Below the pieces are notes generated by a model. The model saw only the letters and a list, made by a program, of their open reading frames with translations. It was not told where the DNA came from and did no database searches. A stretch of 64,000 bases of DNA from an uncultured virus (IMG/VR IMGVR_UViG_3300015050_001305). Lineage: Duplodnaviria > Heunggongvirae > Uroviricota > Caudoviricetes. Where the stretch lies: IMG/VR virus record IMGVR_UViG_3300015050_001305. One strand, written 5' to 3'. The position numbers and the translations under genes are program-made. This document shows positions 1 through 64,000 of this stretch, piece by piece. Positions within the stretch are counted from its first letter, which is position 1. Each line of letters starts with the position of its first letter.

Positions 1-236
1 GATGATGCGAGTGCAGCGCTAATTGGATCAGCGCAATATACTACATTAATAGGCCTGCGCAGCTCGGCGGCATCGTACAAGGCATTGACGTTTTCCTTGA
101 TCTCCGGAAACCGGCTAAGGCTCTCTTCAGCGGTCGCTGTCTGCAATGCGTTGTCAGTCCATTTTTTGCATAATTCTGGCAAACGCTTGGCGTGGTCAGG
201 ATGGTCTTTGATGTTGTATTTCTTAATTCGTGACAT
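1..236 (-). CDS. Phage protein, DUF6745-like N-terminus (runs off window edge)
   Basis: Manual translation MSRIKKYNIK...NALYDAAELRRPINVVYCADPISAAL resembles the DUF6745 pattern. Confidence 0.5.
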   Translation of the reverse strand, partial: MSRIKKYNIKDHPDHAKRLPELCKKWTDNALQTATAEESLSRFPEIKENVNALYDAAELRRPINVVYCADPISAALAS

Positions 237-261
237 TAGATCTTCGCCTTAGTGTTCGCTG

Positions 262-660
262 TTATTTATCGTTATTAATCGCCTTGAGGATATTTCTCCT
301 CAGGCGTTCGTGCTTGGTGCGTAATTCGTCGCAGCAGATTACGCAGGCACCACACGGACCGCGACCTGCATCCCTGTTGGCTTGGCACCATTCTCCACCC
401 ATGACATCCGATTTGGCTTCAGCGTTAATCAGCCTTGACTGCAACTTGGCAGCATAGGCCACGACATCGTGATTGCTCATTAGCGTTAGCGTCTCGGCAC
501 TTGTTGCCTTTGGTGTACTGCCGGCAGCCCCATAACAGACAAAATGCCACGCAGTCCCGACGGTTGTAACAATGCCTAGCTCGGCCGTGTCAGGGGCAGT
601 TTTGTATAATACGAAATCGCCTGGCTTGAATACGTATTTAGACATTTTTATTCCATGCAA
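262..660 (-). CDS. Hypothetical protein with C-terminal Cys cluster
   Basis: ORF track; CGACVICC; start may be at 645. Confidence 0.65.
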   Translation of the reverse strand: MHGIKMSKYVFKPGDFVLYKTAPDTAELGIVTTVGTAWHFVCYGAAGSTPKATSAETLTLMSNHDVVAYAAKLQSRLINAEAKSDVMGGEWCQANRDAGRGPCGACVICCDELRTKHERLRRNILKAINNDK

Positions 661-686
661 AGTTAAGCTTGCCGATTAGGCACATG

Positions 687-908
687 TTAATATTCGACTA
701 ATTGCTTGAGCGCTTCAGGATCTGTAATATCTACAGCCGTCGCAGGGCTTTCTTCGACACTCAACGTGACTTCATCGTAGCTTTCTGGCCATGAGGTGCC
801 ATCAGCGGCCAGTGCAATAGCTTCAGCTGGACTGTCCGCCCAGACCTTGCGTTCATAGCTGACATAGCGAATACGTGGCTGACTGACGAGAAAAAGTTTC
901 TTTGACAT
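687..908 (-). CDS. Hypothetical protein
   Basis: ORF track; fits minus-strand operon. Confidence 0.65.
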   Translation of the reverse strand: MSKKLFLVSQPRIRYVSYERKVWADSPAEAIALAADGTSWPESYDEVTLSVEESPATAVDITDPEALKQLVEY

Positions 909-1017
909 AGTGCATATACATCTTCAACTGACTTTTCTTTCATGAAAATCAATTTATTATTTTAATATTTCAAAGTATTGTAATCATGGGTGGTTAACGG
1001 CTATAATCGTCGCCATC

Positions 1018-1344
1018 GTGGATCCGTCATCAATTAAGAAAAATACCTGGACCGAACGTCTCTACAAACTCATCCGAGAAGAAGAAATAGATGAGGCAAC
1101 GGACATGATCTTCGAGCGGATCGAAGATTTATTGCTGATGGAACGTTTCGGGGAGTGCAATAAAGTAATCAAATCGCTCAACCTTGAATTGCTTGACACG
1201 AACATTATCGTAGCCGTGCTGGGAGTAACTCATCTAGCCAAGTCACACTTGCCCTATCGTGCAAAATTCACAGAAGCTGCGATAGCTAGGTTGACGAAAC
1301 TCGCGCCTGATCGAGTCGAACGATTAATCTCCGGCCTCTGCTAG
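1018..1344 (+). CDS. Hypothetical helical protein, paralogue of 15179-15595
   Basis: C-terminal halves of the two proteins resemble each other by eye. Confidence 0.7.
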   Translation: MDPSSIKKNTWTERLYKLIREEEIDEATDMIFERIEDLLLMERFGECNKVIKSLNLELLDTNIIVAVLGVTHLAKSHLPYRAKFTEAAIARLTKLAPDRVERLISGLC

Positions 1345-1377
1345 TCGGACTATCAGCGCAAATGCTTGCGCAGATAG

Positions 1378-1587
1378 CTATTCATCTTCGGTATTTTCTG
1401 GAATTGGTATTCTTCGATTAATCTCTCCTATAATACGCATCAGGAGATCTTCTGATTTTGCAGCGAAATCAGCCTCGCTGATGTTCTCAGCAGGGTCAAC
1501 ATCCAAGACCGATGTCATGGCATCTGGGTTCAGTATGCAAATGAGCAAGTCACTGGTATTTGCATTGGCCGGATTAAATTTGCTCAT
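1378..1587 (-). CDS. Hypothetical protein
   Basis: ORF track; converges on the GCGCAA palindrome at 1356. Confidence 0.6.
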   Translation of the reverse strand: MSKFNPANANTSDLLICILNPDAMTSVLDVDPAENISEADFAAKSEDLLMRIIGEINRRIPIPENTEDE

Positions 1588-1906
1588 GACGGTATTGCTT
1601 GTGGCGCTGATGGTTTAGCCGCCTCGCGGTAGCACATTCTCCGCTGCAGACATGTGCCATTGGCCAGCGCGCATCGGTCTAGCTTACGCGCTAAGCATGC
1701 TGGGCAACGGAACAGTAGCGCCATGCGATGCTCGGCATAGCTGTTCGGCATAGCTACCCATGCTGCGGCTGTCTTCGCTGGCACGCCAACGACAGGCGGA
1801 GGCGTAGTTCTATTGTCGCTATCTTGATTGGTATATTGAATCATATTTGTAGAAAAACTTTCATTTGATGCCCGAGTCATATTCATCAACTACAACTTAC
1901 AATGGA

Positions 1907-2275
1907 TTATCTTTCGCTCAGCTTCGGCATTTCTAACAGCCTGGCCATGTAGCTGTCAGCCCGACAGACCACACTGCCTATACGTGCCAGCATTTCAAAT
2001 CCGATCATGCCCTGCAACATGGGAGTTGCATCGATCACAGCCTGCGTTGGCTGCAGGCGATGAAACAGATGGCGTACGTTAGCGCGTGTAAAGTCGTATT
2101 TATCGCTGCCAAACGACAGATGGTAGCGCCTATACAGGAATGTGGAGTTCTGGCTGCTACTTGGCGGATATTCAAAATAGGCACAGAATCGCATCGTGGC
2201 TAGGTCAGATTCAGTCTGTGACTTCATGTTGCATCCTTGTCTTGAAGTAATCATGACTCCAGCACCCGAAGTCAA
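1907..2275 (-). CDS. Hypothetical protein
   Basis: ORF track; start probably near 2227. Confidence 0.5.
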   Translation of the reverse strand: MTSGAGVMITSRQGCNMKSQTESDLATMRFCAYFEYPPSSSQNSTFLYRRYHLSFGSDKYDFTRANVRHLFHRLQPTQAVIDATPMLQGMIGFEMLARIGSVVCRADSYMARLLEMPKLSER

Positions 2276-2525
2276 TCAATAGCGCTAGCTGAACCTCGAC
2301 GCCTGCGGCTATTATCTTGGCTGCCATTTGCTGCTTTTCAGCATAGGGGCAGCTGCCTTCAGACATTTCGCAAATGGCGTTCAAGACTTCGTGGGGTAAA
2401 TCAAAATCGCTTACTGATCGCGATGTGTAGAGTTCAATAATAGCAAGCATCTCGTCGCTCTTGGCAATGAGTTGCAGGATTTCTACGTATTGGTCATCGG
2501 TCCTTGCCTCCATCGAACTACGCAT
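2211..2525 (-). CDS. Hypothetical protein
   Basis: ORF track. Confidence 0.6.
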   Translation of the reverse strand: MRSSMEARTDDQYVEILQLIAKSDEMLAIIELYTSRSVSDFDLPHEVLNAICEMSEGSCPYAEKQQMAAKIIAAGVEVQLALLIDFGCWSHDYFKTRMQHEVTD

Positions 2526-2677
2526 GACCTAGTCTCTCCATGTGCGGCGCAGCTTCAATTGATTGGCAATAATTCCAACAATGGAATCCAAGGCTCGCGC
2601 ATGAACCTCGGTATAGTCTTGCAGATCGGATGCATAGTCATGCAAAAGCGTGATGCCGGACTCATAGGCGGGATGCC

Positions 2678-2932
2678 TCATGGTTCCCAGCCCGTTCGCA
2701 GCATCGCTTCAGCCTCGGCCCAACACAGTTTCAATGCTTCGGCCCCATGCAGATCGACATCTAGCCCTGCTTCATGCATTGCCGCAATAATCAGGAGATA
2801 CACTTTCGACGAAGTATCTGGCCATATCCTTCGAGGCTGATGACTGCCAATAGTATATCTGCTCCAATAGTCCGCCTGGATGCCACACCACATTGCAGCG
2901 GCCTCGCGCATTCGTTTAGTTATTTTGCTCAT
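2678..2932 (-). CDS. AEAEA-GWxP paralogue family protein
   Basis: REAAAMWCGIQADYW...WAEAEAMLRTGWEP. Confidence 0.8.
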   Translation of the reverse strand: MSKITKRMREAAAMWCGIQADYWSRYTIGSHQPRRIWPDTSSKVYLLIIAAMHEAGLDVDLHGAEALKLCWAEAEAMLRTGWEP

Positions 2933-3435
2933 AGAGGTTCATGTCCATTGCGCAGCATTTCGGCGGCTTTAGCCCATATCCTCGGCCAACTAAGGCTTCT
3001 GTATTTGATGCGAATCTCAGTTGCCAGGCAATTGCCAATGTCCATGGCTTCCGTGGTTGTGTTGTATAACGTAAAAAATCTGCTGACATTGACGGGATGA
3101 GTCTGAATTCTCATCTGCTCACAATAGCGTACCGCAGCTGTGCGTAACTCATCGCTAATAGCTGAAACTGGCTCAGCCTTCCAGCCCGTGCGTAATAAGG
3201 CTTCAGCTTCAAGCCAGCAGCCAGATGTGGAAAGAACTCCCTTGCGATCAACGGCTTTGGCGAATGCCATGGCATCATCAGCTAGCATCTTGCAACGACG
3301 AGTAAATTCACTCCAGGGGAATAACGATGGCTCATTGTGATGGTACCAATTGGCCATCGCGTTGCATAACCTTGCAGCTTGTTCGCGCGTTTGATTCGAT
3401 AGATTTCCAGGTTTTGGCTTCATACTTAGTTCCAT
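2929..3435 (-). CDS. AEAEA-GWxP family protein, two tandem domains
   Basis: AARLCNAMANW...LEAEALLRTGWK followed by AAVRYC...WAKAAEMLRNGHEP. Confidence 0.8.
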   Translation of the reverse strand: MELSMKPKPGNLSNQTREQAARLCNAMANWYHHNEPSLFPWSEFTRRCKMLADDAMAFAKAVDRKGVLSTSGCWLEAEALLRTGWKAEPVSAISDELRTAAVRYCEQMRIQTHPVNVSRFFTLYNTTTEAMDIGNCLATEIRIKYRSLSWPRIWAKAAEMLRNGHEPL

Positions 3436-3457
3436 GGCTCAGTCGTCGTAAGGGATC

Positions 3458-4177
3458 TTACTTAAGCAGTTCTGTACACCATTGTCTATGGCAACGCAGA
3501 TATGCAGCATCAGCCCCATATGTGCCCATTGCAAACATGTCGCCAATTTCGACGATAGCCTGTGTTGTGGTGGTGGAATTTTTCTTAATCGTCATGGTTC
3601 CAATATCTAATACCAATGTAGAGCAGGGGAGGTCGTCGGCTGGGGCAATGGTGCCGAGACACGACCTGCTACGCATGTCAGGCTCGTCTTCGATTTGCGG
3701 ATACGCGACAGCTGCCTCCATTTGCCATGCGCCATCGACGCGACGCCAGAAAGTCCTTATTTCGTCGGCGAAGAAGACTTTCTGCGAAACATCGCATAAC
3801 GTATCAGCTCCAGCGACAGCTATGATATCGATATAGTTCGTAAATAGTTCACCCGTCCACGTCTTGAGTGTAGTTGCTGGCTTGATAAAAAGTGAATCAA
3901 GTCGACCCCACGTTGAGCGTTCGATGTCCTTTGCGACAATCTGGCCAATCGCTCGCTTGAAGTGTCGTTGCATCGAAGGGAATGTTTGGTAGTTGATTGC
4001 CGGCGGGCGAGCAATCCCCATCGCATCTAAGATTGCATACGTCCACTCAATGTGACCAATCATAGCCGTCGGCTTAATGGTAGGCGGCTTGTCGCCGACC
4101 ATCCAAATCGTGTGCGCTTCATCGGTGGTGGCCAGGATGTATCTCGCGTCTTTATAGGTGGGTTGGTAATATATCAT
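3458..4177 (-). CDS. ATP-grasp domain protein (DUF4343/R2K-like)
   Basis: LFIKP...WTG, EIRTF, LVLDIG and IVEIGD...GTYG motifs. Confidence 0.7.
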   Translation of the reverse strand: MIYYQPTYKDARYILATTDEAHTIWMVGDKPPTIKPTAMIGHIEWTYAILDAMGIARPPAINYQTFPSMQRHFKRAIGQIVAKDIERSTWGRLDSLFIKPATTLKTWTGELFTNYIDIIAVAGADTLCDVSQKVFFADEIRTFWRRVDGAWQMEAAVAYPQIEDEPDMRSRSCLGTIAPADDLPCSTLVLDIGTMTIKKNSTTTTQAIVEIGDMFAMGTYGADAAYLRCHRQWCTELLK

Positions 4178-4434
4178 GGCTTAGAATCTGCCCAGGATTC
4201 GATCTTATGCTCAACTCTGATACGCCGTGAAACGATGGCAGTCCTGCGCACGGTATGATTGATGTTTTCGCAGATCTTAATCCGCCAGTGGGCGCTGAGG
4301 AGATTAAGCTCATCAATAAGCTCTTCCGTGTATTCGGCCGCCAGGATAACAGCCGCATCAAAAGAATCAGCCTCAACAGCTGTGCTGTTCACCTTCGTGT
4401 CGCTGTCATCATAGACGTGTGCAAAGTATTTCAT
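4174..4434 (-). CDS. Hypothetical protein
   Basis: ORF track; 4-nt overlap with the next gene. Confidence 0.65.
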   Translation of the reverse strand: MKYFAHVYDDSDTKVNSTAVEADSFDAAVILAAEYTEELIDELNLLSAHWRIKICENINHTVRRTAIVSRRIRVEHKIESWADSKP

Positions 4435-4466
4435 TTTATGTATTTTCTTTTTACTAGAGGAAGTGA

Positions 4467-4676
4467 CTACAGGTATTTAGCTACGGTTAGCCCCTGTGTG
4501 GTTAGTCTAATAGAACACCCTTCATCGGTTGTTCTTAGCTCGTATAATTCTGGCAGTTCTGCGACGATTCGCGTCACCAGCGGCGTCAGTATAGTGCTGA
4601 CTGTTCGAAATTCGTCGCCGATGTCAGGCGAGCGCATAATTAAGCGTATGAAGCTACGTTGCTGATCTGTAATCAC
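4467..4676 (-). CDS. Hypothetical protein, possible winged helix
   Basis: C-terminal RLTTQG. Confidence 0.6.
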   Translation of the reverse strand: MITDQQRSFIRLIMRSPDIGDEFRTVSTILTPLVTRIVAELPELYELRTTDEGCSIRLTTQGLTVAKYL

Positions 4677-5110
4677 ATTTCCTCCGGTGCATTTTTCTTG
4701 TTAATCCAGCCCATAGCCCTGCGCGCATGCTGTTCGCAGGCCTCCTTGGCGGACTCAGTATCTTCGTGTCGTGAGATCCATTCAGATTTGGATGCCATGG
4801 CCTGGTAGTACCAGACGAATTCAGTCATAGGGGGAGATGTTTTGCCGACCGCAGGCGTAGATATGGTTCGCATAAAGGTCGTAACCTCGTAGTTGCCGGC
4901 GCGGATATCGCCATCAGCGTCAGGCCTAGACCATTGCAATAGCTTTAGGTCTCCATCAATGATGGCCCTCACATGGACAATGTCAACGCCCAGCAGTCTA
5001 GCTAGCTGCGCCTCAGATAACCATTCATGTTCATGACAATGCGACGCAAGCACATGCAGTAGCTTCAAATAGTCGATCACAATGGCCACCAGTCTGGCCG
5101 CCAACCACAA
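4673..5110 (-). CDS. Hypothetical protein with HTH-like segment
   Basis: LSEAQLARLLGVD. Confidence 0.55.
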   Translation of the reverse strand: MWLAARLVAIVIDYLKLLHVLASHCHEHEWLSEAQLARLLGVDIVHVRAIIDGDLKLLQWSRPDADGDIRAGNYEVTTFMRTISTPAVGKTSPPMTEFVWYYQAMASKSEWISRHEDTESAKEACEQHARRAMGWINKKNAPEEM

Positions 5111-5622
5111 CGCAGCTGCGCCTCAGCTTCAGCACATCGGTGCGCATATGACTCAAATCGACCCAGATTCAATGATTCCAGCACCGCCTGGACCAGCCTA
5201 GTCGCTTCAGTTAGTTCTTCATCAATCCAAACATTGTTACTAGCACGCAGTTGCAGCGTGTCACATGCGTCAGCGACGATGCCAGCCTGGTATTCATCAG
5301 GGTAGCATTCATACAGCATCGCAAGCTGCTCGCGAGCGCGATCAAGCTCCGATTTGCCTAGTTTATATATGTGGCTAGCGCTCACGTTCAGCCATGCTTG
5401 GTTTTTTGAAATTCCGTAGAGACACGCCAGCGCTTGGAGTTGTTCGGCGGTGCCATGCGCCAGGTCGCGCTCAATGTTGCTAAGCGTTACCAGTGACATG
5501 CCGAGATATTGCGCTACATCGCCAAGCGTCGTATTTTCTTGTCGACGAAAGAACCGCAGCCATTGACCAATCGTCTTAGGGTCAGGCAGCGCGCATTCCG
5601 TTAGGGTGCAGTTATTGTTCAC
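5077..5622 (-). CDS. XRE-family HTH protein fused to an AEAEA-GWxP domain
   Basis: IGQWLRFFRRQENTTLGDVAQYLGMSLVTLSNIER; C-terminal AEAEAQLRCGWRP. Confidence 0.8.
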   Translation of the reverse strand: MNNNCTLTECALPDPKTIGQWLRFFRRQENTTLGDVAQYLGMSLVTLSNIERDLAHGTAEQLQALACLYGISKNQAWLNVSASHIYKLGKSELDRAREQLAMLYECYPDEYQAGIVADACDTLQLRASNNVWIDEELTEATRLVQAVLESLNLGRFESYAHRCAEAEAQLRCGWRPDWWPL

Positions 5623-5662
5623 TTGGCTCCTGGGTTTCCGTCAGCATGTAAGTTACTGAACT

Positions 5663-5923
5663 TCATGGCCGCCAGCCTGTTCTTAATAATGCTTCAGCTT
5701 CGGCCCAATCTATTCCCCTATTGGAGAATAGTGGGGTTTTGTCGCCGACAAACTTTACAGCGGCCCAGGCGATCTTCCTCGCGTTATTCGATGTCCGCGC
5801 CGTAAGTATTGGTGCGTCATCATCTGCGCTGGTCCAGCCATCGAAGTGCCAGCAGGCCATCATGCTGCAAAACACGGCGGCTTCTTCGCGCAATTTGGCT
5901 TTTATATATCTTGAGGCAATCAT
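5663..5923 (-). CDS. AEAEA-GWxP family protein
   Basis: EEAAVFCSMMACW...WAEAEALLRTGWRP. Confidence 0.85.
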   Translation of the reverse strand: MIASRYIKAKLREEAAVFCSMMACWHFDGWTSADDDAPILTARTSNNARKIAWAAVKFVGDKTPLFSNRGIDWAEAEALLRTGWRP

Positions 5924-6330
5924 TCGCTTTTCATTTCGGGGAGGCGCGATAATTCTTCAACTAGCGCTAGTCTGATTTTGTCAAGGTAGAGATTGATTTC
6001 GGCCAGACGCTTGCCCTCATGCAAAGAGCTGACAACAGAGAAGATCCGATGCGAAGTGATCCTGTACTGACCATGGCCATCTTCATGCGGCCAGATGTTC
6101 CAGCCCTCGCAATGATAACTGCCCTTTTTCTCTCCAGCCTCCCATTTTGCTGTTGGCACGTCGGCGAGGTCGAAGGCATTAGTGAGGGGTGCGAGGTGGC
6201 CAGTCGCACAGACCAGCGCATTTACAACAGCCCCGGCCTTGGATTCTTCGCGACTTCCGTATGAAGCTTTTTTGTATTTTTCTTGAGCATCATCAATCAT
6301 CGGCTGCAAAAGTCTTTGGGCTCTATTCAT
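5920..6330 (-). CDS. Hypothetical protein, paralogue of 51417-51824
   Basis: MNRAQRLLQPMID...LADVPTAKW. Confidence 0.75.
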   Translation of the reverse strand: MNRAQRLLQPMIDDAQEKYKKASYGSREESKAGAVVNALVCATGHLAPLTNAFDLADVPTAKWEAGEKKGSYHCEGWNIWPHEDGHGQYRITSHRIFSVVSSLHEGKRLAEINLYLDKIRLALVEELSRLPEMKSE

Positions 6331-6715
6331 CTGATTTACCTACGCTTGTCATTTGTTCAATTAATTCACGCTCAAGATTCGCGCAATAGACCCTGATGCT
6401 GCCGCAACGCTTAGCTTCGGCCAAGGTCTTCCATTCGACGCCATGAAACCAGTAGTCATCCGCACTCCCAGTATCGCGCAACGTGTACAGCTGCTCGCCG
6501 GCCATGGTTTCCGATAGATAAATTCGATAATTACTGGCACTAGTGCATTCGTAGAATGAATGTGATTCATCGTATTTATTAGTTATGATGCAATGTCGCC
6601 ATTCCAGATCAGGCACATCAACCGTCTCGCCGTCTGCGTAAAAGCACGCCATTGGGCTGCAATAAATCGCGGCAGCTTCACGTTGCTTGGGTGTAATTTT
6701 ACTCATAGTGTCCAT
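6323..6715 (-). CDS. Chimeric hypothetical protein (AEAEA-family N-terminus plus DVPxLEW domain)
   Basis: ITPKQREAAAIYCSPMAC followed by DVPDLEW. Confidence 0.7.
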   Translation of the reverse strand: MDTMSKITPKQREAAAIYCSPMACFYADGETVDVPDLEWRHCIITNKYDESHSFYECTSASNYRIYLSETMAGEQLYTLRDTGSADDYWFHGVEWKTLAEAKRCGSIRVYCANLERELIEQMTSVGKSDE

Positions 6716-6933
6716 CCTGATTGCAATAATGCCTCGGCTTCGAGATACGCCTGGGCTCCGTAGTTTGAGCTGTATGTAGACGCAACGAAGTAGGCCTCAT
6801 CGGCAAGATCTATCGCTGCTCTTGAGAAGACCCAATCAGGTATATCGGCATATACGTATCCTATGCCAAACCAAGCAGCCATCGCACTACAGTAGGCGGC
6901 AGCTTCTTCGCGTACAAATGGAGTGATTTTCAT
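6703..6933 (-). CDS. AEAEA-GWxP family protein
   Basis: MKITPFVREEAAAYCSAMAAW...LEAEALLQSGWTL; ATGA overlap fixes the start. Confidence 0.8.
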   Translation of the reverse strand: MKITPFVREEAAAYCSAMAAWFGIGYVYADIPDWVFSRAAIDLADEAYFVASTYSSNYGAQAYLEAEALLQSGWTL

Positions 6934-7181
6934 GGTGTCCAACCTGACCGCAATAAAGCCTCGGCTTCGAGCCAGGCTTCGATCATTTCTTGATAATGAG
7001 CACTTGTCGATATTGTCGCAGGGATGTATTCGACCGCTAGGCCGGCGCATCTTACGATATAGGAAACCTTCTCAGATGCGTAGGAGCTGGGCGACGCAGC
7101 AAAAAGATCGTTAGCCCACCAGCAAGCCATTTGATTGCATTGGATTGCGGCTGATTCTCGTTGTTTAGGGGTAATTTTCAT
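6930..7181 (-). CDS. AEAEA-GWxP family protein
   Basis: AAIQCNQMACWW...LEAEALLRSGWTP. Confidence 0.85.
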   Translation of the reverse strand: MKITPKQRESAAIQCNQMACWWANDLFAASPSSYASEKVSYIVRCAGLAVEYIPATISTSAHYQEMIEAWLEAEALLRSGWTP

Positions 7182-7486
7182 GATTCGAATTTATGTTTGA
7201 TATTGAAGTCAGTTAGCAACTTAGCCAGATCATGGATATGCGCCATACGTAGATTCATGTCGCTAATTTTGGCCAAGCGCACATGCATGTCATTGATTTG
7301 CGCCAGGCAGGCGTTCAGTTCGCGAATTCGCTGTAGCTGCTGATCTAACTGTGATTGATGAATGACTAGTGCATCAGACAAGTCGCTGATTAATTCCGTC
7401 GCGCACGACGAACATGCAATGCCGCCATCGGCTTCAACTCGACCCGAGGTTTGGCCACCGCAATACACGCAGCTCATGGCGTCCAC
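7178..7486 (-). CDS. Zn-finger plus coiled-coil protein
   Basis: CVYC...CSSC followed by heptad repeats. Confidence 0.7.
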   Translation of the reverse strand: MDAMSCVYCGGQTSGRVEADGGIACSSCATELISDLSDALVIHQSQLDQQLQRIRELNACLAQINDMHVRLAKISDMNLRMAHIHDLAKLLTDFNIKHKFES

Positions 7487-7971
7487 CCCGTCCTTAACAA
7501 GGCCTCCGCTTCAGCCATCTCAAGAATATTACCCATAATGTAAGCTTCTCCGACCATCTCCAATCTAAGGATTGACACATCGGCAAGCACCGAATCAACC
7601 AGTTCCGCTACAGCGAAGGAAGGTTCAGGGTCTGGATTAGTAGCCGGGTCCGCCCACCAACATGCCATCATGCTACAGTACACGGCGGCGGCTTCGCGTA
7701 AGCTAGGCGCAATCTGCACAGTAGCCATCCTGACCACAGCCTTCTTCGCCTTGAACGAAACTATTTTGACGACATCCACGTCCCATGAAACCCAGTCTGC
7801 CGCCGAATGGCCAACCTGCTTAATCTTGATAGTGCAGCCGCCTTGGATTAAATCGTCCCTATACAGCGACTTGGCGTACTTTTCGGCAGCCTTGCACATT
7901 GTTTGCGCATGGGCCGGCTCGGCGTCATCCTCGCTTGAGTTGTCAACGCAATAACAAAGGTAACGTTTCAT
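7474..7971 (-). CDS. Two-domain protein with C-terminal AEAEA-GWxP domain
   Basis: AAAVYCSMMACWW...AEAEALLRTGWTP. Confidence 0.8.
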   Translation of the reverse strand: MKRYLCYCVDNSSEDDAEPAHAQTMCKAAEKYAKSLYRDDLIQGGCTIKIKQVGHSAADWVSWDVDVVKIVSFKAKKAVVRMATVQIAPSLREAAAVYCSMMACWWADPATNPDPEPSFAVAELVDSVLADVSILRLEMVGEAYIMGNILEMAEAEALLRTGWTP

Positions 7972-8231
7972 ACTAGGTATTCTCCATTGGCGTCCTTACA
8001 CATGATGCAAATAGGGCCGACCTTGGCCCACCCCAACAAATTAACAACACTGTGGGTTGCTTCGTGTTCCTTCCACCACTTATCCGCCGCTCGCCTTCCA
8101 TTACGCTCAAACCTAGCAATCGGTCGACGCAGAACCTTTGGCAGTTGACGACGCGACATTTTACCATGACCAATTGGTCCAATTAGCACTTCCCTGGCTT
8201 CCATTGATTTCGTCCACCTCATGGTTTCCAC
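7968..8231 (-). CDS. Hypothetical protein
   Basis: ORF track; overlap-coupled to neighbours. Confidence 0.55.
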   Translation of the reverse strand: METMRWTKSMEAREVLIGPIGHGKMSRRQLPKVLRRPIARFERNGRRAADKWWKEHEATHSVVNLLGWAKVGPICIMCKDANGEYLV

Positions 8232-8509
8232 CCTGTCCTTAACAACGCCTCGGCCTCAGCCCAGACATATGCGCGAAAGCTAATCCAACTAATTGGGTTC
8301 CTGGTCGACCGCCAGACGGTGCGTGGATTGATGGTGTACATCGCATGTTGATGAGCCGCCAAGGCAAGTCCCGCAACGTCGGATGACTCACCCCACTGAG
8401 GGACTGGATAAGGGTCTGGCGTGTCATGGTACCCTGTCCACCACGATGCCATTGTGCCGCAAAGAATAGCGGACTTGTTGCGCAAGATATTGCCTACGTG
8501 ATGAGCCAT
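8219..8509 (-). CDS. AEAEA-GWxP family protein
   Basis: SAILCGTMASWW...WAEAEALLRTGWKP. Confidence 0.85.
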   Translation of the reverse strand: MAHHVGNILRNKSAILCGTMASWWTGYHDTPDPYPVPQWGESSDVAGLALAAHQHAMYTINPRTVWRSTRNPISWISFRAYVWAEAEALLRTGWKP

Positions 8510-8940
8510 TAGATAAGCCTCCAGCCAGTGCGAATCATTGCCTCGGCCTCGGCCGCAACCTTGGCGTGCATATCAGTCCAGGCTTCAAAACCGACGATGT
8601 CCATGCCTGGGATAACCCCATCTAGGTACTGTGGATAGAGTCTGAAGACCGCAGCTGCCATGGCCAAATCTCCGAAGGCCACAGCATCTGGCATGCAGTA
8701 GTAGGCGGGCGGACGCTCTGGTGAATTAGACGTAAACCAGCTCGCTGTCATGCTGCAATAGGCGGCTGTTTCTTCGCGCAATTTGGCGCTAATTTTAGCC
8801 TGAGGCTTGCATTTGACCACGATTGCCCTAGGCAAGCTCACGGGTCCTTCGAAACTGCCAAAGCCTTTATCGTAAGGAGAGTTATTCATAATCCTGCTAC
8901 AACTGAACCAGCCAAGACTTTCAACATTACGTCCATTCAA
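8509..8940 (-). CDS. AEAEA-GWxP family protein
   Basis: TAAYCSMTASWF...AEAEAMIRTGWR. Confidence 0.8.
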   Translation of the reverse strand: MNGRNVESLGWFSCSRIMNNSPYDKGFGSFEGPVSLPRAIVVKCKPQAKISAKLREETAAYCSMTASWFTSNSPERPPAYYCMPDAVAFGDLAMAAAVFRLYPQYLDGVIPGMDIVGFEAWTDMHAKVAAEAEAMIRTGWRLI

Positions 8941-9439
8941 TCCTCAGCAGATCTGCCGCATCTCGCCAGGCTGCCGACCAGTGCTTGGTCGCGTGATGCC
9001 GGATAAAGCAGGTGTTGGCCAATCTGTGGCTAAGCGCCCTCATGGGCAGAGTGGCCTGTTCAAGGGGCGAGGTATTGCTCATGTCATCCAGGCTCCAGCG
9101 ATACATCGCTTCGCAGAAGCTGACCGCATCGGCGCGAAACTTGGCACCCCACACAGCCGGCGACCACCCTGTGTGCAGCTTGGCTTCTGACTCCGCCATG
9201 ACGCCTGCCATGACGCCTATCAGCTGACATAGTGGTAACTCGGTGGATAAGTCCACATGCTCCATCAGGGTGGCCTGTTCAGCCAGGTCGCCTAGTAGGC
9301 AGGCTTTGCTGCTGAAGATGTCGGTGCCGGGGGAACTGCAGCGATCTGTTTGTGGGTCCATCCACCAAGCAGCCATCGCACTGCAGTAGGCGGCAGCTTC
9401 TTCGCGCAAGGCCGCTGTAATACGTATTTGAGGCTTCAT
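8927..9439 (-). CDS. AEAEA-GWxP family protein, two tandem domains
   Basis: AAAYCSAMAAWW...AESEAKLHTGWSP followed by AVSFCEAM...DAADLLR. Confidence 0.8.
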   Translation of the reverse strand: MKPQIRITAALREEAAAYCSAMAAWWMDPQTDRCSSPGTDIFSSKACLLGDLAEQATLMEHVDLSTELPLCQLIGVMAGVMAESEAKLHTGWSPAVWGAKFRADAVSFCEAMYRWSLDDMSNTSPLEQATLPMRALSHRLANTCFIRHHATKHWSAAWRDAADLLRIEWT

Positions 9440-9846
9440 CTTCGGCTCATCTCACCCTGGGCAGCATTGAGCAACTCCGCCAATTCCAGTTCTTCAATTA
9501 TAGAAGGGCAGAAGGCGCGGTCAATCAAGATGGTCGATACAACCTTCTCCAGGATGGTCACATCATTTACCTGCAATCGATACAACTTGTCCGCTGGCGC
9601 TACGTCGGCGGGATCTTGCAAACTACCCGTGAGCCAGCTATCAATCACAAATCGGTAGGTGGCGCAAACACCCAGCCTCGCGTCATAGGGAACCGAACCG
9701 CTGTAATAGGTCAACCCATCAGGCGTAGCCCAGTGCAGATGCTTCACGGTTGGCCTTGCTTGACGGAATCGAGCCAAGGCGGCGTCGAAAGTTGACGCCG
9801 CGATAGGCAGCTGTCGATCACGTTTTAACGTTATATTCGTATCCAT
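9436..9846 (-). CDS. Hypothetical protein
   Basis: ORF track; first gene of the minus-strand operon. Confidence 0.65.
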   Translation of the reverse strand: MDTNITLKRDRQLPIAASTFDAALARFRQARPTVKHLHWATPDGLTYYSGSVPYDARLGVCATYRFVIDSWLTGSLQDPADVAPADKLYRLQVNDVTILEKVVSTILIDRAFCPSIIEELELAELLNAAQGEMSRR

Positions 9847-10280
9847 TTGTACGTCCTATTTTCCATGCAACTACAACATTGTCAATTGACACATATGCTA
9901 TATTTGCCACTGTCAATAATCGTGACAATTCAAACCTGCTTCGTACGTTCGCAAATATTTTCGTGAATACACTTCACTGAACCACATTTATTTCACTTTT
10001 AGATAGTATTCCCATATAGTTATGTGGTAAGTTACACGTCTAACGGATCACCTCCAACCTGATCAAGCTCAACATATTGACAGCTTCAGTCACCTAATCA
10101 TCCTGTGGATTCGCGCAAGTATTTGCGCAGAGCAGATCTGCCTCAGTAGTCCCCGCAAGGAGCCATATTGACAGTCCAAGCCTTGACCTAGGGTATCTTC
10201 GGCGCACTCCCCGTAAGGGCGATAGCATGAAGCCAGATAGTGACTATTCAATGGGGATAGAATGGTGATACGTAAAAGAG

Positions 10281-10496
10281 ATGATGATTAAATCAGATGA
10301 GTGCCCAACTACCCTCAATCCTACACCTTGGTTTAAACCTGGCGCGGTTGTCTGCTTACGCTCCGGCGGCCCGCCCCTCACAATCTTAACCGTCTCAGAG
10401 AAGGTAGCCGAATGCCTATGGTTTAATCAGAAGACAGGAGGCTTCGAGAAACAGACCTTGCCACTGTTCGTCCTGATAATCAGAGAACCCTCGTAG
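10281..10496 (+). CDS. DUF2158 (YodC-like) small protein
   Basis: FKPGAVVCLRSGGPPLTI...CLWF signature. Confidence 0.8.
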   Translation: MMIKSDECPTTLNPTPWFKPGAVVCLRSGGPPLTILTVSEKVAECLWFNQKTGGFEKQTLPLFVLIIREPS

Positions 10497-10539
10497 AGAA
10501 CTCTCGTAGCGAAGGCTATGCAGGAGAGCTAAGCGTAGA

Positions 10540-10745
10540 GGAAAATATCAGGAGAACAAGAGGGCGTGATAGAGGGACAAGAGAGATGAATCAGCAGGGA
10601 ATCTAAGAAGTAGAGAAGAAGATAGGTTGGATGAGGGGAAGAGAAGAAGAAGAGAGGGTGAGTAGGTAATTTAAGAAGTAGAGAAGAAGAAGAGAGGGTG
10701 ATTCCGTACGCGCTCTCTCTCCCTGGAGGAAAACTCTCTCCATAA
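10540..10745. repeat. Purine-rich low-complexity tract with direct repeats
   Basis: TAAGAAGTAGAGAAGAAGA twice and GAGAAGAAGAAGAGAGGGTGA twice, followed by a CT-rich tract. Confidence 0.7.
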
Positions 10746-11146
10746 GATCACTATGCAAATCCCCCAACCCCCGGAAAACTCCTGAGTTTTCCCATTTTGC
10801 CCCAAACTAGCCACCTATCTGTCGATCACGCAAATTCCCTCCCCTCCACCCTGCTAGCCGTCAGCCGCCCCCCTTTGGAAAACTCCAGCTACGATTCCTG
10901 AGTTTTCCACCCATGATTAGCCGAAATCCCCGTGTTTCTATGTATACGACCTATCGAAACGCGCCCATTTCAGCTCATTAGCTACACAGCTAACTAGTTG
11001 GAATTAGGCAAACAGGGATTCTGCAAAAGACCGCCTTTGCAGCTGGTCTGATTTCGACTCTTAAAAAGGGAGTTTGCAAAAAAAATCCCGCGTATTTCGG
11101 CATTCTTTTGGATTATCTCACCTGTGGAGTCCTGAGATATGACTTG

Positions 11147-11674
11147 TTAGATCTGAACGCCCCTATTGTCGCATCTGCTGCATGCATCTGGCAGATCTAC
11201 TAATTCATTGATTCCTATGTTGATTTGGTCGCCGTACTGAGATTTGAAACAAAGGCGGCGCAGGCATCGGCCGTTGAGTATGAAATCGAACAGCCGATCT
11301 ACCTGTTTGATGTCGGGTAATGGACCATTTGCGATGCCGCCATCGGCTGAGGTTAGGACGAAGCGGTAGTTACCTAGTTCGGTGATGACGATATCTAGGT
11401 CCCAGCGCCGGGTTGACCATGAGAGCGCGAGCAGACCGTATTGTGCATAGGTAACGAAGTACGGCATGGAGTGGATTTTGATGGGCACCGCCAGTGCTAG
11501 TGTCACGGCGCTTTGCTTGGTGGCCTTGTCGACGGTGTTGAGTTCGGGATCTATAGACTTTAGATCTGCTTCGAAGGCGCATTCCAGCGTGAAGCCGTAC
11601 TTGTTTCTTTTATAGGCATCGGTATCGGTTATCGCTGGATTGTCATTCGGCCAGGCATGTTCTACTACCTTCAT
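11147..11674 (-). CDS. Hypothetical protein
   Basis: ORF track. Confidence 0.65.
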   Translation of the reverse strand: MKVVEHAWPNDNPAITDTDAYKRNKYGFTLECAFEADLKSIDPELNTVDKATKQSAVTLALAVPIKIHSMPYFVTYAQYGLLALSWSTRRWDLDIVITELGNYRFVLTSADGGIANGPLPDIKQVDRLFDFILNGRCLRRLCFKSQYGDQINIGINELVDLPDACSRCDNRGVQI

Positions 11675-11675
11675 C

Positions 11676-11945
11676 CTAGTCAGTCCTCTTGTGGGCCATG
11701 GCGATAATTGTCAGGATGATATTATTGGCGGCGCACCTAACGTCATCCGCCCATTTCACGGCATCTTCGTTATCCTCGACGACTGCAGCGCCAAGCAAGG
11801 TGATCATCTCGGCGAGATGGACGATGGTGGTAGGTACACCTTCTTCGATAGCCACGTCGATGTGATTATCTTCGACGCTAAGCGCCATGGTGGCGATAAC
11901 TTGGTTGACGGCGAGGAGGTCGTTGATTGCGCTTTGTTTGCTCAT
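11676..11945 (-). CDS. Hypothetical protein
   Basis: ORF track; AAGGA Shine-Dalgarno upstream. Confidence 0.7.
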   Translation of the reverse strand: MSKQSAINDLLAVNQVIATMALSVEDNHIDVAIEEGVPTTIVHLAEMITLLGAAVVEDNEDAVKWADDVRCAANNIILTIIAMAHKRTD

Positions 11946-11955
11946 TTGATTTCCT

Positions 11956-12216
11956 TTAGTGACCGATGAAGTGATCCCAGTAGCAGCCTGAACCCATGCA
12001 GAAGCTGAGGTGGTTACTGTTCGTGCAGGTAGCGCAGGCGGTTGTGCCGTCTCTTAGGATGGCCGGAGGTTCGTACATTCTTGGTTTGAAGTGCGGGCGG
12101 GTTTGCATAATCTCCGCCCATTCATTGCCGGAGTACCCGCCGGACTGCCTGGCATATTCTTGAACGGCAAAGCCGATGTAGCCTAGGATGCTGAAGGCGC
12201 GCTGAATGTCATTCAT
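11956..12216 (-). CDS. Hypothetical Cys-containing protein
   Basis: ORF track; GGAGG Shine-Dalgarno upstream. Confidence 0.65.
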   Translation of the reverse strand: MNDIQRAFSILGYIGFAVQEYARQSGGYSGNEWAEIMQTRPHFKPRMYEPPAILRDGTTACATCTNSNHLSFCMGSGCYWDHFIGH

Positions 12217-12225
12217 AGTGTCCTC

Positions 12226-13071
12226 CTAGAGCAGCTTGATTAGCTGTGCGTAGCGCTGCGGAGTAATTGTCAATCGTTGCATCCAGAGATTGAAGTAATT
12301 CGTTAGGGCAGCGCTACGTTCATGGGTGCCTTCGTGGTGGCGCTGGAAGTCGCGCCGATTTTGCACCTTGTCGGCGATGAGCATCTCGTTCACATCAGAG
12401 ATGTCGGATAGTTCGATCTGGGCCACTGACGTTAGATTTCTGGTGGACAGGGCAGCGTTGGCGACGCGGCAGTATTCGATGGCCAGGTCAAAGGCTTGTG
12501 GATCTGCACCGGCTTTGACGGTGGCATAATAGTCGGCGCGTTCTGCTGCGCCCTGGAGGAGGGGATGGAGACAGAAAGCGCGCTGGGCAATCGTGCTGAC
12601 GTGACGGGAACGCATAATCTTAATACCTTGGTCGATATGGTCCATGAGTCGGACCTGGGACCGCGCCGCTGTTCGAAGTTGATAGTGGTCTAAGATTGCC
12701 CCGTACTCCCAGGTCTTGCAGATACAGGTTGGGATGAAGTTCAATAGATGAGCACCGTCGGCCGTGGCCTCGGCCATAACATCATCGATTTCAAACCTCA
12801 CGCGACTGCAGCAATGTTGATTCATACAGGTTAGCTCTACTTCGTCAAGGAAGCTGCGGTTGATGATTTGAGTCGTATAGCCGCATATGGTCGCATACTT
12901 TTCGAGCAGGATGAGCGCATGCACTTCACCTGTAGCTGAACTGGTCGACGCAAGTGCTTGCGCGGACTTGGCGTATTCGATGTTCAGCGTAGGCTTGATG
13001 AGTCGATGCTTTACCCGTGCCAGCCAGGACCGGCCATCCAACAGCTGCGCCATAGGTAACCAGGGTTTCAT
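12226..13071 (-). CDS. Phage protein with possible HD-like C-terminal domain
   Basis: MDHIDQG, FCLHPLLQ, LIADKVQN. Confidence 0.6.
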   Translation of the reverse strand: MKPWLPMAQLLDGRSWLARVKHRLIKPTLNIEYAKSAQALASTSSATGEVHALILLEKYATICGYTTQIINRSFLDEVELTCMNQHCCSRVRFEIDDVMAEATADGAHLLNFIPTCICKTWEYGAILDHYQLRTAARSQVRLMDHIDQGIKIMRSRHVSTIAQRAFCLHPLLQGAAERADYYATVKAGADPQAFDLAIEYCRVANAALSTRNLTSVAQIELSDISDVNEMLIADKVQNRRDFQRHHEGTHERSAALTNYFNLWMQRLTITPQRYAQLIKLL

Positions 13072-13577
13072 GGTTGGACAACGATATGACTACCCAGCGG
13101 ATCCATCGCGCAATTCCATTGGTCCAGCGCTTCCCGAGCTGTCTTGAACTTGTCCGTATACGAGAGATGCTGGCAGATTTCGCTTGGGCACACCAGGCGC
13201 ACCAGGCTTTGGTCGTCAACTTCGAAGTCGACATCATCGAGCTTGCAAATCTTACAGGTTTCGATGTGCAACACCATAGTGGCTGCTTCGAAGCTGAGGC
13301 AGTAGCCCATGTAGGCCAGCCTAATGAAGCAATCAAAGCGGCTGTTGTCTAGATTAGGCGTAGAGATGTGCCGCCATCGACTAGCCGACCAGGCGTTGCC
13401 GCCCTGGGAATGGGTTGCCATCTTCCAGATTTGCTGCTGGGCGAGTGCTTTCTGGGCGTTAACCTCCACCAGCGCTTCGCTGTAGTGCTTGATGTTATCC
13501 TGTAGCTGGTTAGCCTTAGCGACCAGGTCGGCGTAAGCTGTTTCAATCATTGACTTAGATTCCCTTGACGGCAACAA
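13068..13577 (-). CDS. Coiled coil plus Lar-like Zn finger
   Basis: CKIC...VCPSEIC...TAREALDQWN. Confidence 0.6.
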   Translation of the reverse strand: MLPSRESKSMIETAYADLVAKANQLQDNIKHYSEALVEVNAQKALAQQQIWKMATHSQGGNAWSASRWRHISTPNLDNSRFDCFIRLAYMGYCLSFEAATMVLHIETCKICKLDDVDFEVDDQSLVRLVCPSEICQHLSYTDKFKTAREALDQWNCAMDPLGSHIVVQP

Positions 13578-14079
13578 TCGTGTTGACGTCGTTGATGATA
13601 GAGGCCAGATTGACCATCTTCTGGTTCCAGCTCTCCATGACTTCCTTGATGGTTTCTAGCTTGGGTGTGCAGATCGTCATCCCATTAGCATGATGTGGAC
13701 AAGCCATCCAGACCATGCCGCCATCGTCAACTTCGAAGGTTGACTCATCCCGACCGCAAATCGCGCAGGTTTCAATCAATAACGCCATGCGTGCCAGCTC
13801 AAGCGTGGCACAGTTAGCTACCTTGAGTTTATTGACGTAGCAGTCGTAGGTTCTCGTATAGAAGCCAACGCCACAAATCTTCCGCTGCCGACTACCACGC
13901 CACTCATACTCGCCAGTCTTCGATTTGCAACGCTGCCAGATCGAATCCCCCATCAGATGCTTCTCGACGTCAAGCTTCAGCAGTTGCTGGAACAGCTCGT
14001 CGTGCCGCGCTTTAAGCTCAATGAACTCGCGCACTGTATCGGCATAGGTTGTTTCAGTCATCATTAGGGATTTGGGCAT
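13555..14079 (-). CDS. Coiled coil plus Lar-like Zn finger, paralogue of 13068-13577
   Basis: IETCAICG...FEVDD...EVMESWN. Confidence 0.6.
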   Translation of the reverse strand: MPKSLMMTETTYADTVREFIELKARHDELFQQLLKLDVEKHLMGDSIWQRCKSKTGEYEWRGSRQRKICGVGFYTRTYDCYVNKLKVANCATLELARMALLIETCAICGRDESTFEVDDGGMVWMACPHHANGMTICTPKLETIKEVMESWNQKMVNLASIINDVNTIVAVKGI

Positions 14080-14330
14080 TCTGCCGGTTTGGGCGGTTCA
14101 AAGAAGCTACTAGGGACAGGATCATTAGCATCTACATAGGCGTAGGCCGCTACCGCAGTCACGAAGCTGGTGATAGATAAGACGAAGCCGACAACGGCTA
14201 GCCATCTAATCTTGGGCAGATTGTTTTCGAAGCTTATGCCAAGTACGACAACGCTGGCGAAGGCAAATACGACGCCTAAGCCAACCAGGAGGCCGCGCGC
14301 ATTGTTCGCAAAGTGATACCAGAAATTCAT
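14064..14330 (-). CDS. Small two-TM membrane protein
   Basis: Two hydrophobic segments. Confidence 0.7.
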   Translation of the reverse strand: MNFWYHFANNARGLLVGLGVVFAFASVVVLGISFENNLPKIRWLAVVGFVLSITSFVTAVAAYAYVDANDPVPSSFFEPPKPAECPNP

Positions 14331-14505
14331 TTCATTACTCCAAGCAGAAAAGCGTCAACGCTACGGTGTTTCATGGACTACAAAATACAGAAGTCTGTTA
14401 CAGCCTCTCGCTGTACACCATGCCGTAGCGTCAACAAAATCATAGAGGGACATTGGATGCCCTCGTATCGTTGGTAGTCAATTAGGTAAGCATTGTCAAT
14501 GTTGA

Positions 14506-14763
14506 TTAGGCGTCCATCCATTCCCATTCGTTTTCACAGAGTTCGCTCAACCGGCTGAGCTGCAGCAGTGTGGCTGTGCGCAGCTTGCTGTGGTTCGCGA
14601 TCATCTTGTTGACGGTGGTCCGCTGATTTGGGATTTTCGTTAACAAGACGAAGTGGGCTTGCGTCCTAGCTTCTAGGGTCTTGCGCAATTTCTTGACAAT
14701 GGCTTCAAGTGCTGCCAACTGGTTGATAGTGCTTTTGTCCATTTGGTGTTTTTGGGTACGCAT
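14506..14763 (-). CDS. Hypothetical coiled-coil protein
   Basis: GCAAG-N16-TGTA-N9-ATG motif upstream. Confidence 0.7.
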   Translation of the reverse strand: MRTQKHQMDKSTINQLAALEAIVKKLRKTLEARTQAHFVLLTKIPNQRTTVNKMIANHSKLRTATLLQLSRLSELCENEWEWMDA

Positions 14764-14793
14764 ATTTGAATCTACAATCCAGGTGGTCTATTC

Positions 14794-14994
14794 TTGCAAG
14801 GTATTATGAAAAAAGATGATCAGTCGGTGCAGCTTTACAATTGCAAGCTGTGCAACAAGGGTCCGACGCCTTATAGATTCCCCTCTGGGTATCGTCAGAT
14901 AGTCTGTTTTGGATGCGAGGTGTATGTGGGTGGCAAGAATGAGCAGGATGTCATCAAGCAATGGCAGCAGTTGAATAAGGCAGTGAAGTCTTGA
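14794..14994 (+). CDS. Lar-like (restriction alleviation) Zn-finger protein
   Basis: CKLC...IVCFGC...EQDVIKQWQ; start probably 14806. Confidence 0.6.
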   Translation: MQGIMKKDDQSVQLYNCKLCNKGPTPYRFPSGYRQIVCFGCEVYVGGKNEQDVIKQWQQLNKAVKS

Positions 14995-15182
14995 ACCAGC
15001 ATCTAGGTGAGCTGCTGGCTTGCAAGAAGTGCCAGCGCTCGCCGGTCATTAGGGAATGGGACGACAAGGGGTACTGGCGCACGGCGCGCTGGTACGAGAT
15101 CGAATGCGCCACCTGCAGCAAGTATGCTGGTGGTGAGACAGCCTCACTGGCCGTCGCAGGTTGGCAGGAGATTAACGCATGA
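14991..15182 (+). CDS. Lar-like Zn-finger protein
   Basis: CKKC...IECATC...AVAGWQ. Confidence 0.6.
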   Translation: MNQHLGELLACKKCQRSPVIREWDDKGYWRTARWYEIECATCSKYAGGETASLAVAGWQEINA

Positions 15183-15595
15183 ACTGGGCCATCAAATATC
15201 CTATAGCCGCAAGCGCGTGTGCCACGCTCGATAAGCTCAACGATACCAATACCGACCAAGCCATGACGAAGAGCTTTGTCATAATCCGCACCTTCGTTAC
15301 TATCGAGATGCTCTCCAATTGGTCATCCTCCATGCATCTCCAGCAGGCCACGACACTCTTGGCCGGCTCAGTTCAGGCGGCCTTGATGACTGAATGCTAC
15401 GACTCCATTGATGAGCTGTTCAAAGAACTCGCCCCGCTGCAATTACCTGTCTCGGTCATTGCGCCACTGCTCTTAAAAACCAAAGACGTGCGCCATCTGC
15501 TCAAAGAGCGCAGCGACTTCCTGGAACTGGTCAGGCGACAGCTGACCGATGCGCAGGATCCGGAACTGGCAGTCATCATGTCTCATCTTGAATAG
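15179..15595 (+). CDS. Hypothetical protein, paralogue of 1018-1344
   Basis: Similarity by eye. Confidence 0.65.
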   Translation: MNWAIKYPIAASACATLDKLNDTNTDQAMTKSFVIIRTFVTIEMLSNWSSSMHLQQATTLLAGSVQAALMTECYDSIDELFKELAPLQLPVSVIAPLLLKTKDVRHLLKERSDFLELVRRQLTDAQDPELAVIMSHLE

Positions 15596-15620
15596 ACAGG
15601 TCTATTGGTAGGGTAAACGA

Positions 15621-15642
15621 CTGTCTACTTGTCAGTAGACAG
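15621..15642. terminator. Hairpin between convergent genes
   Basis: CTGTCTAC-ttgtca-GTAGACAG. Confidence 0.45.
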
Positions 15643-15649
15643 GTAGCCG

Positions 15650-15991
15650 CTACTTATCTCTGCGGTATCTGAACTTGCTCAGTTCCGCTTTCTTATTAGT
15701 AGTCACTCCAATTGCATCCATATGGTCCTTGATGTAGTCATCGTGGATTCCTACTTTCGCATAGGAGCGATCATCGTGGGTGTTTCTTTTCCAATTTGTC
15801 ACATGCGCTTCACGCGCCTGTCTATGCAATTTATAGGCAGCCCGATGACTACCTGTCGTATGGAGTTTCTTGGCTGCTTCCGTCGCAGCATGGGCACGTG
15901 CAGAAAGAACATCGGCCGGGTTCTCCGGCGACGCTTCGTCATTAGCTTCAAGTAAGGCGCGTATATCATTTGATAGTTGTGCTAAAATCAT
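15650..15991 (-). CDS. Hypothetical His/Ala-rich protein
   Basis: ORF track; AHAAT...HRAAYKLHRQAREAH. Confidence 0.65.
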   Translation of the reverse strand: MILAQLSNDIRALLEANDEASPENPADVLSARAHAATEAAKKLHTTGSHRAAYKLHRQAREAHVTNWKRNTHDDRSYAKVGIHDDYIKDHMDAIGVTTNKKAELSKFRYRRDK

Positions 15992-16417
15992 AACGCCATA
16001 CTAGGTCATACCAAAACATCCCGCAACCTACGCCCTTGGGCCAAAAAAGAAAACTCGCGAGTTTTCCATTTCCCTGACCCGGCCACCCACCGCCAGGTTT
16101 AATAGGTCTTCATCGGCGCTGACCTCAGCCGCCACGCTGCCACTCATTCAATAACATGAATAGTATTCACTGAACGTTATTCAGTATGGAAAACTCGCGA
16201 GTTTTCCGTTTGCCATGGAGGGGTTGAGGGGGGTTGGAGTGATGATTATGTTTGCGGTGAATTAAATTCAGGATGACGCCAGACTGGTAGTGGTATGGGG
16301 CGTCCGGCTACACTACGGCTAGCGTGGCGGTAGTAGGGGTCAGAGTTTTCCTCGTGGGTGGCGCTGAGGCTGACACTTTTGCTGCAAGTAATGCCCGCGC
16401 TGGTTGTAGATAGTAAT

Positions 16418-16873
16418 ATGAGCATGAATAGAAGAAGGAGTTGGTATGAAAGACCTGGCGACGCCATCGAAGATATGATGGCCAGGCGATCTTTGACGGA
16501 AACTGAATTGGCAAGCCGCCTGGATATTTCCAGGGAGAAGCTAGTTGCGCTGATTAAGGGGGAAGCGAAGATAGATTTAACCCTGGCGACGATCTTGGCC
16601 GTAGTGCTAGATGGCCCGCCTAGGTTCTGGTTGCAGTGTCAATTTAGCGCTGACCAGGCATCTAATAATTATCGTACGCTGCCAGAGCTTAGGTTTACGC
16701 AGAAGGTAGTCAAGAAAGCGTCGAGGACTGGCCCCATAAGGTATACGGGTACGCTGTATCTTAACGATAAGCGGATACATACGACGATCCCTTGCTTCAC
16801 AGAAGAAGAAGCCGCGCGGATGATCGGCCTATACCTTTGCGGACTAGGTGAGGCTGTCGAGCTTGCGCTGTAA
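16418..16873 (+). CDS. HigA/VapI-like HTH antitoxin-family protein with C-terminal extension
   Basis: PGDAIEDMM...ELASRLDIS...LIKGEAKI...PPRFWLQCQ; start set by the promoter motif. Confidence 0.75.
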   Translation: MSMNRRRSWYERPGDAIEDMMARRSLTETELASRLDISREKLVALIKGEAKIDLTLATILAVVLDGPPRFWLQCQFSADQASNNYRTLPELRFTQKVVKKASRTGPIRYTGTLYLNDKRIHTTIPCFTEEEAARMIGLYLCGLGEAVELAL

Positions 16874-16912
16874 TTTGTTGCAAGGAAGGCCCGCGCTGGT
16901 TGTACTAGGGAC

Positions 16913-17176
16913 ATGATGAAAAACAAAAAAGCAGCAATCAAACCGCGCCAGGCTAACCTTGAAACCCTACATGCCGCTGGCACCTATGCCACCACCGAGG
17001 ATTCCTGCGCGCGTCGCTTGGCGCGAGCCATTCACGCTACGGAGTCTACCGATTGCTGTACGTCATGGTCTGCGCAAGAGCGTGCGCAAGCGTATTTCAA
17101 TCAACACGGCCTAGCGCGTGCGCTTGATGAGTGCGCTCGGCTTGAAGCGCTCCGGTTGATTGATGCTGATAACTGA
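16913..17176 (+). CDS. Hypothetical protein
   Basis: Promoter motif upstream. Confidence 0.7.
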   Translation: MMKNKKAAIKPRQANLETLHAAGTYATTEDSCARRLARAIHATESTDCCTSWSAQERAQAYFNQHGLARALDECARLEALRLIDADN

Positions 17177-17207
17177 AAGATTCTAACCCTTCGCTTGTAG
17201 GTATTAT

Positions 17208-18473
17208 ATGAAGCTGCCTTTAACAATCGGCACGGCTCCAGATGGCTCATTGGTCCGGTTGCCGCTTGATGCGCTGCGGCGACATATGTTGGCGCTCGGC
17301 GCTTCGGGTAGTGGTAAAACGGTCCTTTGCAAGGTTATCGTCGAGGAGTGTATTCGGCAACGCTTGCCCGTGATTGCCATTGACCCGCAAGGTGATTTGG
17401 CATCGCTGGCACTGGAAGAAGATCCGGCCAAGCTAGTAGCGTTGGGCGTTGATGCTACGGTGGCCCGCGAATTTCGCCAGCGTGTTGACGTTAAGATTTG
17501 GACGCCAGGCTCCACGATGGGCATTCCCTTATCGTTTGCGCCTGCGGTGGCAATCCCTGCGGGCCTTTCGCGCGAGAATCGGATTCGGGCCTTTGGCTCG
17601 GCTGGTAGCGCGCTAGCCAGCGTCAACGGTAGCACCGATGAGGCCACGCAAGTAGCCTTTGCGATGGTGTTAGAATATGCCGACACGCATAACATTGCGT
17701 GCGACCGGCTCGATGATTTTATTCAATTGCTCGCAGACCCGCCGATGCTTTTGGCGCGTCAACTAGAGCCTGTTTTTGATGCACGTTTGCGCGCCAAGGC
17801 ACACAAGGCGTTAGTGCTGAAAACCCTTGGCCCTAATCGTTTGCTGTTTGATTTGGGGCTGCCGATCGACATCGGCGAGCTGTTTGGTTTGTATGACGCG
17901 CCAAGCAACCGGACCCGCCTATCCGTTATTTACCTGAATACGCTAGCATCGCAGGATGAGAAGGACACGTTTATGGCCCTGCTTTGCGCGGCTATGTATC
18001 AATGGATACTCGGCCTAGATGGCTCCAAGCTATGGGGCTTGCTGTACGTCGATGAGGTGGCCGCCTACCTGCCGCCCGTTAAGACTACGGCAAGTAAACA
18101 GGGCTTGATGCTACTGCTACGCCAAGCCCGCAAGTATGGCCTTTGCTGCTTGCTGGCGACGCAATCACCCGGCGACATTGACTACAAGGCGTTAGGTCAG
18201 GTAGGCACGATTGCGCTAGGTCGAATCTTTGGCGAGCGAGCTTTGAGCAAGGTGGAACCGCTCATCCGCGCGCTACCTGGTACCGACAGTGAGGGGATTA
18301 TGCGGACATTGCCGAGCATGGCCAAGGGGCATTTTGCGCTCATCAATCCCGATGAATTTGCCCATGGTCCCGCCGAAGTGAAGGTGCGCTGGTTGGCGTC
18401 GCAGCATCGCACGATGGCTGCGGATGAGGTGGCTGCGTTAGTTTCTGACACGGACCGTGCAAGATTTGGCTAG
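17208..18473 (+). CDS. HerA/FtsK-like (DUF87) P-loop ATPase, copy 1
   Basis: GASGSGKT, IDPQGD, LLYVDE, RQARKYG, ATQSPGD. Confidence 0.9.
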   Translation: MKLPLTIGTAPDGSLVRLPLDALRRHMLALGASGSGKTVLCKVIVEECIRQRLPVIAIDPQGDLASLALEEDPAKLVALGVDATVAREFRQRVDVKIWTPGSTMGIPLSFAPAVAIPAGLSRENRIRAFGSAGSALASVNGSTDEATQVAFAMVLEYADTHNIACDRLDDFIQLLADPPMLLARQLEPVFDARLRAKAHKALVLKTLGPNRLLFDLGLPIDIGELFGLYDAPSNRTRLSVIYLNTLASQDEKDTFMALLCAAMYQWILGLDGSKLWGLLYVDEVAAYLPPVKTTASKQGLMLLLRQARKYGLCCLLATQSPGDIDYKALGQVGTIALGRIFGERALSKVEPLIRALPGTDSEGIMRTLPSMAKGHFALINPDEFAHGPAEVKVRWLASQHRTMAADEVAALVSDTDRARFG

Positions 18474-18491
18474 GTCGGTTGTAGTAAGAGC

Positions 18492-18713
18492 ATGGAAGCC
18501 AAACAAGCCAAGCGAGAAGCTCTATTACTTCAGCGACAACAGGAAGCCAAGGAGACAGCAGATTTCAAGCTGAAGCTGGAAAAAAAATATGGGACAAGTG
18601 ATAATCCTAAGCGATTCATACTCTGGGACAAGGCCTGGGACCATGGTCATTCTAGTGGGTTAGGCGAGGTCGAATTGTACTACTCCGACTTTCTGGAATT
18701 GGTAATGGATTAA
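18492..18713 (+). CDS. Hypothetical phage protein
   Basis: Promoter motif; AWDHGHSSG. Confidence 0.75.
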   Translation: MEAKQAKREALLLQRQQEAKETADFKLKLEKKYGTSDNPKRFILWDKAWDHGHSSGLGEVELYYSDFLELVMD

Positions 18714-18717
18714 CCAT

Positions 18718-18978
18718 ATGCAAAAAAACAAAGATGAATTCTGGGCCAGAACGGTTGATGGTTCGCTCGTGAAGTTACGCAGCGATACGCTTCGCAGTGC
18801 AAAATGCGAAGCCTGGAAGGGTGAATCGGTTTGGGTTGTCAGTTACGACGAAGCTAAGGTAGCTTATGTGGTAGCGTATCGGCTCATTGGCGCTAAGGGT
18901 AAAGCCGGCAAATGGTTCGTATCTGTGCCATTCAAATTGATGCCTGGTCATTTTCAGCAATTCGCGGCGGGGGTGTAG
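18718..18978 (+). CDS. Hypothetical protein
   Basis: ORF track. Confidence 0.6.
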   Translation: MQKNKDEFWARTVDGSLVKLRSDTLRSAKCEAWKGESVWVVSYDEAKVAYVVAYRLIGAKGKAGKWFVSVPFKLMPGHFQQFAAGV

Positions 18979-19058
18979 GGCTCCGGCCTGATGCTAGAGT
19001 TTTCCACGGTGGCTGCATTTAGCCTGCAAGTTAGGTGGGGCTGGGTTGTACTAGTGGC

Positions 19059-19169
19059 ATGAAGCAAATTGGTTACAACATTGTACGGGCTGGGTTCTTG
19101 GCGCTGGCGCTGTACTGCGGAGGTGCTGCATTGCTGCTGATCTGGCAGACCATCCGATTCTTTGCGTAG
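19059..19169 (+). CDS. 36-aa single-TM peptide
   Basis: Promoter motif, then MKQIGYNIVRAGFLALALYCGGAALLLIWQTIRFFA. Confidence 0.6.
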   Translation: MKQIGYNIVRAGFLALALYCGGAALLLIWQTIRFFA

Positions 19170-19251
19170 CCCGCGCGGCGGTGGCTGGGAGTTTTCCTGG
19201 GAGGCTGACACAATTGCTGCAAGTCTGAGCTGACTGAGTTGTATAAATACC

Positions 19252-19464
19252 ATGGACGAAATCAAGTATCAGCCAATTAAGAAGAGTGAATTACCAGGTG
19301 GGTTGCGATTCGATGTGCCTGGTCAGAACCAAGGCCAGCATATTGAGGTTGCCTATGCCGATTATCCAGCTTTCAAAGCTGAGGCGCGCAGGGGCTCGGC
19401 ATATATGCGCGTGCATGACTTGAGCGATCAAACGGTCGCCTACTTAAAATTACTGCAAGTCTGA
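19252..19464 (+). CDS. Hypothetical protein
   Basis: Promoter motif upstream. Confidence 0.7.
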   Translation: MDEIKYQPIKKSELPGGLRFDVPGQNQGQHIEVAYADYPAFKAEARRGSAYMRVHDLSDQTVAYLKLLQV

Positions 19465-19487
19465 GCTGACTGAGTTGTAGCAGTCAC

Positions 19488-19748
19488 ATGAGGAAATTAA
19501 AGCAAGTCGAAGTTGTAACTCATACTTTTAAACACGGGTCCGATGTCTACCTGTATGACAGTCGGAAGAAAGCCGAGGCCAAAGCGCTGCGACTGATGGA
19601 AGCACGGGTGCCGTCCTGGTTTGCATCAGCCGCTGAAAAATTTAATTTAATGTCAGACTTTGCTACCAAATTTCATTTCTTTCATGAGATTGAAAGCAAT
19701 ATCAGCGAGGGCGGCCGAATCAAGATAGTTCGAAAGTATGTGGAGTAA
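19488..19748 (+). CDS. Hypothetical protein, paralogue of the next gene
   Basis: KHGSDVYLYDSRKKAEA...LMEA. Confidence 0.75.
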   Translation: MRKLKQVEVVTHTFKHGSDVYLYDSRKKAEAKALRLMEARVPSWFASAAEKFNLMSDFATKFHFFHEIESNISEGGRIKIVRKYVE

Positions 19749-19752
19749 ATCG

Positions 19753-20010
19753 ATGGAAGAAACAACAATCTTTATTGTCAGCTATGTCCGCAAACACGAT
19801 GATGGCATTAATGCCTACGACAACCGCGCCAAGGCAGAAGCAGGTGTGATGTACTTAATGGAGGCCAGCGTCAATTCATGGGACACCAAAGCGAAGGCTG
19901 AATTTTATCAGCTCGAAAGCTTCGCGGCCAAGTATGAATTTTTCCAACGCATCGAAGCAGGCTTCAGCGGCAGTGTGACCATCAAAATATTTGAACGCTT
20001 GCTCCATTAA
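19753..20010 (+). CDS. Hypothetical protein, paralogue of the previous gene
   Basis: KHDDGINAYDNRAKAEA...LMEA. Confidence 0.75.
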   Translation: MEETTIFIVSYVRKHDDGINAYDNRAKAEAGVMYLMEASVNSWDTKAKAEFYQLESFAAKYEFFQRIEAGFSGSVTIKIFERLLH

Positions 20011-20069
20011 GCGCAGCAGCCGGCCTTCTTTTTCTCGCAAGAAACCCCTGGCCAAGTTGTAATAGAATT

Positions 20070-20378
20070 ATGTTAAGTAAACGAATTGAAGTTTTTAAAT
20101 TGACACACGATGATTGGCATCCGGCCTACGCCATTGATGGTTTTCTCCGTGGATGTAAACGGACAAGGGTCGTAAACGTTATCTATAACGGCAACATCAC
20201 TCAATACAATAAGAAGCTTAAGCCAGTTTGGCGCACATGCGTTTGGGGAGGCGATGATTCTGGAATGGAATTTGACTGCGATACCGAAGCAGAAGCGTGG
20301 AAGATGTTTCAGCATGTCATCCTGCTAGAATACGTAGATCAGGATGTCCTGACTGCACTAGGCTACGTGCGAGCATAG
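20070..20378 (+). CDS. Hypothetical phage protein
   Basis: Promoter motif; WRTCVWGGDDSGME. Confidence 0.75.
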   Translation: MLSKRIEVFKLTHDDWHPAYAIDGFLRGCKRTRVVNVIYNGNITQYNKKLKPVWRTCVWGGDDSGMEFDCDTEAEAWKMFQHVILLEYVDQDVLTALGYVRA

Positions 20379-20452
20379 CCGGACACCGTCCTGGCAGGAG
20401 AAAACTCTAGAGTTTTCTAGGGGCCAACTAGCGCAAACGCTTGCGCGGCTGC

Positions 20453-20653
20453 CTATCCCTTGGCTTTGGCTGCCTCCCATACAACGTCGGCGCGGTCGAA
20501 CAGCTCATTGACCTCATCAACGCTCAGGTCCATTGCCTCAGCCACAGCTCGGATGGTCTGCTTGCAGGATGTGTCGTCATCCCAATTCGCCGATAGCTCG
20601 CAGAGTAACCGCGCGAATTGAACCTTGTCATTTTTCCATAATTTGTTTTTCAT
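20453..20653 (-). CDS. Hypothetical phage protein
   Basis: Promoter-like motif; QFARLLCEL...MDL...ELFDRA. Confidence 0.75.
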   Translation of the reverse strand: MKNKLWKNDKVQFARLLCELSANWDDDTSCKQTIRAVAEAMDLSVDEVNELFDRADVVWEAAKAKG

Positions 20654-20733
20654 GTAGCTATATACAACTACCCAGGCTGACACTTGCGGTGTTTTTATTG
20701 AAAGAAAGACATAGCTGAGTTGTAGCTAAATTC

Positions 20734-20964
20734 ATGATGAATACACAAAACAATGAAACTGTTGATATCTCGGACTTGCCACGCCCAGAGGTTCAGTTGA
20801 CGGGCGTCAATGGTAATGTCTTTAGCGTAATCTCCACGGTTGAGCGGGCACTGAAACGTGCTGGTTGGACTAGCGACCAGCTAAGCGTGTTCAGGAATGA
20901 CGCTATGAGCGGTGACTACAATCATGCACTGCAAACCTGCATGAAATATGCTGATGTCTGTTGA
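20734..20964 (+). CDS. Hypothetical phage protein
   Basis: LTGVNGNVFSVI...ALKRAG...SGDYNHAL. Confidence 0.8.
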   Translation: MMNTQNNETVDISDLPRPEVQLTGVNGNVFSVISTVERALKRAGWTSDQLSVFRNDAMSGDYNHALQTCMKYADVC

Positions 20965-21259
20965 TCCTCTGGTCGTGCCGCCGACGGATGCGGAAATCAG
21001 ATATAGCCTGATCGAACTAGATTTAGAGCCGTTGCCTCCGTACGGATACGTCAGAGATGAAACACTACGGGACACCCCTTCTCCTTGGTTTATCCAAATA
21101 GACCGAAGGCATGGCATCTTCACAATGTGCTTAGGCTGTATGCGTCATGAGGATGATGAATGTCTCTGCCAATCTCATAGGGGCGTCGTGTTCGCGCCGC
21201 CTAAGGCGCATGTCGCTGTCGTCAAGCTGCTTCACAAAGACCATCTACCCAAAAAATGA
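20948..21259 (+). CDS. Hypothetical Cys/His protein
   Basis: ORF track. Confidence 0.5.
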   Translation: MLMSVDPLVVPPTDAEIRYSLIELDLEPLPPYGYVRDETLRDTPSPWFIQIDRRHGIFTMCLGCMRHEDDECLCQSHRGVVFAPPKAHVAVVKLLHKDHLPKK

Positions 21260-21350
21260 AGCCTGATCGCCACCACGGCCGTCAGGCTTTTGTCGTTGCT
21301 GCGCTGTAATTATCCTTGCAAGTTAACGCCGCCACAGCTGTAAACTAAAG

Positions 21351-22634
21351 ATGAAACTACCATTAACAATAGGCGTATCGCCAGACGGCGCACCAGTCAA
21401 GCTACCGCTCGATGCATTACGTCGCCACATGTTGGCGCTCGGCGCTTCCGGTAGCGGTAAGACCGTGCTGTGCAAAGTGCTTGTAGAAGAATGCATTCGA
21501 CTGCGGCTGCCTGTCATCGCAATTGACCCACAGGGCGATTTGGCATCGCTAGCGTTAACCGAAGACCCTGGGGTACTGATCAGAATGGGTGTTGACCCTG
21601 TAATTGCTCGTGAATTTCGCGCCTGTGTCGATGTGAAAATCTGGACACCAGGGTCTACTAACGGGATTCCGCTGTCGTTCGCACCCGCGATGGCTGTCTC
21701 CGACGGCGTCACAGGCGAAGATCGAATCCGCGCGTTTGGGTCTATCGGCTTGGCGCTGGCAAGCATGGCTGGCGCGGCTGATGAAACTACCCATGTTGCT
21801 TTTGCGATGATTCTCGAATACGCCGACACGAATGGTCTTGCGTGCGAGAACATTGAAGATTTTATCCAATTTCTGGAGGACCCACCGTTGCCTTTGATGC
21901 GTCAGCTGGACGTCATTTTCGATAGTAAGTCGCGTGCTAAGCTTCACAAAACATTCAAGCTTAAGACGCTCGGGTCGAATCGACTGCTGTTTAATATCGG
22001 CAATGCCATTGATATCAATGAGCTGTTTGGAATGTATGAAGGTGGTCCAGCTAGCCAGAATAAGGCAAGGTTGTCCATCATCTATCTGAACAGTCTGGCA
22101 TCTCAGGACGACAAAGATGTGTTCGTGGCATTGCTCTGTGCAGCGATGTATCAGTGGATGCTTACCTTGGACGGCTCGAAGTTGCATGGACTGCTGTATG
22201 TCGATGAAGTTGCGCCATACTTACCTCCGGTCAAGAACCCACCAGCGAAGCAGGGTTTGATGCTGCTGTTGCGCCAAGCCCGCAAGTATGGGGTCTGCTG
22301 CTTGCTGGCGACGCAATCACCCGGCGACTTGGACTACAAAGCTTTGGGCCAAGTTGGGTCGATTGCGCTGGGTCGGATATTTGGTGAACGTGCTTTGAGC
22401 AAGGTGGAACCATTGATGCGGGCAATGCCCGGCGTGGATACGGATGGCATCATGGACCGGCTGCCAACGATGCAGAAGGGCCATTTCGTGCTGATTAATC
22501 CGGATGAATACAGGGATGGGCCGGTTGAAGTCAAAGTGCGCTGGCTGGTTTCGAAACACACAACGGTGACACCGGACATGGTGAGCGACATGGTGAGCGA
22601 TGTAGACCGTACGGTGCTGGGAGGCATGATGTAG
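21351..22634 (+). CDS. HerA/FtsK-like (DUF87) P-loop ATPase, copy 2
   Basis: Same motifs; collinear paralogue of 17208-18473. Confidence 0.9.
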   Translation: MKLPLTIGVSPDGAPVKLPLDALRRHMLALGASGSGKTVLCKVLVEECIRLRLPVIAIDPQGDLASLALTEDPGVLIRMGVDPVIAREFRACVDVKIWTPGSTNGIPLSFAPAMAVSDGVTGEDRIRAFGSIGLALASMAGAADETTHVAFAMILEYADTNGLACENIEDFIQFLEDPPLPLMRQLDVIFDSKSRAKLHKTFKLKTLGSNRLLFNIGNAIDINELFGMYEGGPASQNKARLSIIYLNSLASQDDKDVFVALLCAAMYQWMLTLDGSKLHGLLYVDEVAPYLPPVKNPPAKQGLMLLLRQARKYGVCCLLATQSPGDLDYKALGQVGSIALGRIFGERALSKVEPLMRAMPGVDTDGIMDRLPTMQKGHFVLINPDEYRDGPVEVKVRWLVSKHTTVTPDMVSDMVSDVDRTVLGGMM

Positions 22635-22694
22635 CGTCCATGAATTTAAATCTATCTAGTTGAAATAACTAGAGCATGTAATTGTATACGTACT

Positions 22695-22901
22695 ATGACT
22701 AACCCAACGGAAACTAATATGACCACACCTGAAACTAAACGACTTGATCAGCACGCCGCGAACTTCAAGGCACTGGAAGAACGCATTCTAACACTGGAGG
22801 AACAGGTTGGCGTCTGTTTGGAATTCATCCGCAAGCAAGCTGAGGCACTAGCTAAGAAAGTGGATCCAGACTTTAAGCCGCGCACAAGAATCGAATCCTA
22901 A
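22695..22901 (+). CDS. Hypothetical coiled-coil protein
   Basis: Promoter variant GAAAT-N16-TGTA-N8-ATG. Confidence 0.7.
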   Translation: MTNPTETNMTTPETKRLDQHAANFKALEERILTLEEQVGVCLEFIRKQAEALAKKVDPDFKPRTRIES

Positions 22902-22903
22902 TT

Positions 22904-23146
22904 ATGCCATCCACGCCGCTGTGCTGGCGCAAGGGTGGAGCCTTTGAACTCCTTGGTCCCGATGACTGGACATCAGATCGTCGGGCTGGCTTTGTATTTA
23001 CCATCGTAGCTTGCAACGGAGGTTTAGAGGTTGCCTGCTACCATGGCGGCGAAACCGTTGATCGATTCTTCTGCCTATTGCTGCCGATAGCTAAGCAATG
23101 GTGCCAGGACAAGTTAAATGAAATCATTGCAGATTTAATCGGCTGA
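22904..23146 (+). CDS. Hypothetical protein, paralogue of the next gene
   Basis: WTSDRRAG...AKQWCQDKL. Confidence 0.7.
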   Translation: MPSTPLCWRKGGAFELLGPDDWTSDRRAGFVFTIVACNGGLEVACYHGGETVDRFFCLLLPIAKQWCQDKLNEIIADLIG

Positions 23147-23170
23147 ACAACCAGTAACCCAAGGTGTCTT

Positions 23171-23419
23171 ATGCTTAGCAATCTAAAACCATTCGTCTGG
23201 ACTGAACTCTACAAAGACAGCTGGGTCTCGGATATTCGGGCTGGCGTCACATTCAAGGTTGAGGCGACGCTGTACGGCTTCCAAGCGAGCTTCCTCATAG
23301 GCAATGCCTGCGTCGACCATCTACCTAACCGAACGCTTGACGATCCCATCGAATTAGACGAAGCGCAGCAATGGTGTCGGGATAAACTGCTGGTATTCAT
23401 AAATGCGCTCTTAGGCTGA
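23171..23419 (+). CDS. Hypothetical protein, paralogue of the previous gene
   Basis: WVSDIRAG...AQQWCRDKL. Confidence 0.7.
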   Translation: MLSNLKPFVWTELYKDSWVSDIRAGVTFKVEATLYGFQASFLIGNACVDHLPNRTLDDPIELDEAQQWCRDKLLVFINALLG

Positions 23420-23450
23420 AAGTAATCACCTACCAAGCTGTATATAGAAC

Positions 23451-23648
23451 ATGAATTACTATCAAAAATTTATTCTGGAAGCCACCGCCTGCAACCCTGC
23501 CGACATTGATCAAATCGAAGACATCATGCGCGATGCGCGCAATGGCATCCTTGGGAACCTTAGCAAAGATGAGCTTCAACGCGAAGCGCGCGTATCGTAC
23601 TACGTACTGCGTGTGAATCGCGGTGAGACACCAACGCTGGAGCTGTAG
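23451..23648 (+). CDS. Hypothetical protein
   Basis: Promoter motif upstream; palindrome downstream. Confidence 0.7.
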   Translation: MNYYQKFILEATACNPADIDQIEDIMRDARNGILGNLSKDELQREARVSYYVLRVNRGETPTLEL

Positions 23649-23906
23649 GCCAAGCAGGGTTGCCAACCCTCCCTGGCCCAACAGAAAACTCTAGAGTTTT
23701 CCTGTTAGATGACATGCCTGCGGCAGACAGGAAGGCCACGCCGCCCCCTGCGCGCACATGGCCACACGCATGGGCCAGCTTTGGGCGCTCATGGAGAGAG
23801 GCAATTTTGAGATGTTCGATTCAGATTGTTCCATTTACAGCCTGCGTGGTCGAAACTTGCTGACTTTTTCAAAGCAAGTATCAGGCAGGTCACTTGTACA
23901 CGTATC

Positions 23907-24131
23907 ATGCACAACAAAAAAGAAACCTTCGTCTTTGCCACGATTGATTGCTCAAGCGGCAGCGAGCGCGCCAGCGTATGCGACACATACGAAACCGAGG
24001 ATCAGGCCATTGCGGCCAGTCGTCGCTTTGGCGGCTTCATTTGCGCGGTGGAATTTGGTGAGCCTATCAAACCGGGCCAACGTATCTGGAAGGCTAATGC
24101 GATTCGTGTAGTTCACGGCGCGATGCGCTAA
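23907..24131 (+). CDS. Hypothetical protein
   Basis: Promoter motif sets the start. Confidence 0.65.
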   Translation: MHNKKETFVFATIDCSSGSERASVCDTYETEDQAIAASRRFGGFICAVEFGEPIKPGQRIWKANAIRVVHGAMR

Positions 24132-24372
24132 CGATAGATAATGGCGGCCATAGTGGCTACCGCAAGCAGGCTGACGATCAGCAACATCGCTTCGCTAAGT
24201 ATCGCGGATGATCTTCGCGGCTTAGGTAGTTTGTGTAGTACCGTTGCCATGAGGTTGCGTCGTAACTGGGGGCTCACCATGATATTTAGATATCTCAGAG
24301 AGGTTGTGATTTGTCCATTAACTTTCATGATTTTATTATGCAAGAGATCTGCCCTTCACTTGTAGGAGTCTT

Positions 24373-24687
24373 ATGATTCTATTTCTCTGCTACATCTTTC
24401 CGCCGCTAGCTGTCTTGCTCATGGGGCGACCCTTTAGTGCGATGGTCAATTGCTTCTTTACGATTCCATTCTGGAAGCCTGGCGTCAATCACGCGCTGGT
24501 CCACTATGCCGACTACAAAGGCACAAGGTCAGTCAGGCAGCTGAAGCAGTCTATCGACCAGCCAGCATGGGCTAGGGAATACACATCAGCGCCGACTGGT
24601 CGCCGCAAGAAGGCCGAAGTCGAGACGTCGTTCTTCGATGACCCACAGGTAGGCAAGAATGGTACGCGATTTCGCACGAAGGACTAG
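24373..24687 (+). CDS. YqaE/Pmp3-family proteolipid with C-terminal extension
   Basis: YIFPPLAVLL...NCFFTIPFWKPGVNHAL. Confidence 0.75.
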   Translation: MILFLCYIFPPLAVLLMGRPFSAMVNCFFTIPFWKPGVNHALVHYADYKGTRSVRQLKQSIDQPAWAREYTSAPTGRRKKAEVETSFFDDPQVGKNGTRFRTKD

Positions 24688-24766
24688 CCGCTGGCTGCGG
24701 CCATTGTCTGCTAGCGCAGGAGAAAACTCAGGAGTTTTCCGGGGGGCAGCGCAAACGCTTGCGCGG

Positions 24767-25018
24767 CTACGGATTTCGACCCAGTGCCACGCGGATATAC
24801 GTCTCGCAGGCGGCACGCGAATCTACATAGGAAGCAAACACGCCAAGTTCATGACGCATGCCAGGGCGGACAAAAAAGCTGGCCACGAATTTGCCGTCGG
24901 GATGGCCAGGATACTTCACAGACGAAGTAGGCTGATAGACGCGAATCTCAAACAGCCCTGCCTTTGTGGTACCGTATTGGTCAGGGTCACTCCATTTCAG
25001 CATTTTCGTTTTACGCAT
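24767..25018 (-). CDS. Hypothetical protein
   Basis: Promoter motif sets the start. Confidence 0.65.
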   Translation of the reverse strand: MRKTKMLKWSDPDQYGTTKAGLFEIRVYQPTSSVKYPGHPDGKFVASFFVRPGMRHELGVFASYVDSRAACETYIRVALGRNP

Positions 25019-25109
25019 ATATCCGTATACAACTAAGTCGCCAGATACTTGCAGTCTATCTTTTCTCTGAAATCCTGAAAGTCTTGAGCAACTAGGTTGT
25101 ATACTATCC

Positions 25110-26543
25110 ATGACCAACAACAATCAATCAGTCAGCGATTCATCAACCCGATTCTCATTGCTTGAATTGGACAATTTGCCAGGGCAGCCGCTTGAGGCTT
25201 TGCTCGCAGGTGAGCCAGTTCAGCCAGTCGTCGTTACCAGTGACATCACTAATGGCGTGTCCGCTGAAGGCAAGGCCCGTGCTGAAGCCGATGAGGTTGA
25301 CGCCGTTGCCAATGGCTGGAGCCTTGCATCGCCTATCTATGCTATTGGATCGGTTGTCAATGCTACTGGCGTCGCCAATTTCCGTGCATCGCGCATTGCC
25401 CATGACGAAAAACCTAGCGTGACTGAAGCCTGCGAAAAGCTGGTTAATCTGATCCAAGCGGAAGACCGTAAAGATATGGTAATCAAAGTCCCGGCCCTGC
25501 ATATGTTTCCAGATGGTCGTATCACGCGGGGTGGCGGGGCACTGGCTATCTCAGAGCGAGCCTTCACGGGTGTTGGCGTTCACGTAACCCCTGGCGGCGC
25601 TAGTTACTTGCGCTCATGCGAGCCCGCTATCCGCGCGCTTAACTTCAATCACTGGGCAGCTAAGGGTTTGCGCGAAGACACGCGCGCCACGCAGCAAGCT
25701 GTCGAATCGTGGACGCGCGAAGGTTGTGAAGGCCCTATGCCCGGACCAGTTATGGCCGAAAAGGAAGTAACCTTGCGCACTCGGCTTAACCATGCCAGTG
25801 GCAAGCGTGAAGCATGGAGCATCGTAGGCCCGCGCTATGCCGCTCATGATGTTGACGCGATTGCGCAACAGGTGATGCGCTCTGAAGCAATTCCGGCAGA
25901 TGCCAAATGTGACATCACCTATGATGGTTACCGTATGCGTATGGACGTGCTTTTTCACACCAATATCCAACCGGAAAAAGCGGTCGCTGGCGAAATTTTC
26001 AAAGCTGGCATCATGGTTAAGACTGCCGACGATGGTTCGGGCTCGATTCAAATCAGCGCGCAAGTCTTTCGCAATCTTTGCCTTAACCTGATTGTCATTG
26101 ACCACGCCAAACATCAGGTAACCCGCCGTAAACACTACGGTTCTGGCATTGAAGCGGCAGTCGCCGAGGGTATCGAAACCGCCATGGGCAAGGTTAAGGT
26201 TTTCGCTGATAAATGGTCGGAAGCTACCATGGAGAATGTTTTGGAACGCTATGGCGTTAATGACATTGAAGCTGTTATGCGTGGCCTGGTTTTTAACAAG
26301 GTTGTCCACGTCTCAGGCATCAAACCGGATGACATGTTTGAGCGGCTTATGCGCGCATACCAGGCTGAACCTGGTTACGGCAAAGAGGCAATCGTAAACG
26401 CGGTTACTCGTTGCGCGCATTCCGAAACGTGGTCGCGCTGGACCGATGTAGAAGACCTTGAGCGCAAGGGTGGGGAATTGTTGTTCGCCAACCAATGGAA
26501 TGTGGCAATCCCTGAAGCTGCACGCGAAGCGCTGACCTACTAG
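25110..26543 (+). CDS. DUF932/DUF945-like phage protein
   Basis: GIMVKTADDGSGSIQISAQVFRNLCLN...RKH matches the family pattern. Confidence 0.75.
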   Translation: MTNNNQSVSDSSTRFSLLELDNLPGQPLEALLAGEPVQPVVVTSDITNGVSAEGKARAEADEVDAVANGWSLASPIYAIGSVVNATGVANFRASRIAHDEKPSVTEACEKLVNLIQAEDRKDMVIKVPALHMFPDGRITRGGGALAISERAFTGVGVHVTPGGASYLRSCEPAIRALNFNHWAAKGLREDTRATQQAVESWTREGCEGPMPGPVMAEKEVTLRTRLNHASGKREAWSIVGPRYAAHDVDAIAQQVMRSEAIPADAKCDITYDGYRMRMDVLFHTNIQPEKAVAGEIFKAGIMVKTADDGSGSIQISAQVFRNLCLNLIVIDHAKHQVTRRKHYGSGIEAAVAEGIETAMGKVKVFADKWSEATMENVLERYGVNDIEAVMRGLVFNKVVHVSGIKPDDMFERLMRAYQAEPGYGKEAIVNAVTRCAHSETWSRWTDVEDLERKGGELLFANQWNVAIPEAAREALTY

Positions 26544-26597
26544 GTCGAATGTGGCGAGCAGCGTGCAAGTTATCGCCTGCTCGCCTGTAGTATAGAC

Positions 26598-26768
26598 ATG
26601 AGCAAAACAAACAAAAAAGAATTGATTGAAAAGATTGTCAGCCAAGTCGACGACTACGATCTCGAAACGTTGGTCGAATGCTGCAAAGACATGATTCGGG
26701 AGAATCTCTCGAAAAAATCTATTACTGCCTTGAAAAATGAAGCGACGGGGCTAGGTATTGAATTATAA
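26598..26768 (+). CDS. 56-aa hypothetical protein
   Basis: Promoter motif; MSKTNKKELIEKIV... Confidence 0.65.
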   Translation: MSKTNKKELIEKIVSQVDDYDLETLVECCKDMIRENLSKKSITALKNEATGLGIEL

Positions 26769-26825
26769 CCAACAATTCCAGGTCGATTCCCTGAAAGATT
26801 CAGGCGACTGGGTTGTAGTAGTATT

Positions 26826-26924
26826 GTGACCAGCAAGTGCTGAACTGTCTAGCCAGAGTGACTGTCCGGGGCGCGTCCCGCTGATGGTTATGGTGAAGGC
26901 GAAAATGGGGAGCTTGCTGGTTAC
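26826..26924 (+). ncRNA. Candidate structured small RNA, about 99 nt
   Basis: Starts at the motif-predicted +1; 5' GTGACCAGCAAG pairs with 3' CTTGCTGGTTAC; inner stems present; no ORF. Confidence 0.5.
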
Positions 26925-26995
26925 GCTTTAGGAGTTTTCCTTCACCCGAGCATGGATAGCTTGCAAGAATTCGATGGCTCGGTTGTAGTAACTAT

Positions 26996-27391
26996 ATGAA
27001 GAAAATTAATGGTGACATCTACGTTTCACCGGCCATCCTCTACATTCTGCGAGTTACCATTTCAGAGTATCATAATGATTCCGATGAGGGTCGGCAGCAT
27101 GTGTGCGACCGTTATGAAGACCTGCGGTTTGGTGCTGATCCCAAGCTGCTCCAGGCGAAGGCAGACGAGCTAGTACGCTTGATGGCGAGGAGCGGGTCGG
27201 CCAGGAACGATAAGAAGATTCGGGAGATCTGGCCTGGTTATGATGGCGCAACTGCTGCGATCAGCGTGGTTGCCATTAAATCTGACATGATGGACTCTGA
27301 CCTCTGGCTAGGGATTCAAGATATCGCCCATGTGAACGCATGTTTCACGGCAGCCGCCGCAGGGACGCTTACGCCAATCACAAAAGAGTAA
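26996..27391 (+). CDS. Hypothetical protein
   Basis: Promoter motif upstream; palindrome downstream. Confidence 0.7.
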   Translation: MKKINGDIYVSPAILYILRVTISEYHNDSDEGRQHVCDRYEDLRFGADPKLLQAKADELVRLMARSGSARNDKKIREIWPGYDGATAAISVVAIKSDMMDSDLWLGIQDIAHVNACFTAAAAGTLTPITKE

Positions 27392-27443
27392 CCCATAGGG
27401 GCTTGCGGCCTCATGAGAGGGAGAAAACTCCAGAGTTTTCCAT

Positions 27444-27519
27444 TGGCGACTCCACCAGGACTCGAACCTGGGACCTACTGCTTAGAAGGCAGTTGCTCTA
27501 TCCACTGAGCTATGGAGCC
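27444..27519 (-). tRNA. tRNA-Arg (anticodon UCU), CCA encoded
   Basis: GGCTCCATAGCTCAGTGGATAGAGCAACTGCCT-TCT-AAGCAGTAGGTCCCAGGTTCGAGTCCTGGTGGAGTCGCCA folds into a cloverleaf. Confidence 0.97.
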
Positions 27520-27527
27520 AAAAGATA

Positions 27528-27746
27528 CTAATCTTTCGGCATACTATCATAGGCTTTGGAGATGGCTTCTTGCAATACGTCGGCGTCAACTTGCTCGCCA
27601 GCCTCGTAGCATTCATCTGTTGATTCCCATGAATGATCTGGGCCGGCTGGGTTGTTCATCTGTTCGCAGAGCAGCTTGTATGCAGCTTCAATCGATTCAG
27701 CCTTGAGGGTAATCAGGATAGTGAATTGGAAGTCTTTGGTTTGCAT
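27528..27746 (-). CDS. Hypothetical protein
   Basis: Promoter motif; probably co-transcribed with the tRNA. Confidence 0.7.
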   Translation of the reverse strand: MQTKDFQFTILITLKAESIEAAYKLLCEQMNNPAGPDHSWESTDECYEAGEQVDADVLQEAISKAYDSMPKD

Positions 27747-27837
27747 GGTTCTAGTACAACTAACCGGGTCGATGCTTGCTAAAAAAACGCTGAAAGGTTC
27801 ATGTGACTCGGTTGTAGTATGCTGTCTGGGCTGCCGT

Positions 27838-28356
27838 TCAGCTAGCATTGTTCATTAGGTCGACCGCTAGTCTCACATTCGACACACTAATCTCCATGTC
27901 CTCCTTGATGCTGTCAACCATGGATTCCGCATAGCTGGTCACAATGGATTGGAGTCGTTCCTCTGACAGTCCTTGGCTCCAACATGAAACATCAAAGGTG
28001 ACACGAAAACACGCCTTGAACATTTCCCATTCCAGTAAGACCCACAGACAGACATTATCGTCAATGAAGCTGGCTTGTGCTTCGGTCATGTCTTTGGCGG
28101 GAATAACCGAACGGTCACCCGCTAGGGTAATCATTTGCAGGTTAACACCAACCAGCGCAGCTTCAATGCTGGCCAGCAGCTCATCGCGGTTGTAATCAGG
28201 CAATGGCAGGTCATCGTTCAAATCGTCGCACAGCGCGATGGCTGTGTCTTTGATGGACATCCCAAGCGGCGAACGAACTAAGGTCTTGCCCGAGTATTTA
28301 CCGGGCTGAAAGAACCAGTCGCGGTGAGCTGCTTGGATGCGCGTAATTTTGAACAT
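27838..28356 (-). CDS. Hypothetical protein
   Basis: Promoter motif sets the start. Confidence 0.7.
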   Translation of the reverse strand: MFKITRIQAAHRDWFFQPGKYSGKTLVRSPLGMSIKDTAIALCDDLNDDLPLPDYNRDELLASIEAALVGVNLQMITLAGDRSVIPAKDMTEAQASFIDDNVCLWVLLEWEMFKACFRVTFDVSCWSQGLSEERLQSIVTSYAESMVDSIKEDMEISVSNVRLAVDLMNNAS

Positions 28357-28489
28357 GGCTGGTATACAGGCGACATGTTGGATTCTTGCTGACAATCTGA
28401 CGTGAAAGTATTCAGCATAATACTGAAAGTAATAGCATTGACAATTGTACTTAATCAAACAACGTCAATAAACAAAAAGAAGAACCACC

Positions 28490-28840
28490 ATGACCCTTAT
28501 TCAATTGCGTCGCAATCCACGCGAGCTAACCGAAGCTGAATCATCCCTCTTACAATCCGTTGAAAGTCGAGTCGTTCACTTCCGCCAGGTTGATCAGGTG
28601 AAACGTACTGACTGCACTGTCTACAATGCTTGCCTGTCTCAGGCTATCTCGGGTCGTTGGGAAGGCTTCTCATGCGCTGATTGCACTGCCTACGCGCAGC
28701 CAGATCAGTTTCAGCGCGAAAGCGATATGCTCGCCCTCAGCGCACTAGGCGCAGCGGTCAGGATTATTGAAACGGATGGCAAGATTCAACGCAAACGAGG
28801 CAACAAGGGTGGAGCCGAATCCAAAGGCCAGCGCCGCTAG
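28490..28840 (+). CDS. Hypothetical 4-Cys protein
   Basis: CTVYNACL...FSCADC. Confidence 0.7.
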   Translation: MTLIQLRRNPRELTEAESSLLQSVESRVVHFRQVDQVKRTDCTVYNACLSQAISGRWEGFSCADCTAYAQPDQFQRESDMLALSALGAAVRIIETDGKIQRKRGNKGGAESKGQRR

Positions 28841-28921
28841 TTGGCGCGCTAGCGCTGCTACTGGAAAACTCTAGAGTTTTCTGCTGGCTACGCTGGAAGC
28901 TGAACGTTGCACCTCCAACGC

Positions 28922-29122
28922 TCAGTCTTCCTGGTATGGATATTCCTCAATCTTGTAGGGACAGCCATTCAAGTTGGCGGCAGCCCATTCAACGGCTTCA
29001 TCAACCGTATTGAAAGCACCGCGATTCAACACGGCAAACGGCCCGGTTGCTTCGGTAGGGTGAAATTTGGTGCGACGGCTGGATTTAGTGTAAGGCACAA
29101 AGACTAGGTATTGAATGCTCAT
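28922..29122 (-). CDS. Hypothetical protein
   Basis: Promoter motif upstream. Confidence 0.7.
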   Translation of the reverse strand: MSIQYLVFVPYTKSSRRTKFHPTEATGPFAVLNRGAFNTVDEAVEWAAANLNGCPYKIEEYPYQED

Positions 29123-29216
29123 GGCCTAGATACAAGTGACCAGGCTGATACTTGCGAACTATCTTTTATTGCAAGTCTGCGTAGGGTCGGTTGTATACGA
29201 TACAAGGACAGAAACA

Positions 29217-29591
29217 ATGAAAAATTCCAATAAAAAAGCAGAGCCAGTTGCCACCGTAGTTGCCCCTATCTTCGTTGCCAAGCGTGCTGAACCATTGGCG
29301 CTTGACCTTCAGCAAGCCCTGACAGCCTACGCTGATGTGCTGCGTTCGCTTGCGCCATTTAAGCAGCAGCAAGAAAATCTCAAGTCGGTCATCCGTGAAT
29401 TGCTCAAGGGCGAGCCTAATGAGAAATTCTGTAGCGCCGAGGGGATTGTTGCGCAAGTAATTACTTCCAGCAAGTCCAAGATTAACAAGGCGTTAGCCAT
29501 GAAAATCTGTGGAGCGCAATGGAGCAAGGTGGAATCGTTCAGCGAGTCTGAATCGATGCGCATCAATGTGCCAGGGGTGAAAGGCGACTAG
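29217..29591 (+). CDS. Hypothetical protein
   Basis: Promoter motif plus AAGGA Shine-Dalgarno. Confidence 0.7.
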   Translation: MKNSNKKAEPVATVVAPIFVAKRAEPLALDLQQALTAYADVLRSLAPFKQQQENLKSVIRELLKGEPNEKFCSAEGIVAQVITSSKSKINKALAMKICGAQWSKVESFSESESMRINVPGVKGD

Positions 29592-29669
29592 TCCAGAGGG
29601 GCGGAGTAATTCCCCAGGGTGGAGCGCTGGAGTTTTCCTGTGCCCTTACCGGGAACTAACCTTCGCTTT

Positions 29670-29978
29670 CTATTCATCGCAGCAAGTATCGCAGCCAAAC
29701 CATGTGCAGCGCCGGCTGTTATTGTCCAGGCGCTCTGTTTTACAGGCTTCAACGGCCAGGATCTCATATTCGCCCTCGGCGACAGCCAACGCTGCATCCA
29801 GCGACTTGATGGCAACCACGAGCGCGGACCGTGGCACATCACCATGCGCAGGCTTGGCGCTGAACTTCGGATAAATGCTGGCGCGGACGGTGCGCAGGTA
29901 TTCAATGGCCAGTATAGCGGAAGCCTGGCGGCGACGGTCTAGGTCTGATGGCGTTTTCGCGATGTTGATCTTGCTCAT
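29670..29978 (-). CDS. Hypothetical protein
   Basis: Promoter motif upstream. Confidence 0.6.
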   Translation of the reverse strand: MSKINIAKTPSDLDRRRQASAILAIEYLRTVRASIYPKFSAKPAHGDVPRSALVVAIKSLDAALAVAEGEYEILAVEACKTERLDNNSRRCTWFGCDTCCDE

Positions 29979-30144
29979 TGCCTGTATACAATCACATGCG
30001 GCAATACTTGCGAGGTATTTGGCGCACATAGGCCACCGGAAAACTCTAGAGTTTTCTAGTGCCAGACCAAAAAGATCCGCCGACTAGGGTTATGCTAAAC
30101 AATCAACACAATGCTGAAAATCTACCCTAATCGACGGAAAAGTA

Positions 30145-30552
30145 TTAGTCGCAGCTCACCGTACCATACAAGCCTGAGCCATAGCGCGCTGTCTGATAGG
30201 CCACGGAATGTTTCGGGATTGCAATGATACGCTCTTGTCCACGGTCGCCTGCAACGGTGCCAATGTCGAGGCAATAAGAATAGTCATAGTCCTTAGGAGC
30301 GCGCGTGCGCACGATGGCGTACTCGGCCGTCAAGTCTTCCAGGTAGGGCTCGCTATCGCCAAGCAAGCGCACGATGGCATCCTTAACTAGGCTATAAGCC
30401 GCATCTGTACTAGCCATAGGGACGGATGTAAAGTTGCCGTCGTGGCCATTGAGCGGCGTCAGTTCGCGCAAGCGGTCAAGGGCGACGCGTTCGGTCTTCA
30501 TCAAGGGGACTAGCACCGCTCGGGGGATTTTGATTTTGACGATTCTTAACAT
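30145..30552 (-). CDS. Hypothetical protein
   Basis: Promoter motif upstream. Confidence 0.7.
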   Translation of the reverse strand: MLRIVKIKIPRAVLVPLMKTERVALDRLRELTPLNGHDGNFTSVPMASTDAAYSLVKDAIVRLLGDSEPYLEDLTAEYAIVRTRAPKDYDYSYCLDIGTVAGDRGQERIIAIPKHSVAYQTARYGSGLYGTVSCD

Positions 30553-30651
30553 GTCCTATATACAACCGTGCATGGTAGAACTTTCAATAATAAATTCCAC
30601 AAGGAGTTTTCTGCTGGCCGGTGAAGCTAGGCTTGCCGGGCTAGTCATTCG

Positions 30652-31116
30652 CTAGTATTGGTCCAGCAGTTGATGCAAGGCGTCAAGCCCTGCTTGCCCA
30701 ATGATAGACCGGAATGCCTCCGCTTGAGATCGGCAAGCCTGGTAGACTTTCTGGTCCGCAATGGAATCGGAATTGTAACCGTATTCCTGTGCCCAGCCAG
30801 CAAAGTCGTCGTGATCGAGCACGCAAGCATCCAAGCGTAGGCTATGCGCAACGTCCATCACACTTGGCTCGTAGGTTCGCGGTGCGTCAAAGGCCGAGGG
30901 CTCACCTTCACATTCGCGCAAAGTAGCTTGTTTGTTTGTCTGATTCGCGCAATGACCTGCGCCCGCACTGTATTCGACATCAAGCCCAGCGATGGTGCAG
31001 ATAAAGTTAAGGGTTAAGGCATTGCCCGCGTTACGGCTTTTGCTTTGCGGTACGAAGCGACAAGCGTAAGACTTAACAACTTTCATCACTTGTTTTTCTA
31101 ATTGTGATTTGCTCAT
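30652..31116 (-). CDS. Hypothetical phage protein
   Basis: Promoter motif; FAGWAQEYGYNSDSI. Confidence 0.75.
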   Translation of the reverse strand: MSKSQLEKQVMKVVKSYACRFVPQSKSRNAGNALTLNFICTIAGLDVEYSAGAGHCANQTNKQATLRECEGEPSAFDAPRTYEPSVMDVAHSLRLDACVLDHDDFAGWAQEYGYNSDSIADQKVYQACRSQAEAFRSIIGQAGLDALHQLLDQY

Positions 31117-31206
31117 GATGTTAATACAGCCGACCCAGGCAAGACTTGCTAGAAATCGACATGCAGATTTCTAGCAAGGGATCAAGAGATGGATTGTATA
31201 CAGGGA

Positions 31207-31410
31207 ATGAACAACGAACGACGCTTCTCAGTTAAATCAGGGCTATCCACGCTGGACAAAGACATGACCCACAGCCAGGCAATGCGTTGGGGTCGGCGCA
31301 ACATGCCAGCAGACTTGAAGCGCGCGGGCTTCGATTGCTTTGTGTGTCAGACTGATGCGGAGATCCACGGCGGGGTATGGCTGCGCGTGAGTTACGGCAA
31401 GAAGTTCTAA
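31207..31410 (+). CDS. Hypothetical protein
   Basis: Promoter motif upstream. Confidence 0.7.
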   Translation: MNNERRFSVKSGLSTLDKDMTHSQAMRWGRRNMPADLKRAGFDCFVCQTDAEIHGGVWLRVSYGKKF

Positions 31411-31498
31411 CCGCGTCGCGGGCACAGCCTGCCAGTTAGAAAACTCATGAGTTTTCCGGTGCCGTAGCTAGCAGAAGGATGCTGCTACGTTCCTCCTG

Positions 31499-32056
31499 TT
31501 AGGGCTGTGGTTGGATGATTGCGTTGACGCGGGCTAGGCTAAAGGTGTAGCTCAGACCGTCGCGCACGTCCACCCGATTGCAGTAGCGGCGAGGGGTCAG
31601 CGAGATTACTTGGTAAACGCCTTTGATGCTTTTCATCGTGAACGTGTTACCTATGGCCAATTGCTTGACCAGGTTCTTCTGGTTGGCCTTCTCTGCTAGT
31701 ACATCGGCACACTTGGCGCGCCAGCGCAACGCACTGGGGCTCGCGGTAGGGCCTGCTAGCTTGATGAGTGCAGCGGGACAGTCATAAAAGTAGGGCTCCA
31801 TGAATTCATCAATCGGTTTGTACATGAACGAACCATCCTTCATTTTGTTGATTAAAAACAAGGTGATGTAGCGCGTGGTAACCGTTTGCTCGTCCTTGGT
31901 TGTGACGTGCTCAAGAGCCACCCAAAGATGGTTGCCCACCATGGAATCCTTGAGCACGCGGTTAGATGTTGGACCATCTGACGAATTGCAATCTTCCAGG
32001 ATTGAATTGCGAACGTCAGCCTTAGAACGCCAATCTGTTTGTCCAAAGTATCCCAT
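31499..32056 (-). CDS. DUF6927-like phage protein
   Basis: YKPIDEFMEPYFYDCP...ALRWRAKC. Confidence 0.65.
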   Translation of the reverse strand: MGYFGQTDWRSKADVRNSILEDCNSSDGPTSNRVLKDSMVGNHLWVALEHVTTKDEQTVTTRYITLFLINKMKDGSFMYKPIDEFMEPYFYDCPAALIKLAGPTASPSALRWRAKCADVLAEKANQKNLVKQLAIGNTFTMKSIKGVYQVISLTPRRYCNRVDVRDGLSYTFSLARVNAIIQPQP

Positions 32057-32225
32057 ATGATACTGATACAACTAACCGGGCCGATACTTGCTGAAAAAAT
32101 AGCTCGCAAGTATTGGCAGGGTAGGTTGTATCAGATTCATGCAATCGCGGTGACGCCGGAGAGTGACGAAGGGGGGGCGGCTAGCTGCCACGCCCAGAAA
32201 ACTCTAGAGTTTTCCCTTTGGGATG

Positions 32226-32465
32226 CTAGTCCGCCGTCTCATCGCAGAGTTGATCTCGGTCGAACGCGAGGGCGGTTAGCTCGTTCATCTTTGCCAGGTT
32301 GAGTTCAAGCCAGCTAACCATGTTGGCGTACTTCTCCACCTTAACGGCTTCGCGAGCCAGGGCGCACAGTGCATTGCCGAAACGTTCCTCTGCATGGCGT
32401 TTGGCCAGCTTGATATCCTCAAACGATTTGCCATCGCTGGTTTGATAGGTGATTAATTTTCGCAT
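32226..32465 (-). CDS. Hypothetical protein
   Basis: Promoter motif; YQTSDGKSF. Confidence 0.7.
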   Translation of the reverse strand: MRKLITYQTSDGKSFEDIKLAKRHAEERFGNALCALAREAVKVEKYANMVSWLELNLAKMNELTALAFDRDQLCDETAD

Positions 32466-32547
32466 GTATCTAGTACAACTGACTTGGCCGAGACTTGCCG
32501 ATAAAGATAGCTCGCAAGTATTGGCAGGGTAACTTGTACTAGTAGGT

Positions 32548-32799
32548 ATGAAGCAAGCTAAAGACAAATCGCTGATCGAATTGATTGCTGATGTCGTAAT
32601 CCAAGAGCGCAAGAGCAAAATTGCCAAGCTAACGAAGCGGAAGAAGGGTCTACTTAAGACGATGCACGACACCAAGGATATGGATCTGCATGATGTTACA
32701 GATCGAATGTTCCAAGCTACATGCCGCACGATCGAAGCTGCCGAGCTAGACCTAAAAAAGGTTGAGGCAATCATCGCCAACCACGCCGCAGCGGCTTAG
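32548..32799 (+). CDS. Hypothetical protein
   Basis: Promoter motif upstream. Confidence 0.7.
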   Translation: MKQAKDKSLIELIADVVIQERKSKIAKLTKRKKGLLKTMHDTKDMDLHDVTDRMFQATCRTIEAAELDLKKVEAIIANHAAAA

Positions 32800-32839
32800 C
32801 CGTTTGACTTAGAAAACTCTAGAGTTTTCTACCCGGCCC

Positions 32840-33118
32840 TCAGGGGGCGAGCTTGGCGTAGACGAATCCTGCCGGCCGCTGCTTAGCATCAAGTGGGTGC
32901 TCTTTCAAATCCTCGCGGACGACTGCGACCAGGTATTTGAGCTGCTGCTGGGTGTAGTTAAAATGACCATCAACCAGGTCGTTCAGCAGGTTGATATTGC
33001 CGCCAGTCGCGCGGACGGCATGATAAAAGGGTTTTTCATTGTAACAAATCAGCGCCAATTCGGCGTCCGTGTAGGTCGTTACGTCGCGCACTTGCAATGG
33101 CTTGGGGATGTTGTTCAT
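32840..33118 (-). CDS. Hypothetical protein
   Basis: Promoter motif upstream. Confidence 0.7.
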   Translation of the reverse strand: MNNIPKPLQVRDVTTYTDAELALICYNEKPFYHAVRATGGNINLLNDLVDGHFNYTQQQLKYLVAVVREDLKEHPLDAKQRPAGFVYAKLAP

Positions 33119-33222
33119 GATGTATTATATACAATCGACTGCCGCGATACTTGCGAACAATCGGCACAACCTCACGCTGAAAATAGTTTGCAAGTCTCGG
33201 CCCAGTCGACTGTAGTAGATAC

Positions 33223-33495
33223 ATGCTAATCATCAAGATGATCACCACCAAGTTCGTTAAGACCAGCAACAAATGGGCGCTGGTTAGCACCAGCGAGTCG
33301 GACGTTACCGAAAAGCAATATACCAACATCATTGACGCCGCGCCGTTCTTCCGTCGCCTTGGCGGGCATGAGCGCCACACCAAACAATACACCGCGCAAG
33401 GGTATAAAACGGTGCAGGTTGCAGCCACGGACCCCTCCAAACAGCACCGCACGGTGCGCACCTTCGATATGGACAACGCCGCCCACGTCTACTAA
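33223..33495 (+). CDS. Hypothetical phage protein
   Basis: Promoter motif; APFFRRLGGHE. Confidence 0.75.
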   Translation: MLIIKMITTKFVKTSNKWALVSTSESDVTEKQYTNIIDAAPFFRRLGGHERHTKQYTAQGYKTVQVAATDPSKQHRTVRTFDMDNAAHVY

Positions 33496-33582
33496 GAAAG
33501 GGCGGGCATGGTAGGCCAGTGCCAGCCCAGGGGTAATGAGTTTTCCCGAGGTAGCGGCTACGCGCCAAGTAGCTAGCGTTAG

Positions 33583-33795
33583 TCATCCGTCACTGATGCG
33601 TGGCAATGACAGGCTACGATTAGCTTTGCACACCAATGTGATGCGGTCCTCTAACTCGGCGATGATCTTGTCCTTTTCGTCTAGGTCGTCGAGAAACCGA
33701 GCAATGAGCCGGCCTGCTATCTTGGTTGCACGAAATGCGGTGAGGTAGCGATACGCCTCGCGAGCTGCTTTAGTCATTGGCACGGAATTGGTCAT
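33583..33795 (-). CDS. Hypothetical protein
   Basis: ORF track; coupled to the upstream gene. Confidence 0.55.
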   Translation of the reverse strand: MTNSVPMTKAAREAYRYLTAFRATKIAGRLIARFLDDLDEKDKIIAELEDRITLVCKANRSLSLPRISDG

Positions 33796-34166
33796 GGACC
33801 TACTACAGTTGACGGTGGCAAGACTTGCAACGTATTTGCGCCGAGCAGTTGGCGCATCCGGAAGCTGGTAGCAGGGTTGGCGCGCAACCAGCTGATCACG
33901 TCATCCTTTGCGGGTGGCGCAACCTGTGACCCGTTGCGCTGCTTACCGGACAGTAATGTCCTAACGATGTCAGCGCATGGCGGGCAGCGGCAGTTAGTAT
34001 CTAACCCATAGTTGCAGGCTGTTTTAGCATCAGGCAGGGTTCGCCAGCTCACGCTGTAGGGGCTGCTGATGTTGCCAACGGTAACCAGCCAGTTGACGCT
34101 GTGATTCATCCACATGGGCGACAAATGGAGCGGGACAAATTCGGCGCGGTAGGTGACTTCGTTCAT
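33792..34166 (-). CDS. Hypothetical protein
   Basis: Promoter motif upstream. Confidence 0.65.
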   Translation of the reverse strand: MNEVTYRAEFVPLHLSPMWMNHSVNWLVTVGNISSPYSVSWRTLPDAKTACNYGLDTNCRCPPCADIVRTLLSGKQRNGSQVAPPAKDDVISWLRANPATSFRMRQLLGANTLQVLPPSTVVGP

Positions 34167-34238
34167 AGATCTGCTACAGCTGAACCGGCCAAGACTTGCA
34201 AAGTATTTGCAGGGGAAAACTCCAGCGTCTAGCCGTAG

Positions 34239-34454
34239 CTAGTCACGAACCTCATTGATCGCCTTCTTTAATGCTTCCAATGATCCCGCGATACTTGCCG
34301 AAGGTAAGCCCCGAATGTTTTCGCCTGGGCAACTACTACGGCCAGCGCAATACACATATGCACCAGCCCATTTGAATCTAAAGATTCTTGTATGCTGGTC
34401 TATGTCAGCGATATCATTCCCTGTTGAATTATTGTGTTCCCATTTGTATTTCAT
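34239..34454 (-). CDS. Hypothetical protein
   Basis: Promoter motif sets the start. Confidence 0.65.
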   Translation of the reverse strand: MKYKWEHNNSTGNDIADIDQHTRIFRFKWAGAYVYCAGRSSCPGENIRGLPSASIAGSLEALKKAINEVRD

Positions 34455-34795
34455 GTCTCTAGTACAACTGAACCGGCCAAGACTTGCAAAGTATCTACTG
34501 GCCCGAAGCAAGCAGCGCAATGACGCCAACGACCGCCAGGACCAGCAAGATCAGCGCAGTCTGGGCAAGCCCTCGGGCTGCTTCCTCACCGAAGGCAAAC
34601 CCCACCAAGAACAAAACCGCCAAGGCTCCAGCAATAACTACGATCATATCGACTCTTTTCTAAATTGTTAAACGTATTTGTACAATACAATCAAGCGGGC
34701 TGATTCTTTCATGCCTTGATGAAATAATTCAATAGCCCCATCAGAAAACTCTAGAGTTTTCCAGTGTCGGTAGCAGCGAGCCGCCGCCTCTTGGC

Positions 34796-35188
34796 TCAGT
34801 CTCGATAGCAGACCGATAGATCAGAGTGAAACCGCCCATTGTCACGACGCGGGCCTATGCGATCATTGGGGTTCCCTCCCCATATCACGGGACTATCGCC
34901 TACCGCTGATAGGTCTCGCGGCTCCACTAGCGCATACTCTAGAAAGTTATCAGCCCCAGGAACTTGATCAAGAAACCCACCATCATCCTTGCCATTGCTC
35001 GCGATGCACGTCCAGACATTCCAGACCATTGCATTATCTTCTTTCGTTACCACCAATTGCTTCGCCGTGGCCTTGACCACGGTCCGGCGTCGCCAGGCGC
35101 TAGCGCTGGAGCCGTCAACATTGCGAACCCAAACAATGCGGCCAGGCGTTAATGAATCAAGGACTGCTTTTTTTGTAAACTTTGCCAT
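34796..35188 (-). CDS. Hypothetical protein
   Basis: Promoter motif upstream. Confidence 0.7.
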   Translation of the reverse strand: MAKFTKKAVLDSLTPGRIVWVRNVDGSSASAWRRRTVVKATAKQLVVTKEDNAMVWNVWTCIASNGKDDGGFLDQVPGADNFLEYALVEPRDLSAVGDSPVIWGGNPNDRIGPRRDNGRFHSDLSVCYRD

Positions 35189-35279
35189 GACCTACATACA
35201 AGCGAAGGGGCCTAGACTTGCTAGCTATTTTCAGCGTCGATTTTCAGCAAGTATCGCGGCAGTCGATTGTATATGATAC

Positions 35280-35489
35280 ATGACCAAAATCAAACCATTG
35301 ACCGCTAAGAAGCTTGACGCTTATATCTCGGACGCATACCGGGTGATTGCTCAAGGCAAGATGATCAACATCATGGACATTGGCAAAGTGTTCAATGCTG
35401 GCCGCATCGCCTATGCCTCAACGATGGACCTAGCCCAGGTTGACGCGGCGCTAGCTGAACGGGTGAAACTGCTCTGCTTTCCGGCCTAA
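35280..35489 (+). CDS. Hypothetical protein
   Basis: Promoter motif upstream. Confidence 0.7.
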   Translation: MTKIKPLTAKKLDAYISDAYRVIAQGKMINIMDIGKVFNAGRIAYASTMDLAQVDAALAERVKLLCFPA

Positions 35490-35569
35490 GGGTTAGTGGC
35501 ACCGGGCCGCGCAAGTGTTTGCGCGAACGGAAAACTCAGGAGTTTTCTAATGGGCTGCCGCCCCGCCGG

Positions 35570-35734
35570 CTAGTTCGCAGCTGCCCAGGCTTCGTGGATT
35601 GCGCGACCTTCAGAGATCACGGCGCGCGCCTGCTCCGTATCGAGATCGTAGTATTCGGCGAAGCGCTCAAGCGTCAGGAAGTCATTGATCCATGATAGGA
35701 AGAGGGTTTGCTTGTATGTGCTGGCGTTGGTCAT
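35570..35734 (-). CDS. 54-aa hypothetical phage protein
   Basis: MTNASTYKQTLFLSWINDFLTLERFAEYYDL...; promoter motif. Confidence 0.7.
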   Translation of the reverse strand: MTNASTYKQTLFLSWINDFLTLERFAEYYDLDTEQARAVISEGRAIHEAWAAAN

Positions 35735-35825
35735 GTATCTAATACAACTAACCCGGCCTAGACTTGCGAATTATTTTCAGCGTCGATTGTTCGCAAGTAT
35801 CGTGGCAGTCGGTTGTATATGGTAC

Positions 35826-36599
35826 ATGACCAAACAAACCATCATCGCTTCCATGTTGAAAGAAAATACTGGCACTCATTTTCTCGATTCGGGTGGCAGT
35901 GCTAACCGTAACTGGCAACGCAACAAGCGGGCAAATTTTGCCAAGTCGCCAGCGGCAACGGTCGATTTTAAGTATGGGATCGAAGTCACGCTTGATCTGT
36001 ATCACTGGCTTGAGGACCGTTTGACGCTTAGCAAGAGCATGGATCGTCGCTTCCGTCGGTTCTGTGCCAAGCAAGAGGATCGCCATACGGCAACGGTAGA
36101 GGCATGGCTTGACCAGCTCACGGATAGCTATGGCGATTCACCTACCGGCATCTATGGCGATGGCAAGCCTGTATCAGTCAACACCTACAATGGGGAGTGT
36201 CTGTTATCTCAGGTTATCCAATACACGTTCTTTACCTTGGATCATCAATGCTATATTGCATTGTCAATCCACGGTGGTGCTGATGTTCGCGGTGGATATA
36301 CGGGTTATCGCATTTTCGAAACTGGCGAAACTTGCATGTTCGATAACGCTCACGCCACCATCTATTGCACTGGCGACGACTGCAATAAGTCATGGCACAC
36401 CGACGACGCTAACCACTGGTACGACGACGGCGCTTGCGGCGTTGGTGCTGGCACTCAATTGGAAAAATTCGACTGTACCAGCGAAAGCGATGGCGAAGTG
36501 TGGGAACAAGGCAAGCTGCACGTACTTGCGGACCGCTCGGGTCTCTGCCCTTGCTGCGGCAATCCCTTGAAAGTTGCCGCATCGCCAGGTGGTAGCTAG
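35826..36599 (+). CDS. Hypothetical phage protein with C-terminal Zn ribbon
   Basis: ENTGTHFLDSGG, HGGADVRGGYT, CPCCG. Confidence 0.8.
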   Translation: MTKQTIIASMLKENTGTHFLDSGGSANRNWQRNKRANFAKSPAATVDFKYGIEVTLDLYHWLEDRLTLSKSMDRRFRRFCAKQEDRHTATVEAWLDQLTDSYGDSPTGIYGDGKPVSVNTYNGECLLSQVIQYTFFTLDHQCYIALSIHGGADVRGGYTGYRIFETGETCMFDNAHATIYCTGDDCNKSWHTDDANHWYDDGACGVGAGTQLEKFDCTSESDGEVWEQGKLHVLADRSGLCPCCGNPLKVAASPGGS

Positions 36600-36661
36600 T
36601 CGATTTTTAGCAAGTGTTGGCCAGCTCAGTTGTACTAGATACATGAAGGGCAAGGTTAAAA

Positions 36662-36838
36662 ATGGATCCTAACGCATGTTGTCAACGCATCCAAGATTCA
36701 CGCGGTAAAGAACGCGAGTACGCTTGCGCGGATCTGCAAAGCTGGCTACGCGGGGGCGGATTCAAACCACACTGGAAGGATTACCCCAGGGCGCTGAAAG
36801 CATACAAGAAATTCAAGGCCCAAGAGGTGGGGGTGTAA
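36662..36838 (+). CDS. 58-aa hypothetical protein
   Basis: MDPNAC...LQSWLRGGGFKP; preceded by a 9-codon leaderless uORF at 36643. Confidence 0.6.
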   Translation: MDPNACCQRIQDSRGKEREYACADLQSWLRGGGFKPHWKDYPRALKAYKKFKAQEVGV

Positions 36839-36899
36839 CCCTTGCGAATGGAAAACTCATGAGTTTTCTAATAGCCAGCCGGCGGCGCGGCCACCCCTG

Positions 36900-37118
36900 C
36901 TAGGTTCCCAGTGCTGCGCTGGCCTCCGCGTCAGTCAAGAATCGGTCACTGTCCAAGTCCAGGTAGGCATGGTTGCCGGTCGATGGTTGATAGCAGTAGA
37001 GTACACGTTTGCCGCTGCGCGTCTTGAATGGCTGCTCAGTGCCGCCACAGGCTGGGATCCAGTTACCTTGTGCAGCCTTGGCTTCGCGAGCTAGAATCAT
37101 TTCGACAATTGTTTGCAT
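36900..37118 (-). CDS. Hypothetical protein
   Basis: Promoter motif; PACGGTEQPF. Confidence 0.75.
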   Translation of the reverse strand: MQTIVEMILAREAKAAQGNWIPACGGTEQPFKTRSGKRVLYCYQPSTGNHAYLDLDSDRFLTDAEASAALGT

Positions 37119-37219
37119 GTACCTAATACAACTAACCCTACCAAGACTTGCAAACTATTTTCAAGCTGGGGTGATGTCGATTTCTAGCAAGTGTTGGTAG
37201 GCTCAGTTGTATACAATAC

Positions 37220-37582
37220 ATGAGCAATACACAAACCATGGTCGTGACTGCGCTGATAGATGCTGGCGTGCCTGCTGCATCGATCTCCTATAGCGTCCGA
37301 AACGATAGCGTGATCGGCATGTTCTATGAACTGGCTAATGGCCTTACGCTATCGGTTCAATGGGGACCGATCAACTATGCTAGCGCACAAGATACGGTGC
37401 CGCGATTCGAGTGTGCAGTGCATCGCATGGGGCAATTTTATCCACTGCGCAAGCTAGACTTGAGCGAAAAGGTCCGGTCATCCTTCGAATATCCCGACTA
37501 TCTGCAATCGATCATGGCCTGGGCCGAATTGCCTACCGTAGTCGAATTAGCGCAAGAGCTATCACGCAATCAACCCTACTAG
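37220..37582 (+). CDS. Hypothetical protein
   Basis: Promoter motif; NGLTLSVQWGPINY. Confidence 0.75.
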   Translation: MSNTQTMVVTALIDAGVPAASISYSVRNDSVIGMFYELANGLTLSVQWGPINYASAQDTVPRFECAVHRMGQFYPLRKLDLSEKVRSSFEYPDYLQSIMAWAELPTVVELAQELSRNQPY

Positions 37583-37654
37583 GGGGGGGAGCTAGGGCCA
37601 AGTGCCAGAGCCACACAAAGAAAACTCATGAGTTTTCCGGCTAACGGCCGGAGC

Positions 37655-37873
37655 CTAGTTCATGGCAGCGGGGCAGACCCCTCGGAGATCATCCTCTAAT
37701 TCCTGTTTGAGCGCAGTTGCTAGCGAGATACGTTGGCTCACCTGATCAAGCTTGGCCTGATCACCTTCGCCATCGTTCATTGAGGTTGCCAGCAACTTGA
37801 GCAAGGCGAAGAATTTAAGGTTGGCGTCGCAAGCTTCGAGCATGGCTAACAGTGCGATTTTTTTTGCATTCAT
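37655..37873 (-). CDS. Hypothetical protein
   Basis: Promoter motif upstream. Confidence 0.65.
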   Translation of the reverse strand: MNAKKIALLAMLEACDANLKFFALLKLLATSMNDGEGDQAKLDQVSQRISLATALKQELEDDLRGVCPAAMN

Positions 37874-37956
37874 GATGTATCTAGTACAGCTAGCCCAGGT
37901 CAGACTTGCAAAGTATTTTCGTTGCAAGTCTTAGCCAGCTCGATTGTATATAGGTC

Positions 37957-38388
37957 ATGAGCAAGTCAATCAACTCCGAATCGAATTTTCGCGATGGCTT
38001 CCTTGAGGGTGCCGCGCGTGCCATGTTTGTTATGGCCTATGCAGATCATGTTGAAAACGACGAGGACAGCGACCTACCACGCCCCAGCGGTGGCCAAGAC
38101 TGGTACGATTTCGCCCCAGCAACGCCTATCAACGCCTATGCTTTAGCTGGCGAGCTATGGCAGAACCTTTGTCAATTGAATAGCAGCAATCCCTATGCAC
38201 TCGCCAAGGTTGCGAGCGCTGCCGATGGTAAGCATGTGATCGCTGATGAATTCGGCCGATTGATCGCGATGCAATACATGGGGACTGGCGTGGCCTGGAC
38301 CGATGACCATAAAGATTTCGGCCTAAAGGTAGGTCACTGCGAAGTCAGCGCATTTACCTTTGATCAAGCAGCCTACGCCGAAGAATAG
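37957..38388 (+). CDS. Hypothetical phage protein
   Basis: Promoter motif; MGTGVAWTDDH. Confidence 0.75.
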   Translation: MSKSINSESNFRDGFLEGAARAMFVMAYADHVENDEDSDLPRPSGGQDWYDFAPATPINAYALAGELWQNLCQLNSSNPYALAKVASAADGKHVIADEFGRLIAMQYMGTGVAWTDDHKDFGLKVGHCEVSAFTFDQAAYAEE

Positions 38389-38464
38389 GGGCAATCCCCG
38401 CCAGGGGGATAAAGAAAACTCATGAGTTTTCCGATGGTGGGGCAAGGCATACCCGCAAGCCGGC

Positions 38465-38677
38465 CTATTGGGTCACCGCATAGAGTACGTCGTATTCTTC
38501 GCGAATCTTGCCCTGTTTCTTAAGGATGTCGATGATGCTATTGTATTGATTGATGTTGCATCCTTTGGACATCAGGCCAGCGTAAAGCACGCCAGATGGT
38601 GCTCCCATAGATCCCATTTCGCGGATTGTTTCGTGAACTGCTTTAATGACTGCGATGGCTGCTTGTTGTGGTGTCAT
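38465..38677 (-). CDS. Small winged-helix-like protein
   Basis: GAPSGVLYAGLM...LKKQGKI. Confidence 0.7.
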   Translation of the reverse strand: MTPQQAAIAVIKAVHETIREMGSMGAPSGVLYAGLMSKGCNINQYNSIIDILKKQGKIREEYDVLYAVTQ

Positions 38678-38781
38678 GATGTATCTAGTACAGTTGACCT
38701 AGGTCAGACTTGCAAACAAAGTGCAGGCCTAGCCATTGACGTTTGTTTGCAAGTCTCGGCCAGGTCAGTTGTATCTAGAAC

Positions 38782-38946
38782 ATGAAAATGATCAAGATCT
38801 TGCTAGTCCTATCCACCTTCGTCGCAGTGCGCCAAGGTTCCAAGTTCATGCAGTCGCGAGGTATGGCCATGCAAGGATGCCGCGCAATGGTAGACAATGG
38901 GATCGCATGGCCCAACGTTCAATGCACGATGACTGATAAGATCTAA
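38782..38946 (+). CDS. 54-aa hypothetical protein
   Basis: Promoter motif; manual translation. Confidence 0.5.
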   Translation: MKMIKILLVLSTFVAVRQGSKFMQSRGMAMQGCRAMVDNGIAWPNVQCTMTDKI

Positions 38947-39031
38947 TCGTGTGGCACTAGCCTTTTGCTAGCTAGGCCAGAAGAAAACTCAGGAGTTTTC
39001 CGTTCCACAAAGGAGCCGGAGCCCCGAGACC

Positions 39032-39550
39032 CTACCCTAGCAGCTTCGCCATCTTGGCGGCAATTTCCTTGCGCTTGCGTGATGCCATCACTTCGCTCCA
39101 TCCTACGCGTGCGCCAGCTTCTACTTGAGTCATGCCATCGTAGATCAGGCGGATGAATTCCCTGTCATCGGTCGGTAACGTAGCTAGCGCAGCTTGGATC
39201 CGTTGCATGTTGTTATGTGAATCGCGAGCGATCCGACCGTCCGAGCCTTGCAAGGTATCCACAAGCTGATCGCAGTCGCCGTTATCATCGGCGAAACCTT
39301 CCGAGTCGTGGCCTTTGTTCGCGCAAGCTTTGCGCCAATTTTTTGCTTCATTTGCAGCGATAGTGCAAAGCCAGGTCTTTAGGGATCCCTTGGTTGCGTC
39401 AAACGTTGCGAATGCCGCAACGGCTCGCGTTGCAGCCGATTGCACGCAATCGGCAACATCGGATCCATGTGATAGGCCTATGATCTTGCCCACCGTGCCT
39501 TGCATAGCCTTAAGAATTTCGGTGCTGATTATCATTTGTTGGTTTAGCAT
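39032..39550 (-). CDS. ECF-type (sigma70 family) RNA polymerase sigma factor, copy 1
   Basis: Region 2 DVADCVQ...FDATKGSLKTWLCTIAANEAKNWRK; region 4 LPTDDREFIRL..DGMTQVEAGARVGWS. Confidence 0.85.
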   Translation of the reverse strand: MLNQQMIISTEILKAMQGTVGKIIGLSHGSDVADCVQSAATRAVAAFATFDATKGSLKTWLCTIAANEAKNWRKACANKGHDSEGFADDNGDCDQLVDTLQGSDGRIARDSHNNMQRIQAALATLPTDDREFIRLIYDGMTQVEAGARVGWSEVMASRKRKEIAAKMAKLLG

Positions 39551-39931
39551 CCGTTCACACTACAGGTAATAGGGTGCATAGTCAATATCAAAATGGCACG
39601 ATCTGCCGAATATTGCGACCTAGCAGATCCCTCTTAATCTTACAATTAGCCATTGACAATTGTAGGATGATATGGTATGATCCCGCTACCCTGGGATGGA
39701 AAACTCATAGGGATAATACCATATGATGCAACAATTGTCAATGGCTAATTGCATCAATCGACATAGCAGATCCCTGTCTGAGTAACTACAATTAGCCATT
39801 GACAATTGTCGGATGATATGCTATGATCAATAAAAAGGTTCGATTAGGAGTTTTCCATAGTGTGCGGGATGGCTGCACTGGGTTAGGAGTTTTCCATAGT
39901 GCCAGTGTGGCACGGTGGCCACGGTCAACCC

Positions 39932-40447
39932 TTACGCTGGCATGAAGGATCGCATCTTGGTAGCGATCTCTTTACGCTTGCGCGATGCTACCGATTCACT
40001 CCAACCTACTTGTGCGCCAGCTTCTACTTGGGTCATGTCGTCGTTGATCAATCGGATAAAGATCCGATCGTCGTATGATAGCGTGGCCATAGCTTGCTCT
40101 AGCCATTGCGTGTTTTCGATCCGTGCTACTTCGGCGCGACCGTCGGCACCTTGCAAGGTATCCACAAGCTGATCACACTCGCCATTGTCATCCGCGTGGC
40201 CCTCTGAATCGTGGCCACGGTTTGCGCTAGCTTTGCGCCAGTTGCGCGCAACGTTTGCGGCAATGGTACAGCACCAATTTTTGTAGTTCCCCTTGGTTTC
40301 ATCAAAGGATGCTACCTTTTCAACGGCACGCAAACATGCTTCTTGGGCACAATCAGCTACGTCAGAATCATGAGAGAACCCAATGATTTTTGCGACGGTT
40401 CCGGTCATTGACTTAAGGATCTCTGCGTTGATTTGTTTGTTTTGCAT
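39932..40447 (-). CDS. ECF-type sigma factor, copy 2
   Basis: Collinear paralogue of 39032-39550; FDETKGNYKNWCCTIAAN; start inferred from the alignment. Confidence 0.85.
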   Translation of the reverse strand: MQNKQINAEILKSMTGTVAKIIGFSHDSDVADCAQEACLRAVEKVASFDETKGNYKNWCCTIAANVARNWRKASANRGHDSEGHADDNGECDQLVDTLQGADGRAEVARIENTQWLEQAMATLSYDDRIFIRLINDDMTQVEAGAQVGWSESVASRKRKEIATKMRSFMPA

Positions 40448-40635
40448 ACCTATTGATACCATATCACAGTGTGCATTGTCAACATCTAATTGCACTAATC
40501 GACATAGCAGATCCCTACCTAAATCAATGCAATTAGAGATTGACAATTGTCGGATGATATGTTATGATCTACAAAAAGGCTAAGGATAGGAGTTTTCCTG
40601 TGCGTGGGCTAGGCTATTGGGCTAGCTCCTTCCGG

Positions 40636-40857
40636 TTAGCTGATAGTGTACCAGGCTCCTTGCTTGTCAGCGACGTAGCAGGTACCGGAGTTGCTAAAGA
40701 TGCAACAGTAGACCCGACGCCAGCGAGTACCTAGCTCGGGAATCTTGACAAGGTGACTAGTGGCGATCTTCCGACCGTATCCGGTACGGCTGCGATTGAT
40801 CGGCATATCTGTTTGCTTGGATTCGAGAGATTCAATCTGGTAGTGTTTGATAATCAT
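40636..40857 (-). CDS. Hypothetical phage protein
   Basis: TGYGRKIAT...WRRVYCCIFSNSGTCYV. Confidence 0.7.
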   Translation of the reverse strand: MIIKHYQIESLESKQTDMPINRSRTGYGRKIATSHLVKIPELGTRWRRVYCCIFSNSGTCYVADKQGAWYTIS

Positions 40858-40902
40858 GCGACACCTTGATGTTGAATTGTTTGCGATTCGATCACTTGCA
40901 TA

Positions 40903-41130
40903 CTAGGTAGGGTCATTATACAGCTCATCTACCTTGGCATCGGCCACCTCTTGAGCGATGGCGACCGATTCAAAACCATATGAGCAATCGACTAGGTAAC
41001 CTTCGTCCTCTGCACACTGATCACAACAACCACCGTCATACTTATAGATCTCATAACCCCAGCCATCGGGACCGCGACCCTCAACAACGCATAGGTTATC
41101 TCTTACAATCTCAATGCGATAACTACTCAT
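40903..41130 (-). CDS. Hypothetical acidic protein
   Basis: sigma70 promoter and GAGG Shine-Dalgarno upstream. Confidence 0.6.
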   Translation of the reverse strand: MSSYRIEIVRDNLCVVEGRGPDGWGYEIYKYDGGCCDQCAEDEGYLVDCSYGFESVAIAQEVADAKVDELYNDPT

Positions 41131-41868
41131 AATGGCCTCTAGCATTGATACCATATCACAGTGTGCATTGTCAATATCTAATTGCATCAATCGACATAGC
41201 AGATCCCTGTACGATTGTTGACGTATGATATTGACAATGACTAGATGATATGGTAGTATCCCGAGCTTTGCTACTAGCTCAAAAGGTCCGGGATAGTATC
41301 ACATGATAGAGTTATTGTCAATACCTAATTGCATCAATCAACATAGTAGATCCCTGTACGATTGTTGACGTATGATATTGACAATGGCCAGATGATATGG
41401 TAGCATCCCACCTGAGTTTTCCATCATAGAAAACTCCTATACGATGCATGACCCGGTGGGGGGCCAAAGCTCTCCGCACCATAGGCATTTTGACCCCCCA
41501 GGGGATAGCCACTCATTTCTCCTCTGCAGCTTATGGAATCAGCTTATATGGCATATTAGGGATTACTGTCAATGCCTAATGTCTATGGTCCCGCGCCCTT
41601 AGCTTGATTGGTTTTTGAACACCATTTGCGTGATGGTCCATAATTGGAACGCAAGTGCTACAAGGGGGCCTAGGATAGCTGATATCTTAACGAATCAAGG
41701 GGGCCTTGGTCTTCGAAATCCAAAAACGAGTTCAAGGGGGGCTTTATGAATGCCCGAAAAAATAGGAAACACTTTTTTCACCTTGGATATCAGGTGTTTG
41801 ACTAATTGTCCAATTTTTGCTACCGGTAGGGATTTGACAATGGGGGGCTTTGGCTTGATGGTGTGTGC

Positions 41869-42147
41869 ATGGCAACATTTGCAATGATAGGCGGCGCGAT
41901 GGTCAACTTGGACCAGGTGCGTTATTTCGAGGAAAATGCTCGCAACAAGCAGCAGGTCTTTGTGTACTTCGTAACGGAAGATCGCGGGTCTCAGCTGCAG
42001 CGTATCGTCTTCGAAGATACGATGGATAATGTCATGGCGGGGCTTGGGGCGCGACCCGTTAGCCAGCCTGGGCCTACGGTTCGACCCAAGGAGCCGGACG
42101 CTCCTTATCCTAGGCAGCGGGATGACGGCACGTATATCATTGAGTAG
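41869..42147 (+). CDS. Hypothetical protein
   Basis: ORF track. Confidence 0.65.
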   Translation: MATFAMIGGAMVNLDQVRYFEENARNKQQVFVYFVTEDRGSQLQRIVFEDTMDNVMAGLGARPVSQPGPTVRPKEPDAPYPRQRDDGTYIIE

Positions 42148-42450
42148 CTAGGTGGGGTTGGCCCTACCGGGCGGCGTTGCAAAGCGCCGAATTCTGCGCC
42201 AGCCAAGGCCTACGCCCCAAGCTGTCGCAACCCAACGAGTTTATTGCCTGTGCTGACTTGCAACGTTGGCTGCATAGCGCTTGCGTGTTGAACGTTAAAA
42301 AATATTTTTTTTGGTTAAGCTAGGGATTTCCAAATAAAGTTACAAGCAGCTTCCATGCGTCGGCGCATGATTGGTGCCGCGTGCCAGCCCGGTGGCTTGA
42401 GGCGTACCTAAATAAATGAAAGACTGGGCTCGCTCAGTTGTAGATAGCCT

Positions 42451-44193
42451 ATGCATACTAAAATTGACACTGTTGATGCAAGAGATCCGCTAACGGTTAT
42501 TCGTGCTAGTTCGTGGGTATGCGCCAACGACATTTGGCGGCTTGGCGATTATCGCGTGCATTTTGACGCAGCGACGTCGGCCTGGGTGGTTAACTTTAAA
42601 GACCAGCTCGTCGCTAAAATGGCTGGCCAGGCGAGCGCGCGGGAGGCTCACCGCCGTGTAGAGCAGCTCATTGAAAGTTCGACCGTCTGGCAAAACGTCG
42701 ATCCCAATCGCTCTTGGTATCTGCGCGATTACGCCGTCTGCTGGAATCCTGGCGCGCGTAAATGGGCTATTTACCATTTTGGCACTGAGTTGATTGAAGG
42801 CACCTATGGCACGCTGGAGCATGCCAAGCTCGAAGTCGAGCGCCGCGTCGCCAATAAACCACCCGATAGTTCATTGGACGCCAAGGAGAAGGAATTGGCT
42901 GACCTGCATCGTCGTGAATGGCATTGCGATAACGCGATTTGGCACATCTTTGACTACGAAGTGCGCCCCCACGGCAACACTGGTTGGGCGATTTACCACA
43001 AGCATGCCTTGCTGGAAAATCATGCCAATTATGCAACTCCAACCTTGGCCATGCAAGCCACCGATTACCTCATTGCCGCATCGACCTGGGGCTTCGACGG
43101 TCGTCGTTGGTGCAAAGGCCATTATACATTGCGCTGGTGTGAACGGCCAAAAGCAATTCGGTCAGGTTGGTATATCTACTATAGAGAAAAAGCCTTGGAC
43201 GATAGCATGCCTTTCAAGAACCCTGAAATTGCTAAGCTCGAAGTTGACCAAATAATTCGAATGAAAGATCTTGAACCTGCTGTAGTTAAAACACCTGCAG
43301 CTGAATCAGTTGCAACCAAGCCTTTTGCGCGTAGCTGGCGCTACGAAAATTCGGTCTGGAAAATCAGCGACTACATCGTGCGCTGGCATCATGCCTGGGC
43401 TGCGAGAGGCAGGGGCTGGTACATTTGGTATCAGGACGCCATGCTGCCGCTGCAGGCCTATGAAAATGCTGACGATGCGCGGGCGGCCGTCGAGGTCCTG
43501 ATGACGCAAGCGTATGACGAACTGCTGTCATCATTATTTGCTAAAAAAGCAACGAATCCCGACTGGCACTATGATGAGGGCGATTGGCTGCTGGGCGATT
43601 ACCGCGTCGTTCGTAGCGGCGGGGAAGATTCCAAGGTCTGGATGATTTTCTACAAGGCCTTGCACATCGCCTCACTTGAAAGTGCCGAACTTGCCAAATA
43701 CGAAGTTGAGCGTCGCATGGCTAGTTTGATGAACCAACCACCTGCAGCAACACCTTGTGATACCCACAAGACTGAACCTATGAATTCGAAATTTAACAAT
43801 ATCTGGGAACTGATTGCCGCCTCCATCCGCACCCGTCGCCCTGTTGAAATTCTGGAGGTTGGTGGCACTTGGGAGATCTGCAGTGAATTTAGTCCGGCCA
43901 ACCTTCGGCCCATGCTTAATACTGATTGGCTTTCACGCGTTTTTATCAGCAACAAGCTGCGGCTCAAGCCCGTCATGGTCCAAAAGACCTGCTGGCATGT
44001 GATGTGCTATCTAGACGGATCTCTGTCCGACGTGTCAGGCCCGCTGCCATCCCATGACGCTGCGGCCAACTGGATCATCGCCGCTATTACCATGCCGTAT
44101 CGGCACGGGCATCACATCGTCAAAATTGACGCGGCCGTGCCTGCTGACGAATCAGGGCAAGTTGTTGACCCCTCAGTTGTAGATAACGTATGA
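42451..44193 (+). CDS. Trp-rich internal-repeat protein
   Basis: About 6-7 repeats of W..W.(L/I)xDY.V...W.I...AK.EVERR. Confidence 0.85.
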   Translation: MHTKIDTVDARDPLTVIRASSWVCANDIWRLGDYRVHFDAATSAWVVNFKDQLVAKMAGQASAREAHRRVEQLIESSTVWQNVDPNRSWYLRDYAVCWNPGARKWAIYHFGTELIEGTYGTLEHAKLEVERRVANKPPDSSLDAKEKELADLHRREWHCDNAIWHIFDYEVRPHGNTGWAIYHKHALLENHANYATPTLAMQATDYLIAASTWGFDGRRWCKGHYTLRWCERPKAIRSGWYIYYREKALDDSMPFKNPEIAKLEVDQIIRMKDLEPAVVKTPAAESVATKPFARSWRYENSVWKISDYIVRWHHAWAARGRGWYIWYQDAMLPLQAYENADDARAAVEVLMTQAYDELLSSLFAKKATNPDWHYDEGDWLLGDYRVVRSGGEDSKVWMIFYKALHIASLESAELAKYEVERRMASLMNQPPAATPCDTHKTEPMNSKFNNIWELIAASIRTRRPVEILEVGGTWEICSEFSPANLRPMLNTDWLSRVFISNKLRLKPVMVQKTCWHVMCYLDGSLSDVSGPLPSHDAAANWIIAAITMPYRHGHHIVKIDAAVPADESGQVVDPSVVDNV

Positions 44194-45524
44194 GCACACT
44201 AGTTAATCAAACACCCATGCCGGCCATTCGTGCTAGCTCGTGGCGACATGAAAACAGCATTTGGTATCTCGGCGATTACCGCGTGTATTTTTCCACCTTT
44301 TCAAGAGTCTGGTTAGTTCACGCGAAAGATCAGCTTGTCGCTGAAAGTGTTACCTATACGAGTTCCGTAGAGGCTCGCAAGGCTACGGAGCGCCTCATCG
44401 AAAGTTCGCCTGCCTGGCAAGCCATTAATCGCACTTGGTATCGGCGTAATTACGCGGTCAGTTGGAATCCTGATGATTGCGGCTGGACGATTTACCATTT
44501 CCAGGCTGCGCTCGCCAATAATACCTACCAAGATCCTGAAAATGCCAAACACGAAGTCGATTGCCGCCTCGCGCTACAAGACAATGCCGCAACGGCCCAA
44601 GCGCCAACCTTGCCGCTGGCCGCTGGCTTGACGTGGCAATGCTTGCACTATGTTTGGTATATCGGCGATTACAAGGTATTTTTTTCCGCCTTTTTGGAGG
44701 CTTGGGTACTTAAATACAAGCAAGTGCTGCTGACTGAAACACGGGAGCCTAATGGTTCGCCTGCACCCCTAATGTTTCAAGCCTTGCAAAAAGCCAAGGA
44801 CGAAGTCGAGCGACGCCTCAGCCCCCAGGCGGCCCCGCCAATTGCTGAAGTCCCGCCAGCTGTAATAGCCTGGCAATACATCGACGACATATGGCAGCTC
44901 GGCGATTACAAGATATATTTTTCCGTCTATTCGGGGTTATGGGAAATTAACTACAAGAATGAGCTGTTGATTGAATCTGCGACGACGGCTGGCGCTGTGA
45001 CGGCTGGATATCCGGTTGTGCAGCAGGCGTACCCAGATCGAGACAGCGCCAAACGTGCAGTCGAGGCACGCCTCAAAAACGAGCAACGCCTCAGCCCCCA
45101 GACTGCCCCGCCAATTGCTGTTGAAAATAAGGTCAAGTCCCCCACCATGAACCCTACCTTCCATAATGTCTGGGACATCATTGCTCAGTCCGTTCAATGG
45201 AACCGCCGCATCGAAATTCAGCAGTCCGACGGCACCTGGCTGCCGTCGCCCGATTTCGACCTAACGTACCGTGACACGGTTGACATCAAAGCCCTCAAAA
45301 CCATTTTCTGTATCAACAAATTGCGACTCCAACCCCGCTTTTTCAAGAAAGCCTGCTGGATTGTCATGCGCTATCGAGGCATGTCAATCTTCAATGTGTC
45401 CGAAAGTCTGGACTCTGTCGAGGTAGCTGAGACGTGGATTAACACCCATGCTGCGCCCTCCGAGCGTCAAGACTATTACATTGCCAAAATTGTCGTGGAG
45501 GTTACTAATGACGACGTCTTGTAA
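44190..45524 (+). CDS. Trp-rich internal-repeat protein, paralogue
   Basis: About 4 repeats plus a shared C-terminal domain (FHNVWDIIA vs FNNIWELIA). Confidence 0.85.
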   Translation: MSTLVNQTPMPAIRASSWRHENSIWYLGDYRVYFSTFSRVWLVHAKDQLVAESVTYTSSVEARKATERLIESSPAWQAINRTWYRRNYAVSWNPDDCGWTIYHFQAALANNTYQDPENAKHEVDCRLALQDNAATAQAPTLPLAAGLTWQCLHYVWYIGDYKVFFSAFLEAWVLKYKQVLLTETREPNGSPAPLMFQALQKAKDEVERRLSPQAAPPIAEVPPAVIAWQYIDDIWQLGDYKIYFSVYSGLWEINYKNELLIESATTAGAVTAGYPVVQQAYPDRDSAKRAVEARLKNEQRLSPQTAPPIAVENKVKSPTMNPTFHNVWDIIAQSVQWNRRIEIQQSDGTWLPSPDFDLTYRDTVDIKALKTIFCINKLRLQPRFFKKACWIVMRYRGMSIFNVSESLDSVEVAETWINTHAAPSERQDYYIAKIVVEVTNDDVL

Positions 45525-45677
45525 TGTTCGCCGCCGCCGACCTGAGCTATTCTTCGGCAAGCCTTGTCGATGTGCTTGCTGTCAACATTTCCTACTAGAT
45601 TCAGCTATCCAGAAAATATTCCCGCTCGGGACGCCGAGCATCAGTGACGACGACTTCCTTGTCAGGATGATCTTTGA

Positions 45678-46250
45678 ATGGCAAAAGATGTTTGCCACTG
45701 CAAGTCACATTTCAAGTCGCAACCTGAAATAAACCGCACGTTAGATTGTAACACCTGTATGAACCTTGCAAAATCAGCGAACCCAACTAAAACCGTTGAA
45801 TGGATGAACCTCCGAGCGGATGCTGCCACGTACTGCGCTATGATGGCATGTTACACGTACTCCAATGGGGCTATCACGCTGGACCCTGCCAATTTCGATG
45901 TGCCAGATGACGTCAGAGCCCTTGCTGAGCAAGTTGCTGATTGCGTGCTCGAAACCGGGCAGTATCTTTATTGCTGGGCTGAAGCCGAGGCTCGGTTGCT
46001 TTATCCGGCTACCTCATTAGCCGACTTGGGCTATCGTCGCAGTGATTGGTTGCCTGAGTCATTGAGGCAGCGGCTACAGCGGATCTTCCGTAGTGAGCAG
46101 CGGCTAGCCCGCGCAATTGCAATTACTGATGGTGTTCGCAAGTTATCACGCTGGCAGCGTGCGTTGCGGCTGGTACGACGTGACCCAGACCCAATCAACG
46201 CCGAAACGTCGATGGCTATCTTATTGGACGATGAGGGCGAACATCCGTAG
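45678..46250 (+). CDS. Protein containing an AEAEA-family domain
   Basis: AATYCAMMACY...WAEAEARL. Confidence 0.7.
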   Translation: MAKDVCHCKSHFKSQPEINRTLDCNTCMNLAKSANPTKTVEWMNLRADAATYCAMMACYTYSNGAITLDPANFDVPDDVRALAEQVADCVLETGQYLYCWAEAEARLLYPATSLADLGYRRSDWLPESLRQRLQRIFRSEQRLARAIAITDGVRKLSRWQRALRLVRRDPDPINAETSMAILLDDEGEHP

Positions 46251-46328
46251 GTGCTTGCGCTGTTGGCAAGTCAGGTAACTTTATGATATGCCGCTACGTC
46301 GGTTTTGATTCAAACGAAATGAATTTCC

Positions 46329-46724
46329 ATGGCAGCTGTTAATTTTGAATTTGATTTATCTGAAATGTCCGGCAATGAGTTGCTGGCAGGTGAACTCGCC
46401 AAGTATGTGCATCTAAAGCTCTTGCACCTGCAGCATAACCCAACCGGCCATGGCAGCACCTGCGAAGCCGTCATGCTGCAACTGGGCTGCATTGCGGAAG
46501 TTGCCCTCATTGGGTACCCGTTGCCTGAGGGCAATGAGCTGCCGGTGCTGCAGCTTTACGTGACAGATCCGCTGGATGAACCGACGGCTGCCTGGGTAGC
46601 TGCTTCGGTTGAGGCTACGCGTGATTTCATTTTGACGCAGATGCTGGCCTCGCAGGTTGAGCACGAAGCGACCTGCCCTTGTTGTCAGGACAAGGCTTTG
46701 GCGGGCGCGAAGTCTCAGAATTAA
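46329..46724 (+). CDS. Hypothetical protein
   Basis: ORF track; CPCC. Confidence 0.65.
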   Translation: MAAVNFEFDLSEMSGNELLAGELAKYVHLKLLHLQHNPTGHGSTCEAVMLQLGCIAEVALIGYPLPEGNELPVLQLYVTDPLDEPTAAWVAASVEATRDFILTQMLASQVEHEATCPCCQDKALAGAKSQN

Positions 46725-46727
46725 GTT

Positions 46728-47078
46728 ATGATTTACCTGGATGAAGTTTGCTGGACGGAGGCTATGCTGCGAGGCCTATTAGAAGACCTGCAGCAGGCCC
46801 AGCTCACCACATCGAAGCTGCAGATTCAGGTAACCCAGCAAGCTGCGGATATCGTCCGTGGCAAGATTGATATCAATCAACTCTTGCAAAAAAATCAGCA
46901 AGCTTCGAAAGAGAATGAGGCACTGCGGTCGCTGGTCACGATAGATCGTCAGCGTGCCCAGGATGCCGCCAGCCATGAACGTCATTGGCGAGCCGAAGTA
47001 GTGCAATTAAAATATAAGATTGAAGCGCTGCAGGCAACTGGCCTGCTACTGCCAATTGATCGAAAACGTGAAAGTTAA
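46728..47078 (+). CDS. Coiled-coil protein
   Basis: Heptad pattern. Confidence 0.65.
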   Translation: MIYLDEVCWTEAMLRGLLEDLQQAQLTTSKLQIQVTQQAADIVRGKIDINQLLQKNQQASKENEALRSLVTIDRQRAQDAASHERHWRAEVVQLKYKIEALQATGLLLPIDRKRES

Positions 47079-47132
47079 CGCAACGTGAGTTGTAGTTAAG
47101 CTATTCACCCCTACCTCAAGGAACCAAACCAC

Positions 47133-47483
47133 ATGGCTATCTGGCCTCCCCTGCCACCCGCCTTCAGTCACAATTTTGGCAATGCCCAAAAAATCAATGA
47201 CATCCGCAGCGTCCTGATCGCTTTTGAGCGAGCGGCTAACTTCGAAACGTGGCGTCAACCGATGCAGTTGACGAATCAGCCTAGATGGCAGCAGTTCGAC
47301 TCAAACGCCGAAGATGTGCTGACCGCCGTCCTGCTATGCCTTGGCTGGCGACAGCCGCTACGCTGGTGGTACACCCCACCACTAGGCGGCGTCACAACCT
47401 ATTATTATACCAATTTCAAATTCACAGATGTGCCGCAACCAGCAGACGATACCCAGGAAATATCATGCGAAAATACCATTTAG
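47133..47483 (+). CDS. Hypothetical protein
   Basis: Promoter motif at 47070 plus AAGG Shine-Dalgarno. Confidence 0.65.
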   Translation: MAIWPPLPPAFSHNFGNAQKINDIRSVLIAFERAANFETWRQPMQLTNQPRWQQFDSNAEDVLTAVLLCLGWRQPLRWWYTPPLGGVTTYYYTNFKFTDVPQPADDTQEISCENTI

Positions 47484-47665
47484 CCTTAGCCGGCCTAGCA
47501 GTTATCATTATTTTACCATTTTTCATCGGTGGTTGGATTTTGGCATCTTGGATACAACAGCGAGCTTGCTTTGCCGATGGCTATCCGCGCACCGTGAACG
47601 TTGGCATCATCTGGCCCGATACACGATGCGTGAAGCTGTTGAACGGCAGCGAAGTCATTCGATAA
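47465..47665 (+). CDS. Small membrane protein immediately upstream of the CRISPR array
   Basis: MRKYHLALAGLAVIIILPFFIGGWILASW... Confidence 0.65.
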   Translation: MRKYHLALAGLAVIIILPFFIGGWILASWIQQRACFADGYPRTVNVGIIWPDTRCVKLLNGSEVIR

Positions 47666-47669
47666 TAGT

Positions 47670-47875
47670 TGCCACTGCCGCATAGGCAGCTTAGTAGAAA
47701 ACGTGTCGGGTTAAGCATCTAGGTGCGACGTTGCCTGCCGGATAGGCAGATTAGTAAGTTGACGTCGGGCTCATTCTGCGTGGCCGCCCTTCACTGCCGC
47801 ATAGGCAGCTTAGCAAACAAAATGACAGCCTATACGCACATCATTGGGTGCTCTGCCGCAGAGGCAGTCGGATGG
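47670..47875 (+). CRISPR. Type I-F-like CRISPR mini-array: 4 degenerate 28-nt repeats, 3 spacers (32, 31, 31 nt), no cas genes
   Basis: Repeats at 47670, 47730, 47789, 47848 all keep CTGCC-N5-GGCAG; repeat 3 CTTCACTGCCGCATAGGCAGCTTAGCAA resembles the I-F consensus GTTCACTGCCGTATAGGCAGCTAAGAAA. Confidence 0.88.
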
Positions 47876-47931
47876 GCTAGACAATGGCCTCATAATAAAT
47901 AAATCTGCCAATAGAGATAAGAAGAAAACAA

Positions 47932-48384
47932 ATGCAACATCCTTTAGTTTTAGAGTGGATTGATAATGCCGACGGCACGCATACCGCAGGCGATTACTAT
48001 CTTGAAAGAATGGTCAATGAGCTATATGGCATTAGCTGGATTGCCTGGAGTCTTAAAGAAAAAAATGTGATCGGCGAAGCCACGCATTTAGAGCAGATGA
48101 AGTCCATCTGCTGGAATCATGCACAGCTGGTCGTCAACGCCAAGCCGATGAGGCCGCTCAGCTTTGTCATGGTAGATGAGGCGACGCAACTGATGGTAGC
48201 CTATCGTGCCTTTTTGGCTTTTACGTATAAGACGTTGACGGATGGGAAGTTCCTTGCCCGCATGAGCATTACTTCGGAATTATCTGTACTGAAATCTGTC
48301 ACATTGGGAACAGCTGAGGCTTGCGAGGCCTGGGCGAATGAACAGCTAACGGCCATGACTAACGATCTGCTGGGCCACGGTTAA
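47932..48384 (+). CDS. Hypothetical protein
   Basis: ORF track. Confidence 0.7.
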   Translation: MQHPLVLEWIDNADGTHTAGDYYLERMVNELYGISWIAWSLKEKNVIGEATHLEQMKSICWNHAQLVVNAKPMRPLSFVMVDEATQLMVAYRAFLAFTYKTLTDGKFLARMSITSELSVLKSVTLGTAEACEAWANEQLTAMTNDLLGHG

Positions 48385-48420
48385 GCTGAAAGTTTGCGGG
48401 GCTTGAATTGTAGTAACACT

Positions 48421-48900
48421 ATGAGATCTGACTTTATTCGAAGCATCAATGTTTGCAATCCGCATCAGCGCGAAACAGCGGCCAATTTCTGCAATGCCAT
48501 GGCAGCTATCCTGGAATCCGACATGCCCATCATCGATCCCGAGCTGTACAGACATCCTGAAGACCACTTCGTGTCTCAGCTCATCCATACGTTGGATTAC
48601 CGCGTAAAGGAAATTTATCCCAGTGAAGACCGGGCGACGCAATGGCTGATCGCCGAAGTCACCATTCGAGATACGCTGTCTGAATGGCAAATGGATCAAG
48701 GCACAAATGTCATCTATTTCCCCGCAGCCGAACCGAACTGCCGTGGCTATCAAGCCATTACGCTTTGCACTCAATTTTTTCATACTCAACAATGGTGTAC
48801 GAATATTGATATTTACGATGCCATCTCGGGCCTCGTCGGCGAGCGTGCGAATCGCGCCATCTGCGTCCCTATGGCAGATCTGGCAGTGGAGTTAAAATGA
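48421..48900 (+). CDS. Protein with divergent AEAEA-family N-terminal domain
   Basis: RETAANFCNAMAA...WLIAEV; promoter motif. Confidence 0.7.
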   Translation: MRSDFIRSINVCNPHQRETAANFCNAMAAILESDMPIIDPELYRHPEDHFVSQLIHTLDYRVKEIYPSEDRATQWLIAEVTIRDTLSEWQMDQGTNVIYFPAAEPNCRGYQAITLCTQFFHTQQWCTNIDIYDAISGLVGERANRAICVPMADLAVELK

Positions 48901-49160
48901 AATATCCACGCGCCATGACCGAAGAAGCGCAAGCCCTCCATCAGCGCTGGCTAGCTCAAGACGTATACGAAATGGCTGTGGGCGTAGGTAGTATTGCTCA
49001 ACAATGCCACTTCAGTCGCGAGGCTTCGAAGCAGGTCCGCCGTTTCATAAAAGGTCACTGTGTTACTTGCGGGCTTGAACGGGTAGCGAGCAGCGATGCT
49101 TATGGTCTTTTTGCTGGCCTTTTTTGTACAGCAGCCTGTCCTGGCCATGAACCGCTCTGA
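48897..49160 (+). CDS. Hypothetical Cys-rich protein
   Basis: ORF track. Confidence 0.6.
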   Translation: MKYPRAMTEEAQALHQRWLAQDVYEMAVGVGSIAQQCHFSREASKQVRRFIKGHCVTCGLERVASSDAYGLFAGLFCTAACPGHEPL

Positions 49161-49215
49161 TCCTGCTTGATCTTTTCCCTCTTCCGAAAGTTACAGTTGG
49201 ATATGGAGTAATGAA

Positions 49216-49476
49216 ATGAACAAAGCACCAAAGAGCAAAAAGAGAACAAAGCGCGTCCGCGAGCAAGCGGCGATTTATTGCAGCGTCATGGCTTGCTGGT
49301 TTGGACAGTATTATACACCTATCCCACAGGATCAGTTTCCCGATGACGTTTTAGAACTTGGAGAGTCCGCATTCTATTTCGTCACATCCGGCATAAGCAT
49401 GGCTAGGTCTTTGCATGTTGGTGCGGCCGAATGGGCTGAAGCTGAGGCGCTGCTACGGACAGGCTGGAGACCATGA
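49216..49476 (+). CDS. AEAEA-GWxP family protein
   Basis: REQAAIYCSVMACWF...WAEAEALLRTGWRP. Confidence 0.85.
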   Translation: MNKAPKSKKRTKRVREQAAIYCSVMACWFGQYYTPIPQDQFPDDVLELGESAFYFVTSGISMARSLHVGAAEWAEAEALLRTGWRP

Positions 49477-50081
49477 TTGCTAATCTGAATAAATACGGCT
49501 CAATCGCAATTCCACGCGACCTACTGCGACGAATCATGCCTGAAGCGTTGCCTTTGATGGTACTTAGCACTGGTGGGCATTATGTTTTTGACAGACGTGC
49601 GAATCTCGCAATCGCGTGCGCGCTTTTTGCCAAATTAGATTCAACACAATTTGTAACTTGCTGTCTTGAGTCAATGCGGCGACGCGACAACGTCGACTTG
49701 ACCGACAAAGAGGAGGAGCATCGCAGCAAAGTATTCGAAGCTGTTGGCGCTTGGCTATCTGAGGTTGCAATTCTTGGTGTTGCCGATTCGCTGGCGCATG
49801 TGTGGAACCTGGCCTCGCTAGAAGAAGACGCACGATTTTCGGCCTACGGAGAATTTCTCGCGAGCGATGAAAGCGTCACTTCGTATCACAGGATCCGCCA
49901 TCAAGTCGTTGAACTCGGTCTTTTGCCAAGCGCAATTAGTCAAGCCCGTGAAAAGTGCAGAGACATTTATTGGATTCACATTGGCGGCAGTGGTGCGCAG
50001 ATAATCGGGCACGACGACGAGGCAATAAAACATTGCATGACGACGTTATTGGTGGAGCTGAATAAATCTATTATCGAATGA
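49473..50081 (+). CDS. Hypothetical protein
   Basis: ORF track; ATGA coupling. Confidence 0.65.
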   Translation: MIANLNKYGSIAIPRDLLRRIMPEALPLMVLSTGGHYVFDRRANLAIACALFAKLDSTQFVTCCLESMRRRDNVDLTDKEEEHRSKVFEAVGAWLSEVAILGVADSLAHVWNLASLEEDARFSAYGEFLASDESVTSYHRIRHQVVELGLLPSAISQAREKCRDIYWIHIGGSGAQIIGHDDEAIKHCMTTLLVELNKSIIE

Positions 50082-50138
50082 GGCGAGATTTAGCTAGTCA
50101 AGCTGAAAGATTTTATCGCCTCAGCTGTAGTTAGCTTT

Positions 50139-50801
50139 ATGACGAGCAGAACAACTGAACACAAGGGCTGCAAAATGATAGCGAAAACAAACCATCAGCC
50201 GCGCGAGTGGTGGGTATGTAGTGAATGCAAGATTCTGATCGACGATAATCGATTAACTAAACCACTTTGCGACAATCACGGTCACGCCGAGCACAATCCA
50301 AATCCATCAACAGTTACACGCGTACGCGAAGTGTTTGAGCCTGAAAGCCAGGGCCGAGAAGTGAGCGAAATCCTTTTACGCGACGCGGTGCTGCGCGAAG
50401 ACTTCCCGGCGCTATGCCGCCGCGAACTAGATTACTGGCATCAGGAAAAGTGCGCCGACAACGACAACGCTGCGGTCTGCCTCGCGATGCTGCAACACAT
50501 CAACGGAGGTCTGCACCACCTATACTCGATCAAAATCGAAGACAGGATGGTTCAGTGTCTCATGCACGGATCGGTTGCAACCTTCGACTATGCGCAGCTA
50601 ACGCAGATCACTTTGATGGCCCATGCGTACTGCGTTCGCGTTGACGTATCCGCTGGTGGCCCAGGAATGACACGCATTCAAGCCTGGCGGCGCAAACCGG
50701 GTGAGGGTCGCATGCATGCTCGACATCCGAGCCTAGACGAACTCAAAACTCGCATCGATCAAATACTAGAATGGAAAATGAAAGCAGGCGAACATGAGTG
50801 A
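50139..50801 (+). CDS. Hypothetical phage protein
   Basis: Promoter motif; ATFDYAQLT...AHAYCVRV. Confidence 0.75.
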   Translation: MTSRTTEHKGCKMIAKTNHQPREWWVCSECKILIDDNRLTKPLCDNHGHAEHNPNPSTVTRVREVFEPESQGREVSEILLRDAVLREDFPALCRRELDYWHQEKCADNDNAAVCLAMLQHINGGLHHLYSIKIEDRMVQCLMHGSVATFDYAQLTQITLMAHAYCVRVDVSAGGPGMTRIQAWRRKPGEGRMHARHPSLDELKTRIDQILEWKMKAGEHE

Positions 50802-51420
50802 ACGTCCCATCTTATTCTCAGCTCCAATGGTCCGCGCGATTCTCGCCGGTGCCAAAACTCAGACGCGGCGCATCGTGAAGCCTGCTGGTAAAAACGAAAG
50901 CTTCGCGATGCTCGACCATGGCGATGGCTGGCGTCCTTGGCGCAGCGACGACGGCGAAAGCCATGTGCTGAACGATGGCAATGAGATCGAAATTGCATGC
51001 CCCTACGGCCAGCCAGGCGATCAACTGTGGGCGCGCGAGACGTGGCAACTTTTTGATCCATACGAAGATCCGATTCCGGCGCACCGCTTCGGTCCGTCAG
51101 CGCCATATCAGGGATGCTCTGGTGACCGGTCAATTGAATGGCGCGTTTGCTATCGAGCTGATGGCGAGCTTGACCATCCTGGTGATGGCAAAGCAAACTG
51201 GCGTCCGTCTATCCACATGCCGCGCTGGGCATCGCGCATCAACCTAACGAATAAAATCATCCGCTGTGAGCAACTGCAAGACATCAGCGAGGCCGACGCG
51301 AAGGCGGAAGGTGTCGCATCAGTTGCCGAATACAACCAACTTTGGAATAACATCAACGGCACCGACGCATGGGACAAAAACCCTTGGATCTGGGTTATTG
51401 ATTATGGAGTCACGAAATGA
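50794..51420 (+). CDS. ASCH-like phage protein
   Basis: ERPILFSAPMVRAILAGAKTQTRR...CPYG.PGD.LW.RE...WRPSIHMPRWASRI. Confidence 0.85.
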   Translation: MSERPILFSAPMVRAILAGAKTQTRRIVKPAGKNESFAMLDHGDGWRPWRSDDGESHVLNDGNEIEIACPYGQPGDQLWARETWQLFDPYEDPIPAHRFGPSAPYQGCSGDRSIEWRVCYRADGELDHPGDGKANWRPSIHMPRWASRINLTNKIIRCEQLQDISEADAKAEGVASVAEYNQLWNNINGTDAWDKNPWIWVIDYGVTK

Positions 51421-51824
51421 ACAAAGCACGAAAACTATTGCAGCCGTTGATTGATGCGCTGGCCAAACCTACCAAGGTGAAACTGATCGGACGAGGAAGC
51501 CATCAAGCTGGATTCTTCGACGGGCTCAACGCAGCACAAGACGCCCTATCCACCCTCTCAGACGACATCACGCTCGCCGACGTGCCGACATTGGAGTGGG
51601 CAGACACATGGGGGTTTCAGTATTCGAAGTATACACATGGAGAATACGTGGTCAAAGAAACGGTAAACGATGATGGACCTGCCCACGTAATTCAACTTAC
51701 GCATAAAGGGGAATCACTTGGATACTGGGGCAGCGCGATAAAGGCTAAACGCTACGTCGAAATCCGCATCCACCTCGCCAGCTATGAACGCGCACTGCTT
51801 GCAGAATTGGCGGGTGGGGAGTGA
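51417..51824 (+). CDS. Hypothetical protein, paralogue of 5920-6330
   Basis: MNKARKLLQPLID...LADVPTLEW. Confidence 0.75.
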   Translation: MNKARKLLQPLIDALAKPTKVKLIGRGSHQAGFFDGLNAAQDALSTLSDDITLADVPTLEWADTWGFQYSKYTHGEYVVKETVNDDGPAHVIQLTHKGESLGYWGSAIKAKRYVEIRIHLASYERALLAELAGGE

Positions 51825-52102
51825 GAATAACCGACGTAGTGATAGGCGAACACTACCGACACGTAAGCAGCCCGTATAAATATTGGGCGAGAGCTGTGCG
51901 GGTGCTGAAGCCTGGTGATGGACCAAACAACACATCACGTACCATAATTGAGTGTGAGTGGTCGGAAAATAAACAATCCGACACAGGGGTTAGCTTCGGA
52001 CTAGTACAGTACTTCCGCGCATCACATTTGCAAAAACCAAAAACAACCAAACGAAACGCAGGCATCAAAGCCCTCAAGGCAGAATTGGCGGGTGGAAAGT
52101 GA
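51821..52102 (+). CDS. Hypothetical protein
   Basis: Shares the C-terminal AELAGG tail (DNA repeat GCAGAATTGGCGGGTGG) with the upstream gene. Confidence 0.65.
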   Translation: MRITDVVIGEHYRHVSSPYKYWARAVRVLKPGDGPNNTSRTIIECEWSENKQSDTGVSFGLVQYFRASHLQKPKTTKRNAGIKALKAELAGGK

Positions 52103-52178
52103 ATAACAAAACAGTCATGCACGAAGGGGTCGCGTATTGCAAGGCTGCTGCCGCTTATGGTTAATTTTGAATCAAAAT

Positions 52179-52508
52179 ATGAGTAAAAAAAACAAAGCAA
52201 CAAAGCCTCCAACTCAGCGTTATTGGATTTCCTGGTATCAGGCTGGCGATGACTATCGTCCGCTCAGCTGGCCTCCGCCGCCGCATTTCATCGGTTATTG
52301 GTGCAGTGGCTATAGCGACGACAGTGCGACGCTCTGTCTCTGGATTGAGCAGACCAGCGAAGCTGCAGCCTGGGCCGATGTCGAGCAACATTGGTCCCCT
52401 GGTGTTGGCAAGCGACGATTCAGCAACGTCTGTGAACCTGATTTTGTGCCAGGCGACCGCTTTCCGCGTTGCGAATGGTCAACCCTAGATGAGCGAAAGC
52501 CGTCATGA
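52179..52508 (+). CDS. Hypothetical Trp-rich phage protein
   Basis: DDYRPLSWPP...YWCSG...PGDRFP. Confidence 0.75.
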   Translation: MSKKNKATKPPTQRYWISWYQAGDDYRPLSWPPPPHFIGYWCSGYSDDSATLCLWIEQTSEAAAWADVEQHWSPGVGKRRFSNVCEPDFVPGDRFPRCEWSTLDERKPS

Positions 52509-52822
52509 GCAACTTTCATTGCCAAGGGTGTCATTGCTTTCCGTCGTGTGAGGTTGTGCATGGAGATCCATGCTGTCAGGGCGTGCCACTGATGAAGCCA
52601 TGGTGCTGGGCAATGATCAACATCACCTCAGCGCACCCTTCTTATGTCGAAAATAATTTCAGCGCCTATATCTATTTCGACACAATCGACTGGCGCATCA
52701 TGATGGATGATAGCCAGATTGAAGGTTCCTTCCAGACGCCCAATGACGCCAAGGAATTTTGCGAGGCTTTGGTCAAGGAGCGCATTAGGCGATATCTGCC
52801 TGCAGGCAAAACAGGCTGCTAA
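52505..52822 (+). CDS. Hypothetical protein
   Basis: ORF track. Confidence 0.55.
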   Translation: MSNFHCQGCHCFPSCEVVHGDPCCQGVPLMKPWCWAMINITSAHPSYVENNFSAYIYFDTIDWRIMMDDSQIEGSFQTPNDAKEFCEALVKERIRRYLPAGKTGC

Positions 52823-52924
52823 GCTCGAATTGTCGTAATTCGTGAAAGCTTTGCCGGGTTCAGTTGTAGTCATTGTAGCTGCTTGTGCAGTTGACCTTCG
52901 AAAATCAATAACAAGGATAATGCC

Positions 52925-53194
52925 ATGAATAATAAACCCGCCGCCGTGGATTTTCGCATTACGCGCGAAGTCGACCTAATCCTGGTCGCCTGGGCACCAG
53001 GCTGGCATCCAATTGAAGTGGATTTTGACCTTTCAGGTAAGCCTTTTATTGTCACCGACTCAGAATATTGCCAACCTGGCGTATCGGGCTTGCCGGCCAA
53101 TGTGGCATATGAATTAAGCAGCGACGAAGCAGATCGTCGGGCTGAACTACAACAAGGCGAAGCCTGGCAACGCCCTTTCGCGGATAATCACTAA
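52925..53194 (+). CDS. Hypothetical protein
   Basis: Promoter motif plus Shine-Dalgarno. Confidence 0.65.
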   Translation: MNNKPAAVDFRITREVDLILVAWAPGWHPIEVDFDLSGKPFIVTDSEYCQPGVSGLPANVAYELSSDEADRRAELQQGEAWQRPFADNH

Positions 53195-53324
53195 TGACTA
53201 AAAATGCAGTTGGAGACATCATGACCAAGCACAAAGATCCATATCGCCACGAGCTTTTGGCGTTCGCTGCCGCGTACATCGGCGCTGTCTTATTGGGAAT
53301 AGCAATTCTAGTGCGTGTGGGACT

Positions 53325-53534
53325 ATGACCAAAATCCCCCCACGCGTCCGCTTAGCTGACGAGCTGAAACTAGCCCGCGCAATTGCCACTGTCGAAACAG
53401 CGAAGCGTTCGCCGTATGCCAAAGCGTTTCGCATCCTGCGTGGCATCCGCGATGATGAAACGTACGACGACGCATTCAATGTGATTTACGAATGGGGTTC
53501 AGAGACGGGCGTCCTGAACGAGGTAGACGAATGA
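53325..53534 (+). CDS. Hypothetical protein
   Basis: ORF track. Confidence 0.6.
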   Translation: MTKIPPRVRLADELKLARAIATVETAKRSPYAKAFRILRGIRDDETYDDAFNVIYEWGSETGVLNEVDE

Positions 53535-53776
53535 ACGATAGAACACCAATAAGCAATGCCTCTGCGTTGGCAATTGCATACATTACGGCTTTAAACTACG
53601 GCTATGTTGAAGACGACCAGCTTATCTCTGTGCTTGGCAAACCAGCTAAGGATCTGGCGCATCAAGCATGGCATCACATGAATGGCCTAGGCGAAGGTGT
53701 TCATGTGAGGCACATATGGAACCTGGCTATAAGACTGCTCCATGACGGATGGTCCCCCGTGCCACGTCACGACTAA
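53531..53776 (+). CDS. Hypothetical protein with divergent GWxP-family tail
   Basis: WNLAIRLLHDGWSP. Confidence 0.6.
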   Translation: MNDRTPISNASALAIAYITALNYGYVEDDQLISVLGKPAKDLAHQAWHHMNGLGEGVHVRHIWNLAIRLLHDGWSPVPRHD

Positions 53777-53833
53777 GACCTCACAATTTATGAAAGTATT
53801 TGCAGTGACAACTGTAGGTAACGTTAAGCACCT

Positions 53834-54304
53834 ATGAATGAAATCAAACCATATCCCGCCATCTTCTACGGCATGCGTTGGAAATACGACCCAGCCCTCT
53901 GGGCGCTGGCGGACAGTTCATCGCCTCAAGGCTGGCGAGCCATCTATGCTCGCGCCCATGGTATTAACCCGCCCAAAGGTCAAATGCCTGTACATCATGA
54001 GATAATTCAGACGAGCGAAGAAAAAGATTTCGTGAAGGGTTATGAGCATTTTGCGTTCGCGCAGCAAAAAGCAATCAGCAAATCTGGCTGCGAAGTCTAT
54101 CGCCATCATCGGACGCGCGAAATTTTTATAATCATGACGGTTTCAATTACGGAGAGCGATTCCGATACCAGCCATTCGCTTGGTCGTTCTGTTCTTCAAT
54201 TTGATCGCGAAAACAATTGGAATAACCAACTACATGAAATGGCTCGAATCTTAGGCTTTCCGCTAGATCGTCAGTCCTTTGATTGGTGGCTGATTCATGC
54301 GTAA
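53834..54304 (+). CDS. Hypothetical protein
   Basis: Promoter motif at 53792. Confidence 0.65.
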   Translation: MNEIKPYPAIFYGMRWKYDPALWALADSSSPQGWRAIYARAHGINPPKGQMPVHHEIIQTSEEKDFVKGYEHFAFAQQKAISKSGCEVYRHHRTREIFIIMTVSITESDSDTSHSLGRSVLQFDRENNWNNQLHEMARILGFPLDRQSFDWWLIHA

Positions 54305-54527
54305 AATCGACCCACTCGTAATCGCAGAGTTCGAGGCCAGGTTGCATTGGCTACAGCGCGAGAATGAATTATTGCGCACCTCTGCAAGAGCCGAAGTAAT
54401 TAAGGAGATTGCCTCGTATTTCGACATGGTTGCTGAGAATAAGGTTTGGCCGGTGCCAGCCATTGTCGCAACCTATGCCGAATCTTTTGCGCAAACAATT
54501 CGAGCCGGCAAAGCCAAGGTAAAGTGA
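54297..54527 (+). CDS. Hypothetical protein
   Basis: ORF track. Confidence 0.6.
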   Translation: MRKIDPLVIAEFEARLHWLQRENELLRTSARAEVIKEIASYFDMVAENKVWPVPAIVATYAESFAQTIRAGKAKVK

Positions 54528-54530
54528 AAT

Positions 54531-55031
54531 ATGAATGCTAATGAAGTCTATAAGTTAAAACCAATTTCCGTAAATTCTGATTTGTGGGATATCGTATCCC
54601 ACTTAGACGAGTTGACCCATGTCCGCTTACCCGACGTAGACCCCGCAGGTCGCATCACCCTGCACACGTATACCTATTTTGATTTCGATGGCCGTAGGAC
54701 ATGGTGTCTCAAAGGTCTTTATTTCGATGACCAACCTTGCGCAATCTTTCAAAGTGCAGGCAGGGAAGGCGATGACCATCGGGCTCATTTCATCACCAAT
54801 AGGCAAGTTTTTATCATGGCCATGGCTTATCTGGAGACGCTAAACGCGAATGGATATCAATTCGATGTCATCGACCCAGAGGTTGACATGCCTGAATTAA
54901 CTAATTTCTACGGTTGCGAGCTTGTCGATATTCTGGCTATGGTTGCAATCCAAGATGCAAAATACAAAGCCAGGTATGCAGCTCTTGAAGAGGAAAAAGC
55001 CGGCGATGCAGTCATCGTTAATGAAGCTTAG
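54531..55031 (+). CDS. Hypothetical phage protein
   Basis: FDGRRTW...QSAGREGDDH...FITN. Confidence 0.75.
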   Translation: MNANEVYKLKPISVNSDLWDIVSHLDELTHVRLPDVDPAGRITLHTYTYFDFDGRRTWCLKGLYFDDQPCAIFQSAGREGDDHRAHFITNRQVFIMAMAYLETLNANGYQFDVIDPEVDMPELTNFYGCELVDILAMVAIQDAKYKARYAALEEEKAGDAVIVNEA

Positions 55032-55230
55032 GATCTATTGGAGCAAGCGCGAAAAAGCGCTGCTCTACAACGGCCCTAAACAAACGGGTGGATTATTGGC
55101 TAGCCTGTTTGAGCAGCACCGAAACAATGATGGCAGAACGTTGGCGCAGGAACTTGAGTCACGGGGCTATGATTTGACCACGTTACGTTTTACGATTAAA
55201 CACAAGACCCAGTTGGAATCCGACGCATGA
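55021..55230 (+). CDS. Hypothetical phage protein
   Basis: ELESRGYDLTTLRFTI. Confidence 0.7.
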   Translation: MKLRIYWSKREKALLYNGPKQTGGLLASLFEQHRNNDGRTLAQELESRGYDLTTLRFTIKHKTQLESDA

Positions 55231-55739
55231 AGACCTTGTTTATCGAAATTGATGGCGTGATGGCGAATTTGCTTGATGCGATCAAGGCACTATCGGACCC
55301 GGCTGCACCTAGCTTGCAGATGGCGGATATCAAGGATGATGAAGCCTGGGCAGATCTAAACGTTCAGCGCCATCGTGATTTCTTTCTGAAATTACGATTC
55401 TTGCCATTCGCCAAAGCATCCGTGAGTGAGCTAGCTAAACATTTCCGCATCTACTGGATTGTCAAGCCTGTTAGGAAAATGCCTCAATCGTATGCCGACA
55501 AGGTTGATTGGGTTACGGGACACTTCGGCCAAGCCGCCGCCAAGAATGTCATTCTAACGTGGCAACCTCATTTGATTACTGGCGATTATCTGCTGACTGC
55601 CCAGCCCTTAACCGACGTTACCGCCTTTCACCACGTCATTGCCCATACGACCTGGCCGGGTACCTTACGGGAAATCGAAAAGCACGAAGGCATCTCGCTC
55701 TTTGAGCCTATTATGGCTCAGCTCTATTATAAGGATTAA
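55227..55739 (+). CDS. 5'(3')-deoxyribonucleotidase (NT5C, HAD)-like protein with degenerate catalytic motifs
   Basis: LFIEIDGVMAN, FFLKLRFLPFA, KVDWVTGHFG, ITGDYLL. Confidence 0.75.
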   Translation: MKTLFIEIDGVMANLLDAIKALSDPAAPSLQMADIKDDEAWADLNVQRHRDFFLKLRFLPFAKASVSELAKHFRIYWIVKPVRKMPQSYADKVDWVTGHFGQAAAKNVILTWQPHLITGDYLLTAQPLTDVTAFHHVIAHTTWPGTLREIEKHEGISLFEPIMAQLYYKD

Positions 55740-56141
55740 ACCAGATGGAAGAATCATGCACCTGCGCGCCAACCGAATCACGCGGACGCGGCACCCCAGA
55801 TCGTACCACCCCTAGCTTCTGCGCGGCTTGCTTGCAACGCTTGGAACGAATGGCGAATGCCCCAAGGGAAACCAGATCCACGCATCCGGACTTTCGCCCC
55901 GTCGACAAGCAGGTGGCGTGGAGTCCGTATCCTGCGTAGTACTATGAAGTATGAATTGGTAGGATACTAATAAAAAAAAATTCGTGGGAGAAGATAAAGG
56001 ACATGCTGGCCGCCAGGCCGCGATTGTAGCGGCAGCTCAAGCTGTCGTGCGCTGCTATCGGCAACCTGGCAACATCGCAACCAGATCTTTCGTTGACGCT
56101 CTATTGACGCTGATTCGCACTGTCGAAGAATGCAATAAATT

Positions 56142-56384
56142 ATGAAATTACCATTGTTTACATGTGAAGGCTTTGAGATTGAATCCAAGCCCTTGGTTAT
56201 GGATTTACCCCATCGAGACGGCGACGATACTTCGACAGCTGAGCCAAGCCACTATGAATGCGTCGCTTGCCATAAAACCTTCGAAGGTCAACTAGCTGGC
56301 AATAAATACACGATAATACTTTGCACTTCATGCCAGCGCCACGCACTGGAAAAGTCAGTAAGGGAAATGTTTCCTAAATCATGA
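56142..56384 (+). CDS. Zn-finger protein
   Basis: YECVAC...LCTSC. Confidence 0.7.
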   Translation: MKLPLFTCEGFEIESKPLVMDLPHRDGDDTSTAEPSHYECVACHKTFEGQLAGNKYTIILCTSCQRHALEKSVREMFPKS

Positions 56385-56644
56385 AAACACCAAATCGACT
56401 CAAGGCGAAGCCGACCGCCTTTGCCATTGCCCGACGCTACCTGGCAGGCGAAGATATTGCGGCGGCGCATTATGCTGCAGCCGACTATTACGAGTGCGTT
56501 GCCTGCTTCGAGACGCTGAGCTGTGACGCCGAAGCCGACCCACCTATTTTCTGCCACGCATGCACCCGGCTCGCCTTGGATGTCATGTCCCAGGAGATTA
56601 TCGCTCTTGCTCGCAAACGGCGGGCTGCAAACCTTAAAGGATAA
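56381..56644 (+). CDS. Zn-finger protein, paralogue of the previous gene
   Basis: YECVAC...FCHAC. Confidence 0.7.
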   Translation: MKTPNRLKAKPTAFAIARRYLAGEDIAAAHYAAADYYECVACFETLSCDAEADPPIFCHACTRLALDVMSQEIIALARKRRAANLKG

Positions 56645-56649
56645 CCAAA

Positions 56650-57066
56650 ATGAAATTAACTGAGATTCTAAAAGAATACGACCCGCCTAACAATCTTAGG
56701 ATAAAACGTCAGGTTTGGGGCGAATACTACGTCAACGTTCATCAACACCTGCTGCTTGATAGCAAAGGTAGCAGTGCATGGCTAAGCGCTGTAGATGTCA
56801 ACGCAGATGATTGGATTATGGTCAAGGAACCCTTATTGTCCTCGCTGGCGAATCTTTTGCTGAAGCATGAAACAACTCGCCTACCTATCTTTAAGCGGGC
56901 AGGCTGGAATTCACCCCATGAGAATGCAGCTGCTATTGACGAGGAGGGAGACCTGCTCTTGATGAAAGACGGCGTGGTCACAGATGACCCATTTAGAATG
57001 ACGGTGATGGACATCATGGCAGATGACTGGTTCTATGCTGGGAAGCATAGAACCAGAACCGGATGA
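56650..57066 (+). CDS. Tandem DUF2829 (Tad2-like) domain protein
   Basis: KRQVW...DVNADDW and KRAGWN...DIMADDW. Confidence 0.55.
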   Translation: MKLTEILKEYDPPNNLRIKRQVWGEYYVNVHQHLLLDSKGSSAWLSAVDVNADDWIMVKEPLLSSLANLLLKHETTRLPIFKRAGWNSPHENAAAIDEEGDLLLMKDGVVTDDPFRMTVMDIMADDWFYAGKHRTRTG

Positions 57067-57130
57067 ATAATTCGCAATCAGAATCAGGCTTGCTTGCAAA
57101 TATTTTCCAGATGGAATGTAGTCTATTTTT

Positions 57131-59170
57131 ATGAGTATTGTAGTTCAACAAAATGTCTGGGTAGCCATTTACCCCTATGCTCAGCGCCAGGTGCCCAAGG
57201 ATGCCGGCTTTGCCTGGCACGGCGACGACTGTCGACCGAGCTGTGCGGGCTGCAAGATTGGCCTGCGGCACAAGGTTTGGTGGACGGCTAAACCTGAATG
57301 CGCGGCACTATTGCGGTCGGAATGTGATGAGGCAGCCTTGGCGCTCTTAACGCGGCATATCACCAGCGTAGAGGCGTCCAAGGCCATGGATGCTGATATC
57401 GATGTGCCTGTACCGCCTGGGTTGGCTTATTTGCCTTACCAGAAGGGTGCGATTGCCTATGCGCTGGCGCGGCCTAATACGCTAATCGCAGACGAAATGG
57501 GGCTTGGCAAGTCGATTGAGGCGCTGGGTATCATCAATGCGTCTCCGCATGTCAAATCGGCGCTGCTGATTGTGCCGGCTTCGCTACGGCTGAATTGGGC
57601 GCGTGAGGCGAAGAAGTGGCTAGTACGTGACGTTAAGACGTTTGTGGTGGAGGAATCTAAGAGTCAGATTCCTGCAGATGCTGAGCTGGTCATTGTTAAC
57701 TACGATCTGATTCGTAGCAAGCGCGTGAACCATCCTGGAGGGCTGTTGGATACGAGTGGCAAGCTGGTTAGACAGCTGCAGTCTTCGCTCATTCATGCAC
57801 AGCTCATGGCGCGCAGCTGGGATGTCATGATTGTCGATGAATGCCATCGTTTGAAGGATACGAAAGCGCTTCAGTCTATTGCCATGTTTGGCGTTGCTGA
57901 GCAGAAGCGTAAGGGTATTACGGCGGTGCCGGGGTTGATGCATCAGGCGAAACAGATGGTGTTTTTATCTGGTACGCCATTCCAGAATAAGCCTATTGAG
58001 ATTCAACCTATTTTGGCAGCCTTGGTGCCATCTGAGTTCGGTAACTTTTTTGCTTTTGCGAAGAAGTATTGCAATGCGCATCAGGATGATCGCGGCCACT
58101 GGGACTTCGACGGCGCATCGAATATGCCTGAGTTGCAAGAAAAGCTGCGTTCAACGTGTATGGTGCGGCGGCTCAAGCGGGATGTGATGCGCGAATTGCC
58201 ACCGAAGCGTCGGCAGGTAATTCTGCTGCCTGCGGATGGCGCGGCCAAGGCGGTGGCGGCTGAGACCAAGGCTTGGGCAATGCATGAAGAGCGTTTGGCT
58301 ATTTTGCGCAATGAGGCTGATTATGCGCATGCGGCGAATGATCAGACAGCGTACAAAGCGGCGGCTGAAGCACTGCGGGCAGCTGGCAAGATAGGTTTTG
58401 AGGAGATTGCGCAAGAGCGCAAGAATGTCGCCATGGCTAAGCTGCCTAGGGTGATTGCGCATCTCGAAGATGCCTTTGCGCAGGGCATCGAGAAAATTGT
58501 TTTATTTTGTTATCACCACGATGTCAGTAATGCCTTGATGGCTCACTTTGGTGATGCTGCCGTTAAGCTGACAGGAGAAGTGACATCTAATAATGAACGC
58601 CAGCTGGCGGTAGACAGATTTCAAACCGACCCAGCTGTAAAGTTATTCGTCGGATCTATTGGCGCAGCCGGCGTGGGCCATACGTTAACCGCGTCCTCTA
58701 CGGTTATCTTTGCTGAGTTGGATTGGGTGCCGGCCAACGTTTCTCAGGCGGAAGATCGATGTCACCGAATTGGTGCTTCGCTACATACCAACGTGCTGGT
58801 GCAGCATCTGGTACTTGACGGATCTATTGATGCACGAATGGTGCAGCTGTTAATCGAAAAGCAGGAAATTGCGGACGCCGCCTTGGACCTGGCTACGGAG
58901 ATTGACGTACCCGTGACGGCAACTATCTTACGGCGGCCAGGTTATTATCCTGAGGTGTCAGCGCTAAAGCAAAGTGCTGTCCATCGGGCGATGCAACACC
59001 TGTTGCAACTGCCCGCCTTTGATAAAATCGATATCAGCGTAGGCCGGAAGCTCGCATTGGCGGAGACCCTGACGGATGGCCAAGCTTGGATGGCAGAGGC
59101 CTTGGCCAAGAAATATCGTATTCAATTAACCAGTGAGATCTTAGTCGGTATGGGCTTAGATCCTTTCTGA
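57131..59170 (+). CDS. SNF2-family (SMARCAL1/HARP-like) DNA helicase/translocase
   Basis: LIADEMGLGKS, DECH, LSGTP, RRLKRDV, QAEDRCHRIG. Confidence 0.92.
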   Translation: MSIVVQQNVWVAIYPYAQRQVPKDAGFAWHGDDCRPSCAGCKIGLRHKVWWTAKPECAALLRSECDEAALALLTRHITSVEASKAMDADIDVPVPPGLAYLPYQKGAIAYALARPNTLIADEMGLGKSIEALGIINASPHVKSALLIVPASLRLNWAREAKKWLVRDVKTFVVEESKSQIPADAELVIVNYDLIRSKRVNHPGGLLDTSGKLVRQLQSSLIHAQLMARSWDVMIVDECHRLKDTKALQSIAMFGVAEQKRKGITAVPGLMHQAKQMVFLSGTPFQNKPIEIQPILAALVPSEFGNFFAFAKKYCNAHQDDRGHWDFDGASNMPELQEKLRSTCMVRRLKRDVMRELPPKRRQVILLPADGAAKAVAAETKAWAMHEERLAILRNEADYAHAANDQTAYKAAAEALRAAGKIGFEEIAQERKNVAMAKLPRVIAHLEDAFAQGIEKIVLFCYHHDVSNALMAHFGDAAVKLTGEVTSNNERQLAVDRFQTDPAVKLFVGSIGAAGVGHTLTASSTVIFAELDWVPANVSQAEDRCHRIGASLHTNVLVQHLVLDGSIDARMVQLLIEKQEIADAALDLATEIDVPVTATILRRPGYYPEVSALKQSAVHRAMQHLLQLPAFDKIDISVGRKLALAETLTDGQAWMAEALAKKYRIQLTSEILVGMGLDPF

Positions 59171-59187
59171 ATCTATGGGTATAGCTA

Positions 59188-59475
59188 ATGACCACGAACA
59201 ATGCCAATGTCGCTGCCATGTCTGCGCCATCAAGTCCCCAAACCGTTAATGAGCTAATCGACCAACTGCTTGAGCGATTAGATGGCGACGGTGAAATATC
59301 CGTGCCAGTTACACTGCTGCGTACGATTTGCAAGCAGCTCGTCGCACGCGGTCAACTGATTGGCGCTTACAAGAAGTTACTGACCTATGCCGCCGATGAA
59401 ATCAGCCTCAACGCTAACGACCCTGAATTAGTAGCAGTAATTACCAACGCAATCAAAGATATGAACAACCCATGA
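59188..59475 (+). CDS. Hypothetical protein
   Basis: ORF track. Confidence 0.6.
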   Translation: MTTNNANVAAMSAPSSPQTVNELIDQLLERLDGDGEISVPVTLLRTICKQLVARGQLIGAYKKLLTYAADEISLNANDPELVAVITNAIKDMNNP

Positions 59476-59918
59476 TTTATAAAATTATCAATCCCTCCGA
59501 CGCTCTGACCCTGGAAGCTGATGTCGCCGATGAAGCCTTGGCAGGCTTGGCTATTATTATCCTGAGTAAAGGCAATTATGGGCTTACGGATGCCAATGAT
59601 GTAACCGTCTGTCCTATCTTTGCCTTCTCATGCCCTGAGCGCTTAGTCGAGTGGCTGGGAGATCGAAATATTAGCAACGGGTCCGCCGATGAGTTCATCC
59701 TCGCCAATGGTGACAAACTAGCTACTATTCTGGAATCAGTTGTCTATGGCAACGTTTCAGATCGTCGCCTCTTGGTCAGCGCCATGGCCGCTATGGAACC
59801 TGCTGTTGCTGCTCAGTACCTGGCCGAATGGAACGATACTAAGCGAAGCTCCATGACCAACATCCGCGCCAAGGCCTTAGAGTTGGCCAGCCATTTACGT
59901 CAACGTGCAAAACATTAA
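59472..59918 (+). CDS. Hypothetical phage protein
   Basis: IINPSD...RSSMTNI. Confidence 0.7.
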   Translation: MIYKIINPSDALTLEADVADEALAGLAIIILSKGNYGLTDANDVTVCPIFAFSCPERLVEWLGDRNISNGSADEFILANGDKLATILESVVYGNVSDRRLLVSAMAAMEPAVAAQYLAEWNDTKRSSMTNIRAKALELASHLRQRAKH

Positions 59919-59962
59919 CGCAATCTATGAAAGATCACACCTCCTGGCTTGTAGGTACAACT

Positions 59963-61363
59963 ATGAAAATTATCAATGTCAGACTCGGCCTCGCTACCAA
60001 TAGCTCATCCACTCACTCAATCATCTTTTTGCCCAAAGATAAAAATATGCGGTCTACCGACAGCGAGGGCAGTCGTTATGGCTGGGATTATTTCCACCTA
60101 GCAGACAAAGCAAGCAAGCTAGACTACCTTGCCACTTCACTAATGACGCAACTTCAGACAGAACTAGGCGAAGATATCGCAAGATCTGTCGTTAATGATT
60201 GGTGCAAGAGCGACCTGGACTTTGATGATACCTATTACGTAGACCATCAGTCGACCTTGACCTTCCCGCGAAACTGGGACGGCAAAGGCCTGGACCGCAA
60301 ATTCTTTGATGCATTCAAAGAATTTATTGTTCACGATGATATTGTTATCGCTGGCGGCAATGACAATGACGACGAACGACCTTATGCAATTGAAGCTGGC
60401 GGCAGAGATCTTGACTCATTACCTGTAGAGTCATACAGCGCACCATGGGTAGCACGCCAGGACCATGACTATTGGACTATTTTTAATCGTGATTCAGGTG
60501 CAAAAATTCGGCTTGCCCTCGCATCGCCATTCAATGCGATGCCTCGGCGCAGCACCGCGCCTGAGCTGATTGACATTAAGATTACGGACTACTGCCCATT
60601 TAATTGCGAATTCTGCTACCAGGATTCAACCTTAAAAGGTGCGCATGCAGACTATGGATGGTTGCAATCACTTGCCTTTCACCTAGGAGATCAAAAAGTA
60701 TTTGAAGTCGCACTCGGCGGCGGCGAACCAACCCTGCATCCTAAATTCGTGGAAATCCTGGCCATGTTTCGTTACAGCGGCGTCGTGCCAAACTTTACAA
60801 CTAAAAATCTTGGTTGGTTAAAAGATGAAGTGACCCGCGACAAGATTTTGAAATATACAGGCGCATTTGCCTACTCAGCTCAAACCGCCGAAGATGTCAG
60901 AGCGTTTGTAGCGGCATTGCCCAAGAATTTGAAATTTGAAAAGCGGGTAACGATCCAACATGTTGTAGGTGTCGTCGATGCCGATGAATTCAAGGCCGTA
61001 CTTGAAGCCTGTGCCGACGCGCATTTCCCAATCACCTTACTGGGTTACAAAATGGTAGGACGAGGGCCAGCCTTTAGTCCCAAGACATCGTCTGCCTGGC
61101 TGAATATCGTGAAGGAAGTCTGCGAGCGGAGAAGTCTCCGCGTAGGTATTGATACAGCCTTGGCCGATGATCACTGGGATGACCTCAAGAATGCTGGGAT
61201 TTCTGAATGGTTGCTGACAAGGATCGAGGGTCAATTCTCCTGTTACATTGATGCCGTCGCAAAGACAATCAACACGTCTTCTTACACTACGCGGGCGGGC
61301 TCACCGATGGGGGACCTTCAGTTCGACATTCCAGCGCTGTACGCCGATTTGCCTCATCAGTAA
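59963..61363 (+). CDS. Radical SAM protein with N-terminal TNSSS domain
   Basis: CPFNCEFC, GGGEPTLHP, NFTT; N-terminal VRLGLATNSSSTH. Confidence 0.9.
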   Translation: MKIINVRLGLATNSSSTHSIIFLPKDKNMRSTDSEGSRYGWDYFHLADKASKLDYLATSLMTQLQTELGEDIARSVVNDWCKSDLDFDDTYYVDHQSTLTFPRNWDGKGLDRKFFDAFKEFIVHDDIVIAGGNDNDDERPYAIEAGGRDLDSLPVESYSAPWVARQDHDYWTIFNRDSGAKIRLALASPFNAMPRRSTAPELIDIKITDYCPFNCEFCYQDSTLKGAHADYGWLQSLAFHLGDQKVFEVALGGGEPTLHPKFVEILAMFRYSGVVPNFTTKNLGWLKDEVTRDKILKYTGAFAYSAQTAEDVRAFVAALPKNLKFEKRVTIQHVVGVVDADEFKAVLEACADAHFPITLLGYKMVGRGPAFSPKTSSAWLNIVKEVCERRSLRVGIDTALADDHWDDLKNAGISEWLLTRIEGQFSCYIDAVAKTINTSSYTTRAGSPMGDLQFDIPALYADLPHQ

Positions 61364-61405
61364 ATAAAGTGAAAGAATGGTCGGCTCAGTTGTAGTAGGT
61401 ATCAT

Positions 61406-62140
61406 ATGATTGATATTAAAAAATTACGGACGCTGGTTTTGAATTCTTCCCTTGGTCAATGGCGTCAAGTTGAAGTCAATGCAGCTGACCAATTCGAAGA
61501 ACCAAAAATGATGCCAGCCATCTACCTGAGTGATGGGGTAGCCATTACCTTGCCGAGCAATATTGCGCTGCTGCTTGCAATTCAGCAAGCTTTGCCAGAT
61601 TTGCTAACGATCGCCGAACGGGTGGAAACACTGGCAGCAACGAGGATGGAAGACGACATCTATGAGACGGCAGACCAGCGCGCCAAAGATGTGAGCGTCT
61701 TGGCTTATTGCGAAGCCAGCGAAAACCTATTTGCTGATTTTCAGCGTGCAACTGCCGTCACTCGGGCACCTTTGGCAGATCACCCCAAGAATGAATCAAT
61801 GGCGCTTATTGCGAATAACGCTAAGTCTTCGGGCCTTGTGCTCGAAGTAAAAGAACGCTGCGCTTTATATTATGATATCGATGCCATCGGCAATGACCTC
61901 TCGGACCTTGGGCTGGACGACGCCCCTAGCGGGTTGTCCATTTGGGAAGGTTACGCAGTTGACCTTGTTCAATCCTATTATGATTCAGATATCGAACATG
62001 AACTCCATGGCACCTTCAGAGCCCTGACGGTTGCCGAATGGGACTTGCTGCGAACTGGCAAGCCCCTCTTCCCGCCATCTGTAGATGATGACGAACAAAA
62101 TCCGCCGACCAAGTTATTACCGTATATTGGTTTGAAATGA
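61406..62140 (+). CDS. Hypothetical protein
   Basis: Promoter motif at 61371. Confidence 0.7.
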   Translation: MIDIKKLRTLVLNSSLGQWRQVEVNAADQFEEPKMMPAIYLSDGVAITLPSNIALLLAIQQALPDLLTIAERVETLAATRMEDDIYETADQRAKDVSVLAYCEASENLFADFQRATAVTRAPLADHPKNESMALIANNAKSSGLVLEVKERCALYYDIDAIGNDLSDLGLDDAPSGLSIWEGYAVDLVQSYYDSDIEHELHGTFRALTVAEWDLLRTGKPLFPPSVDDDEQNPPTKLLPYIGLK

Positions 62141-62586
62141 AGACAAAACGCAAATATCCTGACCGGCCAAGGTACCAACACTGCATTTTGCAATGTGCCG
62201 ACGGCACCAAGATTACAGCATGGCTCCCTAGTCATGCCGTGAAGCTAGATACGTTCTTGCCCGTCGACGAACAGGGTCGGCACTGGCGAATCAAGGCCGC
62301 AGGCTTGCCATGCCCTAAGCATGTAGCCATTAAATACGAACAAGTAAAGCATTTGCTCACTGATGCAACGCCAAGTGATAGCGCGCCAATCATTCTGGCA
62401 TCTCGCGAAGCGCTGCTGGCGGCAGCCTTGCCCTATGTATTCGAGGGCACGTCATGCGCAGGCGAAGCTACCTTTGGTCAAGTCTGTTACCATGTTGCTA
62501 GCGAGCATGCCTACACCAATTTTGGTTTAGCTGCGCTGCGTATTTTTTTTAATAATCGAATTATGGCTATGCCCAATGATGTCTGA
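62137..62586 (+). CDS. Hypothetical protein
   Basis: ORF track. Confidence 0.6.
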   Translation: MKTKRKYPDRPRYQHCILQCADGTKITAWLPSHAVKLDTFLPVDEQGRHWRIKAAGLPCPKHVAIKYEQVKHLLTDATPSDSAPIILASREALLAAALPYVFEGTSCAGEATFGQVCYHVASEHAYTNFGLAALRIFFNNRIMAMPNDV

Positions 62587-62595
62587 ACAGTTGCC

Positions 62596-62967
62596 ATGCA
62601 GCATAGGCAGCCTATGACTATATTCGTTTTTGGCAGCAACACTGCGGGTCGTCATGGCAAGGGCGCAGCTCTGGAAGCGCGCAGGGTCTGGGGCGCAAAG
62701 TATGGCATCGGCGAGGGTTTGACGGGTAATGCTTATGCAATTCCGACCAAAGACGATCAGCTTCAGACTAGATCTCTAGCGCTGATTCAGCTATCTGTTC
62801 AGATGTTCATTGATTTCGCTACAGCAAATCCCCAGTTGTCGTTCTTCGTGACAGCGATTGGCTGTGGGTTAGCCGGCTATCAGCCTAATGATATTGCGCC
62901 AATGTTTAAACATGCGCCAAGCAACTGCGAATTGCCAAAAGGTTGGCGTGACTGGGTTACATTTTGA
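62596..62967 (+). CDS. A1S_2505-like phage protein (macro-domain-related)
   Basis: IFVFGSN.AGRHGKGAA...GEGLTGNAYAIPTK...IGCGLAGY. Confidence 0.8.
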   Translation: MQHRQPMTIFVFGSNTAGRHGKGAALEARRVWGAKYGIGEGLTGNAYAIPTKDDQLQTRSLALIQLSVQMFIDFATANPQLSFFVTAIGCGLAGYQPNDIAPMFKHAPSNCELPKGWRDWVTF

Positions 62968-63022
62968 AAAGTTCCTGGCATCTACCATGACACCATTTTA
63001 CGAATTACGCTAAAAGCTATCT

Positions 63023-63376
63023 ATGAGCAGCAGAGACCACAGCACCACATGCGAAGCATGTAGCCACGCCTCAGGTGGCATCAATGACTTTCAATGCTCT
63101 TGTCAGTTGGAATCCAAGGCGTGGATCGGCACAACCACGCAGGCATCAGCAGCCCGCACACTGATGTATGCGCTCATTTATCCTGATCGCGATTTCGATG
63201 CGGCATGGGAGGCTGCGAGCCTGCAATGGGGCCTCTTCGGCGAAGTGCCGGCCAAGATTGCTTTACTTGAAGTCGCCCTCCTGGAAGCCTGCGACCTGGC
63301 TGCTCGCGCTGGTCGTCGGAACAAGCAAACACTTGCAAGAATTGCCACATTGCGTGCTAAAGCAACAGGCAAGTAG
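63023..63376 (+). CDS. Hypothetical protein
   Basis: ORF track. Confidence 0.55.
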   Translation: MSSRDHSTTCEACSHASGGINDFQCSCQLESKAWIGTTTQASAARTLMYALIYPDRDFDAAWEAASLQWGLFGEVPAKIALLEVALLEACDLAARAGRRNKQTLARIATLRAKATGK

Positions 63377-63493
63377 ACCTATTCTGCATTATTCAATAGG
63401 ATGGCACCATGATTCAATATCCTTCGCATGAGCAACTGTATCCTGACAATGTTATAAGCTGCTGAGTACACCTTGAAAGCGAAATAGGTAATT

Positions 63494-64000
63494 ATGTATC
63501 CATTTTTTTTACACTTGATACGCTTGCTCCTTAGCAAGATAGCTTATCGCGGCATACGCCATGAGCTTGACGAGAACGAATCCAACGCTGAGGCACCTCC
63601 GGCCAAGGAAGTCGCAGCCGAAGTGGCAGAGCTGCCTGCCGCAGTCGATGTTGCAGTAGCGGCGGCTGTTATTGTGCCGCTGGAAGATGTCGAGATAGCG
63701 CCAGTGGTGGCAGCGCCAGACGTAGATCAGCTGCCAATTCTAAGCGTAGGCATTGATGGATGGTTAATCGGCAAAAAAGTCGTCAAGGTGCCGACCGAAC
63801 GAGTCTATGCATGGAGATCTAAGAGCGGTAAACCGTTGGGCGCTTTATGGCATTGGACATCAACGGCGCATGGTACAGCGCTGACAATGGCGAAGCGGAT
63901 CGTCAAGGCACCTGGCACTTCAGTGCATTTATGGATTGAGCATGATGGCACAATTTACCAGTCAGCTCCGATGACTCGCGCAACTGGCCATGCAGGTGGC
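63494..64000 (+). CDS. N-acetylmuramoyl-L-alanine amidase (Amidase_2-like), truncated by window edge
   Basis: Manual translation: LWHWT...TSVHLWIEHDGTIYQSAPMTRATGHAGG. Confidence 0.75.
   Translation, partial: MYPFFLHLIRLLLSKIAYRGIRHELDENESNAEAPPAKEVAAEVAELPAAVDVAVAAAVIVPLEDVEIAPVVAAPDVDQLPILSVGIDGWLIGKKVVKVPTERVYAWRSKSGKPLGALWHWTSTAHGTALTMAKRIVKAPGTSVHLWIEHDGTIYQSAPMTRATGHAGG

What the first reader, a model, noticed from the sequence alone, without database searches (positions are those of the whole stretch)
47670..47875. Cas-less, leaderless type I-F-like CRISPR mini-array embedded in a phage operon
Seen: four 28-nt repeats (TGCCACTGCCGCATAGGCAGCTTAGTAG, GTTGCCTGCCGGATAGGCAGATTAGTAA, CTTCACTGCCGCATAGGCAGCTTAGCAA, GTGCTCTGCCGCAGAGGCAGTCGGATGG) separated by unrelated 32/31/31-nt spacers. 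The repeats differ in their flanks but all keep the CTGCC/GGCAG 5-bp stem and a 5-nt loop. The array starts 5 nt after the stop of a small membrane ORF, downstream of the phage-type promoter at 47070, with no AT-rich leader and no cas gene in 64 kb. Known: Cas6f/Csy4 recognises this stem-loop, and I-F spacers are about 32 nt. Inference: selection keeps Cas6f processing rather than Cas1-mediated acquisition. The crRNAs may borrow a host Csy complex to target rival phages or host genes, or act as RNA anti-CRISPR decoys (Racr-like) with altered 5' handles (CTTAGTAG, ATTAGTAA, CTTAGCAA).
Basis: partly seen in the sequence, partly recalled or inferred. Interest (0 to 1): 0.85.

Follow-up and report, generated by a model that had tools for sequence, protein, structure and literature searches.

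The report
Orphan type I-F phage CRISPR mini-array
A genuine three-spacer CRISPR array of the I-F type sits inside a gene cluster of an unknown, probably large, phage with no cas genes in view; this is a known kind of phage trick, and its targets here remain unidentified.

Summary
Four 28-nt repeats (47670-47875, periods 60/59/59) carry the CTGCC-N5-GGCAG hairpin. That motif occurs nowhere else in the window, and 0 of 100 shuffles reach 4 copies. R3 passes Rfam CRISPR-DR4's gathering score on the + strand, the strand of the flanking genes. The array lies mid-operon, between two copies of a 13-member phage promoter-like motif, with no leader.

No Cas family was found in 83 ORFs (Pfam, PADLOC). 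However, "Cas-less" is shown for 64 kb only. The contig is 72.9 kb, it has no structural genes, and the genome is surely larger.

Against the canonical repeat, the stems have 0 of 40 changes and the other used positions 15 of 64 (P=4e-4). The unused handle of the last repeat is 8 of 8 changed. The 59-nt period is rare in host arrays (9 of 1,668). So the hairpins are selected and Cas1-type acquisition is not at work.

No protospacer, host or related copy was found. Spacers could not be scanned against IMG/VR or metagenomes.

Best reading (0.45): a trans-acting crRNA array that uses Cas6f/Csy supplied from elsewhere. Rivals: an RNA anti-CRISPR (sponge or Cracr-like), a decaying captured array, or a satellite of unseen phage cas genes.

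This is a new member of a known kind, of moderate interest.

The parts
47670..47697 (+). Repeat R1 (TGCCA-CTGCC-GCATA-GGCAG-CTTAGTAG). Its 5' flank is the most diverged. It supplies the 5' handle of RNA 1.
   Evidence: (26.1 bits DR4)
47698..47729 (+). Spacer S1, 32 nt
   Evidence: No match found.
47730..47757 (+). Repeat R2 (handle ATTAGTAA, loop GGATA)
   Evidence: (21.4 bits)
47758..47788 (+). Spacer S2, 31 nt
   Evidence: the 59-nt period is rare
47789..47816 (+). Repeat R3, the best preserved (handle CTTAGCAA)
   Evidence: (38.6 bits, above gathering score 35)
47817..47847 (+). Spacer S3, 31 nt
   Evidence: A 20-nt match to Acinetobacter phages was rejected.
47848..47875 (+). Terminal repeat R4. 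The hairpin is intact and the 3' handle part is 8 of 8 diverged.
   Evidence: Host arrays show the same terminal decay.
47069..47096 (+). Phage promoter-like motif TGAAAG-N16-TGTAGT, the putative start of the transcription unit that holds the array
   Evidence: 13 copies against 0.1 in shuffles
48387..48414 (+). Next copy of the same promoter-like motif. It marks the start of the following unit.
47639..47666 (+). Sigma-70-like TTGAAC-16-GATAAT ending 4 nt before R1. A possible host-RNAP promoter, not above chance.
   Evidence: 3 found, 2.2 expected
47133..47483 (+). Upstream ORF, 116 aa, no known family
47465..47665 (+). Small hydrophobic ORF, 66 aa, ending 4 nt before the array
47932..48384 (+). 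Downstream ORFan, 150 aa, in the same putative unit. No relatives in 5.8 billion proteins.

Best explanation
This is a functional, phage-borne type I-F CRISPR mini-array that works in trans.

Proposed mechanism:
1. It is transcribed on the + strand as part of the operon that starts at the phage promoter-like element at 47069 (inferred).
2. Cas6f cuts after each of the four conserved hairpins (inferred from the family). The Cas6f comes from the host, or from phage genes outside the window.
3. This yields three crRNA-like RNAs of 60, 59 and 59 nt. Each has an 8-nt 5' handle (CUUAGUAG, AUUAGUAA or CUUAGCAA), a 32- or 31-nt guide, and a 20-nt 3' hairpin.
4. These RNAs load into Csy/Cascade complexes and direct them to targets not yet identified. 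Rival mobile elements are the precedent.
5. [quoted passage not shown]

The array no longer grows by Cas1-Cas2/3 acquisition. It evolves by point changes under selection for the parts that end up in the mature RNAs.
For: Shown:
- The family match and strand agree with the flanking genes.
- The hairpin motif is unique to the array. Each repeat folds into the canonical hairpin, and the hairpin persists in the three predicted mature RNAs.
- Counts of changes against the repeat that dominates host arrays with this core: stems 0 of 40, loops 2 of 20, 5' flanks 8 of 20, used handles (R1-R3) 5 of 24, unused handle (R4) 8 of 8.
- Fisher tests: stem against the rest, P=3.9e-4. Used against unused handle, P=1.2e-4.
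- R1's 5' flank would enter no mature RNA, and it is the most changed (3 of 5).
- The array lies between two copies of a 13-member promoter-like motif. No terminator-like site lies in 46600-48600.

From the literature:
- The I-F crRNA has an 8-nt handle, a 32-nt spacer and a 20-nt hairpin, with a CC PAM (PMC7305327, passages).
- Viral mini-arrays exploit host Cas proteins against related viruses (PMC11656645, passages).
- Phage arrays without cas genes may use host Cas proteins (PMC7162821, passages).

IMG/VR holds analogues. Of 38 loci with the same 20-nt core, 4 are two-repeat, 60-nt-period mini-arrays with a divergent second repeat.
Against: No protospacer was found in any set searched:
- the window itself (best 21 of 31)
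- 50,697 phage records
- 72,556 plasmids
- 126 host-array loci
- 47 loci of relatives (409 kb)
- 46 further loci
- 5 whole genomes
- 401 genomes of one order at E<=1e-7, with only 2 candidates scored per genome

Other points against:
- IMG/VR and the metagenome collection were not scanned with the spacers.
- All three used handles carry a non-A at handle position 6. Host arrays with this core read CTTAGAAA in 128 of 144 locus-variants.
- Two of three spacers are 31 nt, which is atypical.
- R4's degenerate handle could be inherited from a source array, because terminal repeats of host arrays decay the same way. That contrast is therefore weaker than its P value.
- There is no host, no expression data, and no related copy to test conservation.
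Confidence: 0.45

Rival explanations
1. It is an RNA anti-CRISPR in array format. The processed RNAs act mainly by soaking up Cas6f and Cas7f (Racr-like). Alternatively they act as Cracr-like guides with partial complementarity that turn host Csy complexes into repressors of cas or creT promoters.
For: - The repeats are divergent, like the pseudo-repeats of viral Cracr arrays, and viral I-F multi-spacer arrays are described (10.1101/2024.10.29.618823, sections 7, 9, 14).
- The stem-loop is the part required for RacrIF1 activity, and handle changes are tolerated there (PMC10651486, passages).
- All three handles are non-canonical at position 6.
- No fully matching target was found anywhere searched.
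- The phage carries a Tad2-like anti-defence domain elsewhere.
- 8 of 38 IMG/VR loci with the same core are short-period (47-48 nt) arrays of the Cracr type, so such elements use this very repeat.
Against: - Racrs are defined as solitary repeats, and SRUFinder discards arrays (PMC10651486, methods passage).
- I-F Cracr spacers are mostly 17-21 nt and host CreA/CreR spacers 23-27 nt (preprint section 11). Here they are 31-32 nt.
- The handles of R1-R3 are largely kept (19 of 24 positions), unlike R4's.
- None of the 3 flanking ORFs tested matches any PDB chain at a meaningful E-value (best E 0.3). The PDB should hold AcrIF24, per the abstract of PMC9001735.
- No seed match to a cas-locus region was found in the 5 genomes searched whole.
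Confidence: 0.28
2. It is a non-functional remnant. A piece of a host I-F array (its distal end with the terminal repeat) was picked up by the phage and is decaying.
For: - About 23% of non-stem positions are changed.
- Two 1-nt-short periods look like later deletions.
- R4 resembles the degenerate terminal repeat of host arrays.
- No targets, no leader and no cas genes were found.
Against: - 0 of 40 stem positions are changed, against 15 of 64 elsewhere (P=3.9e-4).
- All four hairpins are intact.
- The array keeps sense orientation and an intergenic position inside an operon, in a phage with tightly packed genes.
Confidence: 0.12
3. It is an ordinary satellite array of a phage-encoded I-F (or I-F-like) cas module that lies outside the 64-kb window.
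For: - The contig is 72,887 bp, and no structural genes are in the window. Most of the genome is therefore unseen.
- Phages with their own I-F systems exist (PMC11656645 passages; PMC10161043 abstract, seen in a search listing).
- A consistent handle change could fit a private effector (inference).
Against: - No Cas family was found in 83 ORFs.
- Arrays next to active cas modules usually have near-identical repeats. In the host arrays sampled, most loci show a single repeat variant.
- The closest relatives fetched carry no array.
Confidence: 0.12

Closest known systems
Virus-borne CRISPR mini-arrays (as summarised in PMC11656645; portoglobovirus SPV1/SPV2 example)
   Same: An orphan array in a viral genome, with no cas genes nearby, presumed to use Cas proteins supplied in trans.
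   Different: Described mini-arrays have one or two spacers and repeats identical to the host's, and their spacers match related viruses. This one has three spacers and four mutually divergent repeats (62-90% identity), and no target was found.
Viral Cracr arrays (bioRxiv 10.1101/2024.10.29.618823)
   Same: A multiplexed crRNA-like array with degenerate repeats in a phage, including I-F types. It competes for Cas proteins.
   Different: I-F Cracr spacers are mostly 17-21 nt and match cas or creT promoters, often next to acrIF24. Here the spacers are 31-32 nt, no promoter match was found, and no AcrIF24-like neighbour was detected.
RacrIF1 / solitary repeat units (PMC10651486)
   Same: An I-F repeat mimic in a phage, behind a promoter. 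The Cas6f stem-loop is the conserved part.
   Different: Racrs are solitary by definition. This is four repeats at CRISPR spacing with largely retained handles.
Compact arrays of huge phages lacking cas genes (PMC7162821)
   Same: A short phage array with host-like repeats and possible use of host Cas proteins. The phage is probably large, with its own sigma factors.
   Different: Those arrays were tied to hosts and targets from the same samples. No such link is available here.
Vibrio phage ICP1 type I-F CRISPR-Cas (as described in PMC11656645)
   Same: A type I-F array in a phage.
   Different: ICP1 carries the full cas operon and an acquiring array. No cas gene is seen here.

Membership tests
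Type I-F CRISPR array (Rfam CRISPR-DR4, RF01317) | Repeat matches the family model at or above the gathering score | tested here: met
   R3 scores 38.6 bits against 35. R1 (26.1) and R2 (21.4) are below the score, and R4 has no match.
Type I-F CRISPR array (Rfam CRISPR-DR4, RF01317) | 28-nt repeats with a 5-bp stem and 5-nt loop hairpin, at a period of about 60 nt, with unrelated spacers | tested here: met
   Periods are 60/59/59. All four repeats form the hairpin. The 59-nt period occurs in only 9 of 1,668 host-array intervals.
Type I-F CRISPR array (Rfam CRISPR-DR4, RF01317) | Near-identical repeats throughout the array | tested here: not met
   Identity to R1 is 69, 90 and 62%. Of 64 non-stem positions outside R4's handle, 15 differ from the canonical repeat.
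Type I-F CRISPR array (Rfam CRISPR-DR4, RF01317) | Leader sequence and adjacent cas operon | tested here: not met
   An ORF ends 4 nt upstream. No Cas family was found in 83 ORFs by Pfam or PADLOC. The rest of the genome is unseen.
Viral mini-array (PMC11656645) | One or two spacers, with repeats identical to the host's | tested here: not met
   There are three spacers. The four repeats differ from each other, so they cannot all equal one host repeat. The host is unknown.
Viral mini-array (PMC11656645) | Spacers match related viruses | tested here: inconclusive
   No match in the phage database or in 47 loci of relatives. IMG/VR and metagenomes were not scanned with the spacers.
Racr / solitary repeat unit (PMC10651486) | A solitary repeat, with no other full or partial repeat within 100 bp | tested here: not met
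   Four repeats lie 59-60 nt apart.
Racr / solitary repeat unit (PMC10651486) | Intact Cas6f stem-loop | tested here: met
   Stems show 0 of 40 changes. The hairpins fold.
Racr / solitary repeat unit (PMC10651486) | Inhibits the cognate CRISPR-Cas system | not testable with these tools
   This needs an interference assay.
I-F Cracr array (10.1101/2024.10.29.618823) | Short spacer portion (mostly 17-21 nt) | tested here: not met
   Spacers are 32, 31 and 31 nt.
I-F Cracr array (10.1101/2024.10.29.618823) | Spacer complementary (at least 9 PAM-proximal bp) to a cas or creT promoter | tested here: inconclusive
   Nothing was found in 5 whole genomes or in the fetched loci. The host is unknown and promoter regions were not sampled systematically.
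I-F Cracr array (10.1101/2024.10.29.618823) | Frequent linkage to acrIF24 | tested here: not met
   The three flanking ORFs have no PDB sequence match better than E 0.3. This is a sequence-level test only.

The most novel reading that the evidence does not exclude
This is a new format of viral CRISPR RNA. It would be a recombination-proof, three-guide array with full-length spacers. Its hairpins are held constant while the handles are systematically altered at position 6.

Two roles are possible. The alteration could 'privatise' the guides for a divergent Csy complex, encoded by the phage outside the window or by a particular host lineage. Alternatively, it could make a multi-unit Cas6f/Cas7f sponge, that is, an array-type Racr, which is a class that SRU searches discard by design.

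The ORFan just downstream in the same transcript would then be a candidate protein partner (an Acr).
Probability: 0.2. Interest if true: 0.6.

Novelty: new member of a known kind. Interest (0 to 1): 0.4.

Why it matters
Phage-borne orphan arrays show how viruses turn host immunity into a weapon or a decoy. This one combines features of two described classes: full-length guides, as in interference mini-arrays, and divergent pseudo-repeats, as in Cracr arrays. It also gives a clean within-array signature of which parts of an I-F repeat are needed when acquisition is absent. If its altered handles change which Cas subunits assemble, it would be a natural experiment on crRNA 'privatisation' or sequestration. 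As it stands, it is one more example, in a poorly sampled aquatic phage lineage, without a known host or target.

Tried and rejected
- **Relatives.** The flanking proteins gave no related locus in IMG/VR. The downstream ORF has no relative among 5.8 billion proteins. Helicase-based searches found relatives at no more than 68% identity, and a third protein gave one distant locus. None of these carries an I-F-like array. Conservation in relatives could therefore not be tested.
- **Sequencing runs.** No RNA holder is listed. The one DNA run laid (X1, labelled aquatic metagenome) holds near-identical short contigs: 5 of 13 laid pieces are at least 99% alike. None covers the array.
- **Host.** None of these arrays has a spacer matching the window. 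The host is unresolved.
- **Partial spacer matches rejected as chance.**
  - S2 matches 22 of 25 nt in genome G001. The match lies inside a 568-aa ORF and is preceded by AA, not CC (E 0.09).
  - S3 positions 11-30 match Acinetobacter phages. The PAM-proximal 10 nt match at only 2 of 10, there is no CC, and E is 3.
- **Apparent extra repeat.** A 17-nt match of host repeats at 53260-53276 is half a repeat inside a coding region, with no second arm.
- **Folding.** The whole-array fold is no more stable than shuffles (z = -1.0).
- **Order-wide genome search.** It returned only repeat-to-repeat alignments, and only 2 candidates per genome were scored. It is a weak negative.
- **Earlier findings.** These were not open. 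No whole genome is held for the window.
- **Spacers in the large collections.** The spacers were not scanned against IMG/VR, the metagenome collection or genome contigs. That tool takes typed letters only.

Full report
**What is there**

It holds four 28-nt repeats (R1-R4) separated by spacers of 32, 31 and 31 nt.
- The repeat finder reports one family with spacing 60/59/59 and identity 100/69/90/62% to R1. It finds no similarity among the spacers.
- The hairpin motif CTGCCGNANAGGCAG occurs four times in 64 kb, only here. Shuffles expect 0.07, and 0 of 100 shuffles reach four.
- A window-wide scan for short-period direct repeats finds no second array.
- Rfam's CRISPR-DR4 model, the type I-F repeat family, matches R3 above its gathering score (38.6 against 35 bits). 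R1 and R2 match below it (26.1 and 21.4 bits). All matches are on the + strand. R4 is not matched.
- Each repeat folds into the 5-bp stem and 5-nt loop. The hairpin also persists in the three predicted processed RNAs.

**Surroundings**

The window is phage-like but very poorly related to anything known.
- There is no DNA match in 50,697 phage records.
- An SNF2 helicase has its best tblastn matches, at about 32-36% identity, in large phages.
- It encodes two sigma-factor-like proteins, two HerA-like ATPases, a radical-SAM protein, a Tad2-like domain and one tRNA.
- I scanned 83 ORFs: 79 of the 111 ORFs of at least 100 aa, plus 4 shorter ones. The 32 left out overlap longer ORFs in other frames.
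- None of the 83 matches a Cas family in Pfam or PADLOC. The only Cas-named PADLOC row is a 15-bit 'Cas4d' hit with no significant stretch.
- No capsid, tail or portal gene appears. Terminase is named only in weak PHROG rows (E 2.4e-10 and 3.5e-12) on the two HerA-like ATPases.
- The protein database records the contig as 72,887 bp.

The genome must therefore be much larger than what is visible. 'Cas-less' holds for 64 kb only.

**Transcription context**

- The family has 13 copies in the window, against a mean of 0.1 in 200 shuffles.
- Of the 13 copies, 9 stand 6-9 nt before an ATG.
- Copies at 47069 and 48387 bracket a unit made of a 116-aa ORF, a 66-aa hydrophobic ORF, the array and a 150-aa ORFan.
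- No terminator-like site lies in 46600-48600.
- A sigma-70-like TTGAAC-16-GATAAT ends 4 nt before R1. Such sites are not enriched here: 3 found against 2.2 expected.
- There is no room for a leader, because the small ORF stops 4 nt before R1.

Transcription of the array with its operon is inferred, not shown.

**Signature of selection inside the array**

I scanned genome contigs with the 20-nt core shared by R1 and R3. Their dominant repeat is GTTCA-CTGCC-GCATA-GGCAG-CTTAGAAA, and the handle CTTAGAAA appears in 128 of 144 locus-variants.

Changes in the phage repeats against that repeat:

| Part | Changes |
|---|---|
| Stems | 0 of 40 |
| Loops | 2 of 20 |
| 5' flanks | 8 of 20 |
| Handles of R1-R3 | 5 of 24 |
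| Handle of R4 | 8 of 8 |

- Stem against the other used positions gives P=3.9e-4.
- The parts that would be absent from any mature RNA are the most diverged. These are R1's 5' flank (3 of 5) and R4's handle (8 of 8).
- One caveat applies. Terminal repeats of host arrays show the same 3' decay, so R4's state may be inherited.
- In 107 host arrays, the period is 60 nt in 1,524, 61 nt in 125 and 59 nt in only 9 of 1,668 intervals. Two 59-nt periods out of three has P of about 9e-5.
- All three used handles carry T, T or C at handle position 6, where host arrays have A.

The Cas6f hairpin is maintained, and the array is not being maintained by the acquisition machinery.

**Targets and host**

No protospacer was found in any of these sets:
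- the window itself (best 21 of 31)
- the phage database
- PLSDB plasmids
- the 126 host-array loci
- 47 loci of relatives (409 kb)
- 46 further loci
- five whole genomes
- 401 genomes of one order at E<=1e-7, a weak test because only two candidates per genome were scored

Two partial matches were examined and rejected as chance.

The repeat core is too widespread to name a host. No host spacer in the fetched arrays matches the window. One run labelled aquatic metagenome holds near-identical fragments of the phage, but none across the array.

**Comparison with the literature**

- A review describes viral mini-arrays as having one or two spacers, repeats identical to the host's, and spacers against related viruses (PMC11656645, passages).
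- Racrs are solitary repeat units. The search tool that defined them discards arrays, and the stem-loop is the essential part (PMC10651486, passages).
- A preprint describes viral 'Cracr' arrays with degenerate repeats, including one three-spacer I-F array. I-F Cracr spacers are mostly 17-21 nt, they target cas or creT promoters, and they are often next to acrIF24 (10.1101/2024.10.29.618823, sections 7, 9, 10, 11, 14).
- Huge phages carry compact arrays without cas genes that may use host Cas proteins (PMC7162821, passages).

I also scanned IMG/VR with the same 20-nt core. The 38 loci returned fall into four groups:
- 6 loci (4 contigs) with long uniform arrays
- 20 with a single repeat
- 8 with 47-48-nt periods, the Cracr type
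- 4 with two divergent repeats at a 60-nt period

None of the 38 has three full-length spacers between divergent repeats. The element is therefore a larger member of a known group, not a new kind.

**Verdict**

The array is real, it is of type I-F, and its hairpins are under selection.
- Most likely reading (0.45): it makes three crRNA-like RNAs through Cas6f supplied in trans, and these load into Csy complexes.
- Whether they guide interference, repress, or merely sequester Cas proteins is open (anti-CRISPR RNA reading, 0.28).
- It could be a decaying capture (0.12).
- It could be a satellite of unseen phage cas genes (0.12).

Interest is moderate. It would rise if the altered handles prove to change complex assembly, or if targets are found.

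Noticed in passing
window, 13 sites, e.g. 18458, 26564, 26962, 33189, 47069, 48387, 50104, 61370 (+) and 33829 (-): A promoter-like motif TG[AC]AA[AG]-N15-18-TGTAGT occurs 13 times, against 0.1 in shuffles. Of the 13, 9 stand 6-9 nt before an ATG, which suggests leaderless or near-leaderless mRNAs. The motif may be read by the phage's own sigma factors.
   Followed up: partly
window 39032-39550 (-) and 39932-40546 (-); 39844-39862 and 39883-39901: Two sigma-70-family proteins (Pfam Sigma70_r2/r4). A perfect 19-nt direct repeat, 39 nt apart, lies between them and looks like an operator.
   Followed up: no
window 17208-18473 (+) and 21351-22634 (+): Two paralogous HerA/FtsK-like ATPases (Pfam DUF87/HerA_C; PADLOC mad8/HerA) lie 3 kb apart.
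   Followed up: no
window 42451-44193 (+) and 44190-45524 (+): Two adjacent large proteins (580 and 444 aa) are built of repeated W..(I/V)W.(L/I)GDY(R/K)V-type modules. They have no Pfam, PHROG or PADLOC family.
   Followed up: no
window 56650-57066 (+): An ORF with a Tad2-like (anti-Thoeris) domain just above Pfam's cut-off (26.3 against 25 bits), directly upstream of the SNF2 helicase.
   Followed up: no
window 59927-61363 (+): A 478-aa radical-SAM protein with weak similarity to prokaryotic viperins (PADLOC pVip, 34.9 bits).
   Followed up: no
window 1-64000: No recognisable capsid, tail or portal gene, and terminase only in weak PHROG rows on the two HerA-like ATPases, in 64 kb of mostly ORFan genes. 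The phage is probably much larger than the 72.9-kb contig.
   Followed up: partly
window 10593-10702: A purine-rich imperfect tandem repeat (units of about 40 nt, GAAGAAGAAGAGAGGGTGA-like) in an intergenic stretch.
   Followed up: no
L175 9608-9680 (genome G001, contig C19; record titled Methylomonas sp. MAG): A two-repeat mini-array with a 26-nt spacer lies between ORFs whose sizes and order resemble cas1, cas2/3 and csy1-4. It looks like a host CreA/CreR-type regulatory RNA. The ORFs were not checked with profiles.
   Followed up: partly
L188, L189, L194, L195, L200, L207, L208, L215 (IMG/VR): Viral contigs carry two or three divergent I-F repeats at 47-48-nt periods (spacers of about 20 nt) with the same repeat core. 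They fit the published Cracr-array architecture.
   Followed up: partly
PLSDB hits: 235 of 310 plasmid records with a match are Escherichia, and 250 of the 310 are typed conjugative. In the 4 such rows listed (1 labelled E. coli, 3 'uncultured bacterium') the match is a single short repeat-like place (about 30 nt, 94.7% identity). This may be a solitary repeat unit.
   Followed up: no
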